Part shown: piece after piece, positions 1 through 39,577 of the stretch
Layout: each line of letters begins with the position of its first letter
Numbering within the stretch: the stretch's first letter is position 1
Translations under genes and position numbers: made by a program
The notes under the pieces: generated by a model
What the model was told of the DNA's origin: nothing
The model's input: only the letters and a program-made list of their open reading frames with translations
The model's database searches: none
Sequence record: NC_010152.1
Strand: one strand, 5' to 3'
Length of the DNA stretch: 39,577 nucleotides

Positions 1-81
1 AGCTTTTTTCTCTAGATAGAGAATGTAGTATCAAGTATCAAGATACAACATACAACGTAAAGTATCTGTGCAATACACGTA

Positions 82-101
82 ACATGTAACATGTTACATG
101 T
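82..101. repeat. Perfect 20-bp palindrome inside a GTAACAT heptamer run
   Basis: ACATGTAACATGTTACATGT is its own reverse complement. GT(A/T)ACAT occurs four times at 79-106. Confidence 0.9.
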
Positions 102-189
102 AACATCCGTGTGTAGTATGTAGGATCCTAAGTCATTGCCTCTTATTAAGAAGATACATTTTGATATGTTACCATATGGGGGTATGGTG

Positions 190-445
190 TCTAGTATCTA
201 GTATCTAGTTTCTTCGTTTCTTCGTTTCTCGTTCGTAGTATCCTATGTCATTGTTTCCCGTATCTAGTTTCTCGTTCCCCTTTCCTCGTTTCTTCGTATC
301 TAGTTCGTAGTATCCTATGTCATTGTTTCTCGTTCTCGTTTCCCGTTCTTTCGTTTATCGTTCCTCGTGTTTTCGTTTGTAGTACCCTATGTCATTGTTT
401 TCCCGTTTCTCATTTCTTCGTTCCTCGTGTTTTCGTTTGTCATTG
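190..445 (+). repeat. Left terminal low-complexity repeat region, part of an imperfect ITR
   Basis: Pyrimidine-rich (TTCG/CTCG). Three copies of GTAGTAYCCTATGTCATTGTTT (~235-256, ~307-328, ~379-400). TTCCTCGTGTTTTCGTTTGT occurs at 361-380 and 421-440. Confidence 0.9.
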
Positions 446-503
446 TTTTTTTATTATTTCTTCACTATTGTTATTCGTTTTTCGCTCGTTCATTCTTCGT
501 CAT

Positions 504-866
504 TTATCTCGATTTTAAGTCCATTATGTTTACTATTATTCCCATTATCAAATACGCCATCAGATAAACATACCCTGCTAGACACAATTTCCCCGTTAGA
601 ATTACTATTGGGAAATTCCTGCTAACTAGGTACATTAAGTCAATTTCTGATATCACTCCCAGTGCATTTACGATTAGAATTAGTCTTGGTTCGCCATTCT
701 GAATGTAATTTATGATTGACTCATATAAACTCCAAAGTGAAAAAATGATGATTGACGTATATACATACCATGATGGATAGCATGCGTGAATTTCAATTCC
801 CACTAACCATCCTGCTACTGGATATATACCCATTATGAATCGTAGTTCGTGAGTTATTCTAGCCAT
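504..866 (-). CDS. Hypothetical multi-pass membrane protein (120 aa)
   Basis: Last gene of the leftward operon; 3-4 hydrophobic segments. Confidence 0.7.
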   Translation of the reverse strand: MARITHELRFIMGIYPVAGWLVGIEIHACYPSWYVYTSIIIFSLWSLYESIINYIQNGEPRLILIVNALGVISEIDLMYLVSRNFPIVILTGKLCLAGYVYLMAYLIMGIIVNIMDLKSR

Positions 867-869
867 TAT

Positions 870-1100
870 CTATACTTCCATTTCTGCTATTACAAATTTG
901 TCTTCAATTTCTGTTGCTCTTATTAAATTTTTTACGTCTTTTTTCAATATTTTAGTTATATCTTTTGTCTTTCTTTCCTCTATTTTTTTCGATATTTCTA
1001 TTAATAAGTTTGCATAATCTTCCATGTCGCAGTAATTATTGAATGTTCTTTGTGTTATTACTTGTCCTTTATTATTAACTACTGTAACTACGTACATCAT
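870..1100 (-). CDS. Hypothetical protein (76 aa)
   Basis: Tightly packed in the operon; GGGAT upstream. Confidence 0.7.
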   Translation of the reverse strand: MMYVVTVVNNKGQVITQRTFNNYCDMEDYANLLIEISKKIEERKTKDITKILKKDVKNLIRATEIEDKFVIAEMEV

Positions 1101-1106
1101 TCCCTA

Positions 1107-1292
1107 TCATCCCGTGATTATTGTTATTTTGTTTTCCACTTTAAATACGATTTTGTCTTCTCTTTCTATTTTTTCTACTTTGTATCCCATTTTTTCTAAG
1201 TCCTCAACTAACATTTCTGCATATGCTGTTGCCATTTTTTGTGTTGGTTCTATTATCACTTTATTGATTTCTGCTATTGTTATTCCGTTCAT
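1107..1292 (-). CDS. Hypothetical protein (61 aa)
   Basis: ATGA overlap with the upstream ORF; GGTGA SD-like site upstream. Confidence 0.65.
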   Translation of the reverse strand: MNGITIAEINKVIIEPTQKMATAYAEMLVEDLEKMGYKVEKIEREDKIVFKVENKITIITG

Positions 1293-1543
1293 ATTCCTCG
1301 TATCACCTTATTATCTGCTCTTATTATCTTTCGTAGAAACTCTGCTGGCGTTAGGACATATGCTTTCTCGTCGTTTGTCGTTATTATTATCCTTGCATAG
1401 TTTTCAGTTTCCTTCAACTCGACGTTTATTATTTTTTCTTCTTTATTCTTATTGATGATGTATGCCTCTTTGGAGTTTCGTATTATGTTTAGTTTTTCCA
1501 TAACTAGTTTTCTGATCAAGCTATCGTTCATGGGGTTTGGCAT
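1289..1543 (-). CDS. Hypothetical protein, one copy of a ~60-aa repeated domain
   Basis: RIIITTNDEKAYVLTPAEFL resembles both halves of ORF 1544-1966. Confidence 0.7.
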   Translation of the reverse strand: MPNPMNDSLIRKLVMEKLNIIRNSKEAYIINKNKEEKIINVELKETENYARIIITTNDEKAYVLTPAEFLRKIIRADNKVIRGI

Positions 1544-1966
1544 TTATTTCACCCTTGCTGTTTTGTAAGATTCTAGAAAATCTCTTGGGCTTTGCGTGTA
1601 AATTGTTCCGTCTTCAGTTTCAGTTATTATGTAGTTTCCTTCTTTTCGTATATTCGTGATTCTCTTTCCTTTGAAGAATAATTGATAACCTTCTTTCTGT
1701 AATTCACGCATTGCATTTATCATGTTTTCTACTTCGTTTTCGTTATCATTCGTTGTTTTTCTCTTTTCAACTATTATCTCTCTGTTCAAGAACTGTTCTT
1801 TCGTTAGTAGTAGCATTTCTCCATCCATGAATTCTACTATGACAATTCTGTTTTTCGTGTAGATTGATTTTACCCGTTCAACCCCATCTGCTCTTCTCAT
1901 TTTTACTTTTTTCCCACTTTTAATTAACGAATTGATTTGACCTATTTTTTCTTCCACGGGTTCCAT
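1544..1966 (-). CDS. Hypothetical protein with a tandem-duplicated domain (140 aa)
   Basis: IVIVEFMDGEMLLLTKEQFL versus YIITETEDGTIYTQSPRDFL. Confidence 0.75.
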   Translation of the reverse strand: MEPVEEKIGQINSLIKSGKKVKMRRADGVERVKSIYTKNRIVIVEFMDGEMLLLTKEQFLNREIIVEKRKTTNDNENEVENMINAMRELQKEGYQLFFKGKRITNIRKEGNYIITETEDGTIYTQSPRDFLESYKTARVK

Positions 1967-1997
1967 ATGAGCATATGGTTATTGGTGGTTAAAAAAA

Positions 1998-2240
1998 TTA
2001 TCCCTCTGCTTGTAGTATGTATTTCCCGCTTTTCGTTACGATTAGTTCTTTCACGGTGATGTTTATTCCCAGTGTTGATGTTGCCTCCTGGATTATCTTA
2101 TCCTCTATCTCTTTTAGCTCATCGATTTCTTTCAGTCTTTCTGACTTTGTCAAGTTGATTTTCGTTGTACCAAGTGCTTCGAAGATGTCTTGTATTGTCG
2201 ACACGTCGATCTCTCCTTCAATCCTTACCTTGATTTTCAT
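1998..2240 (-). CDS. Hypothetical protein (80 aa)
   Basis: Operon packing; GTGGGAG upstream. Confidence 0.7.
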   Translation of the reverse strand: MKIKVRIEGEIDVSTIQDIFEALGTTKINLTKSERLKEIDELKEIEDKIIQEATSTLGINITVKELIVTKSGKYILQAEG

Positions 2241-2508
2241 ACTCCCACATCAAGACAATTTTTCCTTCCATGGTTATTTTGCCTTTCTTGAATGTTACGA
2301 TGTTCGGCACTTTCTTTTTATAGAACGAGATGATGTCGTTTATGATTTCTTTCATTTCCTCGTTTTTGGTTATGTCTCTTCCTACTATTGTCGTTTCGTC
2401 GAAAGTTATTTCCTCTTTTCCTATTAGTTTTACAAGTGCTAGGAGGAATTTACCTTCTTTCGTCTTTTTTGCATCATCACTTGTTCCGATTATCACGTGT
2501 TTGATCAT
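2218..2508 (-). CDS. Hypothetical protein (96 aa)
   Basis: Directly after the Cas4-like stop; GGTGA SD. Confidence 0.7.
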   Translation of the reverse strand: MIKHVIIGTSDDAKKTKEGKFLLALVKLIGKEEITFDETTIVGRDITKNEEMKEIINDIISFYKKKVPNIVTFKKGKITMEGKIVLMWEYENQGKD

Positions 2509-2509
2509 G

Positions 2510-3121
2510 TTACTTCACCTTTGAGAATTGACACGACTTTCTCAACTCGCAATATTTGCATTCGTTGAATGGTGCTATAAGTGTTTTCGCCACGTACTTT
2601 TCTATTTGCCTTTTTATCCATTCATCGTCTACGTGGTACTGGGAGAAGAACGTTTGTCCCGTCTCGATTTCCGTCACTTTCCCGTCTTCTACTATGAACT
2701 CCCGCATTTCATTATTCCCCACGTATACGATTACTCCTTTTGTTGCGTTTACCATGTTCATGTAAATTAGTACTTGGAATATGTGCTCATCGTAGGGATG
2801 ATCTGGAGGTTTAGCTACCGTCTTGAATTCTATTACGATGTTGTCTTCTGTTAGTCCGTCTAGTCTTCCTATTAATGTGTAGTCTCCGTACTGTTTCCTC
2901 ACTTCTTTCTCAAATTCTATCTTCTTTTCTCCGTATGTTGTTAGCAATTTCTCTAGTCCCTCGTGTAATGCTACTCCTCTAATTATCGACGTTTCTGGTT
3001 CCTCTCTTTTTGGTCTCAGCACGCAATGTAAGAGATCTGTAACGTAAACTTCGCCTTCTTTCTTTGGTGAGTGTTCTTGTTGCATTTTCTTGAATGCTTT
3101 CCTAATTTCCTCTACTATCAT
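2510..3121 (-). CDS. Viral Cas4-like RecB-family exonuclease with Fe-S cysteines
   Basis: VTDLLHC, RGxxLH, GRLDG, EFKT, QVLIY and C-terminal [10 protein letters not shown] (1+3 Cys pattern). Confidence 0.9.
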
Positions 3122-4899
3122 CTACAGATCACCTCAACCATTTTTTCGCCTAGGACTGTTTTTGCTGTCTGCTTGTTCATGCATAATTCCGTCTTATTGC
3201 GTATTCCAGCTCTCATTAGCTGTACTGCTCTTTTTCTTCCAATGCCCGGTAATCTGACCAACGCTAAGGCTTCGCTTGGGACTCCATATCTGGTTTCTAG
3301 ATAGAGCATCTGTAGCTTCTTTGCTAGTTCTGTTCTGCCGAGTGCTTTTGATATTCTGTATACGCCGTATGTTTGCCATGCCAACGTTTCCACTAGTTTG
3401 TTCAAGTCGTGTAGTGACATTCCCTTCGTACTCTTGACGATGATTTTGTCGTCAACTCCTTTTATCCAGTTTTCAAAGATTGTTCTCACGTTTTCACCTT
3501 TTGATGCGTCTAGTACATTTCTGTTTTCTAGTATTGCATTCATGACGTCTTCTACAGACGTGTTGTCTCTGTCCAACACGTCTTTATACGCTATTGCGTC
3601 TCTGACGTCGAAATATGATTCAGCGACGGCTCTTCCGTAAGTTGTCGTATAGTATCCTGTGTTATCATGACCTAAAATGTTGGCTTCAACTAGTTTGTTT
3701 GCTGTCTCTATTATTTCGTCTTCGTCTAGGTCTTTGAAGGACAGCGTGAACTTTGCTACTCTCTTCAACTTATCCTCTTTCATATACACGTACTTGGATA
3801 CTGTTGCGAGTATGAAGTCTTCTAAAACGTGGTGTGGCGTTAGACTTCCATAGTTGACGTTGAAGTAACGTCTTGCCAATTTTTCAGCTTCTTTCATGTC
3901 AGTTGCTTCAATTACACAAAGTCCTTCTTCGTCATATCCGGGTCTTCCTGCTCTTCCGCAAATTTGGTCGAATTCGATTGGTGTTAGTGATCTCCACCCT
4001 AGAAATCTTCCGTACTCGATGATGGGGAGCTTTAGATCGTCAAATATGACTGCGTAGAATGGGAAGTTTACGCCTTGTCCTAATGCGGTTGTTGTTATAA
4101 TGATGTTATACTTTCCCTGCTTGGTTTCTTCTAGCAGTCTCAGTTTGGCGTCTGGTTCTAATCCTGCATGGAAGAACGCAACTCTCCCTCTGTATCTTCT
4201 ATCATAAATTAGGTAAAGTTCTTCTGCCTTTTTTCTGGTGCTTGTGAAGATCATTACGACCTTGCCTTTTCTTACAAGTTTCGTAACTATATCCTCTTTC
4301 ATTTCTATCTTGTCCCCATCCTCAAAAATTAGTGTTTTTCCTATTTTGATTGCCTTGTAAATGGGTATCGGTCTCTCGTCAGTTTTTAACACTTCGGCGT
4401 TCGTAACGTCAGCGATCTTATCCACGTCCGGAATAGTTGCGCTCATCATTATGAGCCGTATTTCCTCATTCATTGCATACGCCATAAGGTTCTCTATTGC
4501 TTTACCTCTCTCTTTATCACCAACGTTGTGTATTTCGTCTATGATAATCATATTCACGTTGTTTGTCCATCCGTAATGTCTTCTCAAGACTGCATCAGCC
4601 TTTTCATACGTTGTAAAGATGATCTTGGCGTCTATGTTCTCGGGATCTTCGTCGTAAACTTCGCTTGTTAGTGCGGTAGTTGGTGTTGTTGGGGAGATTT
4701 TCTTCTGGAAGTCGTCATTTAGCTGTAGAGCCAACGCTTTCAGAGGGACAGTGTAGAGTACTCTTCCGTTTGCTTCGCTTGACATTAGCATTGCTAGGAA
4801 TGATTTTCCTGTACCGGTGGGTGCTGAGATTAGTATGTTTTTACTCGTGTTGTGGAATACGTTGAGTACTTTTTGTTGGAATTCATTGAGCTTTACCAT
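3118..4899 (-). CDS. SF2 helicase, Ski2/Hel308(Hjm)-like (593 aa from ATG 4899)
   Basis: [32 protein letters not shown] and a C-terminal HhH (LPGIGRKRA). Second ATG chosen because it follows a GGTGA SD. Confidence 0.95.
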
Positions 4900-5122
4900 T
4901 TTTCTCACCTGAGTAGAATTCTTTTTCGTCAATTCTGCGAATTACTGAAATTTTCGATATTTTGATATAAATCGGATTTCCTTGTTGATCTTCTCCTAAA
5001 ATATTGTTGTAGTCGTCAATTTCTACGATTTTTAGTCTGTATTTTCGTCCTTGGGCTAAGACTTCTATAATGTCTCCTACTGAGAATGAGATTTTCCCCA
5101 TGATTAATTTATTTTTAGCCAT
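4883..5122 (-). CDS. Small beta-barrel protein, putative Sm/LSm/Hfq-like fold (79 aa)
   Basis: First gene of the operon; AAAAAACTTAAA promoter ~25 nt upstream (leaderless). KIVEIDDYNNILGED and IYIKISKISVI resemble Sm1/Sm2. The ORF is likely real; the fold is inferred. Confidence 0.6.
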   Translation of the reverse strand: MAKNKLIMGKISFSVGDIIEVLAQGRKYRLKIVEIDDYNNILGEDQQGNPIYIKISKISVIRRIDEKEFYSGEKNGKAQ

Positions 5123-5183
5123 TACTTTATGGTATCACATTCCAGAATTTAAGTTTTTTATCCCTCTTGTTCTAGTGTTATTC

Positions 5184-5369
5184 ATGAGAGTTATTGTCCA
5201 CGTTGAGGGTGTTGTAGACGTAGAGGAACCTTGTGAAGACGAATTGGAATGTCTTCTAATTTATTCACAAATGCTAGAAAAATATGAGAATGAGTTAGGG
5301 TATTGTTACGGAGTAAGTCTGCAAGAAAGAGTTAAGTGTTCTCATGGATATGTGGAAATAAAAAGGTAA
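5184..5369 (+). CDS. Hypothetical protein (61 aa, MRVIVHVEG...)
   Basis: Internal ATG of the tracked ORF 5070-5369, behind a divergent TATA-like element; N-terminus resembles ORF 1998-2240. Confidence 0.55.
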   Translation: MRVIVHVEGVVDVEEPCEDELECLLIYSQMLEKYENELGYCYGVSLQERVKCSHGYVEIKR

Positions 5370-5375
5370 AAAAAT

Positions 5376-5927
5376 TTATTTTGATTTTAATGCCTCATAC
5401 TGTTTCTTTAGTGCTAGTAGTTGTGAAGGATGGACTAAAACCAACATTGGTTGCGGATAATCCGATTGCTGGTACGCAACCCCGACGATTACGGATCCCT
5501 GCTTAAGTTTTGGCACAACGTTTCTCAACAACGAGTAGTATACTCCCTGTGACGTTGAGAATAAGTAGACTTCTTTCTTTTTCTGGTTGATTTCCTTTAC
5601 TAGGTCAATGGGTATCGTTTGTTGATCTTGTATTGTATTGACTATCTTTTCTATCAACTGGTCGTCAGTTATTACGTATCCGTCAATTTGAGATACCTGC
5701 CCTGGTTCGTTGGACTTATTAAAGATGACATCATGAATTTCCACTTTCTTTATAATTAGCAATTTCCAGACGTATTTATTCAGATTTTCCCTTTGAAATG
5801 GTAGTACGAGTTCATCAGACGTCGCTTGTTCTTGCAATTCTATTTTCTGGGTTTGGGCTTCTTCTACTGGTTCTTCAGCTTCTTCGTCTTCTTTTAATTC
5901 TTCCTTGATCTTACTTTTTTCTACCAT
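5376..5927 (-). CDS. Conserved protein, putative OB-fold ssDNA-binding protein (183 aa)
   Basis: GAGGT SD; acidic N-terminal tail; YLFSTSQGVYYSL pattern reminiscent of phi29 gp5-type SSBs. Confidence 0.65.
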   Translation of the reverse strand: MVEKSKIKEELKEDEEAEEPVEEAQTQKIELQEQATSDELVLPFQRENLNKYVWKLLIIKKVEIHDVIFNKSNEPGQVSQIDGYVITDDQLIEKIVNTIQDQQTIPIDLVKEINQKKKEVYLFSTSQGVYYSLLRNVVPKLKQGSVIVGVAYQQSDYPQPMLVLVHPSQLLALKKQYEALKSK

Positions 5928-6070
5928 TGTTTGACTACCTCCTTTATTTCTTGCGGATAACTATCCCAGTATTGGCAGAATTCTAAAAAAATCTTTTCGG
6001 ATTGACTTAATGCCTCCAGGGGTAAGCCCTGGGGATTGATTAATTGGTTGCATTCTTCGAATGTGGGCAT
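5921..6070 (-). CDS. Small protein missing from the ORF track (49 aa, MPTFEECNQL...EVVKQW)
   Basis: Translated by hand. Upstream GGGAAATGTTTAAATA promoter and GGGGGA SD; the stop overlaps the start of ORF 5376-5927. Confidence 0.55.
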   Translation of the reverse strand: MPTFEECNQLINPQGLPLEALSQSEKIFLEFCQYWDSYPQEIKEVVKQW

Positions 6071-6160
6071 TTTGTCCCCCTTACTAGAATGTAGCAGAAC
6101 AAATATTTAAACATTTCCCTTCACGAAGATTTATATACCAGTTTGTGATAGTACATTTTA

Positions 6161-6400
6161 GTGGTCGAAATGGAGAAGAGTCTAGAAGAGGAGATACAAG
6201 ATAGGATAAGAGATAGAATAGAATGTAGTGGATTTTTTAATTGTCGTGTTGTCCTATTTAAGACTGGCGAGAAGTCTGGAATTTTCTATATTCTAGCCGA
6301 AGCGGAGTACTGCGTAAGTGTGATAGATAAAGGGAAGTATGTTGTGTCCGGAGATTCGATTTTCATAGAATTGGGTTCAGGAGAAAAATTCTATATCTAA
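6161..6400 (+). CDS. Hypothetical protein (79 aa; start may be ATG 6170)
   Basis: ATTTATAT box at ~6130; acidic composition. Confidence 0.6.
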   Translation: MVEMEKSLEEEIQDRIRDRIECSGFFNCRVVLFKTGEKSGIFYILAEAEYCVSVIDKGKYVVSGDSIFIELGSGEKFYI

Positions 6401-6403
6401 AAG

Positions 6404-6835
6404 TCAACTAATTCTTATTTTTTTGAGTGCTCTTCGTGTAAGAATGTAGATTGCCCTTAATGCTTTCTTTTTTTCATTTTCGTCCTCGATTTTTTGTGCC
6501 AATTCTGTTATTGTGTTTATCGTCGTTATTATTTTATCAATTCCTTTTTTGTCAATTTCATAAGCATATCGTAGATCGATTGCAAATTCATACGCTTCTG
6601 CAATTTCTTTCTGTAGTTTCAGTTCTGTTGCTATTTTTTCTCCTTTTTCAGTTAGTATTGCAATATCTGTTAGTTTTGATTTATCTTTATCTACAATTAT
6701 TTTTATTTCTGTTAATCCTTTTTTCGTTAGGCTGTTTACTATTCTTCTAACTTTTCCGTCGCTAATGTTGATTTGTTTCTCATCTAGTAATTTTACGAGA
6801 ATTCTTTTTTCTCCTTTTGATAATTGTATTTCCAT
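6404..6835 (-). CDS. Winged-helix DNA-binding protein (143 aa), possible Acr-associated regulator
   Basis: Start at MEIQLSK after a GGTGAG SD. LSKGEKRILVKLL...VRRIVNSLTKKGLTEI is a wHTH pattern. Lies immediately downstream of acrIII-1. Confidence 0.7.
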   Translation of the reverse strand: MEIQLSKGEKRILVKLLDEKQINISDGKVRRIVNSLTKKGLTEIKIIVDKDKSKLTDIAILTEKGEKIATELKLQKEIAEAYEFAIDLRYAYEIDKKGIDKIITTINTITELAQKIEDENEKKKALRAIYILTRRALKKIRIS

Positions 6836-6879
6836 CTTTTTCTCACCTTTTGTTTTAAAGAAATAGGAATAGAAAAAAA

Positions 6880-7209
6880 TTATTGAATTTCGAATAACCA
6901 AAGTTCATATCCTATTTTTTCCAGTTCTTCTGTCGTTTTAATTACGACACCTTCAGGGAGGCGTTGCTTTAAAGAAAATGCTAATATTTTGTCTCCGTGG
7001 CTTGCTTTTATAGCAATCCTGTTTACTGGGATATTAACTCCTAAGACGTTCGACAAGAGTTCTGCTGTTGCTTGATGACCTACGGCTGATACGAAGTTCT
7101 CCTTGTGCAATAATTCTCTTGCTTCTTGGATAGTTATTTCCTTTGCCTTTACAATATACTCCTCCCCCTCTTTCAAGGGGAGGATTGCAGAATTGAGTAG
7201 ATATAGCAT
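6880..7209 (-). CDS. acrIII-1: AcrIII-1 viral ring nuclease (DUF1874; AFV3-109/STIV B116 family)
   Basis: MLYLLNS N-terminus, SAVGH (H45), NR (R64) and RLPEG (R83, E86), with the catalytic spacing known for SIRV1 gp29. Confidence 0.93.
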   Translation of the reverse strand: MLYLLNSAILPLKEGEEYIVKAKEITIQEARELLHKENFVSAVGHQATAELLSNVLGVNIPVNRIAIKASHGDKILAFSLKQRLPEGVVIKTTEELEKIGYELWLFEIQ

Positions 7210-7230
7210 ATGTTCTACTACAATCTTTGA

Positions 7231-7249
7231 ATATATAAATTTTTCTTTC
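7231..7249 (-). promoter_or_regulatory. Strong BRE-TATA promoter of acrIII-1
   Basis: GAAAGAAAAATTTATATAT ends ~21 nt before the ATG. Confidence 0.85.
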
Positions 7250-7304
7250 GGTGAACTTGATCTTTGATCTTTATGAAGAGAAGAAGGGAAGCAAAAAAAG
7301 AAGA

Positions 7305-7964
7305 TTAATCTATAGCAGGCGGAGGATGTACGAGAATGTATGCGCCCGGTTTTAATTGAATCGGGTTGTGATCCTTGCTTTTTATTTCTGTTGTTTCATC
7401 TATTTTTATCAATATGCCGTCATAAATCCCTATATGCTCTATCGCTGTCTCTGTATAATGGTTGTAATATTCTAATTGTCCTTTTACAAATTTGATATTT
7501 TCTGGTATATTTGGTATGCTGTAAATTTCTAGATTTCCTTGTGTTACTGTCGGTTGTAATTGTATTGTCGGTGCTTTTCTTGCAATAAATATGTTTATCG
7601 AGTAGTTATCAAATTTTGCTAGGTATTTCCTCTCTGTGTCTAGATATTTTTTCAGTAAGTCCCCGTACGTTGCTATAAAGTTCTGTTCGATTAACAGATT
7701 TTCTCTGGTCAGTTTAAAGTCAGCTTCAAAAGACATTTTTTTCCAATTTATTATCCATAGACCTCTTGTTAGTTTCGCCGATATTTCTCCGTTTTCATTT
7801 ATTTCTATTTTGTAGCATCCATGAGACGTCATTCCACTGTTGCTCGCATATTTTTGGCAATCAATGACTCGCTCTTCTTTTCCCAATATTATCTTGTAGA
7901 CCCATTGATTTATTCCCTTTAATTGGAATGCGGGATATGGTAACACTTCTATTTGAGACTCCAC
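7305..7964 (-). CDS. AcrIIIB1-like anti-CRISPR candidate (219 aa)
   Basis: C-terminal KGQLEY..HI...DGILIKID..EIKSKDH...YILVHPPP.ID matches my recollection of the SIRV2 gp48 (AcrIIIB1) C-terminus. GTG start with an AGGTGAGG SD; next to acrIII-1. Confidence 0.65.
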   Translation of the reverse strand: MESQIEVLPYPAFQLKGINQWVYKIILGKEERVIDCQKYASNSGMTSHGCYKIEINENGEISAKLTRGLWIINWKKMSFEADFKLTRENLLIEQNFIATYGDLLKKYLDTERKYLAKFDNYSINIFIARKAPTIQLQPTVTQGNLEIYSIPNIPENIKFVKGQLEYYNHYTETAIEHIGIYDGILIKIDETTEIKSKDHNPIQLKPGAYILVHPPPAID

Positions 7965-7994
7965 ACTACCTCACCTATCTAAGTAATTGTCAAG

Positions 7995-8015
7995 AAGGAT
8001 ATATAAATATTTCTC
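7995..8015 (-). promoter_or_regulatory. Early-type promoter, identical copy 1
   Basis: GAGAAATATTTATATATCCTT, identical to 8475-8495. Confidence 0.9.
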
Positions 8016-8104
8016 CTACAATTTGTCGTACTAAAATTTGAATAATAGAGTAGTTGACGAAATAAGGAAATCAGAAATTGAAAAGGAAAAAAATAATTAC
8101 CTTT

Positions 8105-8446
8105 TTATGAAGAACAGCAGTAGATTGCCCTGCCGAACTCATCAACGAATATTGGTCCGTCTTCGCTAGTTAGCTTCTCAATTAGTTCGTTCCAGGATTT
8201 TAGCTTAAATTTATTTAATATGCATTTTAGGTCCATAAGATATCCAAAAAAGAGTGTGTCCGCTCCGTCATAAAGTTCAACTCTTATTTCGTCGCCTTCT
8301 GGGACGACTCTTATTTTTGTTTTTAAGTCAATAAGTTCATTAAAACCTGACTCAAAAACCTTTAGCCATATTTCATTACCTTTTAGTTCAAAGTCGAATA
8401 TCAATGCGTTACACTCATTTTCTTCTTCATTTTCTTCACTATTCAT
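8105..8446 (-). CDS. Acidic hypothetical protein (113 aa), anti-defence candidate
   Basis: Own strong promoter and T-rich terminator. Confidence 0.8.
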   Translation of the reverse strand: MNSEENEEENECNALIFDFELKGNEIWLKVFESGFNELIDLKTKIRVVPEGDEIRVELYDGADTLFFGYLMDLKCILNKFKLKSWNELIEKLTSEDGPIFVDEFGRAIYCCSS

Positions 8447-8474
8447 ATTCTCCCCTAGCCATAATTTAGGATAA

Positions 8475-8495
8475 AAGGATATATAAATATTTCTC
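8475..8495 (-). promoter_or_regulatory. Early-type promoter, identical copy 2
   Basis: 21/21 identity with 7995-8015. Confidence 0.9.
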
Positions 8496-8631
8496 TCTGT
8501 CTTTTCTGTTTATGAAGATATAATTACTAATAATCGTATTAGTCAATTGAAGTCAGTATCAGTATATTTTAAAGAAGAAATAATAATGTGAAAAGTAAAA
8601 AAATGAAGTAAAAAAATAACTTATCTTAAAT

Positions 8632-8892
8632 TTATTCATTTCCCCATATCATGAGACCTAAATCCTTGGGGGACAATTCTTTTAATTCTCTAAAACTCTC
8701 AACTCCGAAATTTTCAATATATTCTTTTGTATCGTCAATATACCATCCGTTTTTGTCCTGGAATATGATCTTGATTCTCTTGCTATCCTCTTCATCCTGG
8801 AATATCTTAGCAACCTCTTCTAATTTGTTTTCGTCATTAAATTTATAAATTATTACTTTATTTTTTTCGATTTCTTTTTCATATTTTGCCAT
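8632..8892 (-). CDS. Hypothetical protein (86 aa), anti-defence candidate
   Basis: Own promoter (AAGATATATATA), GAGGGA SD, T-rich terminator. Confidence 0.8.
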   Translation of the reverse strand: MAKYEKEIEKNKVIIYKFNDENKLEEVAKIFQDEEDSKRIKIIFQDKNGWYIDDTKEYIENFGVESFRELKELSPKDLGLMIWGNE

Positions 8893-9081
8893 TTCTTCTT
8901 CCCTCTTATTATATTTCTGATCCCCCCTATATATATCTTATTATGATTAGATTACCGACACTCTGAATATTTATCTCAAGAAGATGAGAAAATAGTGGAA
9001 ATCGATAAATATTTTTAGCAGATAAAGATAGTAAAAATATCTGAAAAGTGAAAAAAATGGTAAATAAAAAATAGAATAACT

Positions 9082-9570
9082 TTACCTGAAGTGTTTTAGA
9101 TCGTAGAGTTTGTAACATGCTAACTCGATTTCTCTGTCTCTGCATTCTTCTTTGTACATTTGTATTTTTACCGATAGCTTCTCTCTCCATAGATATTTTA
9201 GTAATTCCTTAATAAAAATTTCTTCCAGTTTCCAGTTTGTGTAGCAATGCTCTTCTTGGCACTTACATTCTTTAAAGATCATTTCTAGAAACATTTTGTT
9301 CTGTATAGTTTCTAATAATCGTAAATTGTAGTTCCAAAATTCAACGGTGAAATCAGTTACATGAAAGTCAAATTCTATTGTTTTTCTTTCTGCAAGTTTG
9401 TCGTCAATCCATAGATAATCCATCACTCTTACCGTTATTTCATTTCCATATTCTTTTGGTCTTCTTGGTATTGATATTGCGACTTCTTTTTCTAAGAATT
9501 TACCTTGCCACCCAGATAAAAAAATATTTGTCTCAAAATTATTTTTTGAAATTGAAGTTACATACCTCAT
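9082..9570 (-). CDS. Hypothetical protein (162 aa), anti-defence candidate
   Basis: Own promoter (CAAAAAGACTTATATATCC) and GGGGGA SD. Confidence 0.8.
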   Translation of the reverse strand: MRYVTSISKNNFETNIFLSGWQGKFLEKEVAISIPRRPKEYGNEITVRVMDYLWIDDKLAERKTIEFDFHVTDFTVEFWNYNLRLLETIQNKMFLEMIFKECKCQEEHCYTNWKLEEIFIKELLKYLWREKLSVKIQMYKEECRDREIELACYKLYDLKHFR

Positions 9571-9606
9571 AGTATCCCCCTTTTAATTATTATATTTTGG
9601 GAAAAT

Positions 9607-9626
9607 GGATATATAAGTCTTTTTGC
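9607..9626 (-). promoter_or_regulatory. Early-type promoter of ORF162
   Basis: GCAAAAAGACTTATATATCC. Confidence 0.8.
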
Positions 9627-9700
9627 GATACTTTACGCCGTTTTGCTTCTTATTATTGAGACTTTCTTCTTTTATAGTATTACTATGTAATTGTCTAATT

Positions 9701-9853
9701 ATGAGTCTAGAATATGAAATTCTAAAAGTTGAGTGTAAAGAGAAAAATTGCTTTGTAACCGTCAAACTAATAAGAAATGGTACAATAGAGATTTTCAATT
9801 CTGTACCAATTGAAAATATAAATAAACTGATAGAGAATTTCTCATTTTTTTAG
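9701..9853 (+). CDS. Small hypothetical protein (50 aa, MSLEYEIL...)
   Basis: Internal ATG of the tracked ORF 9623-9853, with TTTTATA ~25 nt upstream (leaderless). Confidence 0.5.
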   Translation: MSLEYEILKVECKEKNCFVTVKLIRNGTIEIFNSVPIENINKLIENFSFF

Positions 9854-9943
9854 TCGAAAAATAATTTTTGATTCTGTATAATACCAAATTGGTTTTCAAT
9901 TTCACTTTCTATGTGTGTAGGAAAAAGTTTACATTCACATTAT

Positions 9944-10270
9944 CAAAATTTTACTAGTTGAGCTTATACCTTATTAGTCTAGTTTACGCTTAGCATTTTT
10001 GAAATGTAGTTAATACCCGCATTTTTTATTTCAAGAAGAGAGATCAATTAACGTTTGTCTGCACAAAATTCTACTATCCTGATTTATACTTTACTAGTCA
10101 AGTTTAAATTGTAAACCAGGCGGGAAAGTCTTGTAATTGTCAAGTTTGAACTATAATAAAAGAATTGAGAGGATTAGGAAATTGTGAAGAAGAATGAAAA
10201 CAATTAACGTTTGTCCGCACAAAAATCTACTAGACTTACTTATACTTTACTATTCAGATATACGCTTAGC
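9944..10270 (+). repeat. Three degenerate direct repeats in a non-coding region
   Basis: 10045-10101 and 10201-10257 share CAATTAACGTTTGTC(T/C)GCACAAAA(T/A)TCTACTA...TTATACTTTACTA. 9944-9994 is a partial copy ending in TACGCTTAGC, as does 10261-10270. Confidence 0.85.
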
Positions 10271-10309
10271 TGATTTACAATTAATATAGAAATTTTATTA
10301 CAAAAATTT

Positions 10310-10390
10310 GAAAAATTACTTGAAAACTGAGAAAATACCCTAATTTGAGGCATCTTCTTACTCTAGAACAAAGTTTTCAAGTAATTTTTC
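10310..10390. repeat. Perfect 19-bp inverted repeat with a 43-bp spacer
   Basis: GAAAAATTACTTGAAAACT (10310-10328) and AGTTTTCAAGTAATTTTTC (10372-10390). Confidence 0.9.
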
Positions 10391-10900
10391 TATTGTATGT
10401 AATATATTTTGTAAAGTGTAATAAAGTGATCTTAATGTGGAGAAAAAGATATATAAGCTTATTATTCAATATGTATAATAGTGAAGGCTATGGAAGGGGA
10501 AAGTGTGATTCAGAGAATTGAGAAAACACATGAGATGGTAAAAAAACTAATAGAATTAGAGAGTCAACAGGAGGACATATGCATACAAATCTATCAAATG
10601 ATTGAACAATATGAGGATACGTTGTTACATGAAAAGGGAAGAGAAAAGTTTTTACAAATGAGAACTGAAATTCATAGTTTGTGTATGAATGCGCACAGGT
10701 CTCTGTTTCAATTAAAGCATGTATTTGCCGATTTGCTTTACGAAAGTTAATTCCCTTTTTTTTATTTGTTATTCATTCTTGATGAAGAGAATGGAACAGC
10801 ATGTATTATTTATAAATTATATAAGCAATTTTTCTATTGTATTTAATATATTTTGTAAAGTGCAATAAAGCGATCTAATTCTAGAGAAAAAGATATATAA
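10379..10900 (+). repeat. Duplicated 78-bp upstream/promoter block
   Basis: 10379-10456 versus 10823-10900: 70/78 identical, both ending in GAGAAAAAGATATATAA. Confidence 0.9.
10490..10750 (+). CDS. Helical hypothetical protein (86 aa), paralog A
   Basis: ATG chosen from the promoter and SD spacing; C-terminal CxxxxxxLFxL..VF.D.LY motif shared with the next ORF. Confidence 0.8.
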   Translation: MEGESVIQRIEKTHEMVKKLIELESQQEDICIQIYQMIEQYEDTLLHEKGREKFLQMRTEIHSLCMNAHRSLFQLKHVFADLLYES

Positions 10901-10933
10901 ATGTTTAAGGTAATATGTATAGTAGGGGAAAGT

Positions 10934-11188
10934 ATGGAAGAAGTAAATATATCTAAAAAAGTAACAATGGAAGAAACAAGAAAGCAATTGTTGAAAGAAC
11001 TTGAAGTATTAGAAAAGGTAAACGAAATTTTGAATAACATAGACAAAATAATGGCAGAGTTGGGCGATATATGCTATTCGGCAAGAGAATTAATGCCCCA
11101 GGTCAGAAAGGATCTAATAGGACAGTGTTCTGAGATTCAGAAAAAATTGTACAAACTGTATGACATAATTTCTGATACAGTATATTAA
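10934..11188 (+). CDS. Helical hypothetical protein (84 aa), paralog B
   Basis: ATG after AGGGGA; same upstream block as paralog A; QCSEIQKKLYKLYDIISDTVY. Confidence 0.8.
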   Translation: MEEVNISKKVTMEETRKQLLKELEVLEKVNEILNNIDKIMAELGDICYSARELMPQVRKDLIGQCSEIQKKLYKLYDIISDTVY

Positions 11189-11219
11189 AGTCAATTCTCT
11201 TTTTTTTATTCTTCTTTCG

Positions 11220-11349
11220 TTCTTGATGGAGAGAATTCTGAGTTATACTATAATTCATATATTATATATATGAATTATGTGTTTTCTCTTATTCTTGATG
11301 GAGAGAATGGTGTGGTATGCATTATACCTATATTATATATAGGTATAAT
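11220..11349 (+). repeat. Two 72-bp-spaced units, each a TTCTTGATGGAGAGAAT 17-mer plus a 13-bp-arm palindrome
   Basis: 17-mers at 11220-11236 and 11292-11308, with a 1-mismatch copy at 10776-10792. Palindromes at 11250-11278 and 11321-11349, both with a TAT loop. Confidence 0.85.
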
Positions 11350-11381
11350 AGTGTGTATAAAAAGTTCATATAAAAACAAAA

Positions 11382-13076
11382 TTATCTTGATTCGGAAATT
11401 ATTCCATTGTATTCCTTAAAAATGAAGTTGTATCTCTGTGAAAACTGTCTCTGAAATATCTGATGATCATAAGCAATATCCAGTATTATCCCTTTTTCTT
11501 TGTCTTTTGCAGGGCGCATTACTCTTCCTACTCTTTGCACTAGTTTTATTCTACTTTTTCCCTGAGATAGTAATACTATTAGGCGTAGATTTGGTATATC
11601 TAAACCTTCATCCGCTAATGATGTCGCTATTAACGTTTGAATCTTTCCGTTTTTCAGGTTTTCTATTTTTCTCATTCTCTCTTCTAATTTTGTCATTGAT
11701 GTAACAAAGTCTGATGATATTCCATTTTCATTGAGCATTTCTGATAATTTTTTGGCAGTTGATATTCTCCTTACAATTACTAGAGCAGGATATGCATTAA
11801 TTGATTTTATTTTCTGAATGATTTGCATATTTGTACCAGGAGAATTCTCAAATAATCTTAGCAATAATGAATAGTATTTCGCAAATTCCATTTTCTCTTT
11901 TTCTTTTTCTAATCTCTTTATTTTTTCTTTCAGTTTTTTCGGAATTTCTGGTATGAACGGAATATATTCTAGGGGCACTAAGTAATGATTTCTTACTAAT
12001 TCCTGATAATTAATGGAATAAGATATTCTTCCTAATAATCCATTAATTTCTAAATCTTTTCCATCCTCCCTGAAAGGAGTGGCAGTGAGTCCTAAACGTA
12101 TTGAACCTGGTGAATCTAACAACAAAGCTTTTATCGAATTGGCAGGTGTGTGATGTGCTTCATCAACTATTATCAGGTCCGCATTATTAACAATGTCTCT
12201 GAGTTCATTGTATTTATTACGCTTTTTCTGTGAGTAATAATAAGATATTGAGAGCGCTATCAAATTTGAATCCTTTTCTTTTTTCAGTTCATTTAGCTCT
12301 CCTGAAACTATTGCAAAGTTCAAATCTTCCTTTTTGGCAAATTGTTGAAATTGTTTTAGTAATGTCGTTGAATTTACTGCGTAAATAATTTTCGGATTTC
12401 TTTTATTCTTTAGCATTTCTAACGTTGCTAATATAGAAATCACAGATTTTCCCGCCCCTGTTGGCGCCTTTATTATTCCTTCACCAATTATATTAACATC
12501 ATTGATCCATGACTTTATCGAATTTATCTGATATTCTCTTAACTCAAAGTTTTTCAATGTGATATCATGATATTGTAAATTGGTAAAGGGTTGTAATCTT
12601 ATTTCGCTAATGTTTAGCAGTTTCCAGTACAATCCTCTATAAGTTGTGAAGTAATCGTAATGTTCCCAGGCTAGTAGTATCTCTTCTTCATTATATTCCC
12701 CTTTCTGATGGTCGAATTTCTTTAGTTTATATGATAACATTTTTTTGTATTTTTCTAAGTCATCGTAAACATAAATATAATTTCCTCTAATTTTCGCATA
12801 TATAATTTCTTTCTCACTGTTGGTATAAGGCAATAAGATTTTGTAAATTTCCTCATCTACATATTGTGACAGAAAGTCAGCAATTTTTCGTAATTCTTCT
12901 TTTGGTAACTTAGATATTTTGAACTCATTGAGGTACCAGACTCTATCTTCAGGACTGAAATCAGCGATAGATTTTACTGTCAAGAGATATTCTCTAAATT
13001 CGTCTTTCTGCAAATATCTTTTTGGTTTCGGGATCGCAATTTTATTATTTTGCTGAAACATATTATCCACACTCAT
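11382..13076 (-). CDS. SF2 helicase, XPB/Rad25(SSL2)-like (564 aa)
   Basis: LREYQ, APTGAGKS, DEAHH, LGLTATPFREDG, ADEGLDIP, QRVGRVMR. Confidence 0.95.
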   Translation of the reverse strand: MSVDNMFQQNNKIAIPKPKRYLQKDEFREYLLTVKSIADFSPEDRVWYLNEFKISKLPKEELRKIADFLSQYVDEEIYKILLPYTNSEKEIIYAKIRGNYIYVYDDLEKYKKMLSYKLKKFDHQKGEYNEEEILLAWEHYDYFTTYRGLYWKLLNISEIRLQPFTNLQYHDITLKNFELREYQINSIKSWINDVNIIGEGIIKAPTGAGKSVISILATLEMLKNKRNPKIIYAVNSTTLLKQFQQFAKKEDLNFAIVSGELNELKKEKDSNLIALSISYYYSQKKRNKYNELRDIVNNADLIIVDEAHHTPANSIKALLLDSPGSIRLGLTATPFREDGKDLEINGLLGRISYSINYQELVRNHYLVPLEYIPFIPEIPKKLKEKIKRLEKEKEKMEFAKYYSLLLRLFENSPGTNMQIIQKIKSINAYPALVIVRRISTAKKLSEMLNENGISSDFVTSMTKLEERMRKIENLKNGKIQTLIATSLADEGLDIPNLRLIVLLSQGKSRIKLVQRVGRVMRPAKDKEKGIILDIAYDHQIFQRQFSQRYNFIFKEYNGIISESR

Positions 13077-13151
13077 GTTAATATTATATAAGGAAAAAGG
13101 CTATATAAACATTACACATGAAAATGTACAGAAAGAGAAATAAAAAAAGAA

Positions 13152-14156
13152 TTAGAATTCAAAAATCTTCGTATTTTCATCTAATTGATAAACATACTTG
13201 TATAGGCTTTTTATCTTCCAGTACCTCATGAAATTGGAAATTCTAATGCACCACATTTCGTTTTTGTAGTCTATTCCGCATAGCGCAGAGAATGCAATAT
13301 CATCCACGCCAAATGTTATAATTTTGAAAATTATTTGGTTAACGTTGTCGTAATCGTAATCGACGACAGTAAAGTTTTGAATTCTTCTAATCCCTTGCAA
13401 ACTCAGCCTTTCTCTATTAAATTTGTAAACAGGAGAAAGGAAATACTGAATATAGATAATGTCACTTAGCTTTAACCTGTCTTTCAGTATTGTTTCTGGG
13501 AGTATTTTGAATTCTTCTCTTTCTGCAATTTTCTTATTTAGCAACATTTTTAGAATGGAATAGCTAATTTTTCTGTTTCTAATCGCTATTCTGAGTGGAG
13601 TTGGTAGTTTCCCAAACCTCGTTACGTAGTATTTTCTTCCTTTGTTGTTTATTTTTAGTAACGCCAGGTATTTCCCATTTATCTGAATCCTGGAAAAGTT
13701 AATTGAATTGGCAATTTCTCTCTCGTCATTTGTTAATTTGAATTTTGCGTTAATTATTGCATTTACTCTTCTAGGAAATGTGTTAATACTGAATTTCCTC
13801 TCACCCATATTAATTTTTATATCAACGTATTTTATCCAGAAACTTAGAAACTCTTCAAATATTCTATTTAGAATAAATGCTATATGTATATCTTCAATTT
13901 TGTTAACGTCGTCAAATGTTATATCTATTTCGTCTCCTTTTCTTTTCACTACAATTTCGTAATTATAAACCCAAATTCTCATGATTCCAGTAATGTATTT
14001 TCTCAAATAAAATTTGAAATCCTTTAAATGATAATTGTATTCCGCTACGTAAAATTCGTCTTCAAATTTATCCCAATTTTCGATAATGTCTTCTAATTTT
14101 GGAATTTCTTTCAGTAAAATGTATCCTTTTCTTTTTGCTACTTTTTCTCCTTGCAT
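13152..14156 (-). CDS. Hypothetical protein (~334 aa), C-terminus DUF6745-like
   Basis: Long ORF; ATG after GGGGTGG; C-terminal CGID..EMWCIRI...YVYQL. Confidence 0.75.
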   Translation of the reverse strand: MQGEKVAKRKGYILLKEIPKLEDIIENWDKFEDEFYVAEYNYHLKDFKFYLRKYITGIMRIWVYNYEIVVKRKGDEIDITFDDVNKIEDIHIAFILNRIFEEFLSFWIKYVDIKINMGERKFSINTFPRRVNAIINAKFKLTNDEREIANSINFSRIQINGKYLALLKINNKGRKYYVTRFGKLPTPLRIAIRNRKISYSILKMLLNKKIAEREEFKILPETILKDRLKLSDIIYIQYFLSPVYKFNRERLSLQGIRRIQNFTVVDYDYDNVNQIIFKIITFGVDDIAFSALCGIDYKNEMWCIRISNFMRYWKIKSLYKYVYQLDENTKIFEF

Positions 14157-14186
14157 ACTATTTGCCACCCCCTATATTATCTTACA

Positions 14187-14203
14187 CAGAAAAGCTTATA
14201 AAT
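14187..14203. promoter_or_regulatory. Bidirectional promoter between ORF334 and ORF122
   Basis: CAGAAAAGCTTATAAAT between divergent starts. Confidence 0.65.
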
Positions 14204-14235
14204 TTGTGTTACTACATTTATACTAGGGAAAGCAA

Positions 14236-14604
14236 ATGCAAGCAGTCCAAGTAGAGAAGGAAAAGCCGGAAATGAACCAAAACATGAATTTTTTAGCATC
14301 GTCAGTCTACGAAACCCACGACTTGAGAGACAAGATAAAGCCTGGGCAAAAGTTCGTTATTAGGCAGGGCGATTTAATAATCGCAAATTACTCTATAGAC
14401 TATCCAAGAAGGCACGGATTACGTTCTGTAAGTCCAGTCACAGAGAACATAAACGGAAGGTTAATTGATGTATTCAGGGATTCCCACTTTATTCTACATA
14501 CTGAAGAGTTTATGTCAATCTATCATTCCGAACACGGATTAGTGATAATACCAGCAAAGGGACAAAGGTTTAGCTACTACGTTATCAATGAAGCGATTGA
14601 TTGA
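14236..14604 (+). CDS. RQGD...HxEH-type small protein (122 aa)
   Basis: IRQGDLII and IYHSEHGLVIIP motifs. Confidence 0.75.
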   Translation: MQAVQVEKEKPEMNQNMNFLASSVYETHDLRDKIKPGQKFVIRQGDLIIANYSIDYPRRHGLRSVSPVTENINGRLIDVFRDSHFILHTEEFMSIYHSEHGLVIIPAKGQRFSYYVINEAID

Positions 14605-14638
14605 AAAGTTTATATATTTTTTTCTCCTACTTTTTCTT

Positions 14639-14914
14639 ATGACATACACTCTATACATTTCAAGACGGAATTTCCCTAGGTTGGATTCGCTGTGCAAGGA
14701 ATATTCGTCGTATAGGGAGTGCATTCTGAAATTGGTCGAGAAGAAATACGGGGTCAGGTTTGAGAAAAGGTTCAATCATCATAAAAGGACGAAGACGGGG
14801 CAGTCATTGTGTCTTCACCTTTATAACGATGAAGTAGAAGTCCTGAAGAAGATAGCGGAACAGGAAGGAACGACAGTCCGAAAATTAGTCCTTAGCCTTC
14901 TTGGAATTGAATAA
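14639..14914 (+). CDS. Double ribbon-helix-helix regulator (91 aa)
   Basis: Leaderless ATG ~25 nt after GAAAAGTTTATATA; SLCLHL..EVEVLKKIAEQEGTTVRKLV is an RHH pattern. Confidence 0.75.
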   Translation: MTYTLYISRRNFPRLDSLCKEYSSYRECILKLVEKKYGVRFEKRFNHHKRTKTGQSLCLHLYNDEVEVLKKIAEQEGTTVRKLVLSLLGIE

Positions 14915-15352
14915 TGGATCGAACAATCTGTAGGGATAGTGGTAAAAGGATTCTGGATATTTTTTATACACGTACTTTAGAATTTTATCTGTGCTTTTTC
15001 TTACCCATTTCTTAAAGAATTTCATGATCTCCTCGTCGCTCTCATTGGGCGTGAATTCACTCTTCAGTATGTATCTTCGTCTATACGCTATTACGAAACC
15101 TGTGAAGACGTCTCTAACTCCCCTAGCCTTCTCTTCAATTTCGCCCATTTCAACTAGCTTATTCACGTAATCTTGTAGCAGATCTGATGACGGTCCGAAA
15201 ATGAATGGTTTGAAGTCAAGTCCTAAATCGATCCCTTTCTCTTTCTCCAGAAGAAAGAATATCTTCTGCAGTTTAGTTGGTGTTACCCTTGCTTTTTCTT
15301 GTTTTGCGACGTATAACAACAGCTTGATCAAGTAGTACACTCTGTCGTCCAA
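14885..15352 (-). CDS. Panacea/SocA-like (DUF4065/YwgA) wHTH antitoxin-domain protein (155 aa)
   Basis: TPTKLQKIFFLL...FKPFIFGPSS and LKYVYKKYP. TTG start with a GGTG SD, co-oriented with avtR. Confidence 0.75.
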   Translation of the reverse strand: MDDRVYYLIKLLLYVAKQEKARVTPTKLQKIFFLLEKEKGIDLGLDFKPFIFGPSSDLLQDYVNKLVEMGEIEEKARGVRDVFTGFVIAYRRRYILKSEFTPNESDEEIMKFFKKWVRKSTDKILKYVYKKYPESFYHYPYRLFDPLFNSKKAKD

Positions 15353-15355
15353 GTG

Positions 15356-15658
15356 TTACACCGTTATCATTATCATTTCCTTTAAAAATCTGTTGAGGGT
15401 AGTCCCTCTCTTTTTCAGCTCTAGTTTGACTAGTATCTCATTCCTTTTCTCCAGTTTGCAGTTTATCCTATAGTATTTTTTCCCGTTGACGATAATGTAG
15501 CTTCCTTCCAAATCCTGTCTCTTATAGTCTCTAGTTCTGTCCTCAATCCCAAAGTACTCCTTCAATATTTTCCTAATTACTGCCGGTACACTAGTACCTT
15601 CTTCTTTTGCTTTCTTCTTCAGAAATTCGTAAACTTCTTCTTCTACTGTTACCATCAT
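15356..15658 (-). CDS. avtR: AvtR transcription regulator (two RHH motifs, 100 aa)
   Basis: MVTVEEEVYEFLKKKAKEEGTSVPAVIRKIL plus a second RHH; size and divergent RHH neighbour match AFV6 AvtR as I recall it. Confidence 0.85.
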   Translation of the reverse strand: MMVTVEEEVYEFLKKKAKEEGTSVPAVIRKILKEYFGIEDRTRDYKRQDLEGSYIIVNGKKYYRINCKLEKRNEILVKLELKKRGTTLNRFLKEMIMITV

Positions 15659-15743
15659 GTTACATCATGACAATTATTTGTAGTGCAATATTTAAACCTT
15701 TCTTTTAAGTTAAATTTAAAAATGTGCTATCATAAAGTTTCTT
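15659..15743. promoter_or_regulatory. Divergent promoter region between avtR and the next RHH gene
   Basis: GAAAGGTTTAAATA on the minus strand and AAATTTAAAA on the plus strand. Confidence 0.75.
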
Positions 15744-16034
15744 ATGGAGCTTGTTAAGATTTCCGTAAGGTTTAATCAAAAGTTGAAACTTATTTTTGAT
15801 AACATAAAACCACGAGATAAGACTAACGACGGGTTTTTGCGTGAGCTTTTTAACGAATGTAGTGACGTCGTCGAGAAGGTGAGTTACGATCTAGGTGAGA
15901 ATTTGAGACCATATTGCCTGAGGTTGTCTCCAGAACTAGTAAAGAGTCTTGACGGTCTAGGCGAGAAGCTAGGTCTGTCTAGGTCAGAAGTCATACGCCG
16001 ATTGATTTATGCGAGGGCGAAGAAATTGTGCTAA
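15744..16034 (+). CDS. Double RHH regulator (96 aa)
   Basis: YCLRLSPELVKSLDGLGEKLGLSRSEVIRRLI. Confidence 0.85.
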   Translation: MELVKISVRFNQKLKLIFDNIKPRDKTNDGFLRELFNECSDVVEKVSYDLGENLRPYCLRLSPELVKSLDGLGEKLGLSRSEVIRRLIYARAKKLC

Positions 16035-16421
16035 TTGCACAGGTGGTGAAGCCTGGGTTCTACATTGACTATAAGGTGAGGAGCCTTGAAGACATCCCCT
16101 GGTACTTCGTCCACTTCGTCAAGACAATCGGAGAAGAGAAGTACGGAACAAACAATATGTGTTACATTATCCTTCGATTACGACGAGTGGAGCCACCCAA
16201 TCTTCGTGGAGGGGACTATTTGCGAACCATTACAGGAGGGGAGAGAGAAGGAGCAGGTGAGGGAAATGGTAGAAGAGCTGGAGGATCAGATCCTGGATTT
16301 GTTTGGAGTGCAAATTCTTCCCTTGTTAACAGACGAGGGGATTTGGTATGGTGGTGCTCCCGGGAGAAGGATTATATGGTACCATCGTTATCCTTCGGAC
16401 GGGAGGGAGTATACGTGGTAG
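16028..16421 (+). pseudogene. Apparently frameshifted ~130-aa gene (frame 0 to ~16148, then +1 frame to TAG 16421), or read as part of ORF267
   Basis: The +1 frame (QTICVTLSFDY...EMVEELEDQILDLFG...) is protein-like, while frame 0 over the same DNA is G/R-rich. The TAG overlaps the next GTG. Confidence 0.5.
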
Positions 16422-16831
16422 ATGCTAGACAAGTTGTAAAACTAGACGTGGATGTGGATGTGGCGTGGTATGATCCCAACTGGCTTCTGGAGAAGAAATT
16501 GTCGCTCTTGCACGCCCTAGGCTACAGAGAGGAGAAAGCCTGGTGGGAGTTGTCACCCTCGGGGAGACATGTTCACTTGATAATTGTCCTTCCGAGTCCT
16601 CTCTCCACGAAGGAGCTCTTTGATCTTCAATTCCTGTTGGGCGACGATCCAAAGCGAGTTGAATTTAATTACCTGCGTTACAGCGCCATAGGGGAAGATG
16701 CTGTTCATTTTAATGTTCTCTATGCGTATAAGAAGTCCTTAACACGTGTTGATAAACTGAGGGCGATTTTCCGGCATTGGGCAAGATCTCTGCAATATTC
16801 GAAGAAGCGTAATGATGGACAAATGACGTAA
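16415..16831 (+). CDS. AEP (primase/polymerase)-like catalytic domain protein (138 aa; C-terminal part of ORF 16028-16831)
   Basis: GGAGG SD 8 nt before GTG 16415; KLDVDVD, SPSGRHVHLII and LGDD.KR motifs. Confidence 0.6.
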   Translation: MVDARQVVKLDVDVDVAWYDPNWLLEKKLSLLHALGYREEKAWWELSPSGRHVHLIIVLPSPLSTKELFDLQFLLGDDPKRVEFNYLRYSAIGEDAVHFNVLYAYKKSLTRVDKLRAIFRHWARSLQYSKKRNDGQMT

Positions 16832-16917
16832 TACAACACGCCCGGTATTTCCTCAACGATGGCGTAGCGTACCTGAACATTCCCTTCTCCTGCGAATCCT
16901 TCTTCCACAATTCTCAT
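16720..16917 (-). CDS. Hypothetical protein (65 aa, MRIVEEG...)
   Basis: TTTAAAT box ~28 nt upstream; overlaps the AEP-like ORF antisense by 112 nt. Confidence 0.45.
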   Translation of the reverse strand: MRIVEEGFAGEGNVQVRYAIVEEIPGVLYYVICPSLRFFEYCRDLAQCRKIALSLSTRVKDFLYA

Positions 16918-16974
16918 TTCATCTTTTTCTCTCGTGTAGATAAATTTAAATATTTTGTATCCTACCTTATACAC

Positions 16975-17334
16975 ATGGCGGAAGAGAAAAAAGAGGACGA
17001 AATTCTCTTACCAGAAGAGAATAAGAGTGAGACTGAGAAGATCGTGGAAAGCATTATCTCATCGATAGAAACTGATCTACCTTCGAACGTGGATTATGTA
17101 ACGGGAATATTAACTGACGAGGATAGGAACGTTCTCATCATCAAGAAGGGCAAAATATATGTTGGAAAGTCGCTCGAGGACGCAAAGCCGATAAAGGAAT
17201 ACATGAAGAATGCCGACGTTCCATTCTTAATAAATGCACTATACATCCTAAAGGACATGTTGCCGTCATATAAAGACATGTGGTCAGGGAAGCTCGAAGA
17301 GGAGGCTAGGAAAAAGTACAACGAGATATTCTGA
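16975..17334 (+). CDS. Hypothetical acidic protein (119 aa)
   Basis: TTTAAATA box ~25 nt upstream; typical composition. Confidence 0.75.
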   Translation: MAEEKKEDEILLPEENKSETEKIVESIISSIETDLPSNVDYVTGILTDEDRNVLIIKKGKIYVGKSLEDAKPIKEYMKNADVPFLINALYILKDMLPSYKDMWSGKLEEEARKKYNEIF

Positions 17335-17337
17335 ATG

Positions 17338-17718
17338 TCACTCTTCTTCTTCTCCTTCAAGGAATTTTTTCAATCTTTTCTTGTTCTTCTTCTTAAGAGG
17401 TTCAATTTCCACATTCTCTTGTTGTTGCTTTTGATTCACGAATTGTTGGGCTAACATCATTTGTAGCCAGTTTGTCGTGGATCCCTCACCGGGTCTAATT
17501 ATTCCAGACTGTATCAACAGTTGTACCATCTCATTAATATTGTTTAGCGCAACTTTAACGTCATCAAGTGTCCATTTTGCTTTTAGGTGATTGTCTAGAA
17601 TCTCAGCGACTGTTTTCACTGCTTTTTTCGTTTTATCTAGTTCCGCTTGTAGCTCCTCGACTTTTTTCTCCAGTTCCTCTATCCTCTGTTCTTCATTTTT
17701 CTTTTCTGGTTCACTCAT
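17338..17718 (-). CDS. Coiled-coil protein (126 aa)
   Basis: Heptad pattern IEELEKKVEELQAELDKTKKAV; overlaps the upstream ORF. Confidence 0.8.
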   Translation of the reverse strand: MSEPEKKNEEQRIEELEKKVEELQAELDKTKKAVKTVAEILDNHLKAKWTLDDVKVALNNINEMVQLLIQSGIIRPGEGSTTNWLQMMLAQQFVNQKQQQENVEIEPLKKKNKKRLKKFLEGEEEE

Positions 17719-18247
17719 TGTCTAACACCTCCTGGAGTTGTTTCCTCACATCGTCACTTCTCTGTGACTTCATGTAAATTACTACATACCCGTACTTCTC
17801 GTCATTGCCAAATTGTACACGTAATGATCTCATGTGGTTTCCTGCCCTCGTCTTGGTCTCCTGTAGTGTTTTTTCTAGTATTCTAAGGATGACGTCACTT
17901 AATGATACCATTACGACAGCGTCTCCGTCGTCAGTGATGTACGCCGTCGAATCTATCCCCATCTTTTTCAGCTTGGAGAGTATCTTGTTATTCACCTCCT
18001 TTAGATCAGCATCAACAAGCTCTTTCATACCGACCAAGAATAACTTGCCGTTCTTTATCTTGACTGACCATAACTCCTTGTTGATGTCAGCTGTTAGCTG
18101 TTCGGAGAATTCCTGGAAGGGGATTGCCACAACCACGGATTTCTCGTTGAGTGCGCCAGAGACTACTTTTATTCCCATATTTTCCAACGAAGAAACAAAC
18201 ACTTTATACACATACGCAACTGATCCTAACAGTCTAATTTTATCCAT
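17711..18247 (-). CDS. Hypothetical protein with internal duplication (178 aa)
   Basis: LENMGIK...VVVAIP versus LKKMGID...VVMVSL. Confidence 0.8.
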   Translation of the reverse strand: MDKIRLLGSVAYVYKVFVSSLENMGIKVVSGALNEKSVVVAIPFQEFSEQLTADINKELWSVKIKNGKLFLVGMKELVDADLKEVNNKILSKLKKMGIDSTAYITDDGDAVVMVSLSDVILRILEKTLQETKTRAGNHMRSLRVQFGNDEKYGYVVIYMKSQRSDDVRKQLQEVLDNE

Positions 18248-18291
18248 AAACTAGGATTGGGAAAAAAAGTATAAAAATATATTATCCAAGT

Positions 18292-18789
18292 TCATGCTCT
18301 TTTAAGGAGTGCGTCTTCGATGTCGGTCAACACTTTAGACATATCCACGGTGTGCGTCTTTCCGTCCTTTCCTATGAAAACGTAGATGTATCCAGAGGAT
18401 GTTCCTGTTGGAGCAATTGGCATCTTCTGCATTAACTCATACAAATAGTTATCATGCATTTGTGTCAACGATTCGCCCTTATAGTCCAAGATGTAGTTAG
18501 CAACAACTTTCTCTGCATACGCCATCAGTAGTCCTTGGAATGTTGGTGGGATGCCATACTTCTCGGCGACTTGCTTTGCCACTTGCTTAGCTAGGTGAGA
18601 TGCTTGATAATCACTTATCCAGTTGTATGTTTCTTGGTAAGACAACTTGTCTATTGCCTTAGCAACCCATGGATTACCAGCGACCTCTTTCCCAAGTACG
18701 TGGGCTGTCGTACCGACGTTCATGGTAAACCTTTTTGCGTAATATCTTAGGACTGAAGCTTGACTTAACCTCCTTTTCTTACCCGCCAC
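18292..18789 (-). CDS. Major capsid protein 1 (SIRV2 fold, SIFV/AFV3 type; 165 aa)
   Basis: Basic N-terminus MAGKKRRLSQASVLRYYAKRF and GIPPTFQGLLMAYAEKV, recognised as the betalipothrixvirus MCP. Confidence 0.93.
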   Translation of the reverse strand: MAGKKRRLSQASVLRYYAKRFTMNVGTTAHVLGKEVAGNPWVAKAIDKLSYQETYNWISDYQASHLAKQVAKQVAEKYGIPPTFQGLLMAYAEKVVANYILDYKGESLTQMHDNYLYELMQKMPIAPTGTSSGYIYVFIGKDGKTHTVDMSKVLTDIEDALLKRA

Positions 18790-18800
18790 CTTTCATCACC

Positions 18801-19415
18801 TCATAATCCTTTCTCAATTTCTTCAAGCGCTGAGTAGGCACTTTCCATGCTAGAGAATCCTTCAGTACCTTCGTAGTGTGGCGTGGTCGATATTCTAGCC
18901 TCCTGTAGTATTATGCCAGCATAGGAGTTTGGCAACGCTGGATTCTTTCTAACGATGTCATCCACAACAGAGATTACGTTGCTCTCATCGAGGACGGTCT
19001 CACCAAGCTCTTGGGCAACTGCTGGTACAATTCCCTTTAACGCATTTCCAGTCTCTGCAAGTATCTTTTTCACGACGTTTGGTTGTATACCTCTAGCTAC
19101 ATACTTTGCGTATAAGAATGAGGCAGTCTCCTTGTGAGTTAGATATACTGCGTAGATCGCCTCATTTATAATTTGCCATAGTGGGAACGTTGCGCCAGCT
19201 CCTGCTGAACTGGTAAGTGTAGTTCTTAATTGATTGTGTATCTTGGTGTAGATATTTACGAATACTTTCTCGTAATTACTGTAAGCTTGCTCTACAAACT
19301 CTTTTGCATAATCTTCTCCCATGTAGTTGACGAAGATACCATACAGTTTACCCTTCCATCTCGTCGAGGTGTCGTTTCTTACATCAAACTTCCTATGGGC
19401 TTGCCTACCTGCCAT
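18801..19415 (-). CDS. Major capsid protein 2 (204 aa)
   Basis: MAGRQAHRKFDVRNDTSTRWKGKLY..., tandem with MCP1 (heterodimeric capsid). Confidence 0.93.
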   Translation of the reverse strand: MAGRQAHRKFDVRNDTSTRWKGKLYGIFVNYMGEDYAKEFVEQAYSNYEKVFVNIYTKIHNQLRTTLTSSAGAGATFPLWQIINEAIYAVYLTHKETASFLYAKYVARGIQPNVVKKILAETGNALKGIVPAVAQELGETVLDESNVISVVDDIVRKNPALPNSYAGIILQEARISTTPHYEGTEGFSSMESAYSALEEIEKGL

Positions 19416-19474
19416 ACTTCATCAACGTATCTTCTTTTCATACAAATATATAAACCTTTGGATACAAACAATAG

Positions 19475-19768
19475 ATGATGAAGATAACAAAGACGACGTT
19501 CGTGAGGCTATGTTTCTGGGCATTATCGCAAGCGAGAATGTCTGGAATCAAGGTGGTACCGAGGATAATGTTACGATTTCTAGATGAAGTCAAGGCATCA
19601 CCACGCACAAAGGAGCGCCTGCTCTTGTTGATTGACGAGTTAGATACAGGGAAAATAACGCCAAGGGAGTTTGCCCGCCGACTATTTCTAGAGTACCCAC
19701 GTCCGACTAGAAAAGGTAGAGTGCTTTCGCTAAAGGAGTTTAAACGTATAACATCCCTCGGTAAATAA
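19475..19768 (+). CDS. Basic hypothetical protein (97 aa)
   Basis: Divergent from the MCP promoter (TATATAAA ~19447). Confidence 0.6.
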
Positions 19769-19948
19769 GTCAGATAGTGACGAGGGAATATAAAGCACTT
19801 TCCTCTTTGCGGTTCTCACACATTTTAGCGGAACAATTTTGTCTCCCACAACGACAGGGTAAACTTTCCCGACTTCGAAATTCGACTCTAAGTATGCGGG
19901 GATATACAAAACCTGCTTCCCCCCTATTTGCCTAAGGCAAAGACTCAC
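19730..19948 (-). CDS. Small duplicated-motif protein, possibly AbrB/swapped-hairpin-like (72 aa)
   Basis: [17 protein letters not shown] versus [17 protein letters not shown]. Confidence 0.65.
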
Positions 19949-20412
19949 CTAACTATCACCCCATGTATTCCGCAGTCAATTTTCCTGTTGTAAGTGAAAA
20001 CGAGCTCGGCGCAATACCCGATAGAGTTTATTTGCATTGGGTTCAGATCGTCGTAAGCCTCAAACGTGACGATAGGATCTCCGTCATCATTGTACCCCTT
20101 CGTCGTTTTTTTCACTATGACGTGAGAATCAAGCCTCAACATTTTCCCTATATACACATACACGGCGTTGTTATAAAGGGTGAAGGGCGGTTTAACTTCA
20201 ATCTCTGTTGCACCGTTGTAGCCAAGCTCGGCTAGTAAGATGGGGACAAAAACCGGTGGAATCTTCTTAATGTGCTCGTAAGCGAGCACGACGTTATAGT
20301 TGTTAGTGCAAAGATCGTAATGATTATCATACTCGTCTAGGAATTTATACTCGTCGCCTCTGAGGCAGACGTATTTTTTACCTGAGGCGAGATACATCTC
20401 GTAGATTTTCAT
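19945..20412 (-). CDS. Hypothetical protein (155 aa)
   Basis: Operon packing with 4-nt overlap. Confidence 0.75.
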
Positions 20413-20413
20413 T

Positions 20414-21046
20414 TTAAGTCTTCCCCTCCTTAGATATAATTTCTCTGCACAAGTTGAAAAAGTCTCCTATTGTCGCTACACATTCTGGCGAGGAACATTC
20501 CATGGCGAGTGCATTGAGTGCTGATTCGGCAGTATCCCATTTTTTAGCATACAGTGAGTAGAGCAATTCTAGAGCTGGCTTGTTGAAGTGGAAGTATCTT
20601 ATCACTCTAAAGCATTCTGGGTAATGCGAGTGTACATAGTCTTTCGCCCTATAATACATTTCTCCTCTAGACTGTACTTTGCCCGTTGCCAAGTTTAGTC
20701 TAGTCAGGATAGTGTCTAGATCTGCATTCTGCGTGTTGGTTGGTAAAGACGGTGGTCCGGAAACGAGTTTCTCTAGTTCCTCGCAGAGACGCTTCGCCTC
20801 GGTGTAAAGTAGGAATGCGTTTGTTAGCGTCTGGAATACTGGCATTGTATATGCATGATACGTGTTGAGGATGGGATCATAATACACGTGTAGGTGATCT
20901 CCTTTGACGGTTATATTGACAGAGACGGGATTGCATTGCACGAGAGCAAAGCCACGAATGTAATAAGTGTTATATCTCTTTTCCACTGGTATCTTCTTGG
21001 CAATGTCTAACAGTTTGACTAATGTCGCCGGTGTCCAATTTGCCAT
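20414..21046 (-). CDS. Hypothetical protein (210 aa)
   Basis: Long ORF at the head of an operon. Confidence 0.8.
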   Translation of the reverse strand: MANWTPATLVKLLDIAKKIPVEKRYNTYYIRGFALVQCNPVSVNITVKGDHLHVYYDPILNTYHAYTMPVFQTLTNAFLLYTEAKRLCEELEKLVSGPPSLPTNTQNADLDTILTRLNLATGKVQSRGEMYYRAKDYVHSHYPECFRVIRYFHFNKPALELLYSLYAKKWDTAESALNALAMECSSPECVATIGDFFNLCREIISKEGKT

Positions 21047-21121
21047 TGTGTATATCTAGCAAAACCAGCTTAAAAAATTTGGAGTAGTGATACCAGTCTA
21101 GATAAAATAGGCGTTGAGGTG

Positions 21122-21355
21122 ATGAACGAGAAGACGTCACCAATAGGAACGATCAAGAGAAAAAGGTTGACGTTTTCAGCAATAAAACGGGAAATGCGCT
21201 CAAGGAATGATAAGATAGTACAAGCAACAGTAATTGCAACGTTGGCTAAATTTATCATGTTACCTTACCTTCAATCACGTATTCCCTCGCACGTTTCTTC
21301 ACTTTCGCAACAAGATCGTCGTATTCGTCTTTCCCCATCGTCAAAGCGTGGTTAA
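21122..21355 (+). CDS. Small basic hypothetical protein (77 aa)
   Basis: GAGGTG SD immediately upstream; 3' end overlaps the glycosyltransferase antisense by ~100 nt. Confidence 0.45.
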   Translation: MNEKTSPIGTIKRKRLTFSAIKREMRSRNDKIVQATVIATLAKFIMLPYLQSRIPSHVSSLSQQDRRIRLSPSSKRG

Positions 21356-22094
21356 TCTCGTAGCGAAGCTCGTGAAGACTAAAATCCCACACTTTGAAGA
21401 AATTAACACCATCTGGCGTGTAAGTATACTCATCCACGGGATCAACGGGCAGTCCCACCAGGTTCTCACGATAGCCGTGTGCATTGACGAAGATTGGGAT
21501 AGTACCCACAGCCATTGCTTCCACGGGTGGTAGACCAAAGCCCTCACTCTTTGATAGTGCTAGGAAGAATTTTGCCCTAGCGTAAAGTTCGTATTTTTGT
21601 TGTTCAGTGAGGGAGAATGCGGGGTAATCAGGATTGCCCAGATTTCCAACGATAATCGTTTGAGAGCGTAAACCCATTTCTCTAGTTAGTGAGTCAACGA
21701 GAGTAAGGTTTTTCCTATCAAAGAACCTGCTTTCCCCCAGCGTCACAAACAGCTTATCCCTCTTTTCCTCCACTTGGATGGGGCGAATGTGCCTCTTCTT
21801 CATCCCCTTTGGCGGAAAACCAACCTTGACGAACATTTCAAAGTTCCACATCGATGCGACAATAAAGTTGTCGTAATGTGCCATTTCCTTCATGTAGAAA
21901 AGTGCGTTATAGACCGTATCTCCCCACAGCAAGCAGTGAACGTCATCCACTACACCCTTAATCCTTTTTAGAAAGAGTACGGGATCGTCAATGCAAACTT
22001 CAGCCTCAAACAAGTTTCTGGTAACGACAAACCCTTCGTACTTGGCTACATTCTCGTAAGAGCATTTCTCACATGGGACGTAAGCGAGAGTCAT
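21255..22094 (-). CDS. GT-B (GT4-like) glycosyltransferase (279 aa)
   Basis: FLALSKSEGFGLPPVEAMAVG (EX7E). Confidence 0.92.
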   Translation of the reverse strand: MTLAYVPCEKCSYENVAKYEGFVVTRNLFEAEVCIDDPVLFLKRIKGVVDDVHCLLWGDTVYNALFYMKEMAHYDNFIVASMWNFEMFVKVGFPPKGMKKRHIRPIQVEEKRDKLFVTLGESRFFDRKNLTLVDSLTREMGLRSQTIIVGNLGNPDYPAFSLTEQQKYELYARAKFFLALSKSEGFGLPPVEAMAVGTIPIFVNAHGYRENLVGLPVDPVDEYTYTPDGVNFFKVWDFSLHELRYEINHALTMGKDEYDDLVAKVKKRAREYVIEGKVT

Positions 22095-22378
22095 GGGTTA
22101 CACAACTTACTATTCTTCAACTCGGGTATATAAGTGCATAAAACAACTATTATTTGATTCAATACTTTAAATTCCTGGCTTTCATTTAATGCTTCTTTTA
22201 CTGTCTTTCTAATTCTTCTTTCGAATTCTTCACTCAAGATAATTTGTTGGACTATTTTTTCAATTTCCTTTTGAGTTTCTTCTTTTCGTGATTTGTTGAT
22301 TCTATATAGGTAAAATAGTACAGTAATGAATGTTGCTAATTCATATGTTATGAATTCCATCTCTAATATTAGAGACAT
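22091..22378 (-). CDS. Membrane protein (95 aa), probable virus-associated pyramid protein (SIFV gp43-like)
   Basis: N-terminal TM helix, helical body, C-terminal Cys pair; position relative to the MCPs matches SIFV gp43 as I recall it. Confidence 0.55.
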   Translation of the reverse strand: MSLILEMEFITYELATFITVLFYLYRINKSRKEETQKEIEKIVQQIILSEEFERRIRKTVKEALNESQEFKVLNQIIVVLCTYIPELKNSKLCNP

Positions 22379-22418
22379 GAGTAAAAATAAATAGAACGCT
22401 AAAATATAAATATTCAGG

Positions 22419-23222
22419 ATGCAGTTAGCTTACGCAGTTGACCACGAGAATAAGATAATATATTACGACGAGAAGATGAAGGATGTGATACCATCACTAG
22501 ATTATAAGAAAGTTAAAATTACTTCTAGCATATCTACATCGAAAATAAAAGAAGAGAAACTGTTTCTTTTTGTATCAAGTGTTGATAATACTTTATTATA
22601 CAAGAATGAGTGGTTGGGAACACACCCAAATGGTTTATTACTTCTACCCGGCGTATTTTTTAGAACGGCAAACGCTTCGATGGGATTCATTTTCCAAAAT
22701 CTTGGTTTGACTGCTTGGCACAACGTAATGATAGCACCGCACTCGAAGGGTGAGACTCCAAACGTTCCCATGATTTCATATTATGATAAAAGGCAATGGA
22801 AAGTGCATATTCTAACTAGACCTGCAGTGTTTGTTAGTGTGTATAAGAAATTGATGAAAATGATACTAGATTATGACGTTGCAATAGTTGAAACGACATA
22901 TACGTACCCATATAAATATCCGGCAGTTCTAGGAAAAGAGGTGTGTGCGTATGGTGTTATTTCTGCGACTAATGGCGTAGCAACTTTTGCAAGTTATTTG
23001 CCATCTATTATAGAGGTAAAGAGTGAATGTCCAAGCCTTGAAAGGGGAATGGAGGTGACTCTTGCGAGTGCGTATTCTGGTATAAGGAAAGGTAGAGTTA
23101 TAAGCACTAATGTGGAAATAGCGTATCACGTTGTACCAAAATTTTTGATACAAATAAAAAAGAGTTTCATGATAGATATTCCATCAATACCTGGTGATTC
23201 GGGCGGGGCAGTTTATATTTAA
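22419..23222 (+). CDS. Trypsin/chymotrypsin-like (PA clan) serine protease (267 aa)
   Basis: LTAWH (H101), DYDVAIV (D153) and PGDSGG (S261) in canonical order. Confidence 0.85.
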   Translation: MQLAYAVDHENKIIYYDEKMKDVIPSLDYKKVKITSSISTSKIKEEKLFLFVSSVDNTLLYKNEWLGTHPNGLLLLPGVFFRTANASMGFIFQNLGLTAWHNVMIAPHSKGETPNVPMISYYDKRQWKVHILTRPAVFVSVYKKLMKMILDYDVAIVETTYTYPYKYPAVLGKEVCAYGVISATNGVATFASYLPSIIEVKSECPSLERGMEVTLASAYSGIRKGRVISTNVEIAYHVVPKFLIQIKKSFMIDIPSIPGDSGGAVYI

Positions 23223-23281
23223 GTATTGTATCCTTTAGATATTTATATTTCTTGCACATTTATTATAGTTGAGGATAAAAA

Positions 23282-23497
23282 ATGAGCTACGCCCAAATAA
23301 GCTCTGCCTTAACAAGTGTAGCAACAAACCTAGTAGTAGCAATATCAAACTTCCTATCCGGCATCGCAAGCTTTATTGCCAACAACGCTGACCTATTCGT
23401 GGGAATTGCAATAGCAGGACTCGTCATCGGGCTAGTTGCGAAATTCGCATCAAGTCTACCATTTGTAGGGCAGTTCCTCAGCTATCTAGGTTTATAA
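23282..23497 (+). CDS. Small hydrophobic/amphipathic virion-type protein (71 aa)
   Basis: GAGG SD; long amphipathic helix plus TM segment. Confidence 0.75.
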   Translation: MSYAQISSALTSVATNLVVAISNFLSGIASFIANNADLFVGIAIAGLVIGLVAKFASSLPFVGQFLSYLGL

Positions 23498-23522
23498 AAA
23501 AAGTGAAGTGAATCTATTTTTT

Positions 23523-24515
23523 TTACAAGATTTTCTCCCACATTTTCGCAATTTCTAGATAGTTGTACTTCTCTCTGTATAGGATTGCCCTCCCCTCTAG
23601 ATTCTCCTTCTTCTTTTCTGGAGTCCAGTTAGCCAGAGCGACGACAAGTTTCTGATAAGCATCCTCCACATCGGGATCCAGAAAATACCCTACATGAAAT
23701 GGATTAGTATACCACAACTTAACCTTCCTACCTACTTTTATCCAGTAAACGTCGTCGCTAGATAGAACCCACTCACTCCAAGCACCCTTCTCGGTAACCA
23801 CAACGTCAAGACCGAGAGAAAGGGCTTCAATTACCGGAATTTCGAATGCTCCCCCTCTGACGGGATAAAAGAGAATGTCACAGCCTGCAAACAAGCTATA
23901 GTACTGATCGTCGGGGAGAGGAGTCTTGACGGCGTTTAATCCTCTCAACCTAGGTTCAAGCATGTTTGAAACTAGAATGACGGGGTAAAAATGATACCCA
24001 GAGTTCATGAGTTCGTGGAAAACCCTCACGACAACGTCGCCACCCTTTCTATCCCATGAATGCGGTAAAATTGCTAGAACGCAAGGGTGTGGGACATTAG
24101 CAGGTTTGTAAGAGAACATGTCGGGATTTAACGCATGAGGTATAACGTAGATGGGTTGTGGAATTGGGAGACGTAGAGTGTAGAAGGCATTTTTACTCCA
24201 CTGTGATGGTACAACAATCTCGTCAACAGGTTGTTGTCTGAAGAAGTATAAGGCAGTATGGCTAATTGCATCAGTGTCAGATACTTCAAAAACAACGTTT
24301 TTCCCGTGATGGGGAATTCCCTTCCAGAATAATTGGGTATTAAAAATCGTATAGTAAACGTAGGTATCATACCCTGGTGGTAATTTTTCTTTAGTCGTTG
24401 TATTCTTTTCAAAAGGCGTGACCTCGTGACCGAGTTCCTTTAATCCTTTCTCTAGAAGTTTGCCTTGTCTTCCAAATGAGGTGTCAACAAAGTCCCTTAC
24501 AAGGGCGATTTTCAT
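23523..24515 (-). CDS. GT-B (GT4-like) glycosyltransferase (~330 aa)
   Basis: DRKGGD and GAFEIPVIEALSLGLDVVVT. Confidence 0.92.
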   Translation of the reverse strand: MKIALVRDFVDTSFGRQGKLLEKGLKELGHEVTPFEKNTTTKEKLPPGYDTYVYYTIFNTQLFWKGIPHHGKNVVFEVSDTDAISHTALYFFRQQPVDEIVVPSQWSKNAFYTLRLPIPQPIYVIPHALNPDMFSYKPANVPHPCVLAILPHSWDRKGGDVVVRVFHELMNSGYHFYPVILVSNMLEPRLRGLNAVKTPLPDDQYYSLFAGCDILFYPVRGGAFEIPVIEALSLGLDVVVTEKGAWSEWVLSSDDVYWIKVGRKVKLWYTNPFHVGYFLDPDVEDAYQKLVVALANWTPEKKKENLEGRAILYREKYNYLEIAKMWEKIL

Positions 24516-24556
24516 ATGCATAATGTATAAAAGCTCAAATATAAATAGATTATACT

Positions 24557-24775
24557 ATGGCAGAGGCAGTTGCATTTCTAGCTGGTAGTAGTGGAGGAGG
24601 TATAGTCTCAGCATTAGAGGACATTGGAAATCAGATACTTGAATGGTTAAGAAAAATGTTCATGACAATTTGGAGGCATATAGTAGGACTATTTTATAGG
24701 ATGATAGACTATTTCATGAAAGATCCAGTAGGTTTCATTACAATGGTTGGTGAATTAATAGTATTCCTAGCATAG
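24557..24775 (+). CDS. Small membrane protein (72 aa)
   Basis: Amphipathic helix plus C-terminal TM; leaderless TATA spacing. Confidence 0.75.
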   Translation: MAEAVAFLAGSSGGGIVSALEDIGNQILEWLRKMFMTIWRHIVGLFYRMIDYFMKDPVGFITMVGELIVFLA

Positions 24776-24785
24776 GTGATCAACC

Positions 24786-25259
24786 ATGATAAGTATGGAT
24801 GACGTGTATTTCCAAATGATGCTTATGCCATTTCAAATACTGAAGATTCCGTATACTATAAAGAAAGAAGGTAATCTGTACAATGCGTATATTGACATTA
24901 AATCATTCCATCGTCTATTTATGTCAACTCTAGGTAAAATTACTGCAATAAAACAGGATGAAAACCTAATAAAACTATTACCAACTGGGACGACAAGTAA
25001 CATCTCAGTTAAAGAAATAGAACAAGGCATACACATAGATTTTGGAGGCTTCTCAGAAATTGAGTTAACTGACGATAAACTAGTAGAGAAATTAAGGGAA
25101 ACGTTCCAAGAGAGGTTTGGCAGTGAAGTAACTGTTAATAGGCAAGGTGATTATATCGTTATAAGTTGTAGTAGCCCATCACGTGTATTCATGAACGTGT
25201 TAAAGAGTTCGAATTCACCATTTGAGTTCAAGGATGGTAAAATTACTTTCAAGTTGTGA
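24786..25259 (+). CDS. Hypothetical protein (157 aa)
   Basis: AGGTGA SD; operon member. Confidence 0.8.
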   Translation: MISMDDVYFQMMLMPFQILKIPYTIKKEGNLYNAYIDIKSFHRLFMSTLGKITAIKQDENLIKLLPTGTTSNISVKEIEQGIHIDFGGFSEIELTDDKLVEKLRETFQERFGSEVTVNRQGDYIVISCSSPSRVFMNVLKSSNSPFEFKDGKITFKL

Positions 25260-25264
25260 GTTGA

Positions 25265-26014
25265 ATGTCTTCAATACTATCAATATCATTATCTGGCATA
25301 GGATCTGAAGTTGAGAATGCACTTTATAGTTATCTTCTTCAGCCTTTAATTTGTGTAATACAAGATGTGATAAATTATATAATTTATGGATTATTCTATT
25401 TCGCAAAAGTAGTGTGTGATGTATTCTTCTCGTTTGTTCAAGCAATTTACAATTTCATCCTAACCATACTAAGCGACATAATATCCTTGTTAGCAGGGGC
25501 AATAAACAACATAATCTCTACATTGAGAAGCAAACTAGTTCCAGCATTTGTAGTAGCAATAACGCCGAAGGCAGAAGAAGAGTTAATCCGATACACGATA
25601 AGGGGAGTTACTTCAGCCTCATCCGTAAAACAGGGAATAGTAAGAGGTTTATTGGGAGGATTAATGGGAATTGGAATACCATTAATATCATTCCTAGCAG
25701 GATCAATAATAGATAGTGTAATACCAAATCAAGCAGTAGACGTAACGAATCTGTTATTCCCAATTCAGACGTTAAGACAACTCTCGAGCGATATTTGTTG
25801 TCCAATTAGTGCAGTAATTCCACCGCAATGTAAGAATACTTGTGGAGCAGTTAATGCACCAGTTTGCACACCGCCATGTTTAGAATTATCGAATGGGAAT
25901 ACTTACTGCTTTGGAGTACAATTTATATCACAAACAGCCACCTCAACAACTACAAGTGTACCACCATCTGAAAGCGTAACATTATCCACGTCATTCACGG
26001 TGACTCCAACATGA
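25265..26014 (+). CDS. Hydrophobic protein with Cys-rich C-terminus, putative minor virion protein (249 aa)
   Basis: Long amphipathic helices; CC...C...C...C...C...C tail. Confidence 0.8.
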   Translation: MSSILSISLSGIGSEVENALYSYLLQPLICVIQDVINYIIYGLFYFAKVVCDVFFSFVQAIYNFILTILSDIISLLAGAINNIISTLRSKLVPAFVVAITPKAEEELIRYTIRGVTSASSVKQGIVRGLLGGLMGIGIPLISFLAGSIIDSVIPNQAVDVTNLLFPIQTLRQLSSDICCPISAVIPPQCKNTCGAVNAPVCTPPCLELSNGNTYCFGVQFISQTATSTTTSVPPSESVTLSTSFTVTPT

Positions 26015-26691
26015 ATTTATGTAGAACATGGATAGAGGAAGAATTTCTAGTAGGAAAAATATATCCAATTGCACAAGCACAGTTTCTATATAATAATACC
26101 GTAGTAGGTATAGGGACTGTAACGGCAAAGTTGAGTTTTGATGAATTAACTAACACTTACGCCCTAGAATTAACGATTACTGATAACACGACGAACACTT
26201 ACACTTATAATGCAATAATGATAGTTGACTCAAATAATGTTAACGTTGCACTATTCACGTATGCGAAAGCATATAGTAAAGGAACAGGTCAACTTACAGT
26301 GAAGGAAACAATATACATCCCACAACCAGTTGCAGTGGTAAATTTTGCAACCTATGGTTTAACAGTTAAGAGTCTAGGGGAAATGATAGGAAATGCGTTA
26401 ATGAATGGCGGTACCATTTACTTACCCAACTACATTTTCTTTTTCGATGCGTCTCTAGTTTTGATTGACCAAGTTCAATTTACACCCTCGATAAATATTA
26501 CACCAACAGAGGTTCAAGAATACCAAACAATTAGCTGTCCAGTTTGTATTCTTACACCAGAAGTAACAGCCGTGTTAGTATACTTTGATTCATCATCAAT
26601 GACTGTAATAATATATGGCGTATATCCCGTTCTATTAGGATTCATTACAGCAAATGTACAATGGAGTATACCTTTTAACCCAAATTGCTGA
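26011..26691 (+). CDS. Beta-rich putative minor virion protein (226 aa)
   Basis: ATGA overlap; T/Y/V/I-rich. Confidence 0.8.
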   Translation: MNLCRTWIEEEFLVGKIYPIAQAQFLYNNTVVGIGTVTAKLSFDELTNTYALELTITDNTTNTYTYNAIMIVDSNNVNVALFTYAKAYSKGTGQLTVKETIYIPQPVAVVNFATYGLTVKSLGEMIGNALMNGGTIYLPNYIFFFDASLVLIDQVQFTPSINITPTEVQEYQTISCPVCILTPEVTAVLVYFDSSSMTVIIYGVYPVLLGFITANVQWSIPFNPNC

Positions 26692-26700
26692 TGATATATT

Positions 26701-27132
26701 ATGAGTTACTATTACCAAGAAGAAATAGTCGACATTACTGACATTTTCGAAGTACTGAACGTCATAAAAACAACAAATCCAGCACAATATAGACAATTAT
26801 ACGTGAATACTGTATACCAGTTCCTTTACATACTCTCGAACTACTTGAGCTATTTCCCGCCTGGAACTTTCACATTATTTGAAAGCGATTCCCTCACAGT
26901 TCGAATAGTTAACAACACGATACAAGCAATATATAATGGATCACTCGTGTTAGGCTTATTACAAATAGCACAAGTGATATCGTCAGTACTTAGTTACGAT
27001 TTCGCTCTACTCAACTCATTCCTCTCGGCAGTATATTACAATTTAGTACAAATAGCACGTCAAATAGTACCTCCAGATAATGTGAAACAATACCTACAAG
27101 ATTTATATAACACGCTAACAAGTAAAGTATAA
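26701..27132 (+). CDS. Hypothetical protein (143 aa)
   Basis: Operon member. Confidence 0.8.
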   Translation: MSYYYQEEIVDITDIFEVLNVIKTTNPAQYRQLYVNTVYQFLYILSNYLSYFPPGTFTLFESDSLTVRIVNNTIQAIYNGSLVLGLLQIAQVISSVLSYDFALLNSFLSAVYYNLVQIARQIVPPDNVKQYLQDLYNTLTSKV

Positions 27133-27133
27133 T

Positions 27134-27478
27134 ATGGGTTGCGAACAAGTTAAAAACATGGAAGACGGAGTAATAAAAAGTTCACATTATGAAATGATTG
27201 CATACCAAAAAGTAGGAGATAACATGATGATAAAAGGCAAATTATTCCTAAAGGGAGTGAACAAGTTAAGACAAGTGACGAAAGATAATTTCAAGATTGA
27301 AATATACTCAGGAATAGACTTAAACGGGCAACGACTCCTAATAATAAGAGAAGTAACAAACACTATCGCAAGAAAGGATAAACAGACAATTCACGTGGAG
27401 AATTGCGACTTATACATAACTAGATTATCACCAAATGCAGAAAGTGTGATGGTAGATCTACTCAAGCAGGCTGAATAA
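27134..27478 (+). CDS. Hypothetical protein (114 aa)
   Basis: Operon member. Confidence 0.75.
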   Translation: MGCEQVKNMEDGVIKSSHYEMIAYQKVGDNMMIKGKLFLKGVNKLRQVTKDNFKIEIYSGIDLNGQRLLIIREVTNTIARKDKQTIHVENCDLYITRLSPNAESVMVDLLKQAE

Positions 27479-28007
27479 TATACTTGTCGTCAATCACGTA
27501 TTTTTTTCCATTAACGAAATGATAAGTACCCGGAATAACTTTCATGATAGGAATAAGACGAGAGGAGAGATAAATATCAACAAAATGGGTCCTGTACAAC
27601 TCATTCTTGAGATAGTCGTCCATAACATCTCTAGCGAATTTTAGAAAAGATGAAGGAATGAAAAGATTAGTGGACATGCAGAAAAGTATAACGTCGTCCG
27701 AAGGCTTAGCCCTAGCTGGTATGCAGAAAGAGTAAATATTCCTAGGTAACTCGACAGGAGGAATGTAGACGTCACTATCAACTAGAAATAAGTCGTCATT
27801 AACCCTAGAGAATATCTCCCTTAGTATGAAAGCTATCCTATATCTTCTAGACTCCCAACTGTCGTCACTTACACCACTACTAACGTGAATTATGTTCGGA
27901 TGATCAATCCTTTCCAAGCACTGATTATAGTCATCGTCTACAAAAACAATATCGTAATTCATTAGAGGGAAATAGCAAAAGTTACCTCCAAAAGTAACGA
28001 CTTTCAT
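27462..28007 (-). CDS. GT-A fold glycosyltransferase (181 aa)
   Basis: DIVFVDD and LFLVDSDV (DxD) motifs; C-terminal His. Confidence 0.75.
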   Translation of the reverse strand: MKVVTFGGNFCYFPLMNYDIVFVDDDYNQCLERIDHPNIIHVSSGVSDDSWESRRYRIAFILREIFSRVNDDLFLVDSDVYIPPVELPRNIYSFCIPARAKPSDDVILFCMSTNLFIPSSFLKFARDVMDDYLKNELYRTHFVDIYLSSRLIPIMKVIPGTYHFVNGKKYVIDDKYIIQPA

Positions 28008-29212
28008 GTCTGCGCTTGTACCTCATATTCAAAGTTAATTGTGAGAGTAACTTGTTGACTTAACGAGGCGTTAATATCCAGAGTCACTACTACATTAAGC
28101 GTTTGTCCACCGTAATAATCCTCTAGGTTAAACTCAGCAAAAGTTTGCCCTTCTAGAACGTTAACTTGTTGCGATGCTACAACTACACCAGATGATGTTT
28201 CAATATCAATCGTGATCGTGAATGTAGTGAATCCACTCGTACATGGTGTAGTCGAACACGAGAGTGAATATGATGGAATGATCTTAAAGTACCCAACTGG
28301 TACTAGCAACGTGTAAGTCTTTTGTATTGATCCGTTGAACGGCGTTTGAACGCTGAAAACATACTCCTGTGGGTTTAGAATGTTATTATACCCTGTCACG
28401 TTAAACACGAATATTTGAGATATCTGACAAGATGAGTTTGCGTAAGGTATTGCAATGACTTGACTCCAAGTTATTTGATAGTCGTTGTTTGCAGTCCCAG
28501 TGAAAGTTACTGAATCAAGTTCACTTACTGACGTCATTGAAATGTTGGTAGCAGTTATTGAACCAGAGTTGAGAGTTGCCGTAACAGAATACGAGGTCAA
28601 ATCGGATGGTCCGCCCGATACACTCATTATGCTAACGTATCCTGATTCACTGTAATTCACAGTCACGGAATAAGATAGTGATTGATTGTAGAAGTAAAGT
28701 GGCTCAATGTAATAAGTAATTGGCTGTGAAAAGAATGCAACATCACCTATTGATGCAAAACCATAATAGGGAATCGTTACAGATATTTCAATACTAGCAG
28801 TACCACTTGGAACTGGTACAGCAATCATGTAATATGTTCCACTCCCTGCACTAAGAGAAACTGAATATGAGTAAGAACCTATACTTGAGCCACTAGTATT
28901 AAGGAAATTAAGAGCAATTGTAAAAGTTGCACTACTTGGTAAAGAAGATGATCCAATATAATACAAACTCCCTATTACAACAACCCAGACGTTCTCAGGA
29001 TTATAAACAAGCTCACTATAAGGTACTGTTACCGTGATTGTAGCTGTGGCTGTAGCTGATTCACCAGTAGTAAAAGCCAAACCATATCCACAATTACCGC
29101 ATGGATCACCTACATACCCAGAATATGATGCACCAACACTTCCTCCACTAGCTGAGAATATGCCAGTTTCTATTGGATTACAAACATTGTACCACGCTAT
29201 TTGAATTCCCAT
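28004..29212 (-). CDS. S/T/Y-rich beta-sandwich putative virion terminal protein (~402 aa)
   Basis: Composition typical of extracellular or virion proteins; ATG 29212 preferred over TTG 29221. Confidence 0.8.
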   Translation of the reverse strand: MGIQIAWYNVCNPIETGIFSASGGSVGASYSGYVGDPCGNCGYGLAFTTGESATATATITVTVPYSELVYNPENVWVVVIGSLYYIGSSSLPSSATFTIALNFLNTSGSSIGSYSYSVSLSAGSGTYYMIAVPVPSGTASIEISVTIPYYGFASIGDVAFFSQPITYYIEPLYFYNQSLSYSVTVNYSESGYVSIMSVSGGPSDLTSYSVTATLNSGSITATNISMTSVSELDSVTFTGTANNDYQITWSQVIAIPYANSSCQISQIFVFNVTGYNNILNPQEYVFSVQTPFNGSIQKTYTLLVPVGYFKIIPSYSLSCSTTPCTSGFTTFTITIDIETSSGVVVASQQVNVLEGQTFAEFNLEDYYGGQTLNVVVTLDINASLSQQVTLTINFEYEVQAQT

Positions 29213-29241
29213 AATTAACAACTCGTGCTAAATTATTTAAA

Positions 29242-32200
29242 TCATTGTGAGATGTGCAACGTTCTTGCATCGAAAAGCCACTGTGCATATTGCCCACCAG
29301 TAGCTCCAGCTACTGCTAGATAATAAGTACCACTAGATGGAGCAGAGAAATCACTACCTAGAGAAGTACAACCAGTAACGAATTGATTATTCGGTATAAA
29401 GAACATTGTATAGCACACTTCATTTGACGATGGAATGTAACTCACTATGTAAAACATCTCATTACCAGATTGTACATTAGTATTAAACGTCCCACTTCCA
29501 GCACCACACACAATCTCAGTAACAGATGTACCATTAACAACAGAGATATTCACTCCTGTACCTACTTGATTTCCAGCACATGGTTCAGCCCAGTATGGAT
29601 CATATTGAACTAATATAGTTGGACTTGAGGTTTCAGGAATTGACATACTTCCTTGAAATTTACAACCAGAAATTGAGGGAACCACAATATTAGATGTATC
29701 AAACCCACTCGAGAATATTGCAAAAGCAAAACCATCAGCAGGACATGAAGACGGATTATCGAGTGTAAATAAACCACTAACTGTAAAGACGTTACCTTGC
29801 GTGTATGAGTAAGAGAATATAACACCACCATATTGTCCAGTAGTTGGCGAAGTAAGAGTAACCATAAGTGAACTATACGTGTTATAAAGAACAAACGTAG
29901 TCCTAGCATCACTATAAAAAGCATCAATAGCTGGATAAACTCCAACATACCCCACGAATGATGGAGTAGATATATTATAGTAGGTTAACGAATCATCGGC
30001 AGTTGATAAATCAGGAGGTCCATTCCATGGAGTCCACCACCCAACAATATTGTCAGTAAAGAGTAAGGGATCAATTGAATACGGACCCATTTGATATATT
30101 TCTTGAATTTGAGACGACGATAAAGCAGTATTGAACACCGCAACCCATGCAATATCACCATTGAAATACCCTGATATACCCTCATCTGCCCAACCAGCAC
30201 AACTACTTCCATATCCTATCCATAAGTAATAAGGATTAGGAGGTTCAAGACTACTAGACACAGTAGCAGAACCAATTTCCTGCCCATCTACGTAAAGAGT
30301 TATAGAATTATTAGACGGATCAAGTATAACAACTGCAAAATGCCAATTTCCATCGTTATACGTGTCGGACGTAGTTACAAATGTACCATTACAACAGTAC
30401 CCAGCAACTAATTTACCATTAACAATACTAAGTATATCATTATAATAATCATAACATGGACTTGAAGCACTTTGATTATCGCTAAGTATCATACCAGTAC
30501 CAGAAGTAGTTCTAAACCACACCGCATATGTAACAGTAAAATTAAATGTATGACTAGATGAAGACACTTGAGGTAACTCAACCACCATATACGAACTTGA
30601 ACCATTAAACTCCCAGTAGCTATCGACAATGTAACCAGATTGCGAAGCAGGAAATGGAGGAGCAATCATTGGATAAACTCTAGCGAAATGGTAAGTGAGA
30701 GTCAAATTACCAGTCGCATCACTATATGCAGTACCAAGATACATGTAAACGTTACCAGAAATAGACTGACTCGGCAAACTGTTAACCAGCATAACTCGGT
30801 CAACAACTAGGGCAACATTATTATTCTGGTAAAATAAACCACTAATGAGCTTCCTAAATGGATAATTAATACCAATAACAGCATAAGTTGCATAACTAGT
30901 CTCACAGAACGAAGAGGACGAAGAAGGACATGATGATGGACATGTCAAGGATTGCGTACCTAATTCAACAACGTAATATGGAACACAATTACCATTAATA
31001 CTAAAATCTGCAGTCTCTTGAGGAGATGAAGATGAAATTATCCCATCAGTAAAAGCATATTCTGCCCCATTCCCAACACTAATTGACGGCTGAGCAGTTC
31101 TAATGTTAGTTATAAAATTAGACGTAGAAGACATTACTTCAAACATGTAACCCTCTCCAAAAGTTTGCTTAGATTGCAAAACAACGTAACCAGTCTGCCC
31201 TTGACTAACGTTAATAATCAGATCATTATTAACTTCATAAGAGTAATCGCCACTCACGTATAGATTCCATATATCCGTGTTAAGACTAGTACCACAGAAA
31301 TTATCATAAAGAGTAAATATCTTACTCCCATTATCATTACTACAACCAGCAATTTCCTTATACGCACCAGCAACTCCATCATAAACAAAACTTGAATCAC
31401 CAACCCATACATCAATCTGAATTACAGTAGAAAGATCAGTAGGAAGCACTACCCACATGAGTGCACTACCACCAACTATCTCCTCAACCCACGTGTATAG
31501 TTCGTTACCATTATACGATAGCCTAACATTAGAGTAAGTTGAATTAGCACCATCAACATATATCCAAATTGGAATTGGATAACCAGATGGGATAGTAGTG
31601 CTAGTATTGTTGAAAAGATAAATTGTGTAACCAGTAGTATAACATTGATTCTTTGCATCAACAAAAGGACAACTTATAATAGCGTTGACGATAGTCTCAG
31701 CTGGACTGGTAGTAGTCTCTGGCACTACAACAGCAGTAATTTGTTGATAAACCGAAGAAACCATGATACCCTCACTTTGAGAGGAAGAGACAGGAAGTTG
31801 AGTTGGTGTAATTTTCTCCTGAACGTAAGAAACCATAGTAGTCTCGCTTTGAGAGGAAGAGATAGAGAACTGAGTTGGCGTAACTTTCTCCTGAACGTAA
31901 GAGACCATAGTTATCTCACTCTGCGTAGTCTTTAAACTTGTCACAACTTCTTTTACAGTCTCATATATCACGGTATTCAGGAACTCCTCACTAGCGGAAG
32001 TATAAATTGGAACTAGTGCCTTTTGAACTACTTCATAAACTGTGGAAATAAGGAATTCCTCACTAGCAGAAACAGAAACGGACTTAAGAACTTCAGTGAC
32101 AACAGAATACGCAATCATTTCAATTATTGGTTTAATAGCACTCGTATACTCTGACACTAACTCTGGCGTAATAGTACGTATCATGTCTGCAACTAAGAGA

Positions 32201-33351
32201 ATCTGAGACACTGAAGTAGGAACGGACTGTATGACAATCGTGGGCTTAGTGAATTTTATTTGTAGAATTGGAATTGAGGATACAGTAACTTCACTTTCTT
32301 GAACGAGTTTAACTATAGGTTGGAAATATGCACTGACAGAGATGGATGACGCAGTAACGTATTCTGAGAATACTTGCTTCGAAACAGGATAAGAAAAGTA
32401 AACTGTTTGAATACTCCTACTAGCAGTAACGCTCTCAACTTCTCTTATGAGAGTAACAGGGTAAACGAAGTTCACATCCAGTACGGGCAAAGTAGTAGTA
32501 ACAACGTAATATAAGGTAAAGGAAATACTTTCTTCAACAGTTTCAGTCTCTGTAGTATGAGAAGGAGCTTCCTCAATTGAAAGCAAATCACTGGGCAACA
32601 CATATTCATTCTGAGGAACTTGTTGAACTACACCAGTAGGCGTTTCTTGATAATTATAAACAGCATCAGTAGGATCCACGATGTCTATTCCCAACATGTA
32701 ATAACAAATACAACCGGGGCATACTTCGGGACACGGTTTAGATACAACCAATATATTTGTAGTAGGTGGTGGTGAAGGAGGTGGAGGCGGAACAACTAAA
32801 GTGGGATAAGTTACTTGGAAGGAAATAGGAGGAGGGGGAGTAATGTAACTAAATGTGGAAACCGTAGTAGGAGGAAGTGTAGACGGTATAATAACAACTG
32901 AACCCTCATTTACAAACCAAAGTTCCTCACTTGCAGTAACTCCGGGAGGAACACAAAAACCAGTAGGAGAAGAACAAGGTTGCCCAATATCATTAACTTG
33001 AACATTCTCATAATACGTGTACTTTTTAACTGGATAATTTTGAGGAAAAACCAAATCCCTAACAGTAACTTGCTCCTTTCCTTGAAGAGTTTCAAGATGT
33101 GCAGGAAACATTTGCATTTGATCAAATACTGGAATATATTCAGTGCCAATCATACTCACAGCATTAGCAACAAGTATAGTAACGTGATCTTTCGCCTCAG
33201 CAATATAATGAGCTAAAGCACATTGAATACAACACTCATAAAACTGTTCAAAAGTAGGCTGATTTATGCATTGTTGAAAACATTCAACATCACTACATTC
33301 CCAATTAGGAGTAGGAGTACAAGATGCATTAGGTAATTCTCCACAAGACAT
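29242..33351 (-). CDS. Large putative terminal-fibre/receptor-binding protein (1369 aa): Cys-rich head, 24-aa repeat stalk, DUF2341-like, LamG/ConA and L-type lectin domains
   Basis: AVWFRT...NDGNWHFAVV...LYVDGQ...FNGDIAWVAVFNTALSSSQIQEIY (LamG); PADGFAF...AGATGG (legume-lectin-like); NVRL...ELYTWVE...MWV...DNF (DUF2341-like). Confidence 0.85.
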   Translation of the reverse strand: MSCGELPNASCTPTPNWECSDVECFQQCINQPTFEQFYECCIQCALAHYIAEAKDHVTILVANAVSMIGTEYIPVFDQMQMFPAHLETLQGKEQVTVRDLVFPQNYPVKKYTYYENVQVNDIGQPCSSPTGFCVPPGVTASEELWFVNEGSVVIIPSTLPPTTVSTFSYITPPPPISFQVTYPTLVVPPPPPSPPPTTNILVVSKPCPEVCPGCICYYMLGIDIVDPTDAVYNYQETPTGVVQQVPQNEYVLPSDLLSIEEAPSHTTETETVEESISFTLYYVVTTTLPVLDVNFVYPVTLIREVESVTASRSIQTVYFSYPVSKQVFSEYVTASSISVSAYFQPIVKLVQESEVTVSSIPILQIKFTKPTIVIQSVPTSVSQILLVADMIRTITPELVSEYTSAIKPIIEMIAYSVVTEVLKSVSVSASEEFLISTVYEVVQKALVPIYTSASEEFLNTVIYETVKEVVTSLKTTQSEITMVSYVQEKVTPTQFSISSSQSETTMVSYVQEKITPTQLPVSSSQSEGIMVSSVYQQITAVVVPETTTSPAETIVNAIISCPFVDAKNQCYTTGYTIYLFNNTSTTIPSGYPIPIWIYVDGANSTYSNVRLSYNGNELYTWVEEIVGGSALMWVVLPTDLSTVIQIDVWVGDSSFVYDGVAGAYKEIAGCSNDNGSKIFTLYDNFCGTSLNTDIWNLYVSGDYSYEVNNDLIINVSQGQTGYVVLQSKQTFGEGYMFEVMSSTSNFITNIRTAQPSISVGNGAEYAFTDGIISSSSPQETADFSINGNCVPYYVVELGTQSLTCPSSCPSSSSSFCETSYATYAVIGINYPFRKLISGLFYQNNNVALVVDRVMLVNSLPSQSISGNVYMYLGTAYSDATGNLTLTYHFARVYPMIAPPFPASQSGYIVDSYWEFNGSSSYMVVELPQVSSSSHTFNFTVTYAVWFRTTSGTGMILSDNQSASSPCYDYYNDILSIVNGKLVAGYCCNGTFVTTSDTYNDGNWHFAVVILDPSNNSITLYVDGQEIGSATVSSSLEPPNPYYLWIGYGSSCAGWADEGISGYFNGDIAWVAVFNTALSSSQIQEIYQMGPYSIDPLLFTDNIVGWWTPWNGPPDLSTADDSLTYYNISTPSFVGYVGVYPAIDAFYSDARTTFVLYNTYSSLMVTLTSPTTGQYGGVIFSYSYTQGNVFTVSGLFTLDNPSSCPADGFAFAIFSSGFDTSNIVVPSISGCKFQGSMSIPETSSPTILVQYDPYWAEPCAGNQVGTGVNISVVNGTSVTEIVCGAGSGTFNTNVQSGNEMFYIVSYIPSSNEVCYTMFFIPNNQFVTGCTSLGSDFSAPSSGTYYLAVAGATGGQYAQWLFDARTLHISQ
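31755..32075. repeat. 72-bp (24-codon) periodic repeat within ORF1369
   Basis: AAGA(A/G)ACCAT at 31755, 31827 and 31899; AGGAA(C/T)TCCTCACTAGC at 31979 and 32051. Confidence 0.9.
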
Positions 33352-33377
33352 AATATAATAAAGGGAAAAAGTAGTTT

Positions 33378-34259
33378 ATGAGTTTGTATGTTAGGACAAT
33401 CGTAGGGAATGGTTGCCAATCAGTAATAATAAACTTTAACGTGAGTGGAAACCTCACAGTCAACACGAAAGTAATAAAACCACCATTAATACTAACACCA
33501 TGGAACGTATCAATAAAATATGATGATGTATTATGGGCTTCATACAACGTAGACACGTCAAGCAGTGACGACGTGTATAACTTCAACACCGTCACGGAAA
33601 GAAAGCTTAACTACATAGAAATATACTTCTGTAATGCTAATGGGCACCAATTAACAAGTGATGAGATTCAAGTTCAAATTACAGTAACTGATAATACAAC
33701 GGGCAACATAATATACAACGACAACATAGTAATAGAAATTAATGTGGATCCAATAGAGCCAGTACCCATATTCATTCCAATAAGTGTAAATACACCAACA
33801 AAAGAGGAAACAGTACCAGTACCCGCAGGAACAACTATACCATTCCAACAAGAGATAAACATCACGTACACCCCCGTCACCCTTTATTTCTCTCTCTCGA
33901 CACCAAATACTTTCCTATTCAAGTTATATTTTACAATGTGTGGTCAAACATATGAGGTGGAAAATCCATCAATAGTATACCCTGGTGGGTGTATAGCAGA
34001 GGAAAATGAATACGTGTGCACTAAATGCAACCCAAACGGGTTCTGTTATAACATTGTATACCCATTTACAAAAACACCAATATATAATAAAAATGGACAA
34101 ATCGTGGGATATCAAACAACAATCTCAAACACGTTTTACATCTTGTTTAAAATAACTATCACATCACCATGTAGTGGAACTATTAACTGGACTCTTGTGC
34201 CAAAACTTGTGACTGGGAGTGGTGGAACAGCAGTAATGAACGTCACTTTCTCAGAATGA
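33378..34259 (+). CDS. Beta-rich, Cys-containing putative virion protein (293 aa)
   Basis: Long ORF, divergent from ORF1369. Confidence 0.8.
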   Translation: MSLYVRTIVGNGCQSVIINFNVSGNLTVNTKVIKPPLILTPWNVSIKYDDVLWASYNVDTSSSDDVYNFNTVTERKLNYIEIYFCNANGHQLTSDEIQVQITVTDNTTGNIIYNDNIVIEINVDPIEPVPIFIPISVNTPTKEETVPVPAGTTIPFQQEINITYTPVTLYFSLSTPNTFLFKLYFTMCGQTYEVENPSIVYPGGCIAEENEYVCTKCNPNGFCYNIVYPFTKTPIYNKNGQIVGYQTTISNTFYILFKITITSPCSGTINWTLVPKLVTGSGGTAVMNVTFSE

Positions 34260-34296
34260 GTAAAACAAATATAACGGGACAAAGGATATTGAAAAT

Positions 34297-34791
34297 ATGA
34301 AGCTTAAACAGCCCGTGACGATAACAGGAATTGCCACAATAAGAATAAAACATTTAGACACGGGAGAAGTGGAAGAGTACACAACGACGAATATAATGAC
34401 TAACGCCGGATTAAACGAAATAGCATCACATTGGGTATTGCCATGGACAATGCCAAGTAATTACGGTTATGTAATGGAAGTAGGAAGTGGAACTGGAACC
34501 CCATCAAGCACAGACACTGGAATGTTCTCACCAATATATCCATGTTTTGAATACGTATCACCCTCAGTCTCAGGAAACCAAGTCACATTCGTAGCAAGCT
34601 ATCTACCATCACAATGTAACGGATATACTTTCCAAGAAGCAGGAATAGCTTTCCCAGCACAATTACAAGAATCAAACGGACAAATAACAGGAGTATCAGG
34701 AACATTAGTAGACCACTTAGTATTCCCAATAGCAGTACAAAAAACTTCGTCTATTTATCTCGAAATCATAATAACATTCGTGATAGTGTAA
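34297..34791 (+). CDS. Putative virion end protein with phage tail-fibre N-terminal (DUF3751-like) pattern (164 aa)
   Basis: MTNAGLNEIA...VGSGTGTPSSTDT...NGYTFQEAGI...QKTSSIYLEIII. Confidence 0.7.
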   Translation: MKLKQPVTITGIATIRIKHLDTGEVEEYTTTNIMTNAGLNEIASHWVLPWTMPSNYGYVMEVGSGTGTPSSTDTGMFSPIYPCFEYVSPSVSGNQVTFVASYLPSQCNGYTFQEAGIAFPAQLQESNGQITGVSGTLVDHLVFPIAVQKTSSIYLEIIITFVIV

Positions 34792-35582
34792 TGAAGTCAA
34801 TATACACCCAGTGCAGAAATTGCAGTTACGAGTGGGTAGTAGATCAAACAATATATTACATGAAAAAGTACCACAACATCGAACTACTAAAATCATACTT
34901 CAGACCAGCACACATATACGTTGGAGATTGTAACACAATCTTCCAAGTAGCCAGCGAAGGTATTGCGTGGTGCGATACGCCTAGCGATGTTACAGCCAAA
35001 CCGTCACAAGGTCTAAAAGTAATTACGACATCAACGTGGTTAAAAGAGCACATGGAGAAAAAGGGAATTCACGTAGAACAAGTAATACCAAGAGGAGTAA
35101 ATGACGAAATGGCACAAAGATTCGTAAACTTTGATTATAACGCTAGGAGAGGGTACATCGTCATAGGAAAAAATAGACCATACAAAAACATAGACAAGGT
35201 GATACAATTATTCGAGGGAAGAAGAGCCGAACTAACAGTCATCAGTGACCATCCATTAGCAGATTTCGATTTTTTCTCGCTCCCTGAAAATGTAAAATAC
35301 TACCTCCTATCACATTCACTATTTTACATAGCAGTTAGCGATGCAGAAGGATTCAATATTCCCCCAGTTGAGGCAATGAGCGTTGGAACACCACTAATTT
35401 ACGTGAATAAGCATGCATATAAAGACTATGCATGCGGGATAGAAATAGACAACATCGACGACATAAGAAAGATAGAAATTTCAAGAGAAGAGTGGGAAGA
35501 CCTAAGCTGGAAGTGCTTTTACAAGTCTTTGAGATACTACTACATAACAATTGGTCAAGAATTGTGGGGATGGTTAAAATAA
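34791..35582 (+). CDS. GT-B (GT4-like) glycosyltransferase (263 aa)
   Basis: RPYKN and AVSDAEGFNIPPVEAMSVGTP. Confidence 0.92.
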   Translation: MKSIYTQCRNCSYEWVVDQTIYYMKKYHNIELLKSYFRPAHIYVGDCNTIFQVASEGIAWCDTPSDVTAKPSQGLKVITTSTWLKEHMEKKGIHVEQVIPRGVNDEMAQRFVNFDYNARRGYIVIGKNRPYKNIDKVIQLFEGRRAELTVISDHPLADFDFFSLPENVKYYLLSHSLFYIAVSDAEGFNIPPVEAMSVGTPLIYVNKHAYKDYACGIEIDNIDDIRKIEISREEWEDLSWKCFYKSLRYYYITIGQELWGWLK

Positions 35583-35609
35583 TAAGCGAGAAAAAACAAA
35601 ATGTAAAGC

Positions 35610-36029
35610 ATGGGATTCGTTCGCCACGACCCTAAAGAGTTAATATGGCAGAGTGACATCTCGTTCGCACTACATGCGTCGGACGACTTCCTAGTTGTAA
35701 ATGTAGCTAGAGAAATAGAAAACCCAAAAGCAAAAATATGGCTAAAGTATGACGACTTTGTACCGATCGACGCTGAAGACTTGCTAACAGTAGCTGAAAT
35801 AGCCAAGTCAAGATTTGAAAGAGAGCAAAAGACGCTTATACACTGTATAGCTGGAGTCCATCGTAGTGTAACATTCGCCCTAGCATCACTTATGTACGTG
35901 TATAACGTTAAAATAAAGGAAGCAATGAAAATGTTATGCCCACCATGCATTGACTTTAATACTTACGTGCACGAAATACCATATCATTTTTTATCCCTAG
36001 AGGAGTTTTATACTAGGTACATGAGGTGA
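35610..36029 (+). CDS. Dual-specificity/protein-tyrosine phosphatase (139 aa)
   Basis: TLIHCIAGVHRS (HCX5R P-loop) with an upstream DD general-acid candidate. Confidence 0.92.
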   Translation: MGFVRHDPKELIWQSDISFALHASDDFLVVNVAREIENPKAKIWLKYDDFVPIDAEDLLTVAEIAKSRFEREQKTLIHCIAGVHRSVTFALASLMYVYNVKIKEAMKMLCPPCIDFNTYVHEIPYHFLSLEEFYTRYMR

Positions 36030-36036
36030 GTAAAAA

Positions 36037-36234
36037 ATGGGAGACGATATAATAATAGATGCGATAGCAGTAACTGGTGCAATAATAATAGCGTCTCTTC
36101 TAATACTAATCTCAGCAACAAATCCTTCACTCTTCGACAACCAGAATTTCGACAATATGTTAAACGAATTAATTATAGCTATCGCATCGGTTATATCATA
36201 TACGCTTGGTAAAAACGCAAAAAGATCGGGATGA
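36037..36234 (+). CDS. Small two-TM membrane protein (65 aa)
   Basis: GAGGTGA SD; two hydrophobic helices. Confidence 0.75.
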   Translation: MGDDIIIDAIAVTGAIIIASLLILISATNPSLFDNQNFDNMLNELIIAIASVISYTLGKNAKRSG

Positions 36235-36241
36235 ATGAAAA

Positions 36242-36715
36242 ATGGAGAGTATTGAGGAGTATTTCAAAAAAAGAGAATGCGATTATTGGAGAGAGTATCC
36301 ACACGCATATGGCATGCTTAACGTGTACCAACGTAGTATACAGATAGTAGGAGCTGATTGTGGATCAACGGCTTTGTATTTCTTATTAAGAGGTGCGTCG
36401 TTTGTTGTTCAGTATGAGAAAGAAGAACACCTACGAAAAAAATGGGAAGAAGTATGTGCTTATTTCAACATTTGCAATAAGGCAGTAATGAAGGGAGAGT
36501 GGGATGGAGTATACGAGAATGTTGATATCTTTGTAATGGATTGTGAAGGTTGCGAGGAAAAGCTAAACGTAAATATGCTTACCAGATACAAACAATGGTG
36601 CGTTGGAATACACGATTGGACAAAGAATCGTGTCGAACTACTAAGAAAAATGGAAGGAGCAACTTTCACTTACGTGAGTGACGACGGAAGAGAAATAACT
36701 CTTTGTAAAATTTAA
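36242..36715 (+). CDS. SAM-dependent methyltransferase, FkbM-like (157 aa)
   Basis: IVGADCGSTALYF..RGA..V..YE and VMDCEGCE. Confidence 0.85.
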   Translation: MESIEEYFKKRECDYWREYPHAYGMLNVYQRSIQIVGADCGSTALYFLLRGASFVVQYEKEEHLRKKWEEVCAYFNICNKAVMKGEWDGVYENVDIFVMDCEGCEEKLNVNMLTRYKQWCVGIHDWTKNRVELLRKMEGATFTYVSDDGREITLCKI

Positions 36716-37419
36716 AACCACTTTGCGATTTTTTTAAAGAAGTTTATTATGTCATTAGCGATTTTAACGTCAGTTTGCGGAATTTCTATAATCACTCTTG
36801 GAGTCACAACTGTCCCTACTTCGTCAATGCTAAAACAGTAAGAGAAGACAGCATAAGGGTCAGGGGGTGAAGCTACGGTAATTCCTGCCTCTTGCTCATA
36901 TTCTACGACTTCGGCATAATCATAAATGATCGCATACAAATTCAAAGAGCCAGGCTTAACCTCTATTAAACGACCACTAAGAGAGACCAAGTTGATGAAA
37001 CCGTACTCAGGAACGCAAATCACCGAATTCGGAGGAAGAGAAAAGACAAAACCAACTGTCAATCTGTTAGAAGGAGGTCTTAAGATAGCTAGAGAGTACA
37101 AGGGAATGTCGTTAAGGTCGTTAATATAGGTCGAGGCACCGTTACCGAAGTAAACGTCAGCAAAAGCATTACCAAAAATGTACTCCGGGACAGCGTATTG
37201 CTGACCGTTAATATTAAGAACTGCACCCCTAAGCAACGACACGAACTTACGCTCAGATGTTTTATTAACGAAAATCCAAGTTACCTCGCCTTGACTAGGA
37301 TTGTACGTGTAGTAGAGAGCAAGAGAATCATTCTCCCATAGTTTCGTAGCACCCTGAGGAATACTCTGAACAACTTTTATCGACTTTACATCTGCACGAA
37401 AATGCCTCATGTTCACCAA
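36712..37419 (-). CDS. Hypothetical protein (235 aa; start may be ATG 37410)
   Basis: Long ORF; TTTATATT upstream; amphipathic C-terminal helix. Confidence 0.75.
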   Translation of the reverse strand: MVNMRHFRADVKSIKVVQSIPQGATKLWENDSLALYYTYNPSQGEVTWIFVNKTSERKFVSLLRGAVLNINGQQYAVPEYIFGNAFADVYFGNGASTYINDLNDIPLYSLAILRPPSNRLTVGFVFSLPPNSVICVPEYGFINLVSLSGRLIEVKPGSLNLYAIIYDYAEVVEYEQEAGITVASPPDPYAVFSYCFSIDEVGTVVTPRVIIEIPQTDVKIANDIINFFKKIAKWF

Positions 37420-37467
37420 ATAAAATATAAACTCCTAGAAAGTAAAAAAGATTGTGGGTAAACAAGA

Positions 37468-37752
37468 ATGGTAAGCTTATTCCACTTCAAGAAAGAGATT
37501 AAAACACCCAGATCACTCTTCGTATCAACAAAAACAGAAATGCCACTAGTATTAATGGTAGCAATAGGAAAACATCATGCAGTAGGAATTGGAGAAGTTG
37601 GAGATAAATCAGCAACAGTAGAAAAATTCATACCACCATTCGGAGTGAAACCAACACCAGAAGAAATAGCAAAAGAATTACTGAAAAAACTAGATGTACC
37701 AAAAGACGAGTGGGAAACAATACTAGCAACAAGAAAAGAAATCACTTTTTGA
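37468..37752 (+). CDS. Hypothetical protein (94 aa)
   Basis: Divergent from ORF235; typical composition. Confidence 0.7.
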   Translation: MVSLFHFKKEIKTPRSLFVSTKTEMPLVLMVAIGKHHAVGIGEVGDKSATVEKFIPPFGVKPTPEEIAKELLKKLDVPKDEWETILATRKEITF

Positions 37753-38377
37753 GCTCTTTCGCCCTCGAGATAGAACACATTATCTCGAACATGTTCTCCC
37801 AGGATAATAAGTACTTGGGATTACCATGAAAAAGAAACACTGACTCGATGTCCTCGACGACAACCTCATTCCCATAGTACACCTTACCGTCTCTGACGAC
37901 GAACTTAGAAGGATAACGAGCCATAAGACAAGCAATGTGATACTTGTAAGGTGTAACATTAGGATCCAAAGTAATCGTAGCATAAACTGGTTCACAGTAA
38001 AAATATTCACCGTCGAGTTCGTACATTGCAACAGAATTGTCAAGAAGCTTAACAAAATCAGCACCCAACAAATAAAGAACTCTACATGGATAACCAACAG
38101 AATTCATTGCAAGCTTCTTTGCATTCTGCACCGACGTGAAACGTACTACTGGGAATGGAGAAAATAACGATATATCATGATAATCATAAACACAACCCTT
38201 CAGAACCTCCATAGCATATAATATGAGCTCATTACCAGATTTATTAGTCGCAAGATCAACCATTGCAACAAAATTATCTGGCAACGTCGACCCGTAATAA
38301 TATGTGAACCCCGAAGGAGTAATTATACCACCATAATATCTATCACGTGAAGCAAGAAGTACGGGAACAGTAGTCAT
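37742..38377 (-). CDS. Hypothetical protein (211 aa)
   Basis: ATGA overlap with the upstream ORF; GGAGG SD. Confidence 0.8.
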   Translation of the reverse strand: MTTVPVLLASRDRYYGGIITPSGFTYYYGSTLPDNFVAMVDLATNKSGNELILYAMEVLKGCVYDYHDISLFSPFPVVRFTSVQNAKKLAMNSVGYPCRVLYLLGADFVKLLDNSVAMYELDGEYFYCEPVYATITLDPNVTPYKYHIACLMARYPSKFVVRDGKVYYGNEVVVEDIESVFLFHGNPKYLLSWENMFEIMCSISRAKELKK

Positions 38378-39093
38378 ATTTTCGCCTCCAACTTCTTCCT
38401 CATATCCTTTATACGTTCCTCATTCATAACTTCACGATAAACTGGAACTACCATATCGAAAAGCTCTAGAAGATCTTTACCCTTTATCTTGTACTTAGTG
38501 TTGGCAACGGGGAATTTATAACAACGAACCTCCATTTCCCTCAAATATTTTACAGCACCATAATTATAAAGCTTACCGTTTACAATACCAGATAATTCTG
38601 ACCTAACTAGGAAATAATCATCTGGAGCACAATACTTGGGATCATATTTAGCAACGAGAATAACGGGTCTTGGTGCATCAATAGCAAAAAGAAGAGCGGA
38701 AGCGGAAAGATAAGACCAATAAGTTAAGTATGTATCCTTACCACCAACAAGATGAACAATACCATTACTAGTATAGAAACCATAGTTATTGTTCTCCACG
38801 TAATCTAAAGACGTACCACGATAAATTAAAGCACCTTGAAGAGAAATGGAATTCCACTCATTAACTAGGTCGTAAATCTCCTTAAATACATAACCATCAA
38901 ACTTAGGAGATGCAGAAGGATCATTAAGTAACAAATCGTGAAAAGTGTTATTCATTAAATTGACGATATCGGAGGGCAAAAGATAGTCAATACTGTAATA
39001 ATACGGGAGAAGGTGATATACTTTCTTCATGAAAGGTAACTTCATAATAACGTCAGCAACGACATCAGTAGGTAACATTATAGCCCAACTCAT
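38374..39093 (-). CDS. Putative ADP-ribosyltransferase, R-S-E clade (239 aa)
   Basis: IYRG (R92), YWSYLSASALLFA (S127), PVILV and REMEV (E186-x-E188). Confidence 0.7.
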   Translation of the reverse strand: MSWAIMLPTDVVADVIMKLPFMKKVYHLLPYYYSIDYLLPSDIVNLMNNTFHDLLLNDPSASPKFDGYVFKEIYDLVNEWNSISLQGALIYRGTSLDYVENNNYGFYTSNGIVHLVGGKDTYLTYWSYLSASALLFAIDAPRPVILVAKYDPKYCAPDDYFLVRSELSGIVNGKLYNYGAVKYLREMEVRCYKFPVANTKYKIKGKDLLELFDMVVPVYREVMNEERIKDMRKKLEAKI

Positions 39094-39265
39094 GTAGAAC
39101 CTCAGTTATTTTCTTGAAAGCGTACTCATAATCATGCCCAGTATACTCGTAAAACATTTCAATCATGAGATTTAGCACGTGATGATCAATAGTATAACCA
39201 TTGATGTAACGTGACAACTTAAGAGTTTCAATCATTTTCTCAACGAGTTCGAATTCATCAACCAT
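39065..39265 (-). CDS. Hypothetical protein (66 aa)
   Basis: First gene of the rightmost leftward operon; TTTTTAAG promoter-like box upstream. Confidence 0.65.
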   Translation of the reverse strand: MVDEFELVEKMIETLKLSRYINGYTIDHHVLNLMIEMFYEYTGHDYEYAFKKITEVLHELGYNVTY

Positions 39266-39369
39266 GTGTTAAATGAATGAAAAGGAGACTTAAAAACTTT
39301 GTCGAATAAATTGTAATAAAAATACAAAAGGTAGAACAAAAAATAAGATAGAGAGAGCAAATGATATAG

Positions 39370-39577
39370 GGCACGACGACACGAGATACGACGAGCAAAC
39401 GAGAGCAAAGACGAGGAACGAAAGACGAGAAACGAGAGACAAAGGAAAGGGAAACAATGACATAGGGTACTACGAACGAAAATACGACAAACGATAAACA
39501 AAAGAACGGGAAATGAGAACGAGAAACAATGACATAGAGTACTAACGAACGAGACGTGAAGAACGAGAAAATGAGAT
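39370..39577 (-). repeat. Right terminal repeat, inverted relative to the left end
   Basis: The reverse complement of 39484-39537 matches 315-368 with 4 mismatches in 54 nt. A second unit at 39449-39480 matches the CCTATGTCATTGTTT unit. Confidence 0.9.

What the first reader, a model, noticed from the sequence alone, without database searches (positions are those of the whole stretch)
7231..11188. Array of single-gene cassettes behind one strong promoter motif marks new anti-defence candidates
Seen in sequence: a shared A-rich-BRE plus TATATA motif precedes acrIII-1, ORF219, ORF113, ORF86, ORF162 and the two helical paralogs. Two copies are 21/21 identical (7995-8015, 8475-8495) and two share GAGAAAAAGATATATAA. 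Each gene ends in a T-tract, and three downstream regions share GAAAAG...AAAAAAT on the + strand (~8080, ~8590, ~9045). Established: archaeal-virus Acrs are early genes behind conserved strong promoters. Inference: ORFs 8105-8446, 8632-8892, 9082-9570, 10490-10750 and 10934-11188 are uncharacterised anti-CRISPR or anti-defence proteins.
Basis: partly seen in the sequence, partly recalled or inferred. Interest (0 to 1): 0.75.

Follow-up and report, generated by a model that had tools for sequence, protein, structure and literature searches.

The report
AFV6 early anti-defence gene island
This stretch of an archaeal virus genome (Acidianus filamentous virus 6) is a row of small single-gene units, each with its own strong promoter and terminator, two of which belong to known anti-CRISPR families; the idea that the rest are anti-defence candidates is reasonable but was largely published in 2024.

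Summary
The window is the complete AFV6 genome (NC_010152). A purine-rich BRE plus TATATA motif (RAGAAAWAKWTATATA) precedes ORF109, ORF219, ORF113, ORF89 and ORF84b strongly, and ORF86 and ORF162 more weakly. There are 9 matches against 0.85 expected, and leave-one-out ranks are 4-32 of 79,116 positions. Every one of these genes ends in a T7-8 tract.

ORF219 is an AcrIIIB1 homologue (hhalign 97.9% to SIRV2 gp48). The real gene at 9701-9853(+) is a conserved ORF50; the annotated ORF71a is not. Bhoobalan-Chitty et al. 2024 (PMC11065993) already applied this promoter logic to AFV6. They list gp17 (AcrIIIB1), gp18/ORF113 (ADG.36), gp16 (AcrIII-1), and the families of ORF162 (ADG.34) and ORF86 (ADG.43 in ARV2).

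Only ORF89 and ORF84b are new candidates. ORF84b is predicted as a single long coiled-coil helix, so the pair may be regulators rather than inhibitors.

The same motif marks validated Acr genes (SIFV2 gp15, SIRV2 gp47) and small-ORF cassettes in the same genomic position in AFV3/7/8/9 and metagenomic relatives. Cassette content varies while the regulatory flanks are conserved. No function could be assigned to ORF113, ORF86 or ORF162: they have no detectable sequence or family relatives, and the ORF162 model matches no known fold.

The parts
6880..7209 (-). ORF109 (gp16), DUF1874 / AcrIII-1 family
   Evidence: Pfam PF08960 8e-32. 82% identical to the crystallised AFV3-109 (2J6B) and related to SIRV1 gp29 (6SCF), with the GH motif aligned.
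7230..7249 (-). BRE+TATA promoter of ORF109 (GAAAGAAAAATTTATATATT)
   Evidence: PWM 20.6, leave-one-out rank 9 of 79,116. 22 nt from TATATA to the ATG, so near-leaderless.
7305..7964 (-). ORF219 (gp17), AcrIIIB1-family protein
   Evidence: tblastn reaches SIRV2 gp48 over 93% of its length. Profile-profile probability 97.9%, E 6e-13 over 177 columns. Listed as AcrIIIB1 in PMC11065993 Suppl. Data 1.
7998..8017 (-). promoter of ORF219
   Evidence: PWM 24.2, leave-one-out rank 4. 21-nt core identical to the ORF113 promoter.
8105..8446 (-). ORF113 (gp18), acidic orphan (pI 4.3); cassette 8024-8472 is absent from AFV3/7/8
   Evidence: No hits in Pfam, PHROGs, PDB or the phage collection. One 93% homologue on Logan contig L010, dN/dS 0.07. 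ADG.36 in PMC11065993.
8478..8497 (-). promoter of ORF113
   Evidence: PWM 24.2. Similarity to contig L010 begins just upstream of this BRE.
8632..8892 (-). ORF86 (gp19), small acidic protein
   Evidence: phrog_20350. Homologues: AFV8 94%, AFV3 71%, ARV2 gp41 45% (ADG.43), SSRV1 gp36 41%; ARV2 gp40 at hhalign probability 90.8. dN/dS 0.15.
8928..8947 (-). promoter of ORF86 (weaker BRE: ATCATAATAAGATATATATA)
   Evidence: PWM 16.2 but leave-one-out rank 32. Identical in AFV8 and 19/20 in AFV3.
9082..9570 (-). ORF162 (gp20), orphan alpha/beta protein with five invariant Cys (C102, C104, C109, C143, C152)
   Evidence: Family is AFV6, AFV3 and AFV8 plus one metagenomic member among 1.84 billion representatives. 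AF2 pLDDT 82, pTM 0.76, with no fold match in PDB or BFVD except itself. AFV3 and AFV8 members are ADG.34.
9608..9627 (-). promoter of ORF162 (CGCAAAAAGACTTATATATC)
   Evidence: PWM 19.4, leave-one-out rank 32.
9701..9853 (+). ORF50, conserved core gene not annotated in AFV6; not preceded by the motif
   Evidence: phrog_17461 1e-31. 86-92% identity to AFV3/7/8 and 65% to SIFV2 gp18. dN/dS 0.07-0.19. The antisense ORF71a is interrupted by a stop in AFV3/7/8.
9860..10370 (.). conserved non-coding spacer with 61-nt direct repeats and a 42-nt inverted repeat
   Evidence: 86% identical to AFV7. No Rfam match.
10438..10457 (+). promoter of ORF89
   Evidence: PWM 22.8, leave-one-out rank 7.
10490..10750 (+). 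ORF89 (gp22), helical; coding part unique to AFV6
   Evidence: No tblastn hit other than itself. 20% identity to ORF84b, pairwise E 3e-5. Flanks are duplicated with the ORF84b cassette.
10882..10901 (+). promoter of ORF84b
   Evidence: PWM 22.3, leave-one-out rank 6. Identical 20-mer in AFV3 and AFV8.
10934..11188 (+). ORF84b (gp23), predicted single long coiled-coil helix
   Evidence: AF2 predicts helix 2-83, pLDDT 92. 79% of heptad a/d positions are hydrophobic against 46% overall. AFV3 81%, AFV7 70% identity. dN/dS 0.15-0.20.
10370..11257 (+). tandem duplication of a 444-nt cassette unit (10370-10813 and 10814-11257)
   Evidence: Promoter flank 127 nt at 80% identity and terminator flank 71 nt at 75%, while the coding parts are about 20% identical at protein level.
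6873..6879 (-). T7 terminator tract of ORF109
7293..7299 (-). T7 terminator tract of ORF219
8087..8093 (-). T7 terminator tract of ORF113
8597..8616 (-). two T7 terminator tracts of ORF86
9051..9057 (-). T7 terminator tract of ORF162
10756..10763 (+). T8 terminator tract of ORF89
11200..11207 (+). T8 terminator tract of ORF84b
6161..6835 (.). left part of the island: ORF79b (gp14, ADG.35 in the 2024 paper) and ORF143a (weak MntR-like wHTH, possible regulator)

Best explanation
The segment (about 6.1-11.3 kb of AFV6) is the accessory 'early / anti-defence island' found in the same genomic position in other betalipothrixviruses. It is a row of self-contained monocistronic expression cassettes.

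Each cassette has four parts:
- a purine-rich TFB-recognition element directly abutting a TATA box (RAGAAAWAKWTATATA);
- then, 22-39 nt on, the start codon, which in most cassettes follows a short leader with a GGGGA/GGTGA Shine-Dalgarno-like element;
- a small ORF;
- a T7-8 terminator.

Shown: the motif, its specificity within the genome, the terminators, the membership of two cassettes in known anti-CRISPR families (ORF109 in AcrIII-1/DUF1874, ORF219 in AcrIIIB1), the conservation of this architecture in relatives, and turnover of cassette content between conserved regulatory flanks.

Inferred:
- Host TBP/TFB/RNA polymerase recognise these promoters without viral factors, so the genes are transcribed strongly and immediately after entry.
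- The T-tracts insulate each unit.
- ORF113, ORF86 and ORF162 are host-interaction proteins, most likely inhibitors of host immunity (CRISPR type I or III, or another system). They are lineage-restricted orphans, and the first two are acidic.
- ORF84b and ORF89 are coiled-coil proteins that may instead regulate or scaffold.
- The conserved promoter and terminator flanks probably serve as homology for recombination, which swaps, duplicates and deletes cassettes.
For: Motif enrichment and specificity. Terminators.

The AFV6 PWM finds the promoters of small single genes in the equivalent islands of AFV3/7/8/9 and SIFV2. These include the validated AcrIA gene SIFV2 gp15. It also finds SIRV2 gp47 (AcrIA3) (PMC11065993 section 9; bioRxiv 10.1101/2024.04.02.587611 abstract). 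It also finds clusters of 62-119 aa ORFs next to the helicase/ORF50 in metagenomic relatives.

Known families: ORF219 is AcrIIIB1. ORF109 is DUF1874.

Island variability: the ORF113 cassette and the ORF89 coding part are unique to AFV6, and ORF86 and ORF162 are absent from AFV7, while promoters, terminators and flanking genes are conserved. The cassette boundary sits just upstream of the BRE in contig L010.

The ORFs tested are real genes under purifying selection: dN/dS 0.07-0.20 for ORF113, ORF86 and ORF84b (dS is saturated for ORF162 and ORF89 has no orthologue). ORF162 and ORF219 have dN 2-4 times that of neighbours such as ORF109, ORF143a and the helicase ORF564.

Independent publication of the same logic, with AFV6 included: PMC11065993.
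Against: - There are no expression data for AFV6, so 'early' is extrapolated from SIRV2 (PMC11065993 section 6).
- The core BRE/TATA is the canonical strong Sulfolobales promoter. ORF86 and ORF162 sites are not clearly separable from other AFV6 promoters in leave-one-out scoring.
- The 2024 paper put the AFV6 DUF1874 gene in its low-probability list. It notes that AcrIII-1 (SIRV2 gp37) does not act as an Acr in a natural setting.
- In the only screen of a lipothrixvirus island, 1 of 6 candidates scored against the systems tested.
- No homology, domain or fold links any of the five ORFs to a defence component or a known Acr.
Confidence: 0.7

Rival explanations
1. The motif is only the generic strong archaeal promoter. 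The genes are simply highly expressed accessory genes of mixed function, such as host takeover, cell-cycle control, superinfection exclusion or transcription regulation. On this view the promoter says nothing about anti-defence.
For: The core equals the canonical BRE+TATA (PMC11065993 section 6). One equally good site serves ORF91 outside the island. ORF86 and ORF162 sites rank only 32nd in leave-one-out scoring. The 2024 paper itself annotates some motif-bearing genes as 'host cell cycle regulation?' or as regulators.
Against: Genome-wide, the top PWM hits are confined to this 3.7-kb stretch. Structural-gene promoters (for example ORF204, CCAAAGGTTTATATATTTG) lack the GAGAAA element and score below 12. 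Two of the seven genes are in Acr families. The same motif drives validated Acrs in SIFV2 and SIRV2.
Confidence: 0.2
2. ORF84b and ORF89 (and AFV8 ORF88) are coiled-coil or leucine-zipper-like regulators of the island (Aca-like), or scaffolds. They are not inhibitors of a defence system.
For: AF2 predicts one uninterrupted 82-residue helix, with a continuous heptad pattern. PMC11065993 proposes a coiled-coil leucine-zipper protein (SMV2 gp37) as a repressor of ADG promoters. Conserved inverted repeats and repeated TTCTTGATGRAGAGAAT + palindrome units surround these two cassettes. ORF84b is comparatively conserved (70-81% identity, dN/dS 0.15-0.20).
Against: The proteins are acidic (pI 5.0-5.3) and have no basic DNA-binding segment. 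The slot holds very divergent alleles (ORF88, ORF89), which is unusual for a regulator tied to a conserved operator.
Confidence: 0.3
3. Some of the small ORFs are not genes, and the promoters drive non-coding transcripts.
For: One annotated ORF in the region (ORF71a) is indeed spurious. About 500 bp of conserved non-coding repeats lie in the island.
Against: dN/dS is 0.07-0.20 for ORF113, ORF86 and ORF84b. Full-length conservation of ORF162 with invariant Cys, and SD-like elements at a fixed distance before each ATG, also argue for coding genes. ORF89 alone has no orthologue to test.
Confidence: 0.05

Closest known systems
Regulatory-sequence-defined anti-defence genes (ADGs) of Sulfolobales viruses (Bhoobalan-Chitty et al., Nat Commun 2024, PMC11065993)
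   Same: The logic and architecture are the same: single genes, a purine-rich BRE + TATA shared within one virus, and clustering near one end of lipothrixvirus genomes. AFV6 itself was analysed. The paper lists gp13, gp14, gp17 and gp18 in its main list, and gp16, gp27 and gp29 in its low-probability list. ADG.34 is the ORF162 family, and ADG.43 and ADG.47 are rudiviral ORF86 relatives.
   Different: AFV6 gp19 (ORF86), gp20 (ORF162), gp22 (ORF89) and gp23 (ORF84b) are not in that table. The ORF84b/ORF89/ORF88 family is not listed for any virus.
AcrIIIB1 (SIRV2 gp48; also called AcrIA4)
   Same: ORF219 aligns over about 180 residues and shares the C..Y.S.SGMT..GC, QGHL.(I/V)Y, YNH, S.DH and HP motifs. 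It is a single gene behind the strong promoter.
   Different: Only about 22% identity to SIRV2 gp48. Activity against Acidianus type III or type I-A systems is untested.
AcrIII-1 / DUF1874 ring nuclease (SIRV1 gp29; AFV3-109 structure 2J6B)
   Same: ORF109 is 82% identical to AFV3-109 and matches PF08960 full length.
   Different: The family's role as an anti-CRISPR in native infections is disputed (PMC11065993 section 7; bioRxiv 10.1101/2023.01.10.523387). Here, unlike in most viruses, the gene does carry the island motif.
Bacteriophage acr-aca operons and anti-defence islands
   Same: Clusters of small, fast-evolving, often acidic orphan proteins expressed immediately on entry, recognisable by context and regulatory sequence.
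   Different: Here there are separate monocistronic units with host-type archaeal promoters and oligo-T terminators, not an operon. No confirmed Aca is present: ORF49 is labelled 'ADa' in the 2024 paper, and ORF143a is only a weak wHTH lead.

Membership tests
Promoter-defined ADG class (PMC11065993) | Single gene, not in an operon | tested here: met
   Each of the seven genes has its own TATA box 22-39 nt upstream and a T6-or-longer tract starting within 17 nt after the stop.
Promoter-defined ADG class (PMC11065993) | Predicted strong promoter: purine-rich BRE directly upstream of the TATA box | tested here: met
   RAGAAAWAKW+TATATA at five genes. The A-rich element is weaker at ORF86 and ORF162.
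Promoter-defined ADG class (PMC11065993) | Regulatory sequence shared among several genes of the same virus | tested here: met
   9 matches against 0.85 expected. Leave-one-out ranks are 4-9 for five sites and 32 for two, which are borderline.
Promoter-defined ADG class (PMC11065993) | Immediate-early transcription | not testable with these tools
   No AFV6 transcriptome was found in the library.
Promoter-defined ADG class (PMC11065993) | Inhibition of a host defence system | not testable with these tools
   Needs an infection or interference assay. No homology to known Acrs for ORF113, ORF86, ORF162, ORF89 or ORF84b.
AcrIIIB1 (for ORF219) | Sequence homology to SIRV2 gp48 over most of its length | tested here: met
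   tblastn 93% coverage, E 4e-3, with a chain of intermediates at 1e-11. blastp 3e-8 against the 79-protein local database of island proteins. hhalign 97.9%, E 6e-13.
AcrIIIB1 (for ORF219) | Inhibition of type III-B (Cmr) interference | not testable with these tools
   Functional assay required.
AcrIII-1 / DUF1874 (for ORF109) | Full-length match to PF08960 and to solved family members | tested here: met
   PF08960 8e-32 against a cut-off of 26 bits. 2J6B 4e-56, 6SCF 5e-7.
AcrIII-1 / DUF1874 (for ORF109) | cA4 ring-nuclease activity; conserved active-site His | tested here: inconclusive
   The GH(Q/D)(A/S)T motif aligns with SIRV1 and STIV homologues. Identification of this His as catalytic rests on my memory of the literature, and activity was not tested.
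Zinc-binding protein (for ORF162) | Conserved Cys/His cluster in a recognisable Zn-finger/ribbon fold | tested here: inconclusive
   Five invariant Cys (CxCx4C...C...C) in four family members. The loop is modelled with low confidence (pLDDT below 50 at 105-109). No Zn-finger family or fold match.

The most novel reading that the evidence does not exclude
The conserved promoter (BRE-TATA plus leader) and terminator flanks are more than expression signals. They may act as the homology 'handles' of an integrase-free cassette-exchange system, in which betalipothrixviruses and co-resident rudiviruses trade, duplicate and replace anti-defence ORFs.

Evidence consistent with this:
- Similarity between AFV6 and contig L010 starts just upstream of the BRE of the ORF113 cassette.
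- The ORF89 and ORF84b units share 75-80% identical flanks but only about 20% identical proteins.
- AFV8 ORF88 occupies the same slot, with breakpoints at codon 11 and at the stop codon.
- ORF86 relatives sit in rudivirus termini; ARV2 and SSRV1 are both from Italy, and I recall the AFVs as isolates from the Pozzuoli solfatara there.

Within this reading, the ORF84b/ORF89/ORF88 coiled-coil family would be a new, rapidly diversifying anti-defence or regulator family.
Probability: 0.3. Interest if true: 0.55.

Novelty: new member of a known kind. Interest (0 to 1): 0.3.

Why it matters
Archaeal anti-defence proteins are very poorly sampled. The 2024 paper counted only four Acr families (AcrID1, AcrIIIB1, AcrIIIB2, AcrIII-1) before adding an AcrIA and an anti-TA protein.

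A correct list of promoter-marked cassettes in AFV6 gives a short, testable set of candidates. ORF113, ORF86 and ORF162 are the stronger ones, and ORF84b and ORF89 are new additions. Recognising ORF219 as AcrIIIB1 and ORF50 as the real gene corrects the annotation.

The general principle is already published, so the gain is incremental: a few extra candidates and a clearer picture of the cassette boundaries.

Tried and rejected
- Bacterial sigma-70 and intrinsic-terminator scan. Irrelevant for an archaeal virus, so ignored.
- PDB sequence hits of ORF162 to WD40 proteins, E 1e-10. They come from one 18-residue stretch summed over repeats, with 0 stretches passing on their own. Rejected as an artefact; the fold search found nothing.
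- NCBIfam hit of ORF89 to RNA polymerase subunit F (E 2e-4, 21.5 bits against a cut-off of 156). It was not reproduced against PDB, where only designed helical repeats and FliS appear. Rejected as helical-composition similarity.
- ORF113 against SIRV2 gp47 (AcrIA3), and all five ORFs against AcrID1-family proteins, SIFV2 gp15 (AcrIA) and the other island proteins of AFV9, SIFV2, ARV2 and SSRV1. No link was found by blastp or hhalign, except ORF86 to ARV2 gp40/gp41 and SSRV1 gp36.
- Large-database searches. ORF113 has one 93% relative, ORF162 has one new metagenomic member, and ORF86 has only AFV8 and AFV3. IMG/VR scans with ORF84b and ORF86 returned only AFV3/6/7/8. The 13 metagenome loci fetched with the helicase hold no homologue of the five ORFs.
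- dN/dS as a test for positive selection. dS is saturated for the fast genes, and the measurable values are all 0.2 or below. This gives no evidence for positive selection, only for faster amino-acid divergence.
- Rfam on the whole genome and on the non-coding spacer: nothing.
- PADLOC: nothing.
- A minus-strand gene behind the PWM hit at 14609-14628: none exists, so the site belongs to the ORF91 promoter.
- The Vestergaard 2008 AFV paper is not held in the library.

Full report
**Identity of the window.** The 39,577-nt window is 100% identical to the complete genome of Acidianus filamentous virus 6 (AFV6; Betalipothrixvirus pozzuoliense; AM087121/NC_010152; host Acidianus convivator). The finding spans these genes:
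- gp16 (ORF109, 6880-7209 -)
- gp17 (ORF219, 7305-7964 -)
- gp18 (ORF113, 8105-8446 -)
- gp19 (ORF86, 8632-8892 -)
- gp20 (ORF162, 9082-9570 -)
- the annotated gp21 (ORF71a, 9583-9798 -)
- gp22 (ORF89, + strand)
- gp23 (ORF84b, 10934-11188 +)

Reading the sequence confirms the 21/21 identity of 7995-8015 and 8475-8495 (AAGGATATATAAATATTTCTC). It also confirms the shared GAGAAAAAGATATATAA at 10440 and 10884. On the gene strand the seven upstream regions align on TATATA, preceded by a purine-rich element:
- ORF219: GTAGGAGAAATATT-TATATA
- ORF113: CAGAGAGAAATATT-TATATA
- ORF89: TGTGGAGAAAAAGA-TATATA
- ORF84b: TCTAGAGAAAAAGA-TATATA
- ORF109: CCGAAAGAAAAATT-TATATA
- ORF162: ATCGCAAAAAGACT-TATATA
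- ORF86: TAATCATAATAAGA-TATATA

The degenerate pattern GAGAAAWAKWTATATA with up to 2 mismatches occurs 9 times against 0.85 expected, and 0 of 100 shuffles reach 9. Every match lies at those promoters, except one at 14611.

A 20-nt PWM puts all seven sites in the genome's top eight. Leave-one-out ranks are 4, 4, 6, 7 and 9 for ORF219, ORF113, ORF84b, ORF89 and ORF109. ORF86 and ORF162 rank 32 of 79,116 positions. So five sites share a specific motif. The other two carry a weaker BRE, although the AFV8 ORF162 orthologue has a better one (16.8).

The extra site at 14609-14628 has no minus-strand ORF behind it. It is the symmetric TATA of the ORF91 promoter.

All seven genes have a run of at least six T starting within 17 nt of the stop codon. 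Only 10 of 57 genes outside the island do. The ATTTTTTT.CTTTTCA element after ORF113, ORF86 and ORF162 is present.

Most cassettes also share a GGGGA/GGTGA Shine-Dalgarno-like element 6-9 nt before the ATG, in a conserved TAGGGGAnAGT-ATG context. This implies short leaders rather than leaderless mRNAs. ORF109 is the exception, with only 22 nt from the TATA box to its ATG.

**What the genes are.**
- **ORF109** is a full-length DUF1874/AcrIII-1 protein. It matches PF08960 at 8e-32, is 82% identical to the crystallised AFV3-109 (2J6B), and is related to SIRV1 gp29 (6SCF).
tblastn reaches SIRV2 gp48 through a chain of rudiviral intermediates. A profile-profile comparison gives 97.9% probability and E 6e-13 over 177 columns, with several shared motifs.
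- **ORF113** is an acidic orphan (pI 4.3). Nothing matches in Pfam, PHROGs, NCBIfam, PADLOC, PDB or the phage collection. Among 5.8 billion clustered proteins it has one 93% relative, on a 1.8-kb Logan contig (L010). There it sits between an AFV7-like ORF161 and an ORF219 homologue. dN/dS is 0.07.
- **ORF86** has homologues in AFV8 (94%), AFV3 (71%) and the rudiviruses ARV2 (gp41, and gp40 at profile level) and SSRV1 (gp36). The rudiviral copies lie in the terminal single-gene regions.
- **ORF162** exists only in AFV6, AFV3 and AFV8 plus one metagenomic member among 1.84 billion representatives. It has five invariant cysteines, CxCx4C...C...C. Its AlphaFold model is confident (pLDDT 82, pTM 0.76) but has no structural neighbour in PDB or BFVD other than its own entry.
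- **ORF84b** is predicted as a single uninterrupted helix (residues 2-83, pLDDT 92) with a continuous heptad pattern. This indicates a coiled coil, not a helical hairpin.
- **ORF89** is only weakly similar to ORF84b: 20% identity, pairwise E 3e-5, hhalign probability about 12%. Its paralogy is supported mainly by DNA. The two cassettes form a 444-nt tandem duplication whose promoter flank (127 nt, 80%) and terminator flank (71 nt, 75%) are conserved while the coding parts have diverged. AFV8 has a third very divergent allele (ORF88) in the same slot behind the identical promoter.

**Context in relatives.** The island lies between conserved blocks: ORF183-ORF49 on the left and the helicase ORF564 on the right. 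DNA comparison with AFV3, AFV7 and AFV8 shows the following:
- The flanks, and the ORF79b-ORF143a-ORF109 part, are conserved.
- ORF219 is strongly diverged.
- The ORF113 cassette (8024-8472) is unique to AFV6.
- ORF86 and ORF162 are absent from AFV7, which carries ORF161 and ORF117 instead.
- The ORF89 coding part is unique to AFV6.
- The promoter and terminator segments remain 80-91% identical.

In L010, similarity to AFV6 upstream of the ORF113 homologue starts just upstream of the BRE. The exchangeable unit is therefore promoter + ORF + terminator.

The AFV6-derived PWM identifies the promoters of the equivalent small genes in AFV3, 7, 8, 9 and SIFV2. These include SIFV2 gp15 (18.7), the experimentally validated AcrIA. 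It also identifies SIRV2 gp47 (18.0), AcrIA3. In metagenomic betalipothrixvirus contigs, hits of 14 or more cluster next to the helicase/ORF50, each before a 62-119 aa ORF.

Amino-acid divergence (dN) of ORF162 and ORF219 is 2-4 times that of neighbours such as ORF109, ORF143a and the helicase ORF564. All measurable dN/dS values are 0.2 or below. So the ORFs tested are genuine, constrained genes and there is no direct evidence for positive selection.

**Prior art.** Bhoobalan-Chitty et al. 2024 (PMC11065993) formulated exactly this approach: single genes that share a virus-specific regulatory sequence with a purine-rich BRE and a TATA box. They applied it to AFV6. Their Supplementary Data 1 lists:

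| AFV6 gene | Assignment in the paper |
|---|---|
| gp13 | ADG.60, 'ADa' |
| gp14 | ADG.35 |
| gp17 (ORF219) | AcrIIIB1 |
| gp18 (ORF113) | ADG.36 |
| gp16 (ORF109) | AcrIII-1, low-probability list |
| gp27, gp29 | low-probability list |

AFV3 gp20 and AFV8 gp16 (the ORF162 family) are ADG.34. ARV2 gp41 and gp40 (ORF86 relatives) are ADG.43 and ADG.47. AFV6 gp19, gp20, gp22 and gp23 are not listed, and no member of the ORF84b family is. The same paper cautions that only 1 of 6 SIFV2 candidates scored in its screen. It also notes that AcrIII-1 rarely carries the motif and does not behave as an Acr in native SIRV2 infection.

**Most likely mechanism.**

Shown: a set of insulated monocistronic units with a shared strong host-type promoter and oligo-T terminators. 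Two units belong to Acr families. The architecture recurs at the same genomic position in relatives with variable content.

Inferred:
- The promoters recruit host TBP/TFB/RNAP without viral factors, so the set is expressed immediately and strongly.
- ORF113, ORF86 and ORF162 are probably host-defence inhibitors. I put this at roughly 0.3-0.5 each, and about 0.6-0.7 that at least one is.
- ORF84b and ORF89 may be coiled-coil regulators or scaffolds.
- Recombination between the conserved flanks generates the cassette turnover.

ORF143a has a weak MntR/DtxR-like wHTH signal. ORF49 is labelled 'ADa' in the paper. Both are candidate regulators of the island, but this is only a lead.

**Verdict.** The real additions are these:
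- the AcrIIIB1 identity of ORF219;
- the ORF84b/ORF89/ORF88 coiled-coil family as an unlisted motif-bearing family;
- the definition of the cassette boundaries;
- the correction of ORF71a to ORF50.

Noticed in passing
window 9701-9853 (+) versus annotated ORF71a 9583-9798 (-): A conserved 50-aa gene (ORF50) is not annotated in AFV6. It is 86-92% identical to AFV3/7/8 and 65% to SIFV2 gp18, and matches phrog_17461. In SIFV2 and metagenomic relatives it lies directly after the helicase on the same strand, whereas in AFV3/6/7/8 it is inverted and separated from the helicase. The annotated antisense ORF71a is broken by a stop in AFV3/7/8, so it is a shadow ORF.
   Followed up: yes
window 9860-10370: About 500 nt of gene-free DNA that is 86% identical to AFV7. 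It contains 61-nt direct repeats (10040-10100 and 10196-10256, spacing 156; a weaker copy at about 9935-9990), and AFV7 has three copies. No Rfam match. The function is unknown; protein-binding sites, an origin or small RNAs are possibilities.
   Followed up: partly
window 10287-10328 / 10372-10413: A 42-nt inverted repeat (83% complementary, 43-nt spacer) lies immediately upstream of the ORF89 promoter. The right arm is part of the unit duplicated upstream of ORF84b and is conserved in AFV3/7/8.
   Followed up: no
window 10772-10826, 11218-11280, 11291-11352 (related: 7257-7282): There are three copies of TTCTTGATGRAGAGAAT followed by an AT-rich palindrome. Perfect 13-nt arms occur at 11250-11278 and 11321-11349. 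The copies lie after the ORF89 and ORF84b terminators and before the 3' end of the helicase gene. A similar ATGAAGAGAA element lies upstream of the ORF109 promoter.
   Followed up: no
window 6404-6835 (-), ORF143a: A basic protein (pI 9.5) with weak MntR/DtxR-like winged-helix similarity: NCBIfam 9.5e-4, PDB 0.02, phrog_11046 'transcriptional regulator' 0.002, and hhalign probability 65% to SSRV1 gp37. It may be a regulator of the island.
   Followed up: partly
window 14599-14628: This is the only strong motif match outside the island. It is the symmetric BRE/TATA of ORF91 (gp27), which is pADG.04 in the 2024 paper's low-probability list. There is no minus-strand ORF behind it.
   Followed up: yes
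window 8468-8487 (+) and 9598-9617 (+): The promoters are quasi-palindromic, so the opposite strand also scores as BRE+TATA (15.7 and 10.1). They could fire divergently, towards antisense of ORF86 and towards ORF50 respectively.
   Followed up: no
L010 1-365 (Logan SRR12124856 contig): Upstream of the AFV7-like ORF161 there are two copies of a GC-richer element, GAATTATCCCCCC..GCCGGGGTTCACGA...CTCACGCCCTCAT..CGGGCAACAA. This is unlike anything in the AFV6 island. AFV7 has a 730-nt gene-free gap next to its ORF161, between gp13 and gp14.
   Followed up: no
window 8408-8446 (N-terminus of ORF113): There is a 12-nt (four-codon) indel in the acidic EENE repeat relative to the L010 homologue.
   Followed up: no

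What the first reader, a model, noticed from the sequence alone, without database searches (positions are those of the whole stretch)
9854..10390. Gene-free ~540-bp region with iteron-like direct repeats and a 19-bp perfect inverted repeat
Seen in sequence: this is the largest internal non-coding stretch. It has two ~57-bp direct repeats 156 bp apart (10045, 10201), a partial third copy (9944), AT-rich DNA, and a perfect 19-bp IR with a 43-bp spacer (10310-10390). Transcription switches from leftward to rightward here. Inference: a candidate internal replication origin, or a recombination/protein-binding site. Lipothrixvirus replication initiation is poorly understood.
Basis: partly seen in the sequence, partly recalled or inferred. 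Interest (0 to 1): 0.62.

Follow-up and report, generated by a model that had tools for sequence, protein, structure and literature searches.

The report
Viral intergenic control region, not origin
The largest gene-free stretch of the archaeal filamentous virus AFV6 does hold the repeats described, but they are a triplicated, dispensable promoter-like unit plus a palindrome conserved across the virus genus just upstream of an early-gene promoter, and nothing computable points to a replication origin.

Summary
The window is the whole AFV6 genome (Betalipothrixvirus). The repeats are real: 61-nt direct repeats (52/61 identical, 156 bp apart), a weaker third copy, and a perfect 19-bp inverted repeat with a 43-nt spacer. 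All are far beyond chance. One sub-claim is wrong. The strand switch lies at 9571-9700, because a conserved + strand gene (ORF50, phrog_17461, 9701-9853) is missing from the record.

The direct repeats are a triplication of one promoter-like unit. AFV7 shares it. AFV3 and AFV8 have one degenerate copy, and hot-spring metagenomes hold both forms. So the repeats are dispensable and not iteron-like.

The inverted repeat is conserved in AFV3/6/7/8 with two compensatory pair changes. It is a weak but reciprocal HMM homologue of a palindrome found at the same position in SIFV, SIFV2, AFV9 and metagenomic relatives: after the ORF50 homologue, 60-130 nt before the next gene's promoter.

Third-codon AT skew runs as one gradient from end to end, crosses zero near the genome centre, and shows no break at 10 kb. 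This argues against an origin here.

Best reading (0.42): an intergenic control region whose palindrome is an operator or upstream element. Rivals are a small hairpin RNA, a priming site and a recombination relic. The scan noted this same stretch before, not other DNA.

The parts
9701..9853 (+). ORF50, a conserved 50-aa gene (phrog_17461) that is not in the AFV6 record. It defines the left border of the gene-free stretch.
   Evidence: AF2 model with pLDDT 86, three strands plus a helix
9854..9950 (+). About 100 nt after ORF50 that are conserved in AFV3/6/7/8. They hold T-runs at the stop codon (a likely terminator) and the start of unit a.
   Evidence: alignment; blastn 77-85% identity to AFV3/AFV8
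9920..9996 (+). Unit a, the partial third repeat copy. It has a BRE/TATA-like element followed about 20 nt later by the TTTTACTAG motif. It resembles the first promoter/TSS-like block of the SIFV-type non-coding region.
   Evidence: read from the sequence; blastn to the SIFV block is only E 0.005-0.04
9951..10236 (.). Module present in AFV6 and AFV7 only. In AFV3/AFV8 about 60-65 nt stand in its place.
   Evidence: metagenome joint 9930->10266 and an AFV3-like loose end at 9951
10040..10100 (+). Direct repeat copy 1 (unit b)
10196..10256 (+). Direct repeat copy 2 (unit c). The shared tail with unit a runs on to 10270.
10281..10288 (+). TATA-like octamer 29 nt upstream of the base of the stem. 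It is invariant in three of the four viruses.
   Evidence: sequence, alignment; its function is inferred
10310..10328 (.). 5' arm of the perfect 19-bp inverted repeat
10338..10350 (.). Small apex palindrome inside the 43-nt spacer. It is conserved in all four viruses and aligns with the apex of the SIFV-type palindrome.
10372..10390 (.). 3' arm of the inverted repeat. It ends in a T5 run and continues without a break into the conserved upstream region of the ORF89 promoter.
10440..10457 (+). Strong BRE/TATA promoter motif of the cassette genes. The ORF89 ATG follows at 10490.
10490..10750 (+). ORF89, an AFV6-specific cassette gene. The conserved start is the ATG at 10490, not the annotated GTG at 10481.
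10823..10900 (+). Second copy of the 3' arm plus upstream promoter region (90% identical to 10379-10456). It lies ahead of ORF84b and has no 5' arm.

Best explanation
The stretch is AFV6's version of an intergenic control region. In every betalipothrixvirus examined, such a region follows the small conserved gene ORF50 and precedes the first of a row of small genes driven by one strong promoter type. It has three layers. (1) T-runs end the ORF50 transcript. (2) A promoter-like unit follows, made of a BRE/TATA-like element and, about 20-27 nt later, the TACTAG motif. This unit is single and degenerate in AFV3/AFV8. Tandem duplication tripled it in the common ancestor of AFV6 and AFV7, and those copies are the 'iteron-like' direct repeats. 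They are accessory: at most they add weak promoters or regulator sites. (3) A palindrome lies next, homologous to the one in SIFV, SIFV2, AFV9 and environmental relatives. Its 3' arm runs straight into the upstream part of the ORF89/ORF84 promoter. I propose that the palindrome works on double-stranded DNA as a two-half-site operator or upstream element. A dimeric or oligomerising regulator, viral (ribbon-helix-helix (RHH) or winged-helix type) or host, would bind it and set or insulate the early cassette promoter 50-60 bp downstream. Shown here: the repeats, the copy-number difference between relatives and in nature, conservation of the palindrome, its position relative to the promoter, and the absence of any skew break. 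Inferred: promoter activity of the units, protein binding, and any effect on the downstream promoter.
For: ORF50 is a real gene, so the stretch lies between co-oriented genes. The direct-repeat module is present in AFV6/AFV7 and absent in AFV3/AFV8, and both forms occur in 2022 hot-spring metagenomes (joint 9930->10266 and an AFV3-like loose end). The inverted repeat and its flanks are about 73% invariant across four viruses, as high as or higher than the helicase gene (0.55-0.73 per 100-bp window), inside an otherwise variable region. The outer 8 bp and inner 4 bp of the stem never vary, which is constraint at the sequence level. The 3' arm plus the 65 nt up to the TATA box was copied together with the promoter ahead of ORF84b, so it behaves as part of the promoter's upstream region. 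Homology to the SIFV-type palindrome and onward through the promoter to the ATG is supported in both directions: the AFV-type HMM hits L052 at E 3e-4, AFV9 at 5e-4 and L010 at 3e-3, and the reverse HMM hits AFV8 at 1.6e-3. The neighbouring cassettes share one strong promoter motif, and the equivalent SIFV2 genes are predicted early anti-defence genes (PMC11065993). By the nearest-neighbour model the hairpins are at or near melting at 75-85 C, with dG between about -4 and 0; in AFV8 and AFV3 the outer 19-bp stem is already lost at 75 C. This favours a role on duplex DNA. SvtR and AvtR give precedent for archaeal-virus regulators that bind about 80-100 bp upstream and oligomerise into a promoter (PMC5569661).
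Against: No regulator has been identified. The published AvtR and SvtR consensus sites have no match in the stretch. The half-sites are 62 bp apart centre to centre, which is unusual for a simple operator. Two compensatory pair changes occur in AFV-type viruses and three in SIFV-type viruses. Among one-sided changes, G-U-compatible ones on the gene-sense strand outnumber A-C ones by roughly 8 events to 2. Both patterns are what a transcribed hairpin would show. The units' TATA-like elements are poor matches to the genome's own strong promoter motif. No RNA data exist for this virus.
Confidence: 0.42

Rival explanations
1. The inverted repeat is a small RNA gene or a hairpin terminator. Transcription would start at about G10310, 29 nt after the TATA-like octamer at 10281-10288. 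It would run through the 19-bp stem and stop at the T5 run at 10384-10388, giving a hairpin RNA of about 80 nt. Alternatively the hairpin plus T-runs on both strands stops read-through from the repeat units and from downstream. The repeat units would be extra promoters feeding short transcripts.
For: The TATA-like octamer, the predicted start at the base of the stem and the T5 run at the end of the 3' arm are all conserved. Folding z-scores are -5.7 (+ strand) and -6.8 (- strand). There are two compensatory pairs in four AFV-type viruses and three in five SIFV-type sequences. One-sided changes are mostly G-U compatible on the strand that is co-oriented with the flanking genes. That orientation follows the genes even though the whole block is inverted relative to the helicase in SIFV/AFV9.
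Against: The stem is A/U-rich and is predicted to melt at host growth temperature, with dG between -2 and 0 at 75-85 C. In AFV8 and AFV3 the outer stem is already lost at 75 C, and in AFV7 it is marginal (dG -0.4). Covariation support is weak, with 31 of 500 shuffles doing as well. In SIFV-type viruses a T6 run opens the 5' arm and should terminate transcription before the hairpin. There is no Rfam match. Other terminators in this genome are plain T8 runs without hairpins. There is no RNA evidence.
Confidence: 0.22
2. The stretch is a cis element of DNA replication. It could be an internal origin. Alternatively, the hairpin could act as a priming site on displaced single-stranded DNA, like the single-strand origins of rolling-circle plasmids and filamentous phages.
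For: It is the most AT-rich DNA of the genome. It holds a long palindrome conserved across the genus at a fixed position. A helicase gene lies within 1 kb, directly adjacent in SIFV/AFV9. The skew gradient fits strand-displacement replication, which needs priming on the displaced strand. From my own knowledge, not checked here: AFV1 was reported to start by D-loop formation and strand displacement.
Against: Third-codon AT skew of genes on both strands changes smoothly from about -0.8 at the left end to about +0.5 at the right. The cumulative minimum is at 22,364, and there is no step or kink at 10 kb. The direct repeats are dispensable. There is no initiator gene and no iteron architecture. 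The strand bias of wobble-compatible changes follows gene orientation, not genome-end orientation. The hairpin is unstable at 75-85 C.
Confidence: 0.12
3. The direct repeats have no function of their own. They are debris of the frequent duplication, insertion and loss of promoter-gene cassettes in this part of the genome, and only the palindrome and promoter are under selection.
For: Copy number differs between close relatives and within natural populations. A 444-bp promoter-gene duplication begins inside the 3' arm right next door. Many recombination joints fall at cassette borders in metagenome contigs. Unit a resembles a decayed copy of the cassette promoter, matching about 13 of 20 positions by eye.
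Against: Units b and c are 90-97% identical between AFV6 and AFV7, while the flanks are 76-82% identical. The TACTAG-type block is invariant in SIFV-type viruses. No decayed coding sequence could be detected in the stretch.
Confidence: 0.2

Closest known systems
Non-coding region after the ORF50 homologue in SIFV, SIFV2, AFV9 and environmental betalipothrixviruses
   Same: The position is the same: directly after the phrog_17461 gene and before the first small strongly promoted gene. The length is similar at 480-580 bp. Both are AT-rich and hold several promoter-like blocks. Both have a long palindrome 60-130 nt upstream of the next promoter, with weak but reciprocal HMM hits.
   Different: The first about 300 nt of the SIFV-type region are not detectably present in AFV6. 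These include two consensus TATA blocks, a small covarying hairpin and the AATTGAAAG block. In AFV-type viruses the palindrome is split by a 43-nt spacer. AFV6/AFV7 have tripled one unit. The whole block is inverted relative to the helicase gene.
Early or anti-defence gene regulatory sequences of archaeal viruses (Bhoobalan-Chitty et al. 2024, PMC11065993)
   Same: There is a row of small single genes, each behind a near-identical strong BRE/TATA motif. The SIFV2 genes just downstream of the homologous region are in that paper's predicted set, and gp15 was shown there to be AcrIA.
   Different: That paper's motif spans up to about 100 bp before each start codon and recurs at every cassette. 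The palindrome here occurs once, upstream of the first cassette only. AFV6 ORF89 and ORF84b do not appear under the gp numbers I assigned by counting in the paper's tables.
Operator regions of the ribbon-helix-helix regulators SvtR (SIRV1) and AvtR (AFV6)
   Same: These are archaeal-virus regulators that bind imperfect inverted repeats up to about 80-100 bp from the TATA box and spread along the DNA (PMC5569661).
   Different: Neither published consensus occurs in the stretch. No binding has been tested.
Iteron-type replication origins of plasmids and phages
   Same: Direct repeats, an AT-rich setting and a nearby inverted repeat.
   Different: Iterons are short (about 17-22 bp), come in several phased copies and sit next to their initiator gene. 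Here there are 61-nt units 120-156 bp apart, no initiator, variable copy number among close relatives and no skew signal.
Single-strand origins of rolling-circle plasmids and the minus-strand origin of filamentous phages
   Same: A long imperfect hairpin in non-coding DNA of a genome whose skew suggests strand displacement.
   Different: The hairpin is A/T-rich and predicted to be unstable at 75-85 C. The strand bias follows transcription direction. No priming has been shown.

Membership tests
Iteron-type replication origin | Several short (about 17-22 bp) repeats in regular phase | tested here: not met
   Two 61-nt copies 156 bp apart plus a weaker copy 120 bp upstream
Iteron-type replication origin | Adjacent gene for the repeat-binding initiator | tested here: not met
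   The neighbours are ORF50 (50 aa, no family function) and ORF89/ORF84b (helical, no family). There are no Pfam hits above the cut-off. The nearest enzyme gene is an SF2 helicase 1 kb away.
Iteron-type replication origin | Conserved in close relatives that share the replication machinery | tested here: not met
   The repeat module is absent from AFV3 and AFV8 and polymorphic in metagenomes
Replication origin (any type) | Compositional skew changes sign or slope at the site | tested here: not met
   Third-codon AT skew is a single gradient with its zero near 20-22 kb. The cumulative AT minimum is at 22,364, and there is no break at 10 kb.
Replication origin (any type) | Initiation mapped at the site | not testable with these tools
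   This needs 2D gels or marker-frequency data from infected cells
Structured non-coding RNA | Base pairs kept by compensatory changes beyond what relatedness gives | tested here: inconclusive
   2 of 19 pairs are compensatory in 4 sequences, and 31/500 shuffles do as well. 3 of 23 pairs are compensatory in the SIFV-type palindrome.
Structured non-coding RNA | Fold stable at the host's growth temperature | tested here: not met
   dG is between about -4 and 0 kcal/mol at 75-85 C by the nearest-neighbour model. At 75 C the outer 19-bp stem is lost in AFV8 and AFV3 and marginal in AFV7 (dG -0.4).
Structured non-coding RNA | Match to a described RNA family | tested here: not met
   There is no Rfam hit in 9000-11500 at E up to 5 apart from two chance-level hits outside the stretch. 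No tRNA was found.
Structured non-coding RNA | A transcript with defined ends | not testable with these tools
   Only DNA metagenome runs hold this sequence
Mini-CRISPR array or solitary repeat unit | Repeat of 24-37 nt matching a host CRISPR repeat, with spacers of 30-45 nt | tested here: not met
   In AFV6 the period is 156 and there is no repeat-like 24-mer. In SIFV-type relatives only the last 9-10 nt (AATTGAAAG) match real repeats, and the upstream 16 nt match at most 10-11/16.
AvtR / SvtR operator | Published consensus site present | tested here: not met
   There is no AvtR consensus in the stretch at 0 mismatches, and no SvtR consensus at up to 2 mismatches
Betalipothrixvirus post-ORF50 palindrome (defined here) | Sequence homology of the palindrome and its 3' flank | tested here: met
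   The AFV-type HMM hits L052 at E 3e-4, AFV9 at 5e-4 and L010 at 3e-3. The reverse HMM hits AFV8 at 1.6e-3 and AFV3 at 0.03, but AFV6 itself only at E 5.6. The support is real but weak.
Betalipothrixvirus post-ORF50 palindrome (defined here) | Position after the phrog_17461 gene and 60-130 nt before the next gene's TATA box | tested here: met

The most novel reading that the evidence does not exclude
The palindrome, and in SIFV-type viruses the whole conserved non-coding block of about 450 nt (145 nt of which recur in rudiviruses), is not a promoter accessory. On this reading it is a dedicated cis or RNA element of Ligamenvirales. It could be the priming or initiation site for second-strand synthesis in strand-displacement replication. 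Or it could be the source of small, strongly expressed RNAs with an anti-defence role. The AFV6 triplication would then be a dosage variant.
Probability: 0.15. Interest if true: 0.7.

Novelty: new member of a known kind. Interest (0 to 1): 0.4.

Why it matters
How lipothrixviruses replicate and time their genes is largely unknown, so a candidate internal origin would have been valuable. This check removes that candidate and replaces it with four testable results:

- a corrected gene map, with ORF50 on the + strand;
- a genus-wide palindrome fixed upstream of the first early cassette promoter, which is a natural target for footprinting and reporter assays;
- a natural one-unit versus three-unit polymorphism that can be used as a ready-made experiment;
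- a genome-wide skew gradient that points to replication starting symmetrically from the ends.

The conserved non-coding block in SIFV-type viruses, partly shared with rudiviruses, is a better target for non-coding-RNA or replication studies than the AFV6 repeats themselves.

Tried and rejected
- **tRNA and Rfam:** nothing was found in the stretch, and nothing relevant in the relatives' regions.
- **Coding potential:** the 31-aa ORF at 10194-10289 loses its ATG in AFV7, has mostly non-synonymous differences, and its frame is closed in repeat copy 1 (read). tblastx of the stretch against the relatives and the rest of AFV6 found only the promoter duplication.
- **AvtR and SvtR consensus sites:** absent.
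- **Mini-CRISPR or solitary repeat:** rejected for AFV6. It remains only a weak lead for SIFV-type relatives.
- **More relatives for covariation:** exact-pattern scans for the AFV-type element found only AFV3/7/8 in IMG/VR and nothing in metagenome contigs.
- **ORF50 function:** there was no PDB sequence match. The best Foldseek E-value was 0.1, to PX, dsRBD and PUR-like folds, which is too weak to use.
- **RNA evidence:** no RNA run holds the sequence. Only contigs from DNA metagenomes do.
- **Papers not held:** the AvtR paper (PMC3536394) is not held. The library searches did not turn up the AFV3/6/7/8 genome paper or the AFV1 replication paper, so I cannot say whether they mention this region.

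Full report
**Identity and context.** The window is the complete 39,577-bp record of Acidianus filamentous virus 6 (Betalipothrixvirus pozzuoliense, AM087121.2), a 100% match. Close relatives are AFV7, AFV8 and AFV3. More distant ones are AFV9, SIFV, SIFV2 and several uncultured viruses from IMG/VR and metagenomes.

**The observation.**
- Direct repeats lie at 10040-10100 and 10196-10256: 61 nt, 52/61 identical, spacing 156.
- The inverted repeat has a perfect 19-bp core at 10310-10328 / 10372-10390 around a 43-nt spacer. It extends to 42-nt arms at 83%.
- With the local base composition, the direct repeat is expected about 3e-13 times and the perfect 19-mer about 6e-5 times. The longest inverted repeat in 200 shuffles was 13.
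- A third, weaker copy of the unit lies at about 9920-9996.
- GC is 0.28 here, the lowest in the genome.

**One claim fails.** The record annotates ORF71a on the - strand at 9583-9798. That ORF has no family. The + strand ORF at 9701-9853 (ORF50) matches phrog_17461 at E 1e-31. It is annotated in AFV7/AFV8 and is conserved down to SIFV and the uncultured relatives. The gene-free stretch is therefore 9854-10489. It lies between two + strand genes, and the leftward-to-rightward switch is at 9571-9700.

**The direct repeats.** I aligned the four close relatives.
- The first ~100 nt after ORF50 and the last ~230 nt before the next start codon are shared by all.
- About 285 nt in the middle (9951-10236) exist only in AFV6 and AFV7. 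AFV3 and AFV8 have ~60-65 nt there.
- Spacer lengths are 636, 624, 390 and 384 bp.

Aligning the three AFV6 units with the single AFV3/AFV8 unit shows one ancestral unit that was tripled. Unit a has a BRE/TATA-like element followed ~20 nt later by TTTTACTAG. This is the same layout as the first conserved block of the SIFV-type region, where the TACTAG block is invariant. By blastn that similarity is only marginal (E 0.005-0.04), so I treat it as a lead.

Four hot-spring metagenome runs from one 2022 study hold AFV6-like DNA as contigs. Laid on the stretch, they show a contig that joins 9930 to 10266. They also show loose ends at 9951 that read like the AFV3 form, and several other indels. Both forms therefore coexist in nature.

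A repeat set that close relatives lack, with 61-nt units 120-156 bp apart and no initiator gene beside it, does not fit an iteron origin.

**The inverted repeat.**
- Across the four viruses, 93% of cells in the 19-bp helix pair. Twelve pairs never vary. Two pairs change on both sides (G-C to A-U). Three change on one side to G-U.
- With only four sequences the support is modest: 31 of 500 shuffles do as well.
- The flanks are also nearly invariant. The 100-bp window holding the repeat is 73% invariant in all four viruses. The neighbouring helicase gene scores 55-73% per 100-bp window and the variable region to the left 10-50%.
- The 3' arm continues into the conserved upstream region of the ORF89 promoter (GAGAAAAAGATATATAAG at 10440-10457). 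This 3' arm plus promoter block was duplicated ahead of ORF84b at 10823-10900 without the 5' arm.

**Wider comparison.** In SIFV, SIFV2, AFV9 and the uncultured relatives, the ORF50 homologue is also followed by 480-580 bp without genes. There, however, the block sits next to the helicase in the opposite orientation.
- These regions are homologous to each other over ~500 nt (nhmmer E 1e-100 to 1e-134; pairwise identity 62-70% between clades).
- They contain several consensus-type TATA blocks and a small hairpin that covaries: GGGTTAGCCC in SIFV versus GAAG...CTTC in AFV9.
- They also contain a long palindrome with three compensatory pairs.
- A profile of the AFV-type region hits that palindrome in L052 (E 3e-4) and AFV9 (5e-4). 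It hits the 3' arm through the promoter to the start codon in L010 (3e-3). The reverse profile hits AFV8 at 1.6e-3 but AFV6 only at E 5.6.

I conclude, with moderate confidence, that the AFV6 inverted repeat is the local form of a genus-wide palindrome that always sits 60-130 nt upstream of the next promoter. The apex mini-palindrome at 10338-10350 matches the apex of the SIFV-type palindrome.

**Is it an origin?** I computed AT skew at third codon positions, expressed on the genome's + strand, for every gene.
- For - strand genes it runs from -0.5 to -0.8 at 0-3 kb, to -0.2 to -0.4 at 7-19 kb, about 0 at 20-24 kb, and +0.4 to +0.5 at 27-39 kb.
- The + strand genes show the same trend with an offset.
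- The cumulative AT minimum is at 22,364, close to the centre (19.8 kb).
- Genes flanking the stretch fit the gradient (-0.37 at 9.3 kb, -0.26 at 12.2 kb), so nothing changes at 10 kb.

A gradient that is strongest at the ends and symmetric about the centre is what end-initiated strand displacement would leave. This is inference, not proof, but it argues against a bidirectional origin at 10 kb.

**RNA or DNA?**
- For an RNA: a TATA-like octamer lies 29 nt before the stem base and a T5 run ends the 3' arm. Folding z-scores are below -5.7. One-sided changes are mostly G-U compatible on the gene-sense strand in both virus groups, about 8 events to 2. That strand follows the genes through the inversion.
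- Against an RNA: the stems are A/U-rich. By the nearest-neighbour model they are at or near melting at 75-85 C, and the outer stem is already lost at 75 C in AFV8 and AFV3 and marginal in AFV7. SIFV-type palindromes begin with a T6 run that should stop transcription. There is no Rfam match and no RNA data.
- Arm-to-arm gene conversion could also produce compensatory changes without any hairpin function.

**Verdict.** The best-supported reading (0.42) is an intergenic control region. It consists of the ORF50 terminator, a promoter-like unit tripled in AFV6/AFV7, and a conserved palindromic operator or upstream element for the first early cassette promoter. The rivals are:
- a small hairpin RNA or terminator (0.22);
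- recombination debris, for the direct repeats only (0.20);
- a replication cis element (0.12).

The regulator is unknown, since the published AvtR and SvtR consensus sites are absent. The ORF50 model (pLDDT 86, three strands plus a helix) has no significant structural match, so its link to the adjacent DNA stays an open question.

**Novelty.** The AFV6 repeats themselves are an ordinary duplication. Three things appear undescribed in the literature I could search:
- the genus-wide palindrome;
- the conserved SIFV-type non-coding block, 145 nt of which also occur in rudivirus intergenic DNA (SIRV2, E 1e-17);
- the skew gradient.

The original AFV3/6/7/8 genome paper was not available to check.

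Noticed in passing
window 9583-9853: The record's ORF71a (- strand, 9583-9798) has no family. The overlapping + strand ORF50 (9701-9853) matches phrog_17461 at E 1e-31 and is conserved across the genus. The AFV6 annotation is probably wrong here.
   Followed up: yes
whole window: Third-codon AT skew of genes on both strands forms one gradient, about -0.8 at the left end, 0 near 20-22 kb and +0.5 to +0.76 at the right end. The cumulative AT minimum is at 22,364. This signature suggests replication starting symmetrically from both ends by strand displacement.
   Followed up: partly
L015 2641-3259 (SIFV), L017 1202-1711 (SIFV2), L014 2641-3192 (AFV9), L010 6947-7454, L052 2564-3132: A non-coding block of about 500 nt after the ORF50 homologue is conserved across distant betalipothrixviruses (nhmmer E 1e-100 or better). 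It holds several consensus TATA blocks, an invariant TTTACTAGAAA block, a small covarying hairpin and a long palindrome. In SIFV2 it precedes the predicted anti-defence genes gp17-gp14.
   Followed up: partly
L016 1436-1582 (SIRV2 record about 20204-20350): 145 nt of that lipothrixvirus non-coding block also occur in unannotated intergenic DNA of the rudiviruses SIRV1/2/4/11, between ORF114 and ORF1070 (nhmmer E 1e-17; blastn 79-85%). They include a strong promoter-like block followed by the GGGTTAACCC hairpin and a T-run, so this may be a tiny conserved RNA or a shared regulatory site.
   Followed up: partly
L010 6966-6983; L015 2662-2672; L014 2664-2674: AATTGAAAG is invariant right at or after the stop codon of the ORF50 homologue in SIFV-type viruses, whatever the reading frame. 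It equals the 3' end of many archaeal CRISPR repeats, the crRNA 5' handle. Further upstream the match to real repeats fetched here is only 10-11 of 16. AFV6 lacks the block.
   Followed up: partly
window 10776-10792, 11220-11236, 11293-11309: A 17-mer (TTCTTGATGRAGAGAAT) follows the T8 terminators of ORF89 and ORF84b, and two of the three copies are followed by AT-rich palindromes. Several metagenome contigs break or rejoin exactly behind the first copy (joints from 10793), as if it were a cassette border.
   Followed up: no
window 10379-11266: There is a tandem duplication of about 444 bp made of upstream region, promoter, gene and terminator. It starts inside the 3' arm of the inverted repeat. 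ORF89 is AFV6-specific and only 20% identical to ORF84b. Metagenome contigs show many alternative joints between these cassettes.
   Followed up: partly
window 14609-14626 (- strand): A further copy of the strong cassette promoter motif (2 mismatches) points leftward into the 3' end of ORF122, with no annotated gene behind it.
   Followed up: no
window 9701-9850: The ORF50 model (pLDDT 86) is a three-stranded antiparallel sheet with a C-terminal helix. The best, non-significant fold matches are PX, dsRBD and PUR-like nucleic-acid-binding domains.
   Followed up: partly

What the first reader, a model, noticed from the sequence alone, without database searches (positions are those of the whole stretch)
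10776..11349. Conserved 17-mer followed by sequence-divergent but structure-conserved palindromes
Seen in sequence: TTCTTGATG(A/G)AGAGAAT follows each paralog's terminator (10776, 11220) and recurs 72 bp later (11292). In the two distal copies it is followed after 12-13 nt by 13-bp-arm palindromes with a TAT loop whose arm sequences differ (ATAATTCATATAT versus ATTATACCTATAT). Divergent arms that stay complementary imply selection on the hairpin or cruciform. Inference: a recombination/attachment-like site for cassette gain and loss, a convergent-transcription terminator, or a small-RNA array.
Basis: seen in the sequence. Interest (0 to 1): 0.6.

Follow-up and report, generated by a model that had tools for sequence, protein, structure and literature searches.

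The report
Conserved 17-bp boundary site in filamentous archaeal viruses
A 17-base sequence repeated three times in Acidianus filamentous virus 6 is kept almost letter for letter in many distantly related hot-spring viruses, always just behind transcription stop signals, and marks the exact point where neighbouring genes have been swapped between viruses; the eye-catching AT-rich palindromes next to it are a local extra, not the conserved part.

Summary
The window is the AFV6 genome (Betalipothrixvirus). The 17-mer occurs exactly three times, against 0.04 expected. The two 13-bp-arm palindromes are the only perfect ones in the genome.

The 17-mer is the conserved part. AFV3, AFV7 and AFV8 keep two copies 72 bp apart. 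In 38 hot-spring metagenome contigs from divergent betalipothrixviruses the exact 17-mer lies in the 55-75 nt gap between two convergent genes, as T8, about 9 variable nt, the 17-mer, about 8 variable nt, A8. Homologous junctions fetched without using the motif show one-letter variants. Mosaic breakpoints between related contigs fall at the 17-mer edges. In natural AFV6-like populations, contigs also break and rejoin there.

The palindromes are clade-specific. They are imperfect in relatives, show only weak covariation, and as hairpins would be marginal at 75-85 °C. The variable flanks are not complementary.

Not supported: a host CRISPR-repeat or dif mimic, an AvtR site, any Rfam family, a viral integrase.

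Best reading, about 40%: a protein-recognised duplex-DNA boundary or operator site in a transcription-free gap, which also serves as the crossover point for module exchange. Rivals are a dedicated recombination site, a replication site, and an antisense RNA promoter.

The parts
10756..10763 (+). T8 run, the oligo-T terminator behind ORF89 (stop 10748-10750)
   Evidence: Read. The same T8 at 9-12 nt before the motif is seen in AFV3/7/8 and in 38 metagenome loci.
10776..10792 (+). 17-mer copy A (TTCTTGATGAAGAGAAT)
   Evidence: Exact match. In natural populations contigs break and rejoin at 10792/10793.
10799..10826 (.). Imperfect AT-rich palindrome. It is the left half of a module-2-type palindrome, fused near 10823 to the 5' flank of the next cassette. 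It contains TTTATAAA and TTATATAA.
   Evidence: D4, I14; I3. It does not fold better than shuffles.
11200..11207 (+). T8 run, the oligo-T terminator behind ORF84b (stop 11186-11188)
   Evidence: It is conserved in AFV3/7/8, including AFV8, where the upstream gene is unrelated at DNA level.
11220..11236 (+). 17-mer copy 1 (TTCTTGATGGAGAGAAT)
   Evidence: Contig joints fall at 11236/11237.
11250..11278 (.). Perfect palindrome 1, with 13-bp arms and a TAT loop. The minus strand reads ATATATAA, the TATA of this genome's strong promoters.
11279..11291 (+). Pyrimidine-rich spacer before copy 2
11292..11308 (+). 17-mer copy 2 (TTCTTGATGGAGAGAAT). Position 11301 is G or A in natural variants.
11321..11349 (.). 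Perfect palindrome 2, with 13-bp arms and a TAT loop
11359..11381 (-). A-runs on the + strand, which read as oligo-T terminators on the minus strand behind the helicase gene ORF564 (stop 11382-11384). They close the transcription-free gap.
7267..7283 (+). A two-mismatch relative of the motif (ATCTTTATGAAGAGAAG). It lies between the T7 run behind ORF219 and the TATA box of ORF109 (both minus-strand genes).

Best explanation
The functional unit is the 17-bp sequence, read as duplex DNA by a sequence-specific protein that has not been identified. It could be a viral or a host regulator.

The site lies in the short stretch that transcription should not reach, just past the oligo-T terminator of a gene and usually between two convergent genes. 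There it would act as a boundary or operator site: an auxiliary operator, or a roadblock that stops read-through.

It is the only sequence shared by otherwise diverged neighbours, so homology-driven crossovers land in it. That would explain three things:
- gene modules on its two sides assort independently between viruses;
- AFV6 carries a 444-bp cassette duplication ending in the motif;
- the AFV3/6/7/8 clade carries a 72-bp repeat of motif plus palindrome.

The AT-rich palindromes are a clade-specific accessory made of TATA-box-like sequence. If they are recognised at all, it is as duplex dyads rather than as hairpins.

Shown: the conservation, the position, the breakpoints and the weak hairpin evidence. 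Inferred: protein binding and the boundary or operator role.
For: 1. Conservation against variable flanks.
- Four isolates keep the motif, with one R position varying, while the adjacent 12-13 nt spacers are almost unalignable.
- 38 metagenome loci from viruses whose helicase is about 64% identical to AFV6 carry the exact 17-mer. They have 30 different flank pairs and at least 24 flank clusters at under 85% identity.
- Junctions fetched through the neighbouring protein, not through the motif, show single-letter variants: four with TTCTCGATGAAGAGAAT and one with TTCTTGATAAAGAGAAT.
- In natural AFV6-like populations, the best-supported changes listed inside the three copies reduce to one position, 11301 G>A. 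Positions just outside vary: 10768-10775, 10794, 10799 and 11309-11316.

2. Position.
- In all 33 metagenome loci with enough sequence, a convergent ORF ends 19-30 nt before the motif and another ends 18-27 nt after it, as T8...17-mer...A8.
- AFV6 shows the same logic: T8 at 11200-11207 on one side and the helicase terminators at 11359-11381 on the other.

3. A DNA-level site, not an RNA structure.
- The variable flanks are not complementary beyond chance, perm p = 0.32.
- The motif region itself folds no better than shuffles.

4. Operator-like relatives.
- The family YTCTTKATRAAGAGAAW gives 89 unique hits at up to 2 mismatches in the related contigs, against 2 for the reversed control.
- 65 hits are intergenic and many lie 2-8 nt from strong TATA boxes.
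- Some have a clean dyad, TTCTCTT/AAGAGAA.

5. Crossovers.
- Pairs such as L102/L113 and L100/L112 are 100% identical up to the motif and diverge right after it. L095/L112, L096/L135 and L103/L126 do the reverse.
- Contig joints at 10792/3 and 11236/7 lead into other spacers or straight into another cassette's promoter.
Against: - No binding protein is identified and no experiment exists.
- The motif's dyad symmetry is poor (TTCT/AGAA only), which is unusual for a dimeric regulator.
- In the longest related contig stretch examined (20 kb of L147) the motif sits at only one of the convergent junctions. Other convergent junctions manage with a bare T7A8. It is therefore not a general terminator part.
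- Near-invariance of all 17 positions is stricter than most operators, although the exact-match search inflates this.
- The distance between family members and TATA boxes varies from 2 to 22 nt.
- Crossovers landing precisely at a 17-bp site could also mean a dedicated recombinase.
Confidence: 0.4

Rival explanations
1. A dedicated site-specific recombination site. A host recombinase, or an unrecognised viral one, cuts and rejoins at the 17-mer, moving the flanking genes as cassettes in an integron-like way. In the AFV clade the palindromes would be accessory or core-type dyads.
For: - Mosaic switches fall within a few bases of the motif edges in at least five independent contig pairs, and left and right flanks assort freely.
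- In the metagenome clade the ~207-aa gene is flanked by same-orientation copies, one abutting its TATA box and one behind its T8. In AFV6, ORF84b is flanked by copies 444 bp apart.
- The AFV6 duplication joint lies near the centre of a palindrome, about 10823.
- Palindromes with 11-13 bp arms and a 3-7 bp centre have the layout of tyrosine-recombinase core sites (general knowledge).
Against: - AFV6 has no tyrosine recombinase (PF00589) and no Hjc-type resolvase (PF01870).
- The 17-mer itself lacks the inverted arms such enzymes need.
- No counterpart of the palindromes was found in 256 host-order genomes.
- The motif was not found in 301 host-order genomes at up to 2 mismatches above control level.
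- Short conserved islands between diverged modules attract ordinary homologous crossovers anyway.
Confidence: 0.2
2. A replication or genome-maintenance site: an origin, a terminus, or a resolution or packaging signal. It would be bound by a core viral protein such as the adjacent SF2 helicase. The T8/A8 runs or the AT-rich palindromes would serve as the easily melted part.
For: - There is one locus in the 20 kb examined of the near-complete 39-kb contig L147.
- It is shielded from transcription on both sides.
- It is flanked by very AT-rich sequence.
- In the AFV clade it lies directly behind the helicase gene, and in the metagenome clade within 1-1.5 kb of helicase/ORF338.
- A motif relative lies in the outermost known part of the terminal repeat, at 8-24.
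Against: - Cumulative GC skew shows no turning point there.
- SIFV, SIFV2 and AFV9 have the same core genes but no motif within 5 kb of the helicase.
- Convergent transcription is not typical of origins.
- Degenerate relatives at many promoters point to transcription instead.
Confidence: 0.12
3. A promoter unit for short antisense RNAs. The palindromes are bidirectional TATA boxes, and the minus-strand RNA starts at the first A of the reverse-complemented 17-mer, antisense to the 3' end of the upstream small gene.
For: - On the minus strand, ATATATAA starts at 11340 and 11269, and TTATATAA at 10822. ATATATAA is the TATA of this genome's strong promoters. Each lies 30-33 nt before the C-A step that opens the reverse-complemented motif (11308, 11239/11236, 10792). 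This spacing is typical of Sulfolobales promoters (general knowledge).
- The geometry recurs in all three AFV6 modules.
Against: - No purine-rich BRE precedes these TATA-like boxes.
- The orientation of the asymmetric centre flips between relatives, TAT versus ATA.
- The wider clade keeps the motif without any palindrome.
- There is no Rfam hit.
- No RNA run holds the region.
Confidence: 0.1
4. The palindromes are hairpin-type bidirectional terminators or cruciforms under selection for pairing.
For: - They are perfect in AFV6 and far beyond chance.
- Three pairs change on both sides across eight copies. The covariation score is 0.162 against 0.098, reached by 15 of 500 shuffles.
- Palindrome 1 is followed by a T-rich stretch.
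Against: - Eight broken cells in relatives, and one pair unpaired in 4 of 8 copies.
- The stems are almost pure A-T. The full hairpin is +0.4 to -0.8 kcal/mol at 75 °C and positive at 85 °C.
- The strong T8 lies before the element.
- Archaeal termination needs only oligo-T (general knowledge).
- The palindromes are absent from the wider clade.
Confidence: 0.05
5. A neutral relic: the copies are only leftovers of recent tandem duplications.
For: A 444-bp tandem duplication and a 72-bp repeat are evident.
Against: The motif is kept in viruses whose neighbouring genes and flanks are unalignable.
Confidence: 0.03

Closest known systems
Module-boundary ('linker') sequences of mosaic tailed phages (modular theory of phage evolution)
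   Same: A short conserved intergenic sequence lies between diverged gene modules. Mosaic joints fall in it, and duplications and swaps of neighbouring genes follow.
   Different: This is an archaeal filamentous virus. The conserved part is a near-invariant 17 bp placed between convergent oligo-T terminators. It has not been described for these viruses: no paper in the library prints the motif.
Conserved regulatory sequences around the strong BRE/TATA promoter of early and anti-defence genes in archaeal viruses, and Aca-type operators (Bhoobalan-Chitty et al. 2024, PMC11065993)
   Same: It lies in the same genome neighbourhood: AFV6 gp14, gp16, gp17 and gp18 are listed there as anti-defence genes. 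That work also describes virus-specific conserved DNA next to a strong promoter. Relatives of the 17-mer abut TATA boxes in related contigs.
   Different: The three AFV6 copies lie behind terminators, not within 100 nt upstream of a start codon. ORF89 and ORF84b (gp22, gp23) are not in that paper's lists. No regulator is assigned.
Integron attC sites
   Same: They lie at the 3' end of each cassette, have palindromic arms that differ between copies, and are linked to cassette gain and loss.
   Different: AFV6 has no integrase. The cassettes have their own promoters. The conserved part is the non-palindromic 17-mer. The arms are not reliably complementary in relatives.
Sequence-specific roadblock terminators between convergent units (mTERF/DmTTF in mitochondria, Reb1 in yeast)
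   Same: A conserved protein-type site sits exactly where two transcription units meet head-on.
   Different: No protein is known. Strong oligo-T runs already precede the site. Other convergent junctions in the same viruses lack it.
AvtR/SvtR ribbon-helix-helix operators of archaeal viruses (reviewed in PMC5569661)
   Same: A viral regulator with several conserved sites in betalipothrixvirus genomes, AFV6 being the model.
   Different: The published AvtR consensus ATnnTnnTAnnACnTT has no match at up to 1 mismatch anywhere in 10700-11400.

Membership tests
Bacterial-type intrinsic (hairpin plus U-tract) terminator | A stable GC-rich stem directly followed by a U-run | tested here: not met
   The stems are 12 of 13 A-T pairs. 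The T8 runs lie before the motif and palindromes. Hairpin energy is about 0 at 75 °C.
Archaeal oligo-T terminator | A run of 5 or more T shortly after the stop codon on the sense strand | tested here: met
   T8 at 10756-10763 and 11200-11207, and A5 runs at 11359-11376 for the minus-strand helicase. This applies to the flanks, not to the 17-mer itself. No 3'-end data exist.
CRISPR repeat, mini-array or solitary repeat unit (RNA anti-CRISPR) | Near-identity to a host CRISPR repeat, and array-like spacing in host genomes | tested here: not met
   No species genome holds two copies 30-60 nt apart. In 301 host-order genomes there are only scattered hits at up to 2 mismatches, near control level. 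There is no CRISPR-DR hit in Rfam. The 3' handle-like part varies while the core is fixed.
Integron attC / tyrosine-recombinase core site | A cognate integrase gene in the element | tested here: not met
   PF00589 has no match in the complete AFV6 record, while the control rings in 14 of 14 genomes.
Integron attC / tyrosine-recombinase core site | Pairing of the arms kept despite sequence change | tested here: inconclusive
   92% of cells paired against 88% in shuffles. Three pairs have double-sided change and 8 cells are broken, in 8 copies from 4 genomes.
Xer/dif-type site borrowed from the host | A matching single-copy dyad in host chromosomes | tested here: not met
   A degenerate palindrome pattern at up to 3 mismatches matches 6 of 256 host-order genomes. 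The matches are unrelated sequences, against 2 control hits. The Sulfolobales dif sequence itself could not be read from the paper.
AvtR operator | A match to ATnnTnnTAnnACnTT | tested here: not met
   Of 46 genome-wide matches at up to 1 mismatch, none lies in 9211-12555.
Archaeal BRE/TATA promoter | A TATA box with an adjacent purine-rich BRE about 26-30 nt before a start site | tested here: inconclusive
   ATATATAA or TTATATAA is present on the minus strand at the right distance from the motif, but there is no purine-rich BRE. No TSS data exist.
Box C/D sRNA or K-turn | C box RUGAUGA and D box CUGA with guide spacing, conserved | tested here: not met
   UGAUGA occurs only in the A variant. 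CUGA follows only in module 1 of three genomes, at 8 nt. There is no significant Rfam hit.
Any curated RNA family (Rfam 15) | A score at or near the gathering threshold | tested here: not met
   The best hit is 22.6 bits against a threshold of 80, E = 1.

The most novel reading that the evidence does not exclude
Betalipothrixviruses run an integron-like cassette exchange. The 17-bp site would be the crossover core for a host-encoded or still unrecognised viral recombinase, shuffling small accessory (possibly anti-defence) genes between co-infecting viruses at single-site precision.
Probability: 0.15. Interest if true: 0.8.

Novelty: new variant of a known kind. Interest (0 to 1): 0.5.

Why it matters
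Almost nothing is known about the cis-acting DNA signals of lipothrixviruses. Their origins, packaging signals and most operators are unmapped.

This 17-bp site is kept across viruses that share only about 64% helicase identity. It lies in a transcription-free gap and coincides with mosaic joints. That makes it a concrete handle in three ways:
- it can be used as bait to fish out its binding protein;
- it can serve as a marker to find and align the variable accessory-gene region in metagenomes;
- it can act as a test bed for how archaeal viruses exchange gene modules next to their anti-defence islands.

The work also corrects the emphasis. The striking palindromes are probably secondary.

Tried and rejected
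- **CRISPR-repeat mimic.** The minus strand reads ...CATCAAGAAYGAAAG, which recalls the ...GAATTGAAAG repeat ends of Sulfolobales. No array-like pair exists in 185,579 species genomes. There is no enrichment in 301 host-order genomes. The handle-like end varies between copies.
- **AvtR site.** No match.
- **Rfam.** Nothing.
- **Long hairpin T8-flank-motif-flank-A8.** The flanks are not complementary beyond chance, p = 0.32. Only T8/A8 pair.
- **Coding or read-through.** The frame after the ORF84b TAA stays open for 77 codons in AFV6, with both 17-mers in frame. Stops occur in AFV3 and AFV8, and the spacers evolve unlike codons (read by eye).
- **A8 plus TATTATAA as the promoter of a downstream gene in the metagenome clade.** Wrong: the downstream gene is convergent and this sequence holds its stop codon.
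- **Host dif-like dyad.** Not found.
- **Viral integrase or Hjc.** None.
- **SIFV, SIFV2, AFV9.** No motif within 5 kb of the helicase.
- **IMG/VR.** Only AFV3/7/8 carry two copies. Two further single hits (L032, L047) show an A-run downstream; they are the same unrelated sequence, without the upstream T-run, and were not studied further. None of the remaining single hits has a T- or A-run beside the motif.
- **Papers.** The original AFV comparative-genomics paper and the AvtR paper are not held. No held paper prints the motif.
- **GC skew.** No turning point at the site.
- **RNA evidence.** No RNA run holds the region.
- **Not attempted.** No protein-protein complex job was sent, because no protein partner is proposed.

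Full report
**Identity of the window.** The 39,577 bases are the genome record of Acidianus filamentous virus 6 (Betalipothrixvirus pozzuoliense, AM087121/NC_010152), matched at 100% identity over the query. The finding lies between ORF84b (10934-11188, +) and the SF2 helicase ORF564 (11382-13076, -), with ORF89 (10481-10750, +) upstream. The region borders genes that a published screen lists as anti-defence genes: gp14, gp16 (AcrIII-1), gp17 (AcrIIIB1) and gp18. ORF89 and ORF84b (gp22, gp23) are not in those lists (PMC11065993).

**Observation.** TTCTTGATGRAGAGAAT occurs exactly at 10776, 11220 and 11292. Shuffles give 0.04 matches even at 2 mismatches. Copies 1 and 2 each follow a stop codon and a T8 run.
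- Copies 2 and 3 are followed, after 13 and 12 nt, by perfect palindromes with 13-bp arms (11250-11278 and 11321-11349).
- These are the only such palindromes in the genome. Markov simulations give 0.002 per 701 nt. Their DNA-hairpin z-scores are about -5.
- The region is a 444-bp tandem duplication (10370-10813 against 10814-11257) plus a 72-bp repeat of motif and palindrome.
- Copy 1 keeps only the left half of a palindrome. Homology to module 2 ends near 10823, where the 5' flank of the next cassette begins (D4).

**Close relatives.** AFV3, AFV7 and AFV8 each keep two 17-mers 72 bp apart at the same place.
- In the four-genome alignment the motif is invariant except for the R position. The 12-13 nt spacers behind it are nearly unalignable.
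- AFV8 has a different gene (ORF88) upstream, yet homology resumes at its stop codon.
- The palindromes are imperfect in the relatives. On an alignment of all eight copies, 92.3% of cells pair, against 87.7% in shuffles (26 of 500 shuffles reach this).
- Three pairs change on both sides, but eight cells are broken and one pair is unpaired in half the copies.
- With nearest-neighbour parameters, the full hairpins are about 0 kcal/mol at 75 °C and positive at 85 °C, which is the host's growth range from general knowledge.
- Selection on a hairpin is therefore weakly supported at best.

**Wider relatives.** A metagenome scan for a T-run followed by the motif returned 49 loci. Eleven lack the context and are chance hits. 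The other 38 are betalipothrixvirus-like: helicase about 64% identical and ORF338 about 29% identical to AFV6.
- In every locus the layout is T8, 9-11 variable nt, the 17-mer, 8-9 variable nt, A8.
- In all 33 loci with enough sequence, the motif sits in a 55-75 nt gap between a ~145-aa ORF on the motif strand and a convergent ~207-220-aa ORF.
- The A8 was not part of the search pattern.
- The flanks fall into 30 distinct pairs and at least 24 clusters per side at 85% identity.
- They are no more complementary in cognate than in non-cognate combinations, p = 0.32. There is no extended hairpin.

**Unbiased sample.** The scan required an exact motif, so I also fetched junctions through homologues of the ~207-aa protein.
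- Four loci carry TTCTCGATGAAGAGAAT and one carries TTCTTGATAAAGAGAAT.
- One has a diverged core.
- In four loci the neighbouring gene is co-directional and the motif is absent. The next convergent junction there is a bare T7A8.
- In the 20 kb examined of the near-complete 39-kb contig L147, the motif sits at only one of the convergent junctions.
- SIFV, SIFV2 and AFV9 lack the motif within 5 kb of the helicase.

**Motif family.** In the related contigs the degenerate form YTCTTKATRAAGAGAAW gives 89 unique hits at up to 2 mismatches, against 2 for the reversed control. Sixty-five are intergenic.
- Many lie 2-8 nt from strong TATA boxes, and some have a clean TTCTCTT/AAGAGAA dyad.
- In one lineage the ~207-aa gene has one copy abutting its TATA box and the exact copy behind its T8.
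- AFV6 itself has a two-mismatch relative at 7267-7283, between the T7 run behind ORF219 and the ORF109 promoter. It also has weaker look-alikes just upstream of the ORF89 and ORF113 TATA boxes.

**Recombination.** Pairs of metagenome contigs switch between identity and divergence at the motif.
- L102/L113 and L100/L112 are 100% identical on the left up to the motif and diverge from the first bases after it.
- L095/L112, L096/L135 and L103/L126 show the mirror image.
- Four hot-spring metagenome runs from one study hold AFV6-like variants. Laid on 10300-11500, their contigs break or rejoin at 10792/3 and 11236/7.
- The joints lead to other spacers, to a single-module form, or to another cassette's promoter after 19 other letters.
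- Among the best-supported differences listed, the only one inside a motif copy is 11301 G>A. Positions just outside the copies vary.

**Ideas tested and dropped.**
- *Host CRISPR repeat or solitary repeat unit.* No array-like pair in any species genome and no enrichment in 301 host-order genomes.
- *AvtR operator.* No match.
- *Rfam families.* No meaningful hit.
- *Host dif-like dyad.* Not found in 256 genomes.
- *Viral integrase or Hjc.* None.
- *Coding or read-through.* The frame is open in AFV6 only by the look of it, with stops in AFV3 and AFV8.
- *Replication skew signal.* None.
- *Literature.* No held paper prints the motif. The original AFV genomics and AvtR papers are not held.

**Interpretation.** The conserved, probably functional element is the 17-mer, read as duplex DNA in a gap shielded from transcription on both sides by oligo-T runs.
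- Its promoter-associated, dyad-like relatives point to a sequence-specific DNA-binding protein, most simply a transcription regulator. The exact copies would then be boundary or auxiliary sites.
- As the only shared sequence between diverged neighbours, it is where crossovers land. That accounts for the mosaics, the AFV6 cassette duplication and the 72-bp repeat.
- I put this at about 0.4.
- The rivals are a dedicated recombination site (0.2), a replication or maintenance site (0.12), an antisense-RNA promoter unit built on the TATA-like palindromes (0.1), hairpin terminators (0.05) and a neutral relic (0.03).
- The data cannot separate them. Binding assays, end-mapping RNA-seq and replication mapping would.

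**Limits.**
- The exact-match scan overstates invariance.
- The unbiased sample is small (eleven loci).
- Metagenome pieces are contigs, not reads.
- Thermodynamic values at 75-85 °C are extrapolations.
- Host genomes searched are a sample of species representatives and may not include Acidianus convivator.

Noticed in passing
window 9701-9853 (+): A conserved 50-aa gene (PHROG 17461) is not annotated in AFV6, where ORF71a is called on the opposite strand instead. Its product is 85-91% identical in AFV3/7/8. It is about 60-65% identical in SIFV, SIFV2, AFV9 (unannotated there too) and in most of the metagenome contigs. It always lies near the variable region.
   Followed up: partly
window 9920-10260: Three direct repeats of about 70 bp (for example 10040-10100 and 10196-10256, 85% identical) lie in a gene-free stretch. 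AFV7 has them. AFV3 and AFV8 have a shorter, different sequence, so this is a roughly 330-bp indel between close relatives.
   Followed up: no
window 10287-10328 / 10372-10413: A 42-nt inverted repeat, 83% complementary with a 43-nt loop, lies just upstream of the first cassette's promoter. The same region is present in AFV3/7/8, but not all changes are compensated.
   Followed up: no
window 8-24: The outermost known part of the left terminal repeat holds TTCTCTAGATAGAGAAT, preceded by a T-run. It is a dyad relative of the 17-mer. The AFV8 right end begins inside the same sequence. The other records stop short of it.
   Followed up: partly
window 11189-11419 (+): The reading frame stays open for 77 codons after the ORF84b TAA, in 24% GC sequence, with both 17-mers in frame (the 72-bp period is 24 codons). 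It is also open in AFV7 but closed in AFV3 and AFV8, so it is probably chance.
   Followed up: partly
L002 2296-2345, L003 2268-2320, L004 1890-1940: Upstream of the 50-aa gene, AFV3/7/8 have a strong TATA box followed at once by a GC-containing hairpin (CCCTCTC...GAGAGGG) and a T-run. This looks like a promoter-proximal terminator or a tiny RNA. AFV6 lacks it.
   Followed up: no
L095 4777-6468 and L112, helicase gene: In the metagenome relatives the DEAH-box codons of the helicase read TTCTTGATGAAGCACAT. The first 12 letters are the same as those of the 17-mer. This is a trap for motif searches and probably a coincidence.
   Followed up: no
window 17131-17147 (-): A two-mismatch inverted copy of the motif (TTCTTGATGATGAGAAC) lies inside ORF119. 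It was not checked in relatives.
   Followed up: no
L155 1833-1864, L156, L157, L152: Some betalipothrixvirus convergent junctions consist of nothing but T7-8 directly abutting A7-8. This is a minimal two-way oligo-T terminator of about 30 nt.
   Followed up: no

What the first reader, a model, noticed from the sequence alone, without database searches (positions are those of the whole stretch)
16028..16831. ORF267 looks like a frameshift fusion hiding two genes (or a programmed +1 recoding site)
Seen in sequence: frame 0 is open for 267 codons, but codons ~50-125 are G/R-rich and unnatural. The +1 frame over the same DNA reads like a globular protein and stops at TAG 16419-16421, overlapping a GTG (16415) preceded by GGAGG. 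Removing one A in GGAACAAACA (~16148) gives a 130-aa gene coupled to a 138-aa AEP-like gene. Possible explanations are a sequencing error, a real indel creating a novel fusion, or regulated frameshifting that yields both products. An internal ATG (~16267, GGTGAGG upstream) could also give a 51-aa product.
Basis: partly seen in the sequence, partly recalled or inferred. Interest (0 to 1): 0.62.

Follow-up and report, generated by a model that had tools for sequence, protein, structure and literature searches.

The report
Hidden gene nested inside AFV6 ORF267
One stretch of this archaeal virus genome is read in two frames: a well-folded 111-residue protein gene with its own start signal sits inside the annotated 267-codon gene. 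This layout is kept in every known relative, so it is neither a sequencing error nor ribosome slippage.

Summary
The window is Acidianus filamentous virus 6 (AFV6). ORF267a (16028-16831) is open in frame 0, but codons ~42-130 evolve as a protein in the +1 frame, which ends at TAG 16419-16421 overlapping GTG 16415.

This is not an error. Seven isolate genomes, about 50 distinct metagenome loci and five or six very distant lipothrixvirus-like loci (including the SSFV3 isolate) share the layout. Hot-spring metagenome contigs show no unpaired indel (only paired ones at 16319-16328).

It is most likely not a frameshift either.
- An invariant AAGGTG plus TTG (16073-16078, 16086) precedes the +1 frame at this virus's usual ribosome-binding spacing.
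- From that TTG to the hand-over point, +1 stops are never created (0 of 116 opportunities, against 42-60% elsewhere).
- The junction has no slippery, rare or stop codon and no conserved RNA structure.
- Distant homologues are stand-alone proteins; none is called with the N domain in frame.

Frame 0 is also kept open across the nested gene (0 of 488 opportunities, against 31-37%). So an N-domain, disordered-linker, C-domain protein is probably made as well. The C part also keeps its own start codon at the +1 stop.

Best reading: a deeply conserved gene-within-a-gene. The nested gene is unannotated in AFV3/6/7/8/9, SIFV and SIFV2. Function is unknown, and the AEP-like label for the C part is not confirmed.

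The parts
16028..16831 (+). Frame-0 ORF267a (267 codons): N domain, low-complexity linker, then C domain. It is kept open over its whole length in all relatives.
   Evidence: Frame-0 stop avoidance across the overlap: 0 of 488 at-risk contexts, against 31-37% in controls. AlphaFold2 gives the linker pLDDT 21-25.
16028..16153 (+). N domain (42 aa) of the frame-0 protein. It is under purifying selection in frame 0, and the +1 frame carries stops in its first half.
   Evidence: Wobble phase. Alignment A5, 33 sequences, 79% mean column identity. Recognisable in distant loci L110-L115.
16028..16034 (+). GTGCTAA: the start of ORF267a overlaps the TAA stop of ORF96b. This is the same 7-nt start/stop layout seen at the nested gene's stop.
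   Evidence: Start codon present in 51 of 52 loci (ATG 39, GTG 11, TTG 1; the exception, L055, is an offset artefact).
16073..16078 (+). AAGGTG, a Shine-Dalgarno-like site for the nested gene. GGTG begins 11 nt before the TTG.
   Evidence: Invariant in 12 of 12, 32 of 33 and 50 of 52 loci, although both third positions are synonymous in frame 0. 14 of 66 annotated AFV6 genes carry GGTG within 20 nt upstream (13 at -10 to -12, one at -15), against a 3.6% background.
16086..16088 (+). TTG start codon of the nested +1 gene.
   Evidence: Invariant in 33 of 33 and 51 of 52 loci. It is kept even where the frame-0 codon changes from Leu CTT to Ile ATT. The same AAGGTG + TTG is found in distant loci L110 and L113 and in SSFV3, where ORF13 is annotated from it.
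16086..16421 (+). Nested +1 gene, 111 aa plus TAG. Not annotated in the AFV6 record.
   Evidence: metagenome gene callers-aa products P0013, P0014, P0015. AlphaFold2: residues 21-111 confident, pTM 0.68.
16086..16148 (+). Leader of the nested gene (21 codons). It overlaps the conserved N-domain coding, is poorly conserved and is predicted disordered, yet is kept free of +1 stops.
   Evidence: 0 of 116 at-risk contexts create a +1 stop, against 60% upstream of the TTG and 42% in the C part (Fisher 1e-29). pLDDT below 50.
16149..16418 (+). Conserved core of the nested protein (90 aa), a beta-beta-alpha-beta-beta-beta fold. Frame 0 reads the same DNA as the G/R-rich linker.
   Evidence: Alignment A6, 84% mean column identity. 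Wobble phase. Distant homologues P0016-P0020.
16148..16154 (+). Hand-over point: ACA A ACA (generally ACR N ACN). The last frame-0-constrained codon is Thr41 and the first strongly +1-constrained codon is Thr.
   Evidence: The middle base is A, G, T or C among relatives. No conserved RNA structure downstream.
16415..16421 (+). GTGGTAG: the nested gene's stop (TAG) overlaps a frame-0 start codon (GTG) for a stand-alone C product.
   Evidence: With a TAA or TAG stop the frame-0 codon is ATG or GTG in 31 of 31 loci. CTG or TTG occurs only with a TGA stop, which itself creates a GTG start (GTGA).
16415..16831 (+). C domain (138 aa). It has invariant D-x-D, S-x-S-G-x-H-x-H and G-D-D motifs and a low-confidence ferredoxin/RRM-like model.
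   Evidence: Alignments A2, A7, A8. AlphaFold2 pLDDT 53-79. Best fold matches are ACT/RRM-like at Z 6-7.4, with no primase among the top 50. Metagenome callers call it as 131-151-aa genes.

Best explanation
ORF267a is a conserved dual-coding locus, a gene within a gene, not a broken or frameshifted gene.

Proposed mechanism, on one mRNA that also carries ORF96b:
1. Ribosomes start at 16028, coupled to the ORF96b stop, and read frame 0 to 16831. The product has a conserved 42-aa N domain and a conserved 138-aa C domain. These are tethered by an ~88-aa G/R-rich, disordered linker whose sequence is simply what frame 0 reads across the nested gene.
2. Other ribosomes start at the internal AAGGTG-N7-TTG (16073-16088) in the +1 frame. 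They make a 111-aa protein with a 20-residue disordered leader and a 90-residue folded core.
3. Where the +1 frame stops (TAG 16419), a frame-0 GTG/ATG overlaps it. This probably allows termination-reinitiation and yields some C domain on its own.

Shown here: both frames are kept open by selection; the amino-acid constraint switches frames; the start signal is conserved; the layout is ancient.

Inferred: that each product is actually made, in what ratio, and what the proteins do. A role in genome replication, with the C part as a small primase-like domain, is only a lead.
For: Identity and annotation: AFV6, with a single ORF annotated in AFV3/6/7/8/9, SIFV and SIFV2.

Frame switch: wobble phase goes frame 0 to +1 to frame 0. 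The +1 peptide is nearly invariant where the frame-0 peptide drifts.

Frame 0 kept open:
- 0 stops against 4-7 expected per genome.
- 0 of 488 stop-creating synonymous choices, against 31-37% in N and C controls.
- The same in five distant loci: 0 of 88 against 49 of 141.

Independent +1 start:
- Of 41 N-region codon columns, only 5 have an invariant third base. Three of them are exactly those forming AAGGTG and TTG. The background in the C part is 4 of 122 (two are Trp, one is the start codon).
- The motif is present in 50-51 of 52 loci.
- GGTG at -11 matches the virus's own genes.
- +1 stops are frequent upstream of the TTG (60% of opportunities) and absent downstream of it (0 of 116).
- L110, L113 and SSFV3 keep the AAGGTG + TTG. 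L112 and L114 use an ATGTATG double start.
- Distant homologues are stand-alone 85-128-aa proteins. None carries the N domain in frame.

Folding: the +1 core is confident and its leader disordered. The frame-0 linker has pLDDT 21-25.

C start: start-codon and stop-type covariation.

Not an assembly artefact: the contig pieces from 4 metagenome runs show no unpaired indel.
Against: - There is no expression evidence. No RNA run holds the locus, and no proteomics or ribosome profiling was found.
- The conserved part of frame 0 ends exactly where the conserved part of +1 begins (Thr41 | Thr). That is what a frameshift junction would look like.
- The many loci are related, so the Fisher P values overstate independence.
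- AlphaFold2 gave the N domain low confidence (pLDDT 37-46), and nothing shows what it does.
- The complex prediction of the nested protein with N and C gave no verdict.
- In L113 and L114 no start codon overlaps the nested gene's stop, so a separate C product is not universal.
Confidence: 0.8

Rival explanations
1. Programmed +1 ribosomal frameshift (or a short hop) at ~16148. Ribosomes that began at 16028 shift into +1 and make a 130-aa N-plus-core protein. Non-shifted ribosomes make the 267-aa protein.
For: - Constraint hands over from frame 0 to +1 with no gap or overlap.
- The junction is always Thr-codon, one base, Thr-codon (ACR N ACN) in 33 sequences.
- The N domain is conserved and frame 0 is open, as in systems that make two proteins sharing an N terminus.
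Against: - No shift-prone codon. ACR cannot re-pair in +1, and the following frame-0 codon is a common AAC/GAC/TAC/CAC. There is no stop and no rare codon.
- The bases before and between the Thr codons vary freely.
- No conserved RNA structure downstream: -0.65 kcal/mol with no covariation.
- No homopolymer run for transcriptional slippage.
- The +1 frame is kept stop-free for 21 codons upstream of the junction, starting exactly at a conserved SD + TTG. A shift would not require this.
- In L115 about 20 extra codons separate the N domain from the core. In L110 ATG codons sit right at the core.
- No distant homologue is called with N in frame.
Confidence: 0.08
2. Only two real genes exist, the +1 gene and the C gene. 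The 267-codon frame-0 ORF is an annotation artefact whose middle is not meaningfully translated.
For: - Metagenome gene callers split the locus into 111-aa and 131-138-aa genes.
- The frame-0 middle is low-complexity, unconstrained at the amino-acid level and predicted disordered.
- A start codon for C is conserved at the +1 stop.
- Protein-atlas neighbours of C are stand-alone 121-132-aa proteins.
Against: - This leaves the 42-aa N domain unexplained. It is under clear purifying selection in frame 0 and has a conserved start coupled to ORF96b.
- It also leaves the total avoidance of frame-0 stops across 88 codons unexplained. This holds in every lineage, including very distant ones.
- In L113 and L114 no start overlaps the +1 stop, so there C is most simply reached through frame 0.
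Confidence: 0.09
3. Sequencing error, or a recent indel private to AFV6, that fused two genes.
For: A single-base change near 16148 would join the N domain to the +1 core.
Against: - The identical frame layout is present in AFV3/7/8/9, SIFV, SIFV2 and SSFV3, in about 50 distinct metagenome loci and in five distant loci.
- Metagenome contigs covering 16052-16225 show no gaps there.
Confidence: 0.005

Closest known systems
Phage lambda Rz/Rz1, and phiX174 gene E within D and B within A (embedded genes in a second frame; from general knowledge, not tested here)
   Same: A complete gene with its own ribosome-binding site and start lies inside another gene on the same strand in the +1 frame. Both frames are maintained by selection.
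   Different: - Here the embedded gene is the well-folded, strongly conserved one. The outer frame over the overlap is a disordered G/R-rich tether joining two conserved domains.
- The virus is an archaeal filamentous virus and the start is TTG.
- A third product (C alone) is likely.
- Functions are unknown and expression has not been shown.
Programmed +1 frameshift sites (bacterial prfB, yeast Ty1/Ty3, antizyme) and the archaeal -1 site in Saccharolobus solfataricus fucA1 (general knowledge)
   Same: Two reading frames whose conserved parts abut at one point, with the upstream frame also continuing open.
   Different: - No shift-prone P-site codon, no stop or rare A-site codon, no nearby stimulator and no conserved structure.
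- The +1 frame has its own upstream start signal and is protected from stops upstream of the junction.
SSFV3 (OP999015.1) ORF13/ORF14 annotation
   Same: The homologue of the nested gene is annotated (ORF13, starting at the same AAGGTG + TTG). It overlaps the 'conserved lipothrixviral protein' ORF14 by 241 nt.
   Different: ORF14 is annotated from an internal start. The frame is in fact open upstream to an N-like domain. The describing paper does not mention the overlap.
Small AEP-like primase domains (Pfam PF24387) as a lead for the C part
   Same: Similar size (about 125-135 aa). D-x-D, S-G-x-H and D-D motifs occur in the same order. The protein-atlas feature score to a PF24387 cluster is 0.91.
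   Different: No profile match. No PDB sequence match. No primase among the top 50 fold matches of a low-confidence model.

Membership tests
Embedded same-strand overlapping gene pair | Both frames stay open over the overlap in relatives more than synonymous-codon chance allows | tested here: met
   Frame 0: 0 of 488 stop-creating choices against 31-37%, and P about 1e-3 per genome. +1 leader: 0 of 116 against 42-60%. Distant loci: 0 of 88 against 35%.
Embedded same-strand overlapping gene pair | The embedded frame is under amino-acid-level purifying selection | tested here: met
   The wobble phase switches to +1 over 16149-16418. The core alignment has 84% mean column identity. Homologues are found down to ~40% identity.
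Embedded same-strand overlapping gene pair | The embedded gene has its own translation start signal | tested here: met
   AAGGTG-N7-TTG is invariant at synonymous sites. Its spacing equals that of the virus's own SD-led genes.
Embedded same-strand overlapping gene pair | Both products detected (protein or ribosome footprints) | not testable with these tools
   No RNA run holds the locus. No proteomic report was found.
Programmed +1 ribosomal frameshift | Conserved shift-prone P-site codon that can re-pair in +1, followed by a slow (stop or rare) A-site codon | tested here: not met
   The junction is GGN ACR N ACN. The neighbouring bases vary and the A-site codon is a common AAC/GAC/TAC/CAC.
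Programmed +1 ribosomal frameshift | Stimulatory element (nearby SD-like site or downstream RNA structure) | tested here: not met
   The SD-like site lies 70 nt upstream, paired with a TTG. The consensus fold of 12 sequences downstream is -0.65 kcal/mol with no compensatory pairs.
Programmed +1 ribosomal frameshift | Homologues elsewhere carry the two parts in one frame | tested here: not met
   A profile search of 1.84 billion proteins found core homologues of 85-128 aa without the N domain. The only N-containing hit (P0021) is an indel variant that joins the frames in mid-overlap.
AEP / primase-polymerase (Pfam PF24387 AEP-like) for the C part | Profile match above the family cut-off | tested here: not met
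   No Pfam hit for AFV6 or any of 33 homologues at E up to 10. PF24387 searched against the whole AFV6 genome gave no match.
AEP / primase-polymerase (Pfam PF24387 AEP-like) for the C part | Catalytic motifs D-x-D, s-G-x-H and h-D in order | tested here: inconclusive
   D11/D13, S47-S49…H52/H54 and D77/D78 are invariant even in distant loci. Their equivalence to the AEP motifs rests on resemblance only.
AEP / primase-polymerase (Pfam PF24387 AEP-like) for the C part | AEP fold | tested here: inconclusive
   The model has pLDDT 53-79. Best matches are ACT/RRM-like ferredoxin folds at Z 6-7.4, with no primase in the top 50. The atlas feature score of 0.91 to a PF24387 cluster is only a lead.

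The most novel reading that the evidence does not exclude
A single 804-nt stretch yields three cooperating products in all SIFV/AFV-type (beta-type and related) lipothrixviruses:
- a folded 111-aa protein read in +1;
- a 'bridge' protein in which two conserved domains (N and C) are tethered by a disordered RG-rich linker that exists only as the alternative reading of the nested gene;
- free C domain made by reinitiation.

Together they would form the virus's missing replication-initiation (primase-like) machinery, with the overlap fixing their relative amounts.
Probability: 0.2. Interest if true: 0.8.

Novelty: new variant of a known kind. Interest (0 to 1): 0.62.

Why it matters
- It adds a conserved protein-coding gene that is missing from the reference annotations of AFV3, AFV6, AFV7, AFV8, AFV9, SIFV and SIFV2.
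- It corrects how ORF267 and its homologues should be read.
- It gives a statistically clean case of same-strand dual coding in an archaeal virus; I found none described in the papers searched.
- The arrangement is unusual. The embedded frame is the structured one, and the outer frame uses the overlap only as a tether between two conserved domains.
- Lipothrixviruses have no recognised replication proteins. A deeply conserved three-product locus with primase-like motifs next to the AvtR-type regulators is therefore a sensible first target for experiments.

Tried and rejected
- Pfam, PHROGs and NCBIfam scans of N, core, C and the whole ORF: only PHROG 12608 (unknown function) for the frame-0 ORF.
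- PDB sequence-profile searches with four alignments: nothing. The only 'hit' was the Strep-tag motif WSHPQFEK.
- Fold searches of the nested protein against PDB (Foldseek), PDB (VIA wide), BFVD and the ESM Atlas. Only weak T-fold-like matches (Z about 5, TM about 0.5) came back, so no assignment was made.
- Fold search of the frame-0 model: generic ferredoxin-like matches for C only.
- Complex prediction of the nested core with N and C: no verdict (scores 0.74, 0.01, 0.10). This is not evidence either way.
- Protein-atlas look-up of the core: nearest clusters score below 0.9 and were not used.
- RNA evidence: no RNA run holds the stretch and the four DNA runs are contigs, so expression could not be examined.
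- Literature: no paper on ORF267, SIFV0030 or frameshifting in lipothrixviruses. The SSFV3 paper does not discuss the overlap.
- I did not fold an N-plus-core chimera read with a four-letter codon.
- Contig L105 looked like a different architecture but appears to be a chimeric or recombinant contig, so it was set aside.

Full report
**Identity and annotation.** The window is the complete record of Acidianus filamentous virus 6 (AM087121.2, Betalipothrixvirus pozzuoliense). The stretch 16028-16831 is annotated there as one gene, ORF267a, 'conserved hypothetical protein'. The homologous stretch is also annotated as a single ORF in AFV7, AFV3 and AFV8 (267 aa), SIFV2 and SIFV (265 aa) and AFV9 (252 aa).

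- Frame 0 is open for 267 codons from GTG 16028.
- The +1 frame is open from 16080 and ends at TAG 16419-16421. That TAG overlaps GTG 16415 as GTGGTAG.
- Aligning the seven frame-0 proteins shows strong conservation of residues 1-42 and 130-267, with drift in between.
- Translating the same DNA in +1 gives a peptide that is nearly invariant in all seven viruses: …QT(I/V/L)CVTLSF.YDEWSHP.FVEGTIC…LED.ILDLFG.QVL.LL.DEG.WYGG…WYHRYP.DG.EYTW*. It ends at the same stop in each.
- The position of highest variability in the nucleotide alignment is the frame-0 third base up to ~16140, the +1 third base from ~16150 to ~16415, and the frame-0 third base again afterwards.

So the middle of ORF267 evolves as a protein in +1.

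**It is not an error or a private indel.**
- All seven isolates share the layout.
- Searching metagenome collections with the +1 protein brought in 80 more loci. 52 complete, distinct loci (8 virus-collection records, the rest metagenome) were tabulated.
- In those 52, frame 0 is open for 240-286 codons in every one. In all but the anomalous contig L105 the +1 frame ends at the same place as in AFV6.
- Four hot-spring metagenome runs hold near-identical and related sequence. Their contig pieces report indels only at 16319-16328, as compensating pairs that correspond to divergent sequence also seen in AFV3/AFV7. There are none near 16148 or 16415.

**Frame 0 is kept open on purpose.**
- Resampling synonymous codons of the +1 core predicts 4-7 frame-0 stops per genome. 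None is seen (P about 1e-3 each).
- Conditioning on the protein sequence, I counted the places where one of the synonymous +1 codons would create a frame-0 stop. There are 488 across 33 non-redundant sequences, and the stop-creating codon is never used.
- The same measure on the N and C parts, for their equivalent alternative frame, gives 31% and 37%.
- This control carries the same codon and dinucleotide habits. The absence is therefore selection, which means ribosomes do read frame 0 across the overlap.

**The +1 frame has its own start.**
- In frame-0 codons 2-42, only five third positions are invariant among 12 diverse sequences.
- Three of them are the G of AAG (Lys16), the G of GTG (Val17) and the T of CTT/ATT (Leu/Ile20). 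Together these spell AAGGTG-N7-TTG.
- For comparison, 4 of 122 codon columns in the C part have an invariant third base. Two of those are Trp and one is the start codon.
- The motif is intact in 32 of 33 and 50-51 of 52 loci.
- In AFV6 itself, 14 of 66 annotated genes carry GGTG within 20 nt upstream (13 of them 10-12 nt before the start, one at 15), against a 3.6% background. The nested gene has it at -11, and 4 of 66 genes start with TTG.
- GGTG as the Shine-Dalgarno core of genes inside Sulfolobales operons is established knowledge.
- The decisive test concerns +1 stops. Between the TTG and the hand-over point, frame-0 synonymous choices that would create a +1 stop are never used (0 of 116). 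Upstream of the TTG they are used in 60% of opportunities, and in the C part in 42%.
- The boundary between '+1 stops allowed' and '+1 stops forbidden' is the TTG, not the junction. A ribosome that shifted at 16148 would not care about +1 stops upstream of it.

**The junction does not look like a shift site.**
- Across 33 sequences it reads TAY GGN ACR N ACN. The Gly wobble is free and the middle base can be any nucleotide.
- The frame-0 codon after Thr41 is a common AAC/GAC/TAC/CAC. There is no stop, no rare codon and no run of identical bases.
- The consensus RNA fold of the 120 nt around and after it is -0.65 kcal/mol with no compensatory pairs.
- What remains in favour of a shift is the exact abutment of the two conserved parts and the Thr-N-Thr pattern. 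I keep the frameshift at about 8%.

**Depth of conservation.**
- A profile of the +1 core was searched against 1.84 billion proteins. It found stand-alone homologues of 85-128 aa (plus a 76-aa fragment, P0024) at ~40% identity, none with the N domain in frame.
- Their contigs are lipothrixvirus-like; the SIFV-type capsid gene is called on two of the five, L110 and L113.
- In all five, the frame of the downstream C homologue runs open upstream across the whole nested gene, up to an N-like domain (…Y.D..V..LE.IP……G.EKYGT…). The nested gene sits in +1 relative to it.
- Frame-0 stop avoidance holds there too: 0 of 88 against 49 of 141.
- L110 and L113 even keep AAGGTG plus TTG, 24 and 21 codons before the core. 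L112 and L114 instead have ATGTATG, so both frames start 4 nt apart.
- One of these lineages has a cultured isolate, SSFV3 (OP999015.1). Its annotators called the nested gene (ORF13, from that TTG) and an overlapping ORF14 from an internal start. The paper does not comment on this.

**A separate C product.**
- The nested gene's stop always overlaps a frame-0 start codon: RTG-GTA-R when the stop is TAG or TAA (31 of 31).
- When the stop is TGA, the sequence GTGA itself supplies a GTG. Only then is the upstream codon allowed to be CTG or TTG (5 of 20).
- The same 7-nt start/stop layout joins ORF96b to ORF267 (GTGCTAA).
- This points to termination-reinitiation. It is not universal, because L113 and L114 lack it.

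**What the proteins look like.**
- *Nested protein:* AlphaFold2 on a 10-row alignment folds residues 21-111 with confidence (pTM 0.68; strands 23-32 and 39-48, helix 54-73, strands 81-88, 93-99 and 107-110). The 20-residue leader is left disordered.
- *Frame-0 protein:* mean pLDDT is 42. The linker (40-131) is at 21-25, N at 37-46 and C at 53-79.
- *Fold searches:* only weak T-fold-like matches for the core, and generic ferredoxin/ACT/RRM-like matches for C.
- *Family scans and PDB sequence searches:* nothing.
- *C part:* D-x-D, S-x-S-G-x-H-x-H and G-D-D are invariant out to the distant loci. Its nearest named cluster in the protein atlas is a PF24387 'AEP-like' family at 0.91. However, the PF24387 profile finds nothing in AFV6. 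'Primase-like' is therefore a lead, not a result.
- A complex prediction of the core with N and C gave no verdict.

**Verdict.** It is a deeply conserved gene-within-a-gene with independent initiation, not a frameshift fusion, recoding site or error. Shown here are the two-frame selection, the start signal and the age of the layout. Inferred are the actual production of the three products and any function.

Noticed in passing
window 16720-16917, minus strand: A conserved 65-aa antisense ORF (MRIVEEG…KVKDFLYA) overlaps the last 36 codons of ORF267a and fills most of the 'intergenic' gap. It is the homologue of annotated SIFV0031 and is not annotated in AFV6. It has a conserved ATG and is open in all relatives. 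Antisense stops are never created (0 of 70 opportunities, against 84 of 246 in the C body). It has no family match.
   Followed up: partly
window 16945-16962: TTTAAATATTTTGTATCC is invariant in all 12 aligned lineages, about 13-30 nt before the ORF119 start. It is probably that gene's TATA-type promoter.
   Followed up: no
L007 (AFV9) about 1559-1690: AFV9's ORF252 is shorter because of a ~24-codon insertion carrying an in-frame TAG. The usual tail (…LQYRKKCNDGDIT*) is still present in frame after the insertion.
   Followed up: partly
P0021 (metagenome protein, 130 aa) and L105: P0021 joins the frame-0 N domain and half the linker to the second half of the +1 core, so that contig carries a one-base indel in mid-overlap. 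L105 switches to unrelated sequence after the core's first half and looks chimeric.
   Followed up: partly
L116 (SSFV3, OP999015.1) 844-1553: ORF14 ('conserved lipothrixviral protein') is annotated from an internal start. The frame is open 72 codons further upstream and includes an N-like domain.
   Followed up: partly
window 15744-16034 and 15356-15658: ORF267a is translationally coupled to ORF96b (putative regulator). The pair lies divergent from ORF100, an AvtR-type regulator. This three-gene arrangement is the same in the six isolate relatives annotated here (AFV3/7/8/9, SIFV, SIFV2).
   Followed up: no

What the first reader, a model, noticed from the sequence alone, without database searches (positions are those of the whole stretch)
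16415..16831. Minimal AEP-like primase domain in a virus with no recognised polymerase or primase
Seen in sequence: hhhDhD (KLDVDVD), SxSGxxhH (SPSGRHVH) and a third acidic motif (LGDD) in the AEP order. Established: these motifs form the AEP catalytic core. Inference: together with two SF2 helicases, an SSB candidate and Cas4, this would be a virus-encoded priming or restart module.
Basis: partly seen in the sequence, partly recalled or inferred. Interest (0 to 1): 0.6.

Follow-up and report, generated by a model that had tools for sequence, protein, structure and literature searches.

The report
Mini primase-like domain with nested gene
An archaeal filamentous virus (AFV6) carries a very small domain that looks like the cut-down catalytic core of an archaeal/eukaryotic-type DNA primase, and the gene that holds it also hides a second, unannotated gene read in another frame; together they may be the missing replication-priming enzyme of these viruses.

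Summary
The window is the whole genome of Acidianus filamentous virus 6.

- **Conservation.** The motifs persist across a family of at least 64 cluster representatives. Most are stand-alone proteins of 100-170 aa from archaeal viruses and metagenomes. DxD is invariant; one His, the second Asp of GDD and an Arg are at least 90% conserved.
- **Primase kinship.** Four weak but convergent lines tie motifs I-II to AEP Prim-Pol enzymes: the best PDB profile hit, a PHROG hit, a profile-profile alignment onto pRN1 D111/E113/H145, and language-model neighbours.
- **HUH Rep rival.** It fails: the first His and every Tyr vary.
- **Limits.** The domain lacks the N-terminal AEP module, its third motif is atypical, and no activity is known. 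It is AEP-derived, not a proven primase.

The middle third of ORF267a is dual-coding. A +1-frame gene (B, 16086-16421, 111 aa) is the frame conserved at protein level and folds confidently. It has a conserved SD-like site and TTG. The annotated frame there is only kept free of stops. B sits directly upstream of C homologues elsewhere too, so B and C are probably partners.

The parts
16028..16831 (+). Annotated ORF267a / gp31 (frame 0): segment A + linker + segment C
   Evidence: Annotated in NC_010152. Full-length open frame of 252-267 aa in 62 homologues.
16028..16156 (+). Segment A: conserved N-terminal 43 aa of frame 0 (MLIAQVVK.G.YID.KV...IGEEKYGT)
   Evidence: Third-codon-position diversity pattern is frame-0-like over 16028-16147. 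Conserved in SIFV3, P0128 and P0065. AF2 confidence is low.
16157..16414 (+). Frame-0 linker: G/R/S/E-rich, poorly conserved, predicted disordered, but kept free of stop codons
   Evidence: pLDDT 21-32. Zero stops seen where 5-7 are expected under synonymous resampling, P<=0.002 per genome. In B, T-ending codons occur 0 times in about 30 before AA/AG/GA codons versus 12-36% elsewhere, in 14 genomes.
16073..16079 (+). SD-like AAGGTGA upstream of the B start
   Evidence: AAGGTG is invariant in 13 genomes although it spans two frame-0 third positions. AAGGTGA is also present in SIFV3.
16086..16421 (+). Gene B: unannotated nested gene in the +1 frame, 111 aa, TTG start, TAG stop; conserved core aa 23-111
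   Evidence: Substitutions fall on frame-1 third positions over 16148-16417. 12-sequence alignment with 77% mean column identity. AF2 mean pLDDT 79, about 90 for aa 21-111. Homologues lie upstream of C in SIFV3, L022, L023 and L043.
16401..16409 (+). SD-like GGGAGGGAG upstream of the internal start of C
   Evidence: Similar GGGAGG lies 5-10 nt before the C start in L043 and L022.
16415..16831 (+). Segment C: mini AEP-like domain (138 aa). GTG 16415 overlaps the B stop (GTGGTAG).
   Evidence: Frame-0 selection resumes here. The family is mostly stand-alone proteins. The same ATGGTAA overlap is seen in L043. AF2 pLDDT 67-89 for aa 131-220.
16439..16459 (+). Motif I, KLDVDVD (D140, D142)
   Evidence: Both Asp are invariant in 47 distant members. 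They align with pRN1 D111/E113 and with the DiD of the 7NQF Prim-Pol.
16553..16576 (+). Motif II, SPSGRHVH (H183 is the conserved His)
   Evidence: H183 is at least 90% conserved and H181 is not. H183 aligns with pRN1 H145 and with GYHIW of 7NQF.
16637..16648 (+). Candidate motif III, LGDD (D207), followed by R210, N214, R217
   Evidence: G205, D207, R210, N214 and R217 are at least 90% conserved. The context is not canonical for AEP.
15744..16034 (+). gp30 (ORF96b), an RHH regulator whose 3' end overlaps the gp31 start by 7 nt; its promoter is controlled by AvtR
   Evidence: Annotation. PHROG transcriptional regulator, E 7.5e-49. AvtR acts on the gp30 promoter (PMC5569661).

Best explanation
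**The domain (inferred function).** Residues 130-267 of gp31 (segment C, 16415-16831) belong to an uncharacterised family of very small proteins, about 105-aa core, from archaeal viruses and mobile elements. The family is a cut-down derivative of the AEP (Prim-Pol clade) catalytic core. It keeps the metal-binding DxD at the end of strand 1 and the nucleotide-binding 's-G-x-(G)-x-H' hairpin. It also has a third acidic site (GDD) followed by a basic helix (R210, N214, R217). Most likely it is a metal-dependent nucleotidyl transferase that makes or extends primers, or otherwise starts DNA synthesis, on the linear AFV6 genome.

**The partner (inferred).** C probably works with protein B. B's gene lies immediately upstream of C homologues in several virus lineages. 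B may stand in for the missing N-terminal AEP module or act as a template- or initiating-nucleotide-binding subunit.

**The gene layout (shown by sequence evolution).** The locus gives up to three products from one gp30-gp31 transcript:
1. B (111 aa), from its own SD-like site plus TTG, in the +1 frame.
2. C alone (138 aa), by coupled re-initiation at GTG 16415, which overlaps the B stop.
3. The annotated 267-aa protein, in which a conserved 43-aa head (A) is tied to C by a disordered linker. The linker's codons are overprinted on gene B and are only selected to stay stop-free.

All biochemical activity, the B-C contact and the three products are inferred.
For: **Motifs and family.**
- Motifs are present and conserved.
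- The family has 64 representatives at E<=1e-3, nearly all 100-170 aa with the domain starting at residue 2-20. Members also occur in AFV1, AFV2, SBFV3 and HHIV-2.

**AEP kinship.**
- The best PDB hit of the family profile is the CRISPR-associated Prim-Pol 7NQF/7NQD, E 0.13, aligning motifs I and II.
- Member P0117 hits phrog_8643 'DNA polymerase/primase' at E 4.2e-4, over profile positions 97-144 of 179.
- hhalign of the family against a Prim-Pol reference I built (pRN1, pRN2, pDL10, pORA1, five phage prim-pols, two metagenomic) scores 29.4, P 9e-4, over 51 columns. It places DxD on pRN1 D111/E113 and the His on H145.
- In the control, 150 column-shuffled templates gave mean 10.7, maximum 16.7.
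- Named language-model neighbours are almost all AEP families: AEP-like PF24387 at 0.91; AEP-TOTE, AEP_C962R, LigD_Prim-Pol, RepB_primase and BT4734-like_N at 0.81-0.86.
- Motif spacing (I to II 41-43 aa, II to III 24 aa) is close to pRN1, which has 32-34 and 26 (my knowledge of pRN1 residues D111, E113, H145, D171).
- The predicted fold is beta-alpha-beta-beta-alpha, ferredoxin/RRM-like.

**Context.** Relatives sit just after a DEAD helicase (L024) or two genes before a DEAD helicase plus Cas4 (L021).

**Architecture.**
- The frame under selection switches.
- Stop avoidance in frame 0.
- Confident fold for B.
- Invariant SD-like site plus TTG.
- B-C synteny in SIFV3, L022, L023 and L043, with the same stop/start overlap in L043.
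- B+C complex prediction: weak support.
Against: - No single AEP test is significant on its own (E 0.13; hhalign probability 23%).
- Only motifs I-II align. The segment after motif II does not resemble the Prim-Pol motif III context.
- The N-terminal (alpha-beta)2 AEP module is absent: only about 10 residues precede motif I, and B does not resemble that module.
- In the viral library the weak rows after family members are HUH Reps, not primases.
- No Pfam or NCBIfam hit.
- No expression or activity data; no RNA runs.
- Most contexts of distant members are uninformative.
Confidence: 0.55

Rival explanations
1. C is an HUH-type rolling-circle Rep nickase, the lipothrixviral counterpart of the rudiviral Rep (SIRV1 ORF119). 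It would nick near the genome ends and prime synthesis from the freed 3'-OH.
For: - Lipothrixviral members carry H-x-H followed by hydrophobic residues (HVHLII).
- The fold is RRM-like, as in Reps.
- BFVD Foldseek gives weak hits to Reps, including a rudiviral one (E 0.027, probability 0.51), and to PDB 9pqf Rep (E 0.07).
- The sister family Rudiviridae uses such a Rep.
Against: - The first His (H181) is not conserved in the wider family; most members read G-x-H.
- No Tyr is conserved: Y215, Y218, Y232 and Y234 all vary.
- hhalign against a six-sequence rudiviral Rep profile scores 16.1, P 0.05, over 19 columns. That is barely above the maximum of shuffled templates (15.4), versus 29.4 for Prim-Pol.
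Confidence: 0.08
2. C is a non-catalytic descendant of the AEP/Rep RRM-like fold. It would be a DNA- or origin-binding or regulatory domain, like the papillomavirus/SV40 origin-binding domains or ACT-like ligand sensors, with no polymerase activity. It might mark the replication origin or termini, or recruit host primase.
For: - The domain lacks the N-terminal AEP module.
- It has a conserved basic helix (R210, N214, R217).
- Its operon partner gp30 is an RHH DNA binder under AvtR control.
Against: Invariant DxD, plus a near-invariant His and Asp kept across 19-47% identity, is the signature of a metal/nucleotide site rather than a binding surface.
Confidence: 0.2
3. Architecture rival: A, B and C are joined into one polypeptide by programmed +1 and then -1 ribosomal frameshifts, or A-B by a single +1 shift. 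On this view there is no nested independent gene.
For: - The frame under selection switches 0 to +1 to 0 at fixed places in all genomes.
- The B stop coincides with the start of C.
Against: - Frame 0 is actively kept open across B, which obligatory shifting would not need.
- No slippery heptamer or stop/rare-codon shift site is conserved at either junction.
- An SD-like site plus TTG is conserved for B.
- In SIFV3 the B frame runs about 12 codons past the start of C, to K138 of motif I.
- In L022, L043 and L021, B and C are ordinary separate genes.
Confidence: 0.1

Closest known systems
AEP Prim-Pol clade: pRN1 ORF904 prim-pol domain and the Marinitoga CRISPR-associated Prim-Pol (PDB 7NQF)
   Same: - A hydrophobic strand ending in DxD.
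- About 35-40 residues later, an s-G-x-G-x-H hairpin followed by hydrophobic residues.
- A further acidic residue about 25 residues on.
- Profile alignments put these on the catalytic residues.
   Different: - The core is about 105 aa instead of 180-250 aa.
- No N-terminal (alpha-beta)2 module.
- No 'hDh..G.Yhh.PPS' motif III, and no zinc or helix-bundle domain.
- The similarity is sub-significant.
- There is a possible separate partner protein, B.
Pfam PF24387 'AEP-like' (small bacterial 'primase 1D family' proteins of about 127 aa)
   Same: Similar size. It is the closest named language-model neighbour (score 0.91, 172 of 256 features shared).
   Different: No Pfam hit is recorded for any of about 150 family members. 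The link rests on embeddings only; I could not align the two families.
Rudiviral Rep, SIRV1 ORF119 (PDB 2X3G), an HUH endonuclease
   Same: A small (about 120 aa) stand-alone RRM-like protein of a sister virus family, with a His-containing strand. It has a presumed role in starting replication of a linear genome.
   Different: The family lacks a conserved second His and any conserved Tyr. The profile match is at noise level.
Nested overlapping genes (overprinting) in small viruses, e.g. phiX174 and many RNA viruses (from my own knowledge)
   Same: Two frames of one DNA stretch are both used. One product is folded and conserved; the other is disordered and fast-evolving.
   Different: - Here the disordered frame is the linker of a fusion protein that bridges two conserved segments across an older gene.
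- The layout occurs in a 40-kb archaeal dsDNA virus.
- It is conserved throughout a virus family.

Membership tests
AEP (archaeo-eukaryotic primase) superfamily | Motif I, hhhDhD/E, on a beta-strand | tested here: met
   VVKLDVD. D140 and D142 are invariant in 47 distant members. The AF2 model has a strand at 136-141.
AEP (archaeo-eukaryotic primase) superfamily | Motif II, sxH (sGxGxH), with a nucleotide-binding His | tested here: met
   SPSGRHVH. H183 is at least 90% conserved. The family consensus S..G.H aligns with pRN1 H145 and with GYHIW of 7NQF.
AEP (archaeo-eukaryotic primase) superfamily | Motif III, hD/E, on a strand next to motif I that completes the metal site | tested here: inconclusive
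   D207 of LGDD is at least 90% conserved and at pRN1-like spacing. But it lies in a predicted helix-loop-helix, not the Prim-Pol context.
AEP (archaeo-eukaryotic primase) superfamily | N-terminal (alpha-beta)2 module preceding the RRM-like unit (PMC4538821) | tested here: not met
   - Only about 10 residues precede motif I in C.
- Stand-alone relatives start 2-20 residues before motif I.
- A and the frame-0 linker are not confidently folded.
- B has a different topology and no AEP match.
AEP (archaeo-eukaryotic primase) superfamily | RRM-like (ferredoxin-like) catalytic unit | tested here: met
AEP (archaeo-eukaryotic primase) superfamily | Statistically significant sequence or profile similarity to known AEPs | tested here: inconclusive
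   - PDB profile hit E 0.13.
- PHROG 8643 at E 4.2e-4, for one member only.
- hhalign P 9e-4, probability 23%, but far above shuffled templates.
- No Pfam or NCBIfam hit.
AEP (archaeo-eukaryotic primase) superfamily | De novo primer synthesis or polymerase activity | not testable with these tools
   Needs biochemistry.
HUH rolling-circle Rep endonucleases | HUH motif: two His separated by a hydrophobic residue | tested here: not met
   HxH is present only in the lipothrixviral subgroup. H181 is replaced by G, Y or other residues in most of the family.
HUH rolling-circle Rep endonucleases | Catalytic Tyr (YxxK / YxxxY) downstream of HUH | tested here: not met
   No Tyr is conserved. Y232 and Y234 become F and R in SIFV3. 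Y215 and Y218 vary across the family.
Overlapping (nested) protein-coding genes | Both frames carry signs of selection for translation | tested here: met
   Frame +1 shows third-position substitution bias and 77% mean column identity. Frame 0 shows zero stops where 5-7 are expected, with specific avoidance of T-ending codons before AA/AG/GA.
Overlapping (nested) protein-coding genes | Independent start signal for the inner gene | tested here: met
   AAGGTG(A) plus TTG is invariant in 13 genomes and present in SIFV3. L022 has an ATG.
Overlapping (nested) protein-coding genes | Both products detected | not testable with these tools
   No RNA runs hold this sequence, and no proteomics is at hand.

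The most novel reading that the evidence does not exclude
Lipothrixviruses and many other archaeal viruses encode the smallest known AEP-type primase, with a catalytic core of about 105 aa. It works as a two-protein enzyme with the previously unseen protein B. In lipothrixviruses a third product is made by fusing a conserved head to the catalytic domain, through a linker whose codons are overprinted on the partner's gene. That would be a new route to domain fusion and a rare, family-wide nested gene in an archaeal dsDNA virus.
Probability: 0.3. Interest if true: 0.8.

Novelty: new variant of a known kind. Interest (0 to 1): 0.62.

Why it matters
How lipothrixviruses copy their linear genomes is unknown. 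Their annotation lists helicases and a Cas4-like nuclease but no polymerase, primase or Rep.

A conserved AEP-derived mini-domain gives a concrete, testable candidate for the initiation step. It is present in several lipothrixvirus genera and in haloarchaeal viruses (AFV1, AFV2, SBFV3, HHIV-2). It would also show how far the AEP core can be reduced.

Separately, the nested gene B means that gp31 is mis-annotated in every sequenced betalipothrixvirus. That is a clean natural case of dual coding in an archaeal virus. It matters for annotation, for proteomics and for any knock-out design at this locus.

Tried and rejected
**Searches that gave nothing decisive.**
- Single-sequence PDB search with ORF267a: nothing.
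- NCBIfam for C, B and ORF267a: nothing meaningful.
- PDB Foldseek and VIA-align for C: only generic ACT/RRM matches, with a weak Rep and a weak LigD row.
- pRN1 prim-pol and SIRV2 Rep as single sequences against the family profile: only the His strand aligned.
- Searching the large protein set with the pRN1 domain found only 2 proteins, because of the length window.
- The genome search with phrog_8643 gave no usable loci.
- Only DNA metagenome runs hold the sequence and none is RNA.
- Literature searches for a lipothrixviral primase, and for 'primase 1D', found nothing relevant.
- Contexts of three distant members were uninformative. My translation of the ORF upstream in L042 was out of frame and is disregarded. 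One row (L023) was also mis-framed and is disregarded.

**Readings considered and rejected or downgraded.**
- HUH Rep and programmed double frameshifting: see rivals.
- Sequencing error as the cause of the frame switch: excluded, because 13+ independent genomes share it.
- B as the missing AEP N-terminal module: no structural support.

**B + C complex prediction: weak support.**
- Score 0.34, the median of runs 0.38, 0.34 and 0.01. The best of 3 controls scored 0.00.
- The mark was reached by 58 of 80 solved complexes and 2 of 110 mismatched pairs.
- At 0.60 or under it was reached by only 7 of those 80 solved complexes, and by both mismatches that passed.
- The runs agree in at least 12% of contacts, and the partner's pLDDT is at least 69.
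- I treat this as weak support only.

Full report
**What the window is.** The 39,577-bp window is the complete genome of Acidianus filamentous virus 6 (Betalipothrixvirus pozzuoliense, NC_010152). The finding lies in the C-terminal half of annotated ORF267a/gp31 (16028-16831, + strand). Its start overlaps the 3' end of gp30, an RHH regulator, by 7 nt. AvtR (gp29) controls the gp30 promoter (PMC5569661). gp31 is therefore probably co-transcribed under AvtR control; that step is my inference.

**Check of the observation.**
- KLDVDVD (nt 16439-16459), SPSGRHVH (16553-16576) and LGDD (16637-16648) are present, in frame and in that order.
- ORF267a has full-length homologues in all betalipothrixviruses and in 62 protein clusters from hot-spring metagenomes.
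- A profile of the C-terminal 143 aa, searched against 1.84 billion representatives, found 64 proteins at E<=1e-3.
- Almost all of these are stand-alone proteins of 100-170 aa in which the domain begins at residue 2-20. The domain is therefore an autonomous, truly minimal unit.
- In an alignment of 47 such proteins (19-47% identity to AFV6) the two Asp of DxD are invariant. H183, Q201, G205, D207, R210, N214 and R217 are at least 90% conserved.
- Foldseek against viral models adds AFV1 ORF144, AFV2 ORF116, a Beppu filamentous virus protein and a Haloarcula virus protein.

Sequence-profile evidence is more specific, though each item is weak:
- The best PDB hit of the family profile is the CRISPR-associated Prim-Pol of Marinitoga (7NQF/7NQD). 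E is 0.13, and the alignment covers exactly DiD and GYHIW.
- Family member P0117 matches PHROG 8643 'DNA polymerase/primase' at E 4.2e-4, over that profile's positions 97-144.
- I built a Prim-Pol reference from pRN1, pRN2, pDL10, pORA1, five phage prim-pols and two metagenomic proteins.
- hhalign of the family against this reference scores 29.4 (P 9e-4, 51 columns). It places the family's DxD on pRN1 D111/E113 and its His on H145.
- As a control, 150 column-shuffled templates gave 10.7 +/- 1.8 (maximum 16.7) and the reversed template gave 12.3.
- Language-model neighbours with a Pfam name are nearly all AEP families.

Against membership:
- Only about 10 residues precede motif I, so the N-terminal (alpha-beta)2 module that defines the AEP core (PMC4538821) is missing.
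- The stretch after motif II does not resemble the Prim-Pol motif III region.
- No curated family (Pfam, NCBIfam) hits any member.

I therefore call it an AEP-derived mini-domain, not a demonstrated primase.

**The HUH rival.** Lipothrixviral members read HVHLII, and the sister family Rudiviridae uses a small HUH Rep. However, the first His is not conserved in the wider family and no Tyr is conserved. hhalign against a six-sequence rudiviral Rep profile scores 16.1 (P 0.05, 19 columns), against a shuffled maximum of 15.4. I reject this reading.

**The unexpected part: a nested gene.** Three-frame translation of seven, then thirteen, virus genomes shows the following.
- The middle of ORF267a (about aa 44-129) is poorly conserved in the annotated frame.
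- The +1 frame of the same DNA encodes a well-conserved protein that ends at a stop exactly where conservation of the annotated frame resumes.
- Nucleotide diversity by codon position confirms it. The frame under purifying selection is 0 for 16028-16147, +1 for 16148-16417, and 0 again from 16418.
- The +1 ORF (B, 16086-16421, 111 aa) has 77% mean column identity over 12 genomes.
- B folds with pLDDT about 90 for residues 21-111 from only 12 sequences. The frame-0 translation of the same DNA is modelled as disorder, pLDDT 21-32.
- B has its own start signals: AAGGTG(A) and a TTG 6 nt downstream. These are invariant in all 13 genomes, although they occupy frame-0 third positions, and they recur in the distant SIFV3.

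Frame 0 is nevertheless kept open:
- Re-drawing synonymous codons for B predicts 5-7 frame-0 stops, with P(open) <= 0.002 per genome. None occurs in 13 genomes or in any of 62 protein homologues.
- In each genome, T-ending B codons are absent (0 of about 30) before codons starting AA, AG or GA. Elsewhere they make up 12-36%.

Both frames are therefore used. B is a real gene, and the annotated frame acts as a stop-free linker joining a conserved 43-aa head (A) to C. The same layout exists in SIFV3, in L022 (P0128, 275 aa), in L023 and in P0065.

**B and C are an old pair.**
- In L022, B and C were called as adjacent genes with a GTGA overlap.
- In L043, a distant contig, a 149-aa protein matches the B profile (hhalign P 1.8e-5, probability 78%).
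- That protein ends in ...W-stop, overlapping the start of a stand-alone C homologue as ATGGTAA. This is the geometry of AFV6 GTGGTAG.
- In L021 a weaker B-like ORF (P 0.01) precedes a stand-alone C, followed by a DEAD helicase and Cas4.
- Codon 130 or 131 of gp31 is always ATG or GTG, and a GGGAGG-type SD-like site precedes it.
- A complex prediction for B+C gave only weak support. The score was 0.34 against a best control of 0.00; the calibration counts are given under Tried and rejected.

**Why I do not favour programmed frameshifting.**
- No slippery site is conserved at either junction.
- Obligatory shifting would not require frame 0 to stay open.
- In SIFV3 the B frame runs about 12 codons past the start of C, to K138 of motif I.

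My tests support its 'two genes hidden in ORF267' half, not the recoding half.

**Context.** The AFV6 annotation has two helicases (ORF593, ORF564), a Cas4-like ORF203 and DNA-binding proteins, but no polymerase, primase or Rep. These genes are 3-13 kb from gp31, so there is no physical module in AFV6. A C homologue directly follows a DEAD helicase in L024, and one lies near a helicase plus Cas4 in L021. Other contexts are arrays of unknown small genes.

**Verdict.**
The domain is a conserved, minimal, AEP-derived candidate catalytic domain. My odds are about 0.65 for AEP descent and about 0.35-0.4 for real priming activity.
- The locus is also a family-wide dual-coding gene with an unannotated partner gene B, at about 0.9.
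- I found no paper describing either feature in the searchable library. Subscription journals are not covered, so prior description cannot be excluded.

Noticed in passing
P0126 (metagenomic protein, 349 aa): A C-family domain (aa about 215-300) is fused behind a LAGLIDADG homing-endonuclease-like N-terminal half (phrog_11023, E 0.012).
   Followed up: partly
P0091, P0117, P0108, P0124, P0126: Several stand-alone family members carry a CxxC pair just after the domain. This may be a remnant or half of a zinc-binding element, as found next to many primases.
   Followed up: no
L020:2163-2872 (SIFV3, OP999015): The depositors annotated two overlapping ORFs here (ORF13 and ORF14). They correspond to B and to a truncated frame-0 ORF. 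The full frame-0 ORF is 261 aa (2087-2872).
   Followed up: yes
L024:4202-6363: A 120-aa C homologue overlaps the 3' end of a 605-aa DEAD/ResIII helicase gene by 19 nt, suggesting translational coupling of a helicase with the mini-domain.
   Followed up: partly
window 15356-16034: gp29 (AvtR) and gp30 (RHH) are divergently arranged. gp30's last codons overlap the GTG start of gp31, so the whole gp30-B-gp31 unit is probably under the published AvtR switch.
   Followed up: partly
P0137-P0146: In several metagenomic betalipothrixvirus contigs, gene callers predicted C alone (131-144 aa, 64-75% identical) instead of the 267-aa ORF. This shows how unstable annotation of this locus is.
   Followed up: no

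What the first reader, a model, noticed from the sequence alone, without database searches (positions are those of the whole stretch)
22419..23222. Trypsin-like protease that ends right after GDSGG, probably circularly permuted
Seen in sequence: the H101/D153/S261 triad motifs, with a stop only 6 residues after S261. The last strands and helix of the chymotrypsin fold are therefore missing from the C-terminus, and no alternative frame supplies them. The N-terminus (QLAYAV...KIIYY...MKDVIPSL) has the strand-strand-helix pattern of that missing segment (cf. vGllfAg...~~pi..vl..l). Inference: a permuted PA-clan protease. It sits among virion and egress genes, so it may mature virion, envelope or pyramid proteins. 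Maturation proteases are not part of the standard lipothrixvirus model as I know it.
Basis: partly seen in the sequence, partly recalled or inferred. Interest (0 to 1): 0.78.

Follow-up and report, generated by a model that had tools for sequence, protein, structure and literature searches.

The report
Circularly permuted serine protease of lipothrixviruses
This gene of the archaeal filamentous virus AFV6, so far labelled only "virion structural protein", encodes a chymotrypsin-type serine protease whose chain stops just after the catalytic serine. The missing last strands and helix are most likely supplied by its own N-terminus, which would be a rare natural rewiring of one of biology's best-known enzyme folds.

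Summary
The window is the complete genome of Acidianus filamentous virus 6. The ORF at 22419-23222 (+) is AFV6_gp44/ORF267b, annotated "virion structural protein".

- **Observation:** confirmed. TAWH101, D153 and GDS261GG are present, and the TAA stop lies 6 codons after S261.
- **Not an error:** all 20 distinct family members, down to 24% identity, end 6-14 residues after the serine. Canonical relatives carry about 40-50 more residues.
- **Fold:** PDB profile hits (streptogrisins), weak Pfam Trypsin_2 hits and Foldseek hits (rice NAL1, M. tuberculosis MarP, NAPase, chymase, HtrA) all place it in the PA clan.
- **Model:** an AlphaFold2 model from the 20-sequence alignment is very confident (pLDDT 95, pTM 0.92). 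It shows strand-strand-helix at residues 2-23, a weaker variable linker at 30-55, and a final strand at 264-266. This fits a circular permutation cut in the hairpin after the serine.
- **Limits:** Every sequence test of the permutation was uninformative.
- **Biology:** the gene is accessory. It is absent from AFV7 and SIFV and sits in a variable slot beside the homologue of SIFV0043 (from memory, the pyramid egress protein). An essential maturation role for core virion proteins is therefore unlikely.
- **Lead:** the best non-self structural match among viral proteins is tristromavirus VP3, a major membrane-associated virion protein.

The parts
22419..23222 (+). Whole gene AFV6_gp44 / ORF267b, 267 aa plus TAA stop: PA-clan (chymotrypsin-fold) serine protease of a small lipothrixvirus-specific family (phrog_18698).
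   Evidence: ORF and annotation. Fold assignment.
22419..22505 (+). Residues 1-29: conserved N-terminal strand-strand-helix (E2-8, E13-16, H18-23). Proposed equivalent of the last two strands and the C-terminal helix of the canonical second barrel.
   Evidence: AF2 secondary structure and pLDDT about 96. It is as conserved as the core, 1.63 bits entropy against 1.48-1.76. All homologues start at the same Met. Physical placement in barrel 2 is inferred, not verified.
22506..22583 (+). Residues 30-55: variable, indel-rich linker that would join the old C-terminus to the old N-terminus.
   Evidence: Highest entropy (2.12 bits), 10 insert columns, and the only pLDDT dip (77 for residues 31-40).
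22611..22634 (+). W65-L-G-T-H69-P-N-G72 motif. W65 and G72 are invariant and T/H/P/N nearly so. Its role is unknown and I know of no counterpart in canonical S1 proteases.
22710..22721 (+). T98-A-W-H101: catalytic histidine motif (compare TAAHC of family S1).
   Evidence: Invariant T98 and H101. Sequence read.
22869..22892 (+). D151-Y-D153-V-A-I-V-E158: catalytic acid motif (compare D-I-A-L-L). Position 153 is D in 16 members and E in 4.
23193..23207 (+). G259-D-S261-G-G263: nucleophile and oxyanion-hole motif, invariant in all 20 members.
   Evidence: Aligned to PGDSGG of streptogrisins A and B.
23208..23222 (+). A264-V-Y-I267 plus TAA: short last strand (E264-266) and stop. The tail after the Ser is 6 residues here and 6-14 across the family. 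This is the proposed cut site in the hairpin that follows the serine.
   Evidence: In canonical chymotrypsin and in P0024 this strand runs on into the hairpin ...[19 protein letters not shown]....
22944..23030 (+). C176 (22944-22946) and C204 (23028-23030): cysteine pair that is present together or absent together across the family. Probable disulfide.
   Evidence: 17 of 20 members have both and 3 of 20 have neither. The disulfide itself is inferred.

Best explanation
AFV6 gp44 is a catalytically competent serine endopeptidase of the chymotrypsin (PA-clan, S1-like) fold with a circularly permuted chain.

Proposed layout:
- The polypeptide begins with what are normally the last two strands and the C-terminal helix of barrel 2 (residues 1-28).
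- A variable linker (about 30-55) crosses back to barrel 1.
- Barrel 1 carries His101 and Asp153.
- The first four strands of barrel 2 carry Gly259-Asp-Ser261. The chain ends in the strand right after the serine.
- The new termini sit where the hairpin turn after the serine used to be.

Inferred: the docking of residues 1-28 into barrel 2, and enzymatic activity.

Biology: it is an accessory late or structural-module gene of some lipothrixviruses whose product is recorded as a virion protein. It has no signal peptide or membrane segment. I therefore propose a protease packaged inside the enveloped virion that cuts viral or host proteins in trans during assembly or after entry. It is not an essential maturation protease of the core capsid proteins. 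The substrate is unknown.
For: - Triad motifs are invariant in 20 members down to 24% identity; position 153 is D or E.
- The family profile's top four PDB hits are streptogrisin-type proteases, aligned through PGDSGG, E 0.005-0.03.
- 8 of 16 members weakly hit Pfam Trypsin_2.
- hhalign to the canonical cellular protease P0024 gives 97% probability.
- The AF2 model has pLDDT 95.2 and pTM 0.92, with both termini above 95. It agrees with the independent BFVD model, TM 0.92.
- The Foldseek PDB top 50 are all PA-clan proteases, probability up to 1.00.
- Tails after the Ser are 6-14 residues in 20 of 20 members, against about 42 in SGPA/SGPB and about 50 in chymotrypsin.
- Strand count: only four barrel-2 strands lie between the barrel linker and the C-terminus. 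The N-terminal hairpin brings the count to six (mapped with the SGPA alignment).
- The N-terminal block is as conserved as the core, while residues 30-55 are the most variable and least confident part.
- Tail length varies exactly at the proposed cut.
- No conserved neighbouring small ORF could supply the strands in trans.
- Virion association comes from the GenBank/RefSeq product names for AFV9 ORF269 and its orthologues and from phrog_18698.
Against:
- Moving residues 1-31 to the C-terminus did not extend or clearly improve matches to canonical proteases. PDB E-values were 0.0055 against 0.0098. hhalign and Pfam results were unchanged.
- The N-terminal piece alone finds only chance hits. It does not pick out the post-serine segment of P0024.
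- Foldseek TM-scores to canonical proteases are low (0.25-0.46).
- No biochemical data on activity were found.
- I could not see the experiment behind the "virion structural protein" label, because the papers are not held.
Confidence: 0.62

Rival explanations
1. Donor-strand complementation in trans. The N-terminal hairpin of one subunit completes barrel 2 of the next subunit. The protein would then polymerise into a sheath or matrix layer of the virion, and protease activity would be secondary or used only during assembly.
For: The protein is labelled a virion structural protein. The best non-self structural match among viral proteins is PFV1 VP3, the major sheath or membrane-associated virion protein of tristromaviruses. 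A 25-residue flexible linker would allow swapping. Other PA proteases, such as flavivirus NS2B-NS3 and HCV NS3-4A, complete their barrels with a strand from another chain (textbook knowledge).
Against: The AF2 monomer model is compact with pTM 0.92 and places both termini with pLDDT above 95. There are no oligomer data. The strict conservation of the whole triad is not needed for a purely structural role.
Confidence: 0.12
2. It is not a permutation. Barrel 2 is simply truncated to a four-stranded sheet, as barrel 1 is in picornavirus 2A proteases, and the N-terminal strand-strand-helix is an unrelated add-on such as a lid, an oligomerisation element or a pro-segment.
For: No sequence method links the N-terminal piece to the canonical post-serine segment. 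Foldseek TM-scores to canonical proteases are low. Coordinates were not inspected.
Against: In canonical enzymes the lost strands form the S1 pocket wall and the substrate-binding strand. A family that keeps the triad under selection needs them. The N-terminal elements have the right number, order and lengths, lie at the chain end adjacent to the cut, and are as conserved and as confidently modelled as the core.
Confidence: 0.15
3. It is a protease-derived structural protein with little or no trans activity, comparable to the alphavirus capsid protein. The fold was recruited as a virion building block, and the active site is used at most once, in cis.
For: The virion structural annotation. The structural similarity to PFV1 VP3. 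ICTV gives VP3 as 18 kDa while the database entry is 230 aa, which hints at processing.
Against: The protein is not part of a polyprotein and no cleavage product is known. The triad and GDSGG are invariant in all members. The gene is dispensable in AFV7 and SIFV, whose virions are otherwise similar, which is odd for a building block.
Confidence: 0.1
4. It is a truncated gene, a sequencing error, or a reading frame continued by recoding.
For: None beyond the unusual position of the stop.
Against: The same early stop occurs in 20 independent sequences from isolates and from metagenomes of several sources. Downstream DNA is an intergenic region and differs between viruses.
Confidence: 0.01

Closest known systems
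Streptogrisin A/B and related bacterial chymotrypsin-type proteases (MEROPS family S1, subfamily S1E; PDB 1sgc, 1cso, 2sfa)
   Same: They are the best sequence-profile matches. About 60 residues of barrel 2 align up to PGDSGG. They share the S1-type motifs TA-x-H, D-(I/V)-A and GDSGG, and the triad order His-Asp-Ser.
   Different: Streptogrisins continue for about 42 residues after the serine (strand, strand, strand, helix), while this family stops after 6-14. This family has about 60 extra N-terminal residues, several inserted hairpins, a WxGTHPNG motif, and scores below every Pfam or NCBIfam threshold.
Rice NARROW LEAF 1 (NAL1; PDB 8pml, 7y77, 8has) and Mycobacterium tuberculosis MarP/Rv3671c (3k6y, 3k6z)
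   Same: They are the top Foldseek matches in the PDB, E 8e-5 to 8e-4, probability about 1.0. The nearest canonical sequence relative, P0024, carries a faint Nal1_C signal.
   Different: TM-scores are only 0.3-0.4. These enzymes have the normal chain order. P0024 shows the ordinary post-serine hairpin, aligned to chymotrypsin residues 193-219.
Pyrobaculum filamentous virus 1 VP3 (Tristromaviridae), major sheath or membrane-associated virion protein
   Same: It is the best non-self structural match among predicted viral structures, E 7.8e-5, TM 0.49/0.56, higher than for any canonical viral protease. Both are virion proteins of enveloped filamentous archaeal viruses.
   Different: No sequence similarity is detectable. 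I could not obtain the VP3 sequence, so whether it keeps the triad or the permuted order is unknown.
Alphavirus capsid protease (chymotrypsin fold, virion structural protein)
   Same: It is a PA-clan protease that is also a virion component, so it is a functional analogy only (textbook knowledge, not tested here).
   Different: It has canonical chain order, is part of a polyprotein, and cleaves once in cis, after which its own C-terminus blocks the site. None of this is shown for gp44.
Flavivirus NS2B-NS3 and hepacivirus NS3-NS4A proteases
   Same: They are PA-clan barrels that are incomplete in one chain and are completed by strands supplied from elsewhere (textbook knowledge).
   Different: There the strand comes from a second polypeptide. 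Here no conserved partner gene exists, and the protein's own N-terminus is the candidate.

Membership tests
Clan PA (chymotrypsin-fold) peptidases | Double beta-barrel chymotrypsin fold | tested here: met
   The AF2 model (pLDDT 95.2) matches only PA-clan proteases at the top of the PDB search, with probability up to 1.00, and also in BFVD. TM-scores are modest (0.25-0.46).
Clan PA (chymotrypsin-fold) peptidases | Catalytic residues in the order His, Asp, Ser(Cys) along the chain | tested here: met
   H101, D/E153 and S261 are conserved in 20 of 20 members.
Clan PA (chymotrypsin-fold) peptidases | Triad and oxyanion hole assembled at the interface of the two barrels | not testable with these tools
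   Model coordinates are not exposed. Only secondary structure and pLDDT were returned.
Clan PA (chymotrypsin-fold) peptidases | Canonical topology: three strands and a helix follow the nucleophile | tested here: not met
   Only 6-14 residues follow the Ser in all 20 members, against about 42-50 in streptogrisins and chymotrypsin.
MEROPS S1 / Pfam Trypsin (PF00089), Trypsin_2 (PF13365) | Score above the curated family threshold | tested here: not met
   The AFV6 protein has no hit even at E 10. The best member reaches E 0.005 for Trypsin_2 and 0.03-0.04 for Trypsin. There is no NCBIfam hit.
MEROPS S1 / Pfam Trypsin (PF00089), Trypsin_2 (PF13365) | S1 signature motifs TAAHC-like, DIAL-like and GDSGGP-like | tested here: met
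   TAWH, D(V/T/A)A(I/L)(V/I/L) in most members, and GDSGG(A/P/G).
Circular permutant of a known fold | Elements missing at one terminus are present at the other, in the same order | tested here: met
   E2-8, E13-16 and H18-23 at the N-terminus correspond to the missing strand, strand and helix. E264-266 is the last element.
Circular permutant of a known fold | New N- and C-termini adjacent in space, with the relocated elements occupying their canonical positions | not testable with these tools
   This needs coordinates or a permutation-aware superposition.
Circular permutant of a known fold | Sequence similarity of the relocated segment to the canonical segment after re-permutation | tested here: inconclusive
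   No extension or gain with re-permuted profiles (vs 53, 54 vs 55, 72 vs 73). The piece alone gives chance hits. The segment is short and the family is remote, so the tests have little power.
Viral maturation (prohead/assemblin-type) proteases | Conserved in all relatives that share the substrate capsid proteins | tested here: not met
   Absent from AFV7, SIFV and SIFV2, which share the structural module.

The most novel reading that the evidence does not exclude
A natural circular permutation of the chymotrypsin fold. I know of no natural example, and three literature searches found none. It would have been recruited as an abundant internal or envelope-associated virion protein shared, at the level of structure, by two families of enveloped filamentous archaeal viruses (Lipothrixviridae gp44 family and Tristromaviridae VP3). 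That would make it a protease-derived matrix or sheath protein, possibly assembled by exchange of the relocated hairpin between subunits.
Probability: 0.25. Interest if true: 0.85.

Novelty: new variant of a known kind. Interest (0 to 1): 0.62.

Why it matters
**For protein evolution.** The chymotrypsin fold is among the most studied enzyme architectures. Its chain order is treated as invariant across thousands of families. A natural permutant with the cut six residues from the nucleophile would show that the fold tolerates re-threading next to the active site. It would also give a natural template for engineered split or caged proteases.

**For archaeal virology.** In the searchable literature I found no protease described for lipothrixviruses. 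A protease carried in the virion opens testable questions about processing of virion proteins, uncoating, or attack on host proteins in hyperthermophilic acidophiles. The structural link to tristromavirus VP3 would connect the poorly understood layer between nucleocapsid and envelope in two virus families.

**For annotation.** The label "virion structural protein / hypothetical protein" for phrog_18698 can be replaced by "PA-clan serine protease, permuted".

Tried and rejected
- **Single-sequence AF2** gave pLDDT 30 and was useless. It was superseded by the alignment-based model.
- **Re-permutation test.** I moved residues 1-31 to the C-terminus in 16 members (a rearrangement of the same ORF, with no read-through of the stop). 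I then searched PDB, Pfam and the canonical relative P0024.
  - Alignments still stop at GDSGGavy.
  - Scores barely change: E 0.0055 against 0.0098, hhalign 1.3e-10 against 4.8e-11, and identical Pfam counts.
  - The test is therefore uninformative.
- **N-terminal piece alone.**
  - A profile search of the PDB found only chance hits, such as a kinase HRD loop.
  - hmmsearch against P0024 found nothing.
- In an ungapped BLOSUM scan of P0024, the post-serine window is not the best window.
- **Truncation or sequencing error** was rejected.
- **Trans-complementing neighbour gene** was rejected because no partner is conserved across loci. ORF71b is a hydrophobic mini-protein.
- **SIFV0044**, which occupies the same slot, was tested as a degenerate homologue. 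It is unrelated.
- **More canonical relatives of P0024.** A scan of genome contigs found none.
- **PFV1, PFV2 and TTV1 records**, wanted to read VP3, are not in the collection.
- **Papers not held:** Vestergaard 2008, Rensen 2016, Krupovic 2018 and Baquero 2021.
- **Literature searches** for a lipothrixvirus protease, or for a natural permuted PA-clan protease, returned nothing relevant.
- **NCBIfam** has no family for it.

Full report
**Identity of the window and the ORF**

Megablast shows that the window is the complete 39,577-bp genome of Acidianus filamentous virus 6 (Betalipothrixvirus pozzuoliense, AM087121/NC_010152), at 100% identity. The ORF at 22419..23222 (+) is the annotated CDS AFV6_gp44 (ORF267b). 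The original record calls it "conserved hypothetical protein" and RefSeq calls it "virion structural protein". It matches PHROG 18698, "virion structural protein", end to end. The sequence shows the following:
- TAWH101
- LDYD153VAIVE
- PGDS261GGAVYI, followed by TAA at 23220-23222

**It is a chymotrypsin-fold serine protease**

- The AFV6 protein alone gets no Pfam hit, even at E = 10.
- Eight of 16 family members weakly hit Trypsin_2, best E 0.005, and one hits Trypsin.
- Profiles of the family find, as their four best PDB matches, Streptomyces griseus proteinases A and B and a related serine proteinase. About 60 residues align up to PGDSGG, with E 0.005-0.03.
- A profile search of 1.84 billion representative proteins finds only 11 proteins. 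Among the weakest hits is P0024, a 523-aa cellular protease with normal chain order. hhalign gives 97% probability for this relationship.
- With the 20-sequence alignment A3, AlphaFold2 gives mean pLDDT 95.2 and pTM 0.92, and all five models score at least 91.9.
- The model agrees with the independent BFVD model of the same protein, TM 0.92.
- Foldseek against the PDB returns only PA-clan proteases at the top: rice NAL1, M. tuberculosis MarP/Rv3671c, Nocardiopsis NAPase, chymase, V8 protease and HtrA. E-values reach 8e-5 and probabilities about 1.0, although TM-scores are only 0.25-0.46.
- H101 and GDSGG are invariant, and position 153 is Asp (16) or Glu (4), in 20 members that fall to 24% identity. 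That conservation argues for a working active site.

**The early stop is a family trait**

The family is small. Its members are:
- AFV3, AFV8 and AFV9 (ORF269)
- Saccharolobus shibatae filamentous virus 3 / "rod virus 2"
- about a dozen metagenomic proteins

Every one of the 20 distinct full-length members ends 6-14 residues after the serine. In the canonical proteins they align to, about 42 residues (SGPA/SGPB) or about 50 residues (chymotrypsin) follow the serine. Truncation, sequencing error and recoding are excluded. The gene that follows differs between viruses: ORF71b in AFV6, ORF218 in AFV9, a glycosyltransferase in a metagenomic contig, and other small ORFs elsewhere. No conserved partner could supply the missing strands in trans.

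**Evidence for circular permutation**

- The model's secondary structure begins with E2-8, E13-16 and H18-23 and ends with E264-266.
- I mapped the SGPA alignment onto the model. On that mapping, E212-217, E221-238, E242-252 and E264-266 are the first four strands of barrel 2. The two further strands and the terminal helix that the fold needs are exactly what the N-terminus offers, in the right order.
- Both termini are modelled with pLDDT 96-98. The only dip (77) is at residues 31-40.
- Residues 1-29 are as conserved as the catalytic core (1.63 bits against 1.48-1.76). Residues 30-55 are the most variable part (2.12 bits) and rich in indels. This is expected for a new linker joining the old C-terminus to the old N-terminus.
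- The length of the tail after the serine varies (6-14 residues) exactly where the hairpin turn would have been cut.
- In chymotrypsin and in P0024 the strand after the serine runs through a short turn into the next strand (…[24 protein letters not shown]…). Here the chain ends in the first strand (AVYI) and begins with the second (QLAYAVDH).

**Limits of that evidence**

The tools return no coordinates. I could not verify which strands pair, how close the termini lie, or whether the triad is assembled.

I also tried to obtain sequence evidence. I moved residues 1-31 to the C-terminus in 16 members.
- The re-permuted profile does not extend across the junction. It scores about the same as the native one against the PDB (E 0.0055 against 0.0098), against P0024 and against Pfam.
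- The N-terminal piece alone finds only chance matches.
- It does not single out the post-serine segment of P0024.

The permutation thus rests on the model's element order, the confidence and conservation pattern, and parsimony. It does not rest on detectable homology of the relocated segment. I put it at roughly 0.7.

**Genomic and biological context**

- The gene lies in the late or structural half of the genome.
  - To one side are the major capsid protein genes (ORF165, ORF204), two further "virion structural proteins" (ORF155b, ORF210), a glycosyltransferase and ORF95.
  - To the other side are ORF71b and a second glycosyltransferase.
- ORF95 is transcribed divergently from gp44. It is homologous to SIFV0043, BLASTP 8e-14. 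From memory of Baquero et al. 2021, which I could not open, SIFV0043 is the pyramid-forming egress protein.
- Linkage to a glycosyltransferase recurs in metagenomic contigs, including a distant one with ThyX and dUTPase genes. In SSRV2, however, the homologue sits near a genome end, far from the capsid genes.
- The gene is not universal.
  - AFV7 has ORF95 followed after 100 bp by ORF71. Only the downstream intergenic sequence is recognisable, so this is most likely a deletion.
  - SIFV carries an unrelated 156-aa gene in the same slot.
  - No similarity to gp44 was found elsewhere in the SIFV genomes.
- Because these viruses share the capsid proteins and the SIFV0043 homologue, gp44 cannot be an essential maturation protease for them.
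- The protein has no signal peptide or membrane segment (sequence).

**Virion association and the VP3 lead**

The AFV9 authors' record names ORF269 "viral structural protein". I could not see the underlying data.

Among predicted viral structures, the best non-self match is VP3 of Pyrobaculum filamentous virus 1, with E 7.8e-5 and TM 0.49/0.56. That is higher than for astrovirus, picornavirus, nidovirus or phage trypsin-like proteases. VP3 is the third major virion protein of tristromaviruses. It is described as a sheath between nucleocapsid and envelope, or as membrane-associated. The ICTV profile gives it as 18 kDa, although the database entry has 230 residues. I could not obtain its sequence, so this stays a lead.

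**Mechanism proposed**

- *Shown:* an S1-like triad under purifying selection, in a confidently predicted PA-clan domain, whose chain ends right after the nucleophile.
- *Inferred:* the protein's own N-terminal hairpin and helix complete barrel 2, giving an active endopeptidase.
- *Inferred with less confidence:* it is packaged inside the enveloped virion and cuts viral or host proteins in trans, during assembly or after delivery into the cell, as an accessory function.

Rivals, with my estimates:
- The hairpin is exchanged between subunits to build a sheath (0.12).
- Barrel 2 is truly truncated and the N-terminus is an unrelated add-on (0.15).
- It is a protease-derived structural protein with at most cis activity (0.10).
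- It is an artefact (0.01, refuted).

**Comparison with known families**

It works like, and clearly descends from, bacterial-type S1 proteases (streptogrisin, MarP and NAL1-like). It shares their motifs, triad order and fold. It fails the curated Pfam and NCBIfam thresholds, and it fails the canonical-topology criterion. It is best filed as a new, permuted family within clan PA rather than as a member of S1. Searches of the available literature found no lipothrixvirus protease. They also found no natural circularly permuted PA-clan protease. That is absence of evidence in a limited library.

**Verdict**

- The protease assignment and the conserved early stop are solid.
- The circular permutation is the best explanation, but one coordinate inspection short of shown.
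- The proposed maturation role is not supported as an essential function.
- Novelty: a new variant of a known kind.
- Interest: 0.62.

Noticed in passing
window 22379-23281, compared with L015 (AFV7, NC_010153) 3896-3996: AFV7 lacks the whole gene. Its ORF95 homologue is followed after 100 bp by its ORF71 homologue, and only the intergenic DNA downstream of gp44 is still recognisable. This is probably a clean deletion in AFV7, so the gene is dispensable for a viable betalipothrixvirus.
   Followed up: partly
window 22091-22378 (-), ORF95; L018 (SIFV) 5099-5368 and 4493-4963: ORF95, divergent neighbour of the protease gene, is homologous to SIFV0043 (BLASTP 8e-14). It has an N-terminal hydrophobic segment followed by a helical part. 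From memory, SIFV gp43 is the pyramid (VAP) egress protein. In SIFV the slot next to it holds an unrelated 156-aa gene, SIFV0044. The site between the pyramid gene and the glycosyltransferase is therefore a variable slot.
   Followed up: partly
window 23282-23497 (+) ORF71b and 21070-21258 (-) ORF62: Both small hydrophobic proteins hit the same PHROG (phrog_9875, E 6e-38 and 7e-27). They are paralogues flanking this region. Their function is unknown.
   Followed up: no
BFVD entry A0A140F3K9 (PFV1 VP3); no locus available: Tristromavirus major virion protein VP3 is the best non-self structural match of the gp44 model (E 7.8e-5, TM 0.49/0.56). No sequence similarity is detectable. ICTV lists VP3 as 18 kDa while the entry has 230 aa, which would fit proteolytic processing.
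   Followed up: partly
window 22944-22946 (C176) and 23028-23030 (C204): The two cysteines are present together in 17 of 20 family members and absent together in the other 3. This suggests a stabilising disulfide, as is common in proteins of hyperthermophile viruses.
   Followed up: partly
window 22611-22634 (W65-x-G-T-H-P-N-G72): This is the most conserved motif outside the triad. W65 and G72 are invariant and T68, H69, P70 and N71 nearly so. It lies before barrel 1, I know of no counterpart in canonical S1 proteases, and its role is unexplained.
   Followed up: no
metagenomic proteins P0022 (66 aa) and P0021 (85 aa): P0022 joins the first 37 residues of a family member directly to its last 29 residues, an internal deletion that keeps both chain ends. 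P0021 is a C-terminal fragment of the SSFV3-type protein with PCDSGG in place of PGDSGG. Both look like defective copies or assembly fragments.
   Followed up: no
L017 161-733 (GCA_038875175.1, contig JAVZAX010000047.1), protein P0017: The first 41 codons of the SSFV3-type protease gene are fused in frame to the C-terminal part of an MFS transporter. This occurs at the very end of a contig binned as a Thermoplasmatales archaeon and followed by ordinary cellular genes. It is most likely an assembly chimera, less likely a recombination scar.
   Followed up: partly
L016 (SSRV2, OQ473815) 27490-28392: In this lipothrixvirus-like genome, which has two capsid genes and lipothrixviral glycosyltransferases, the protease homologue lies near the right genome end among small unknown ORFs. 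It is far from the structural module, unlike in the Acidianus viruses.
   Followed up: no
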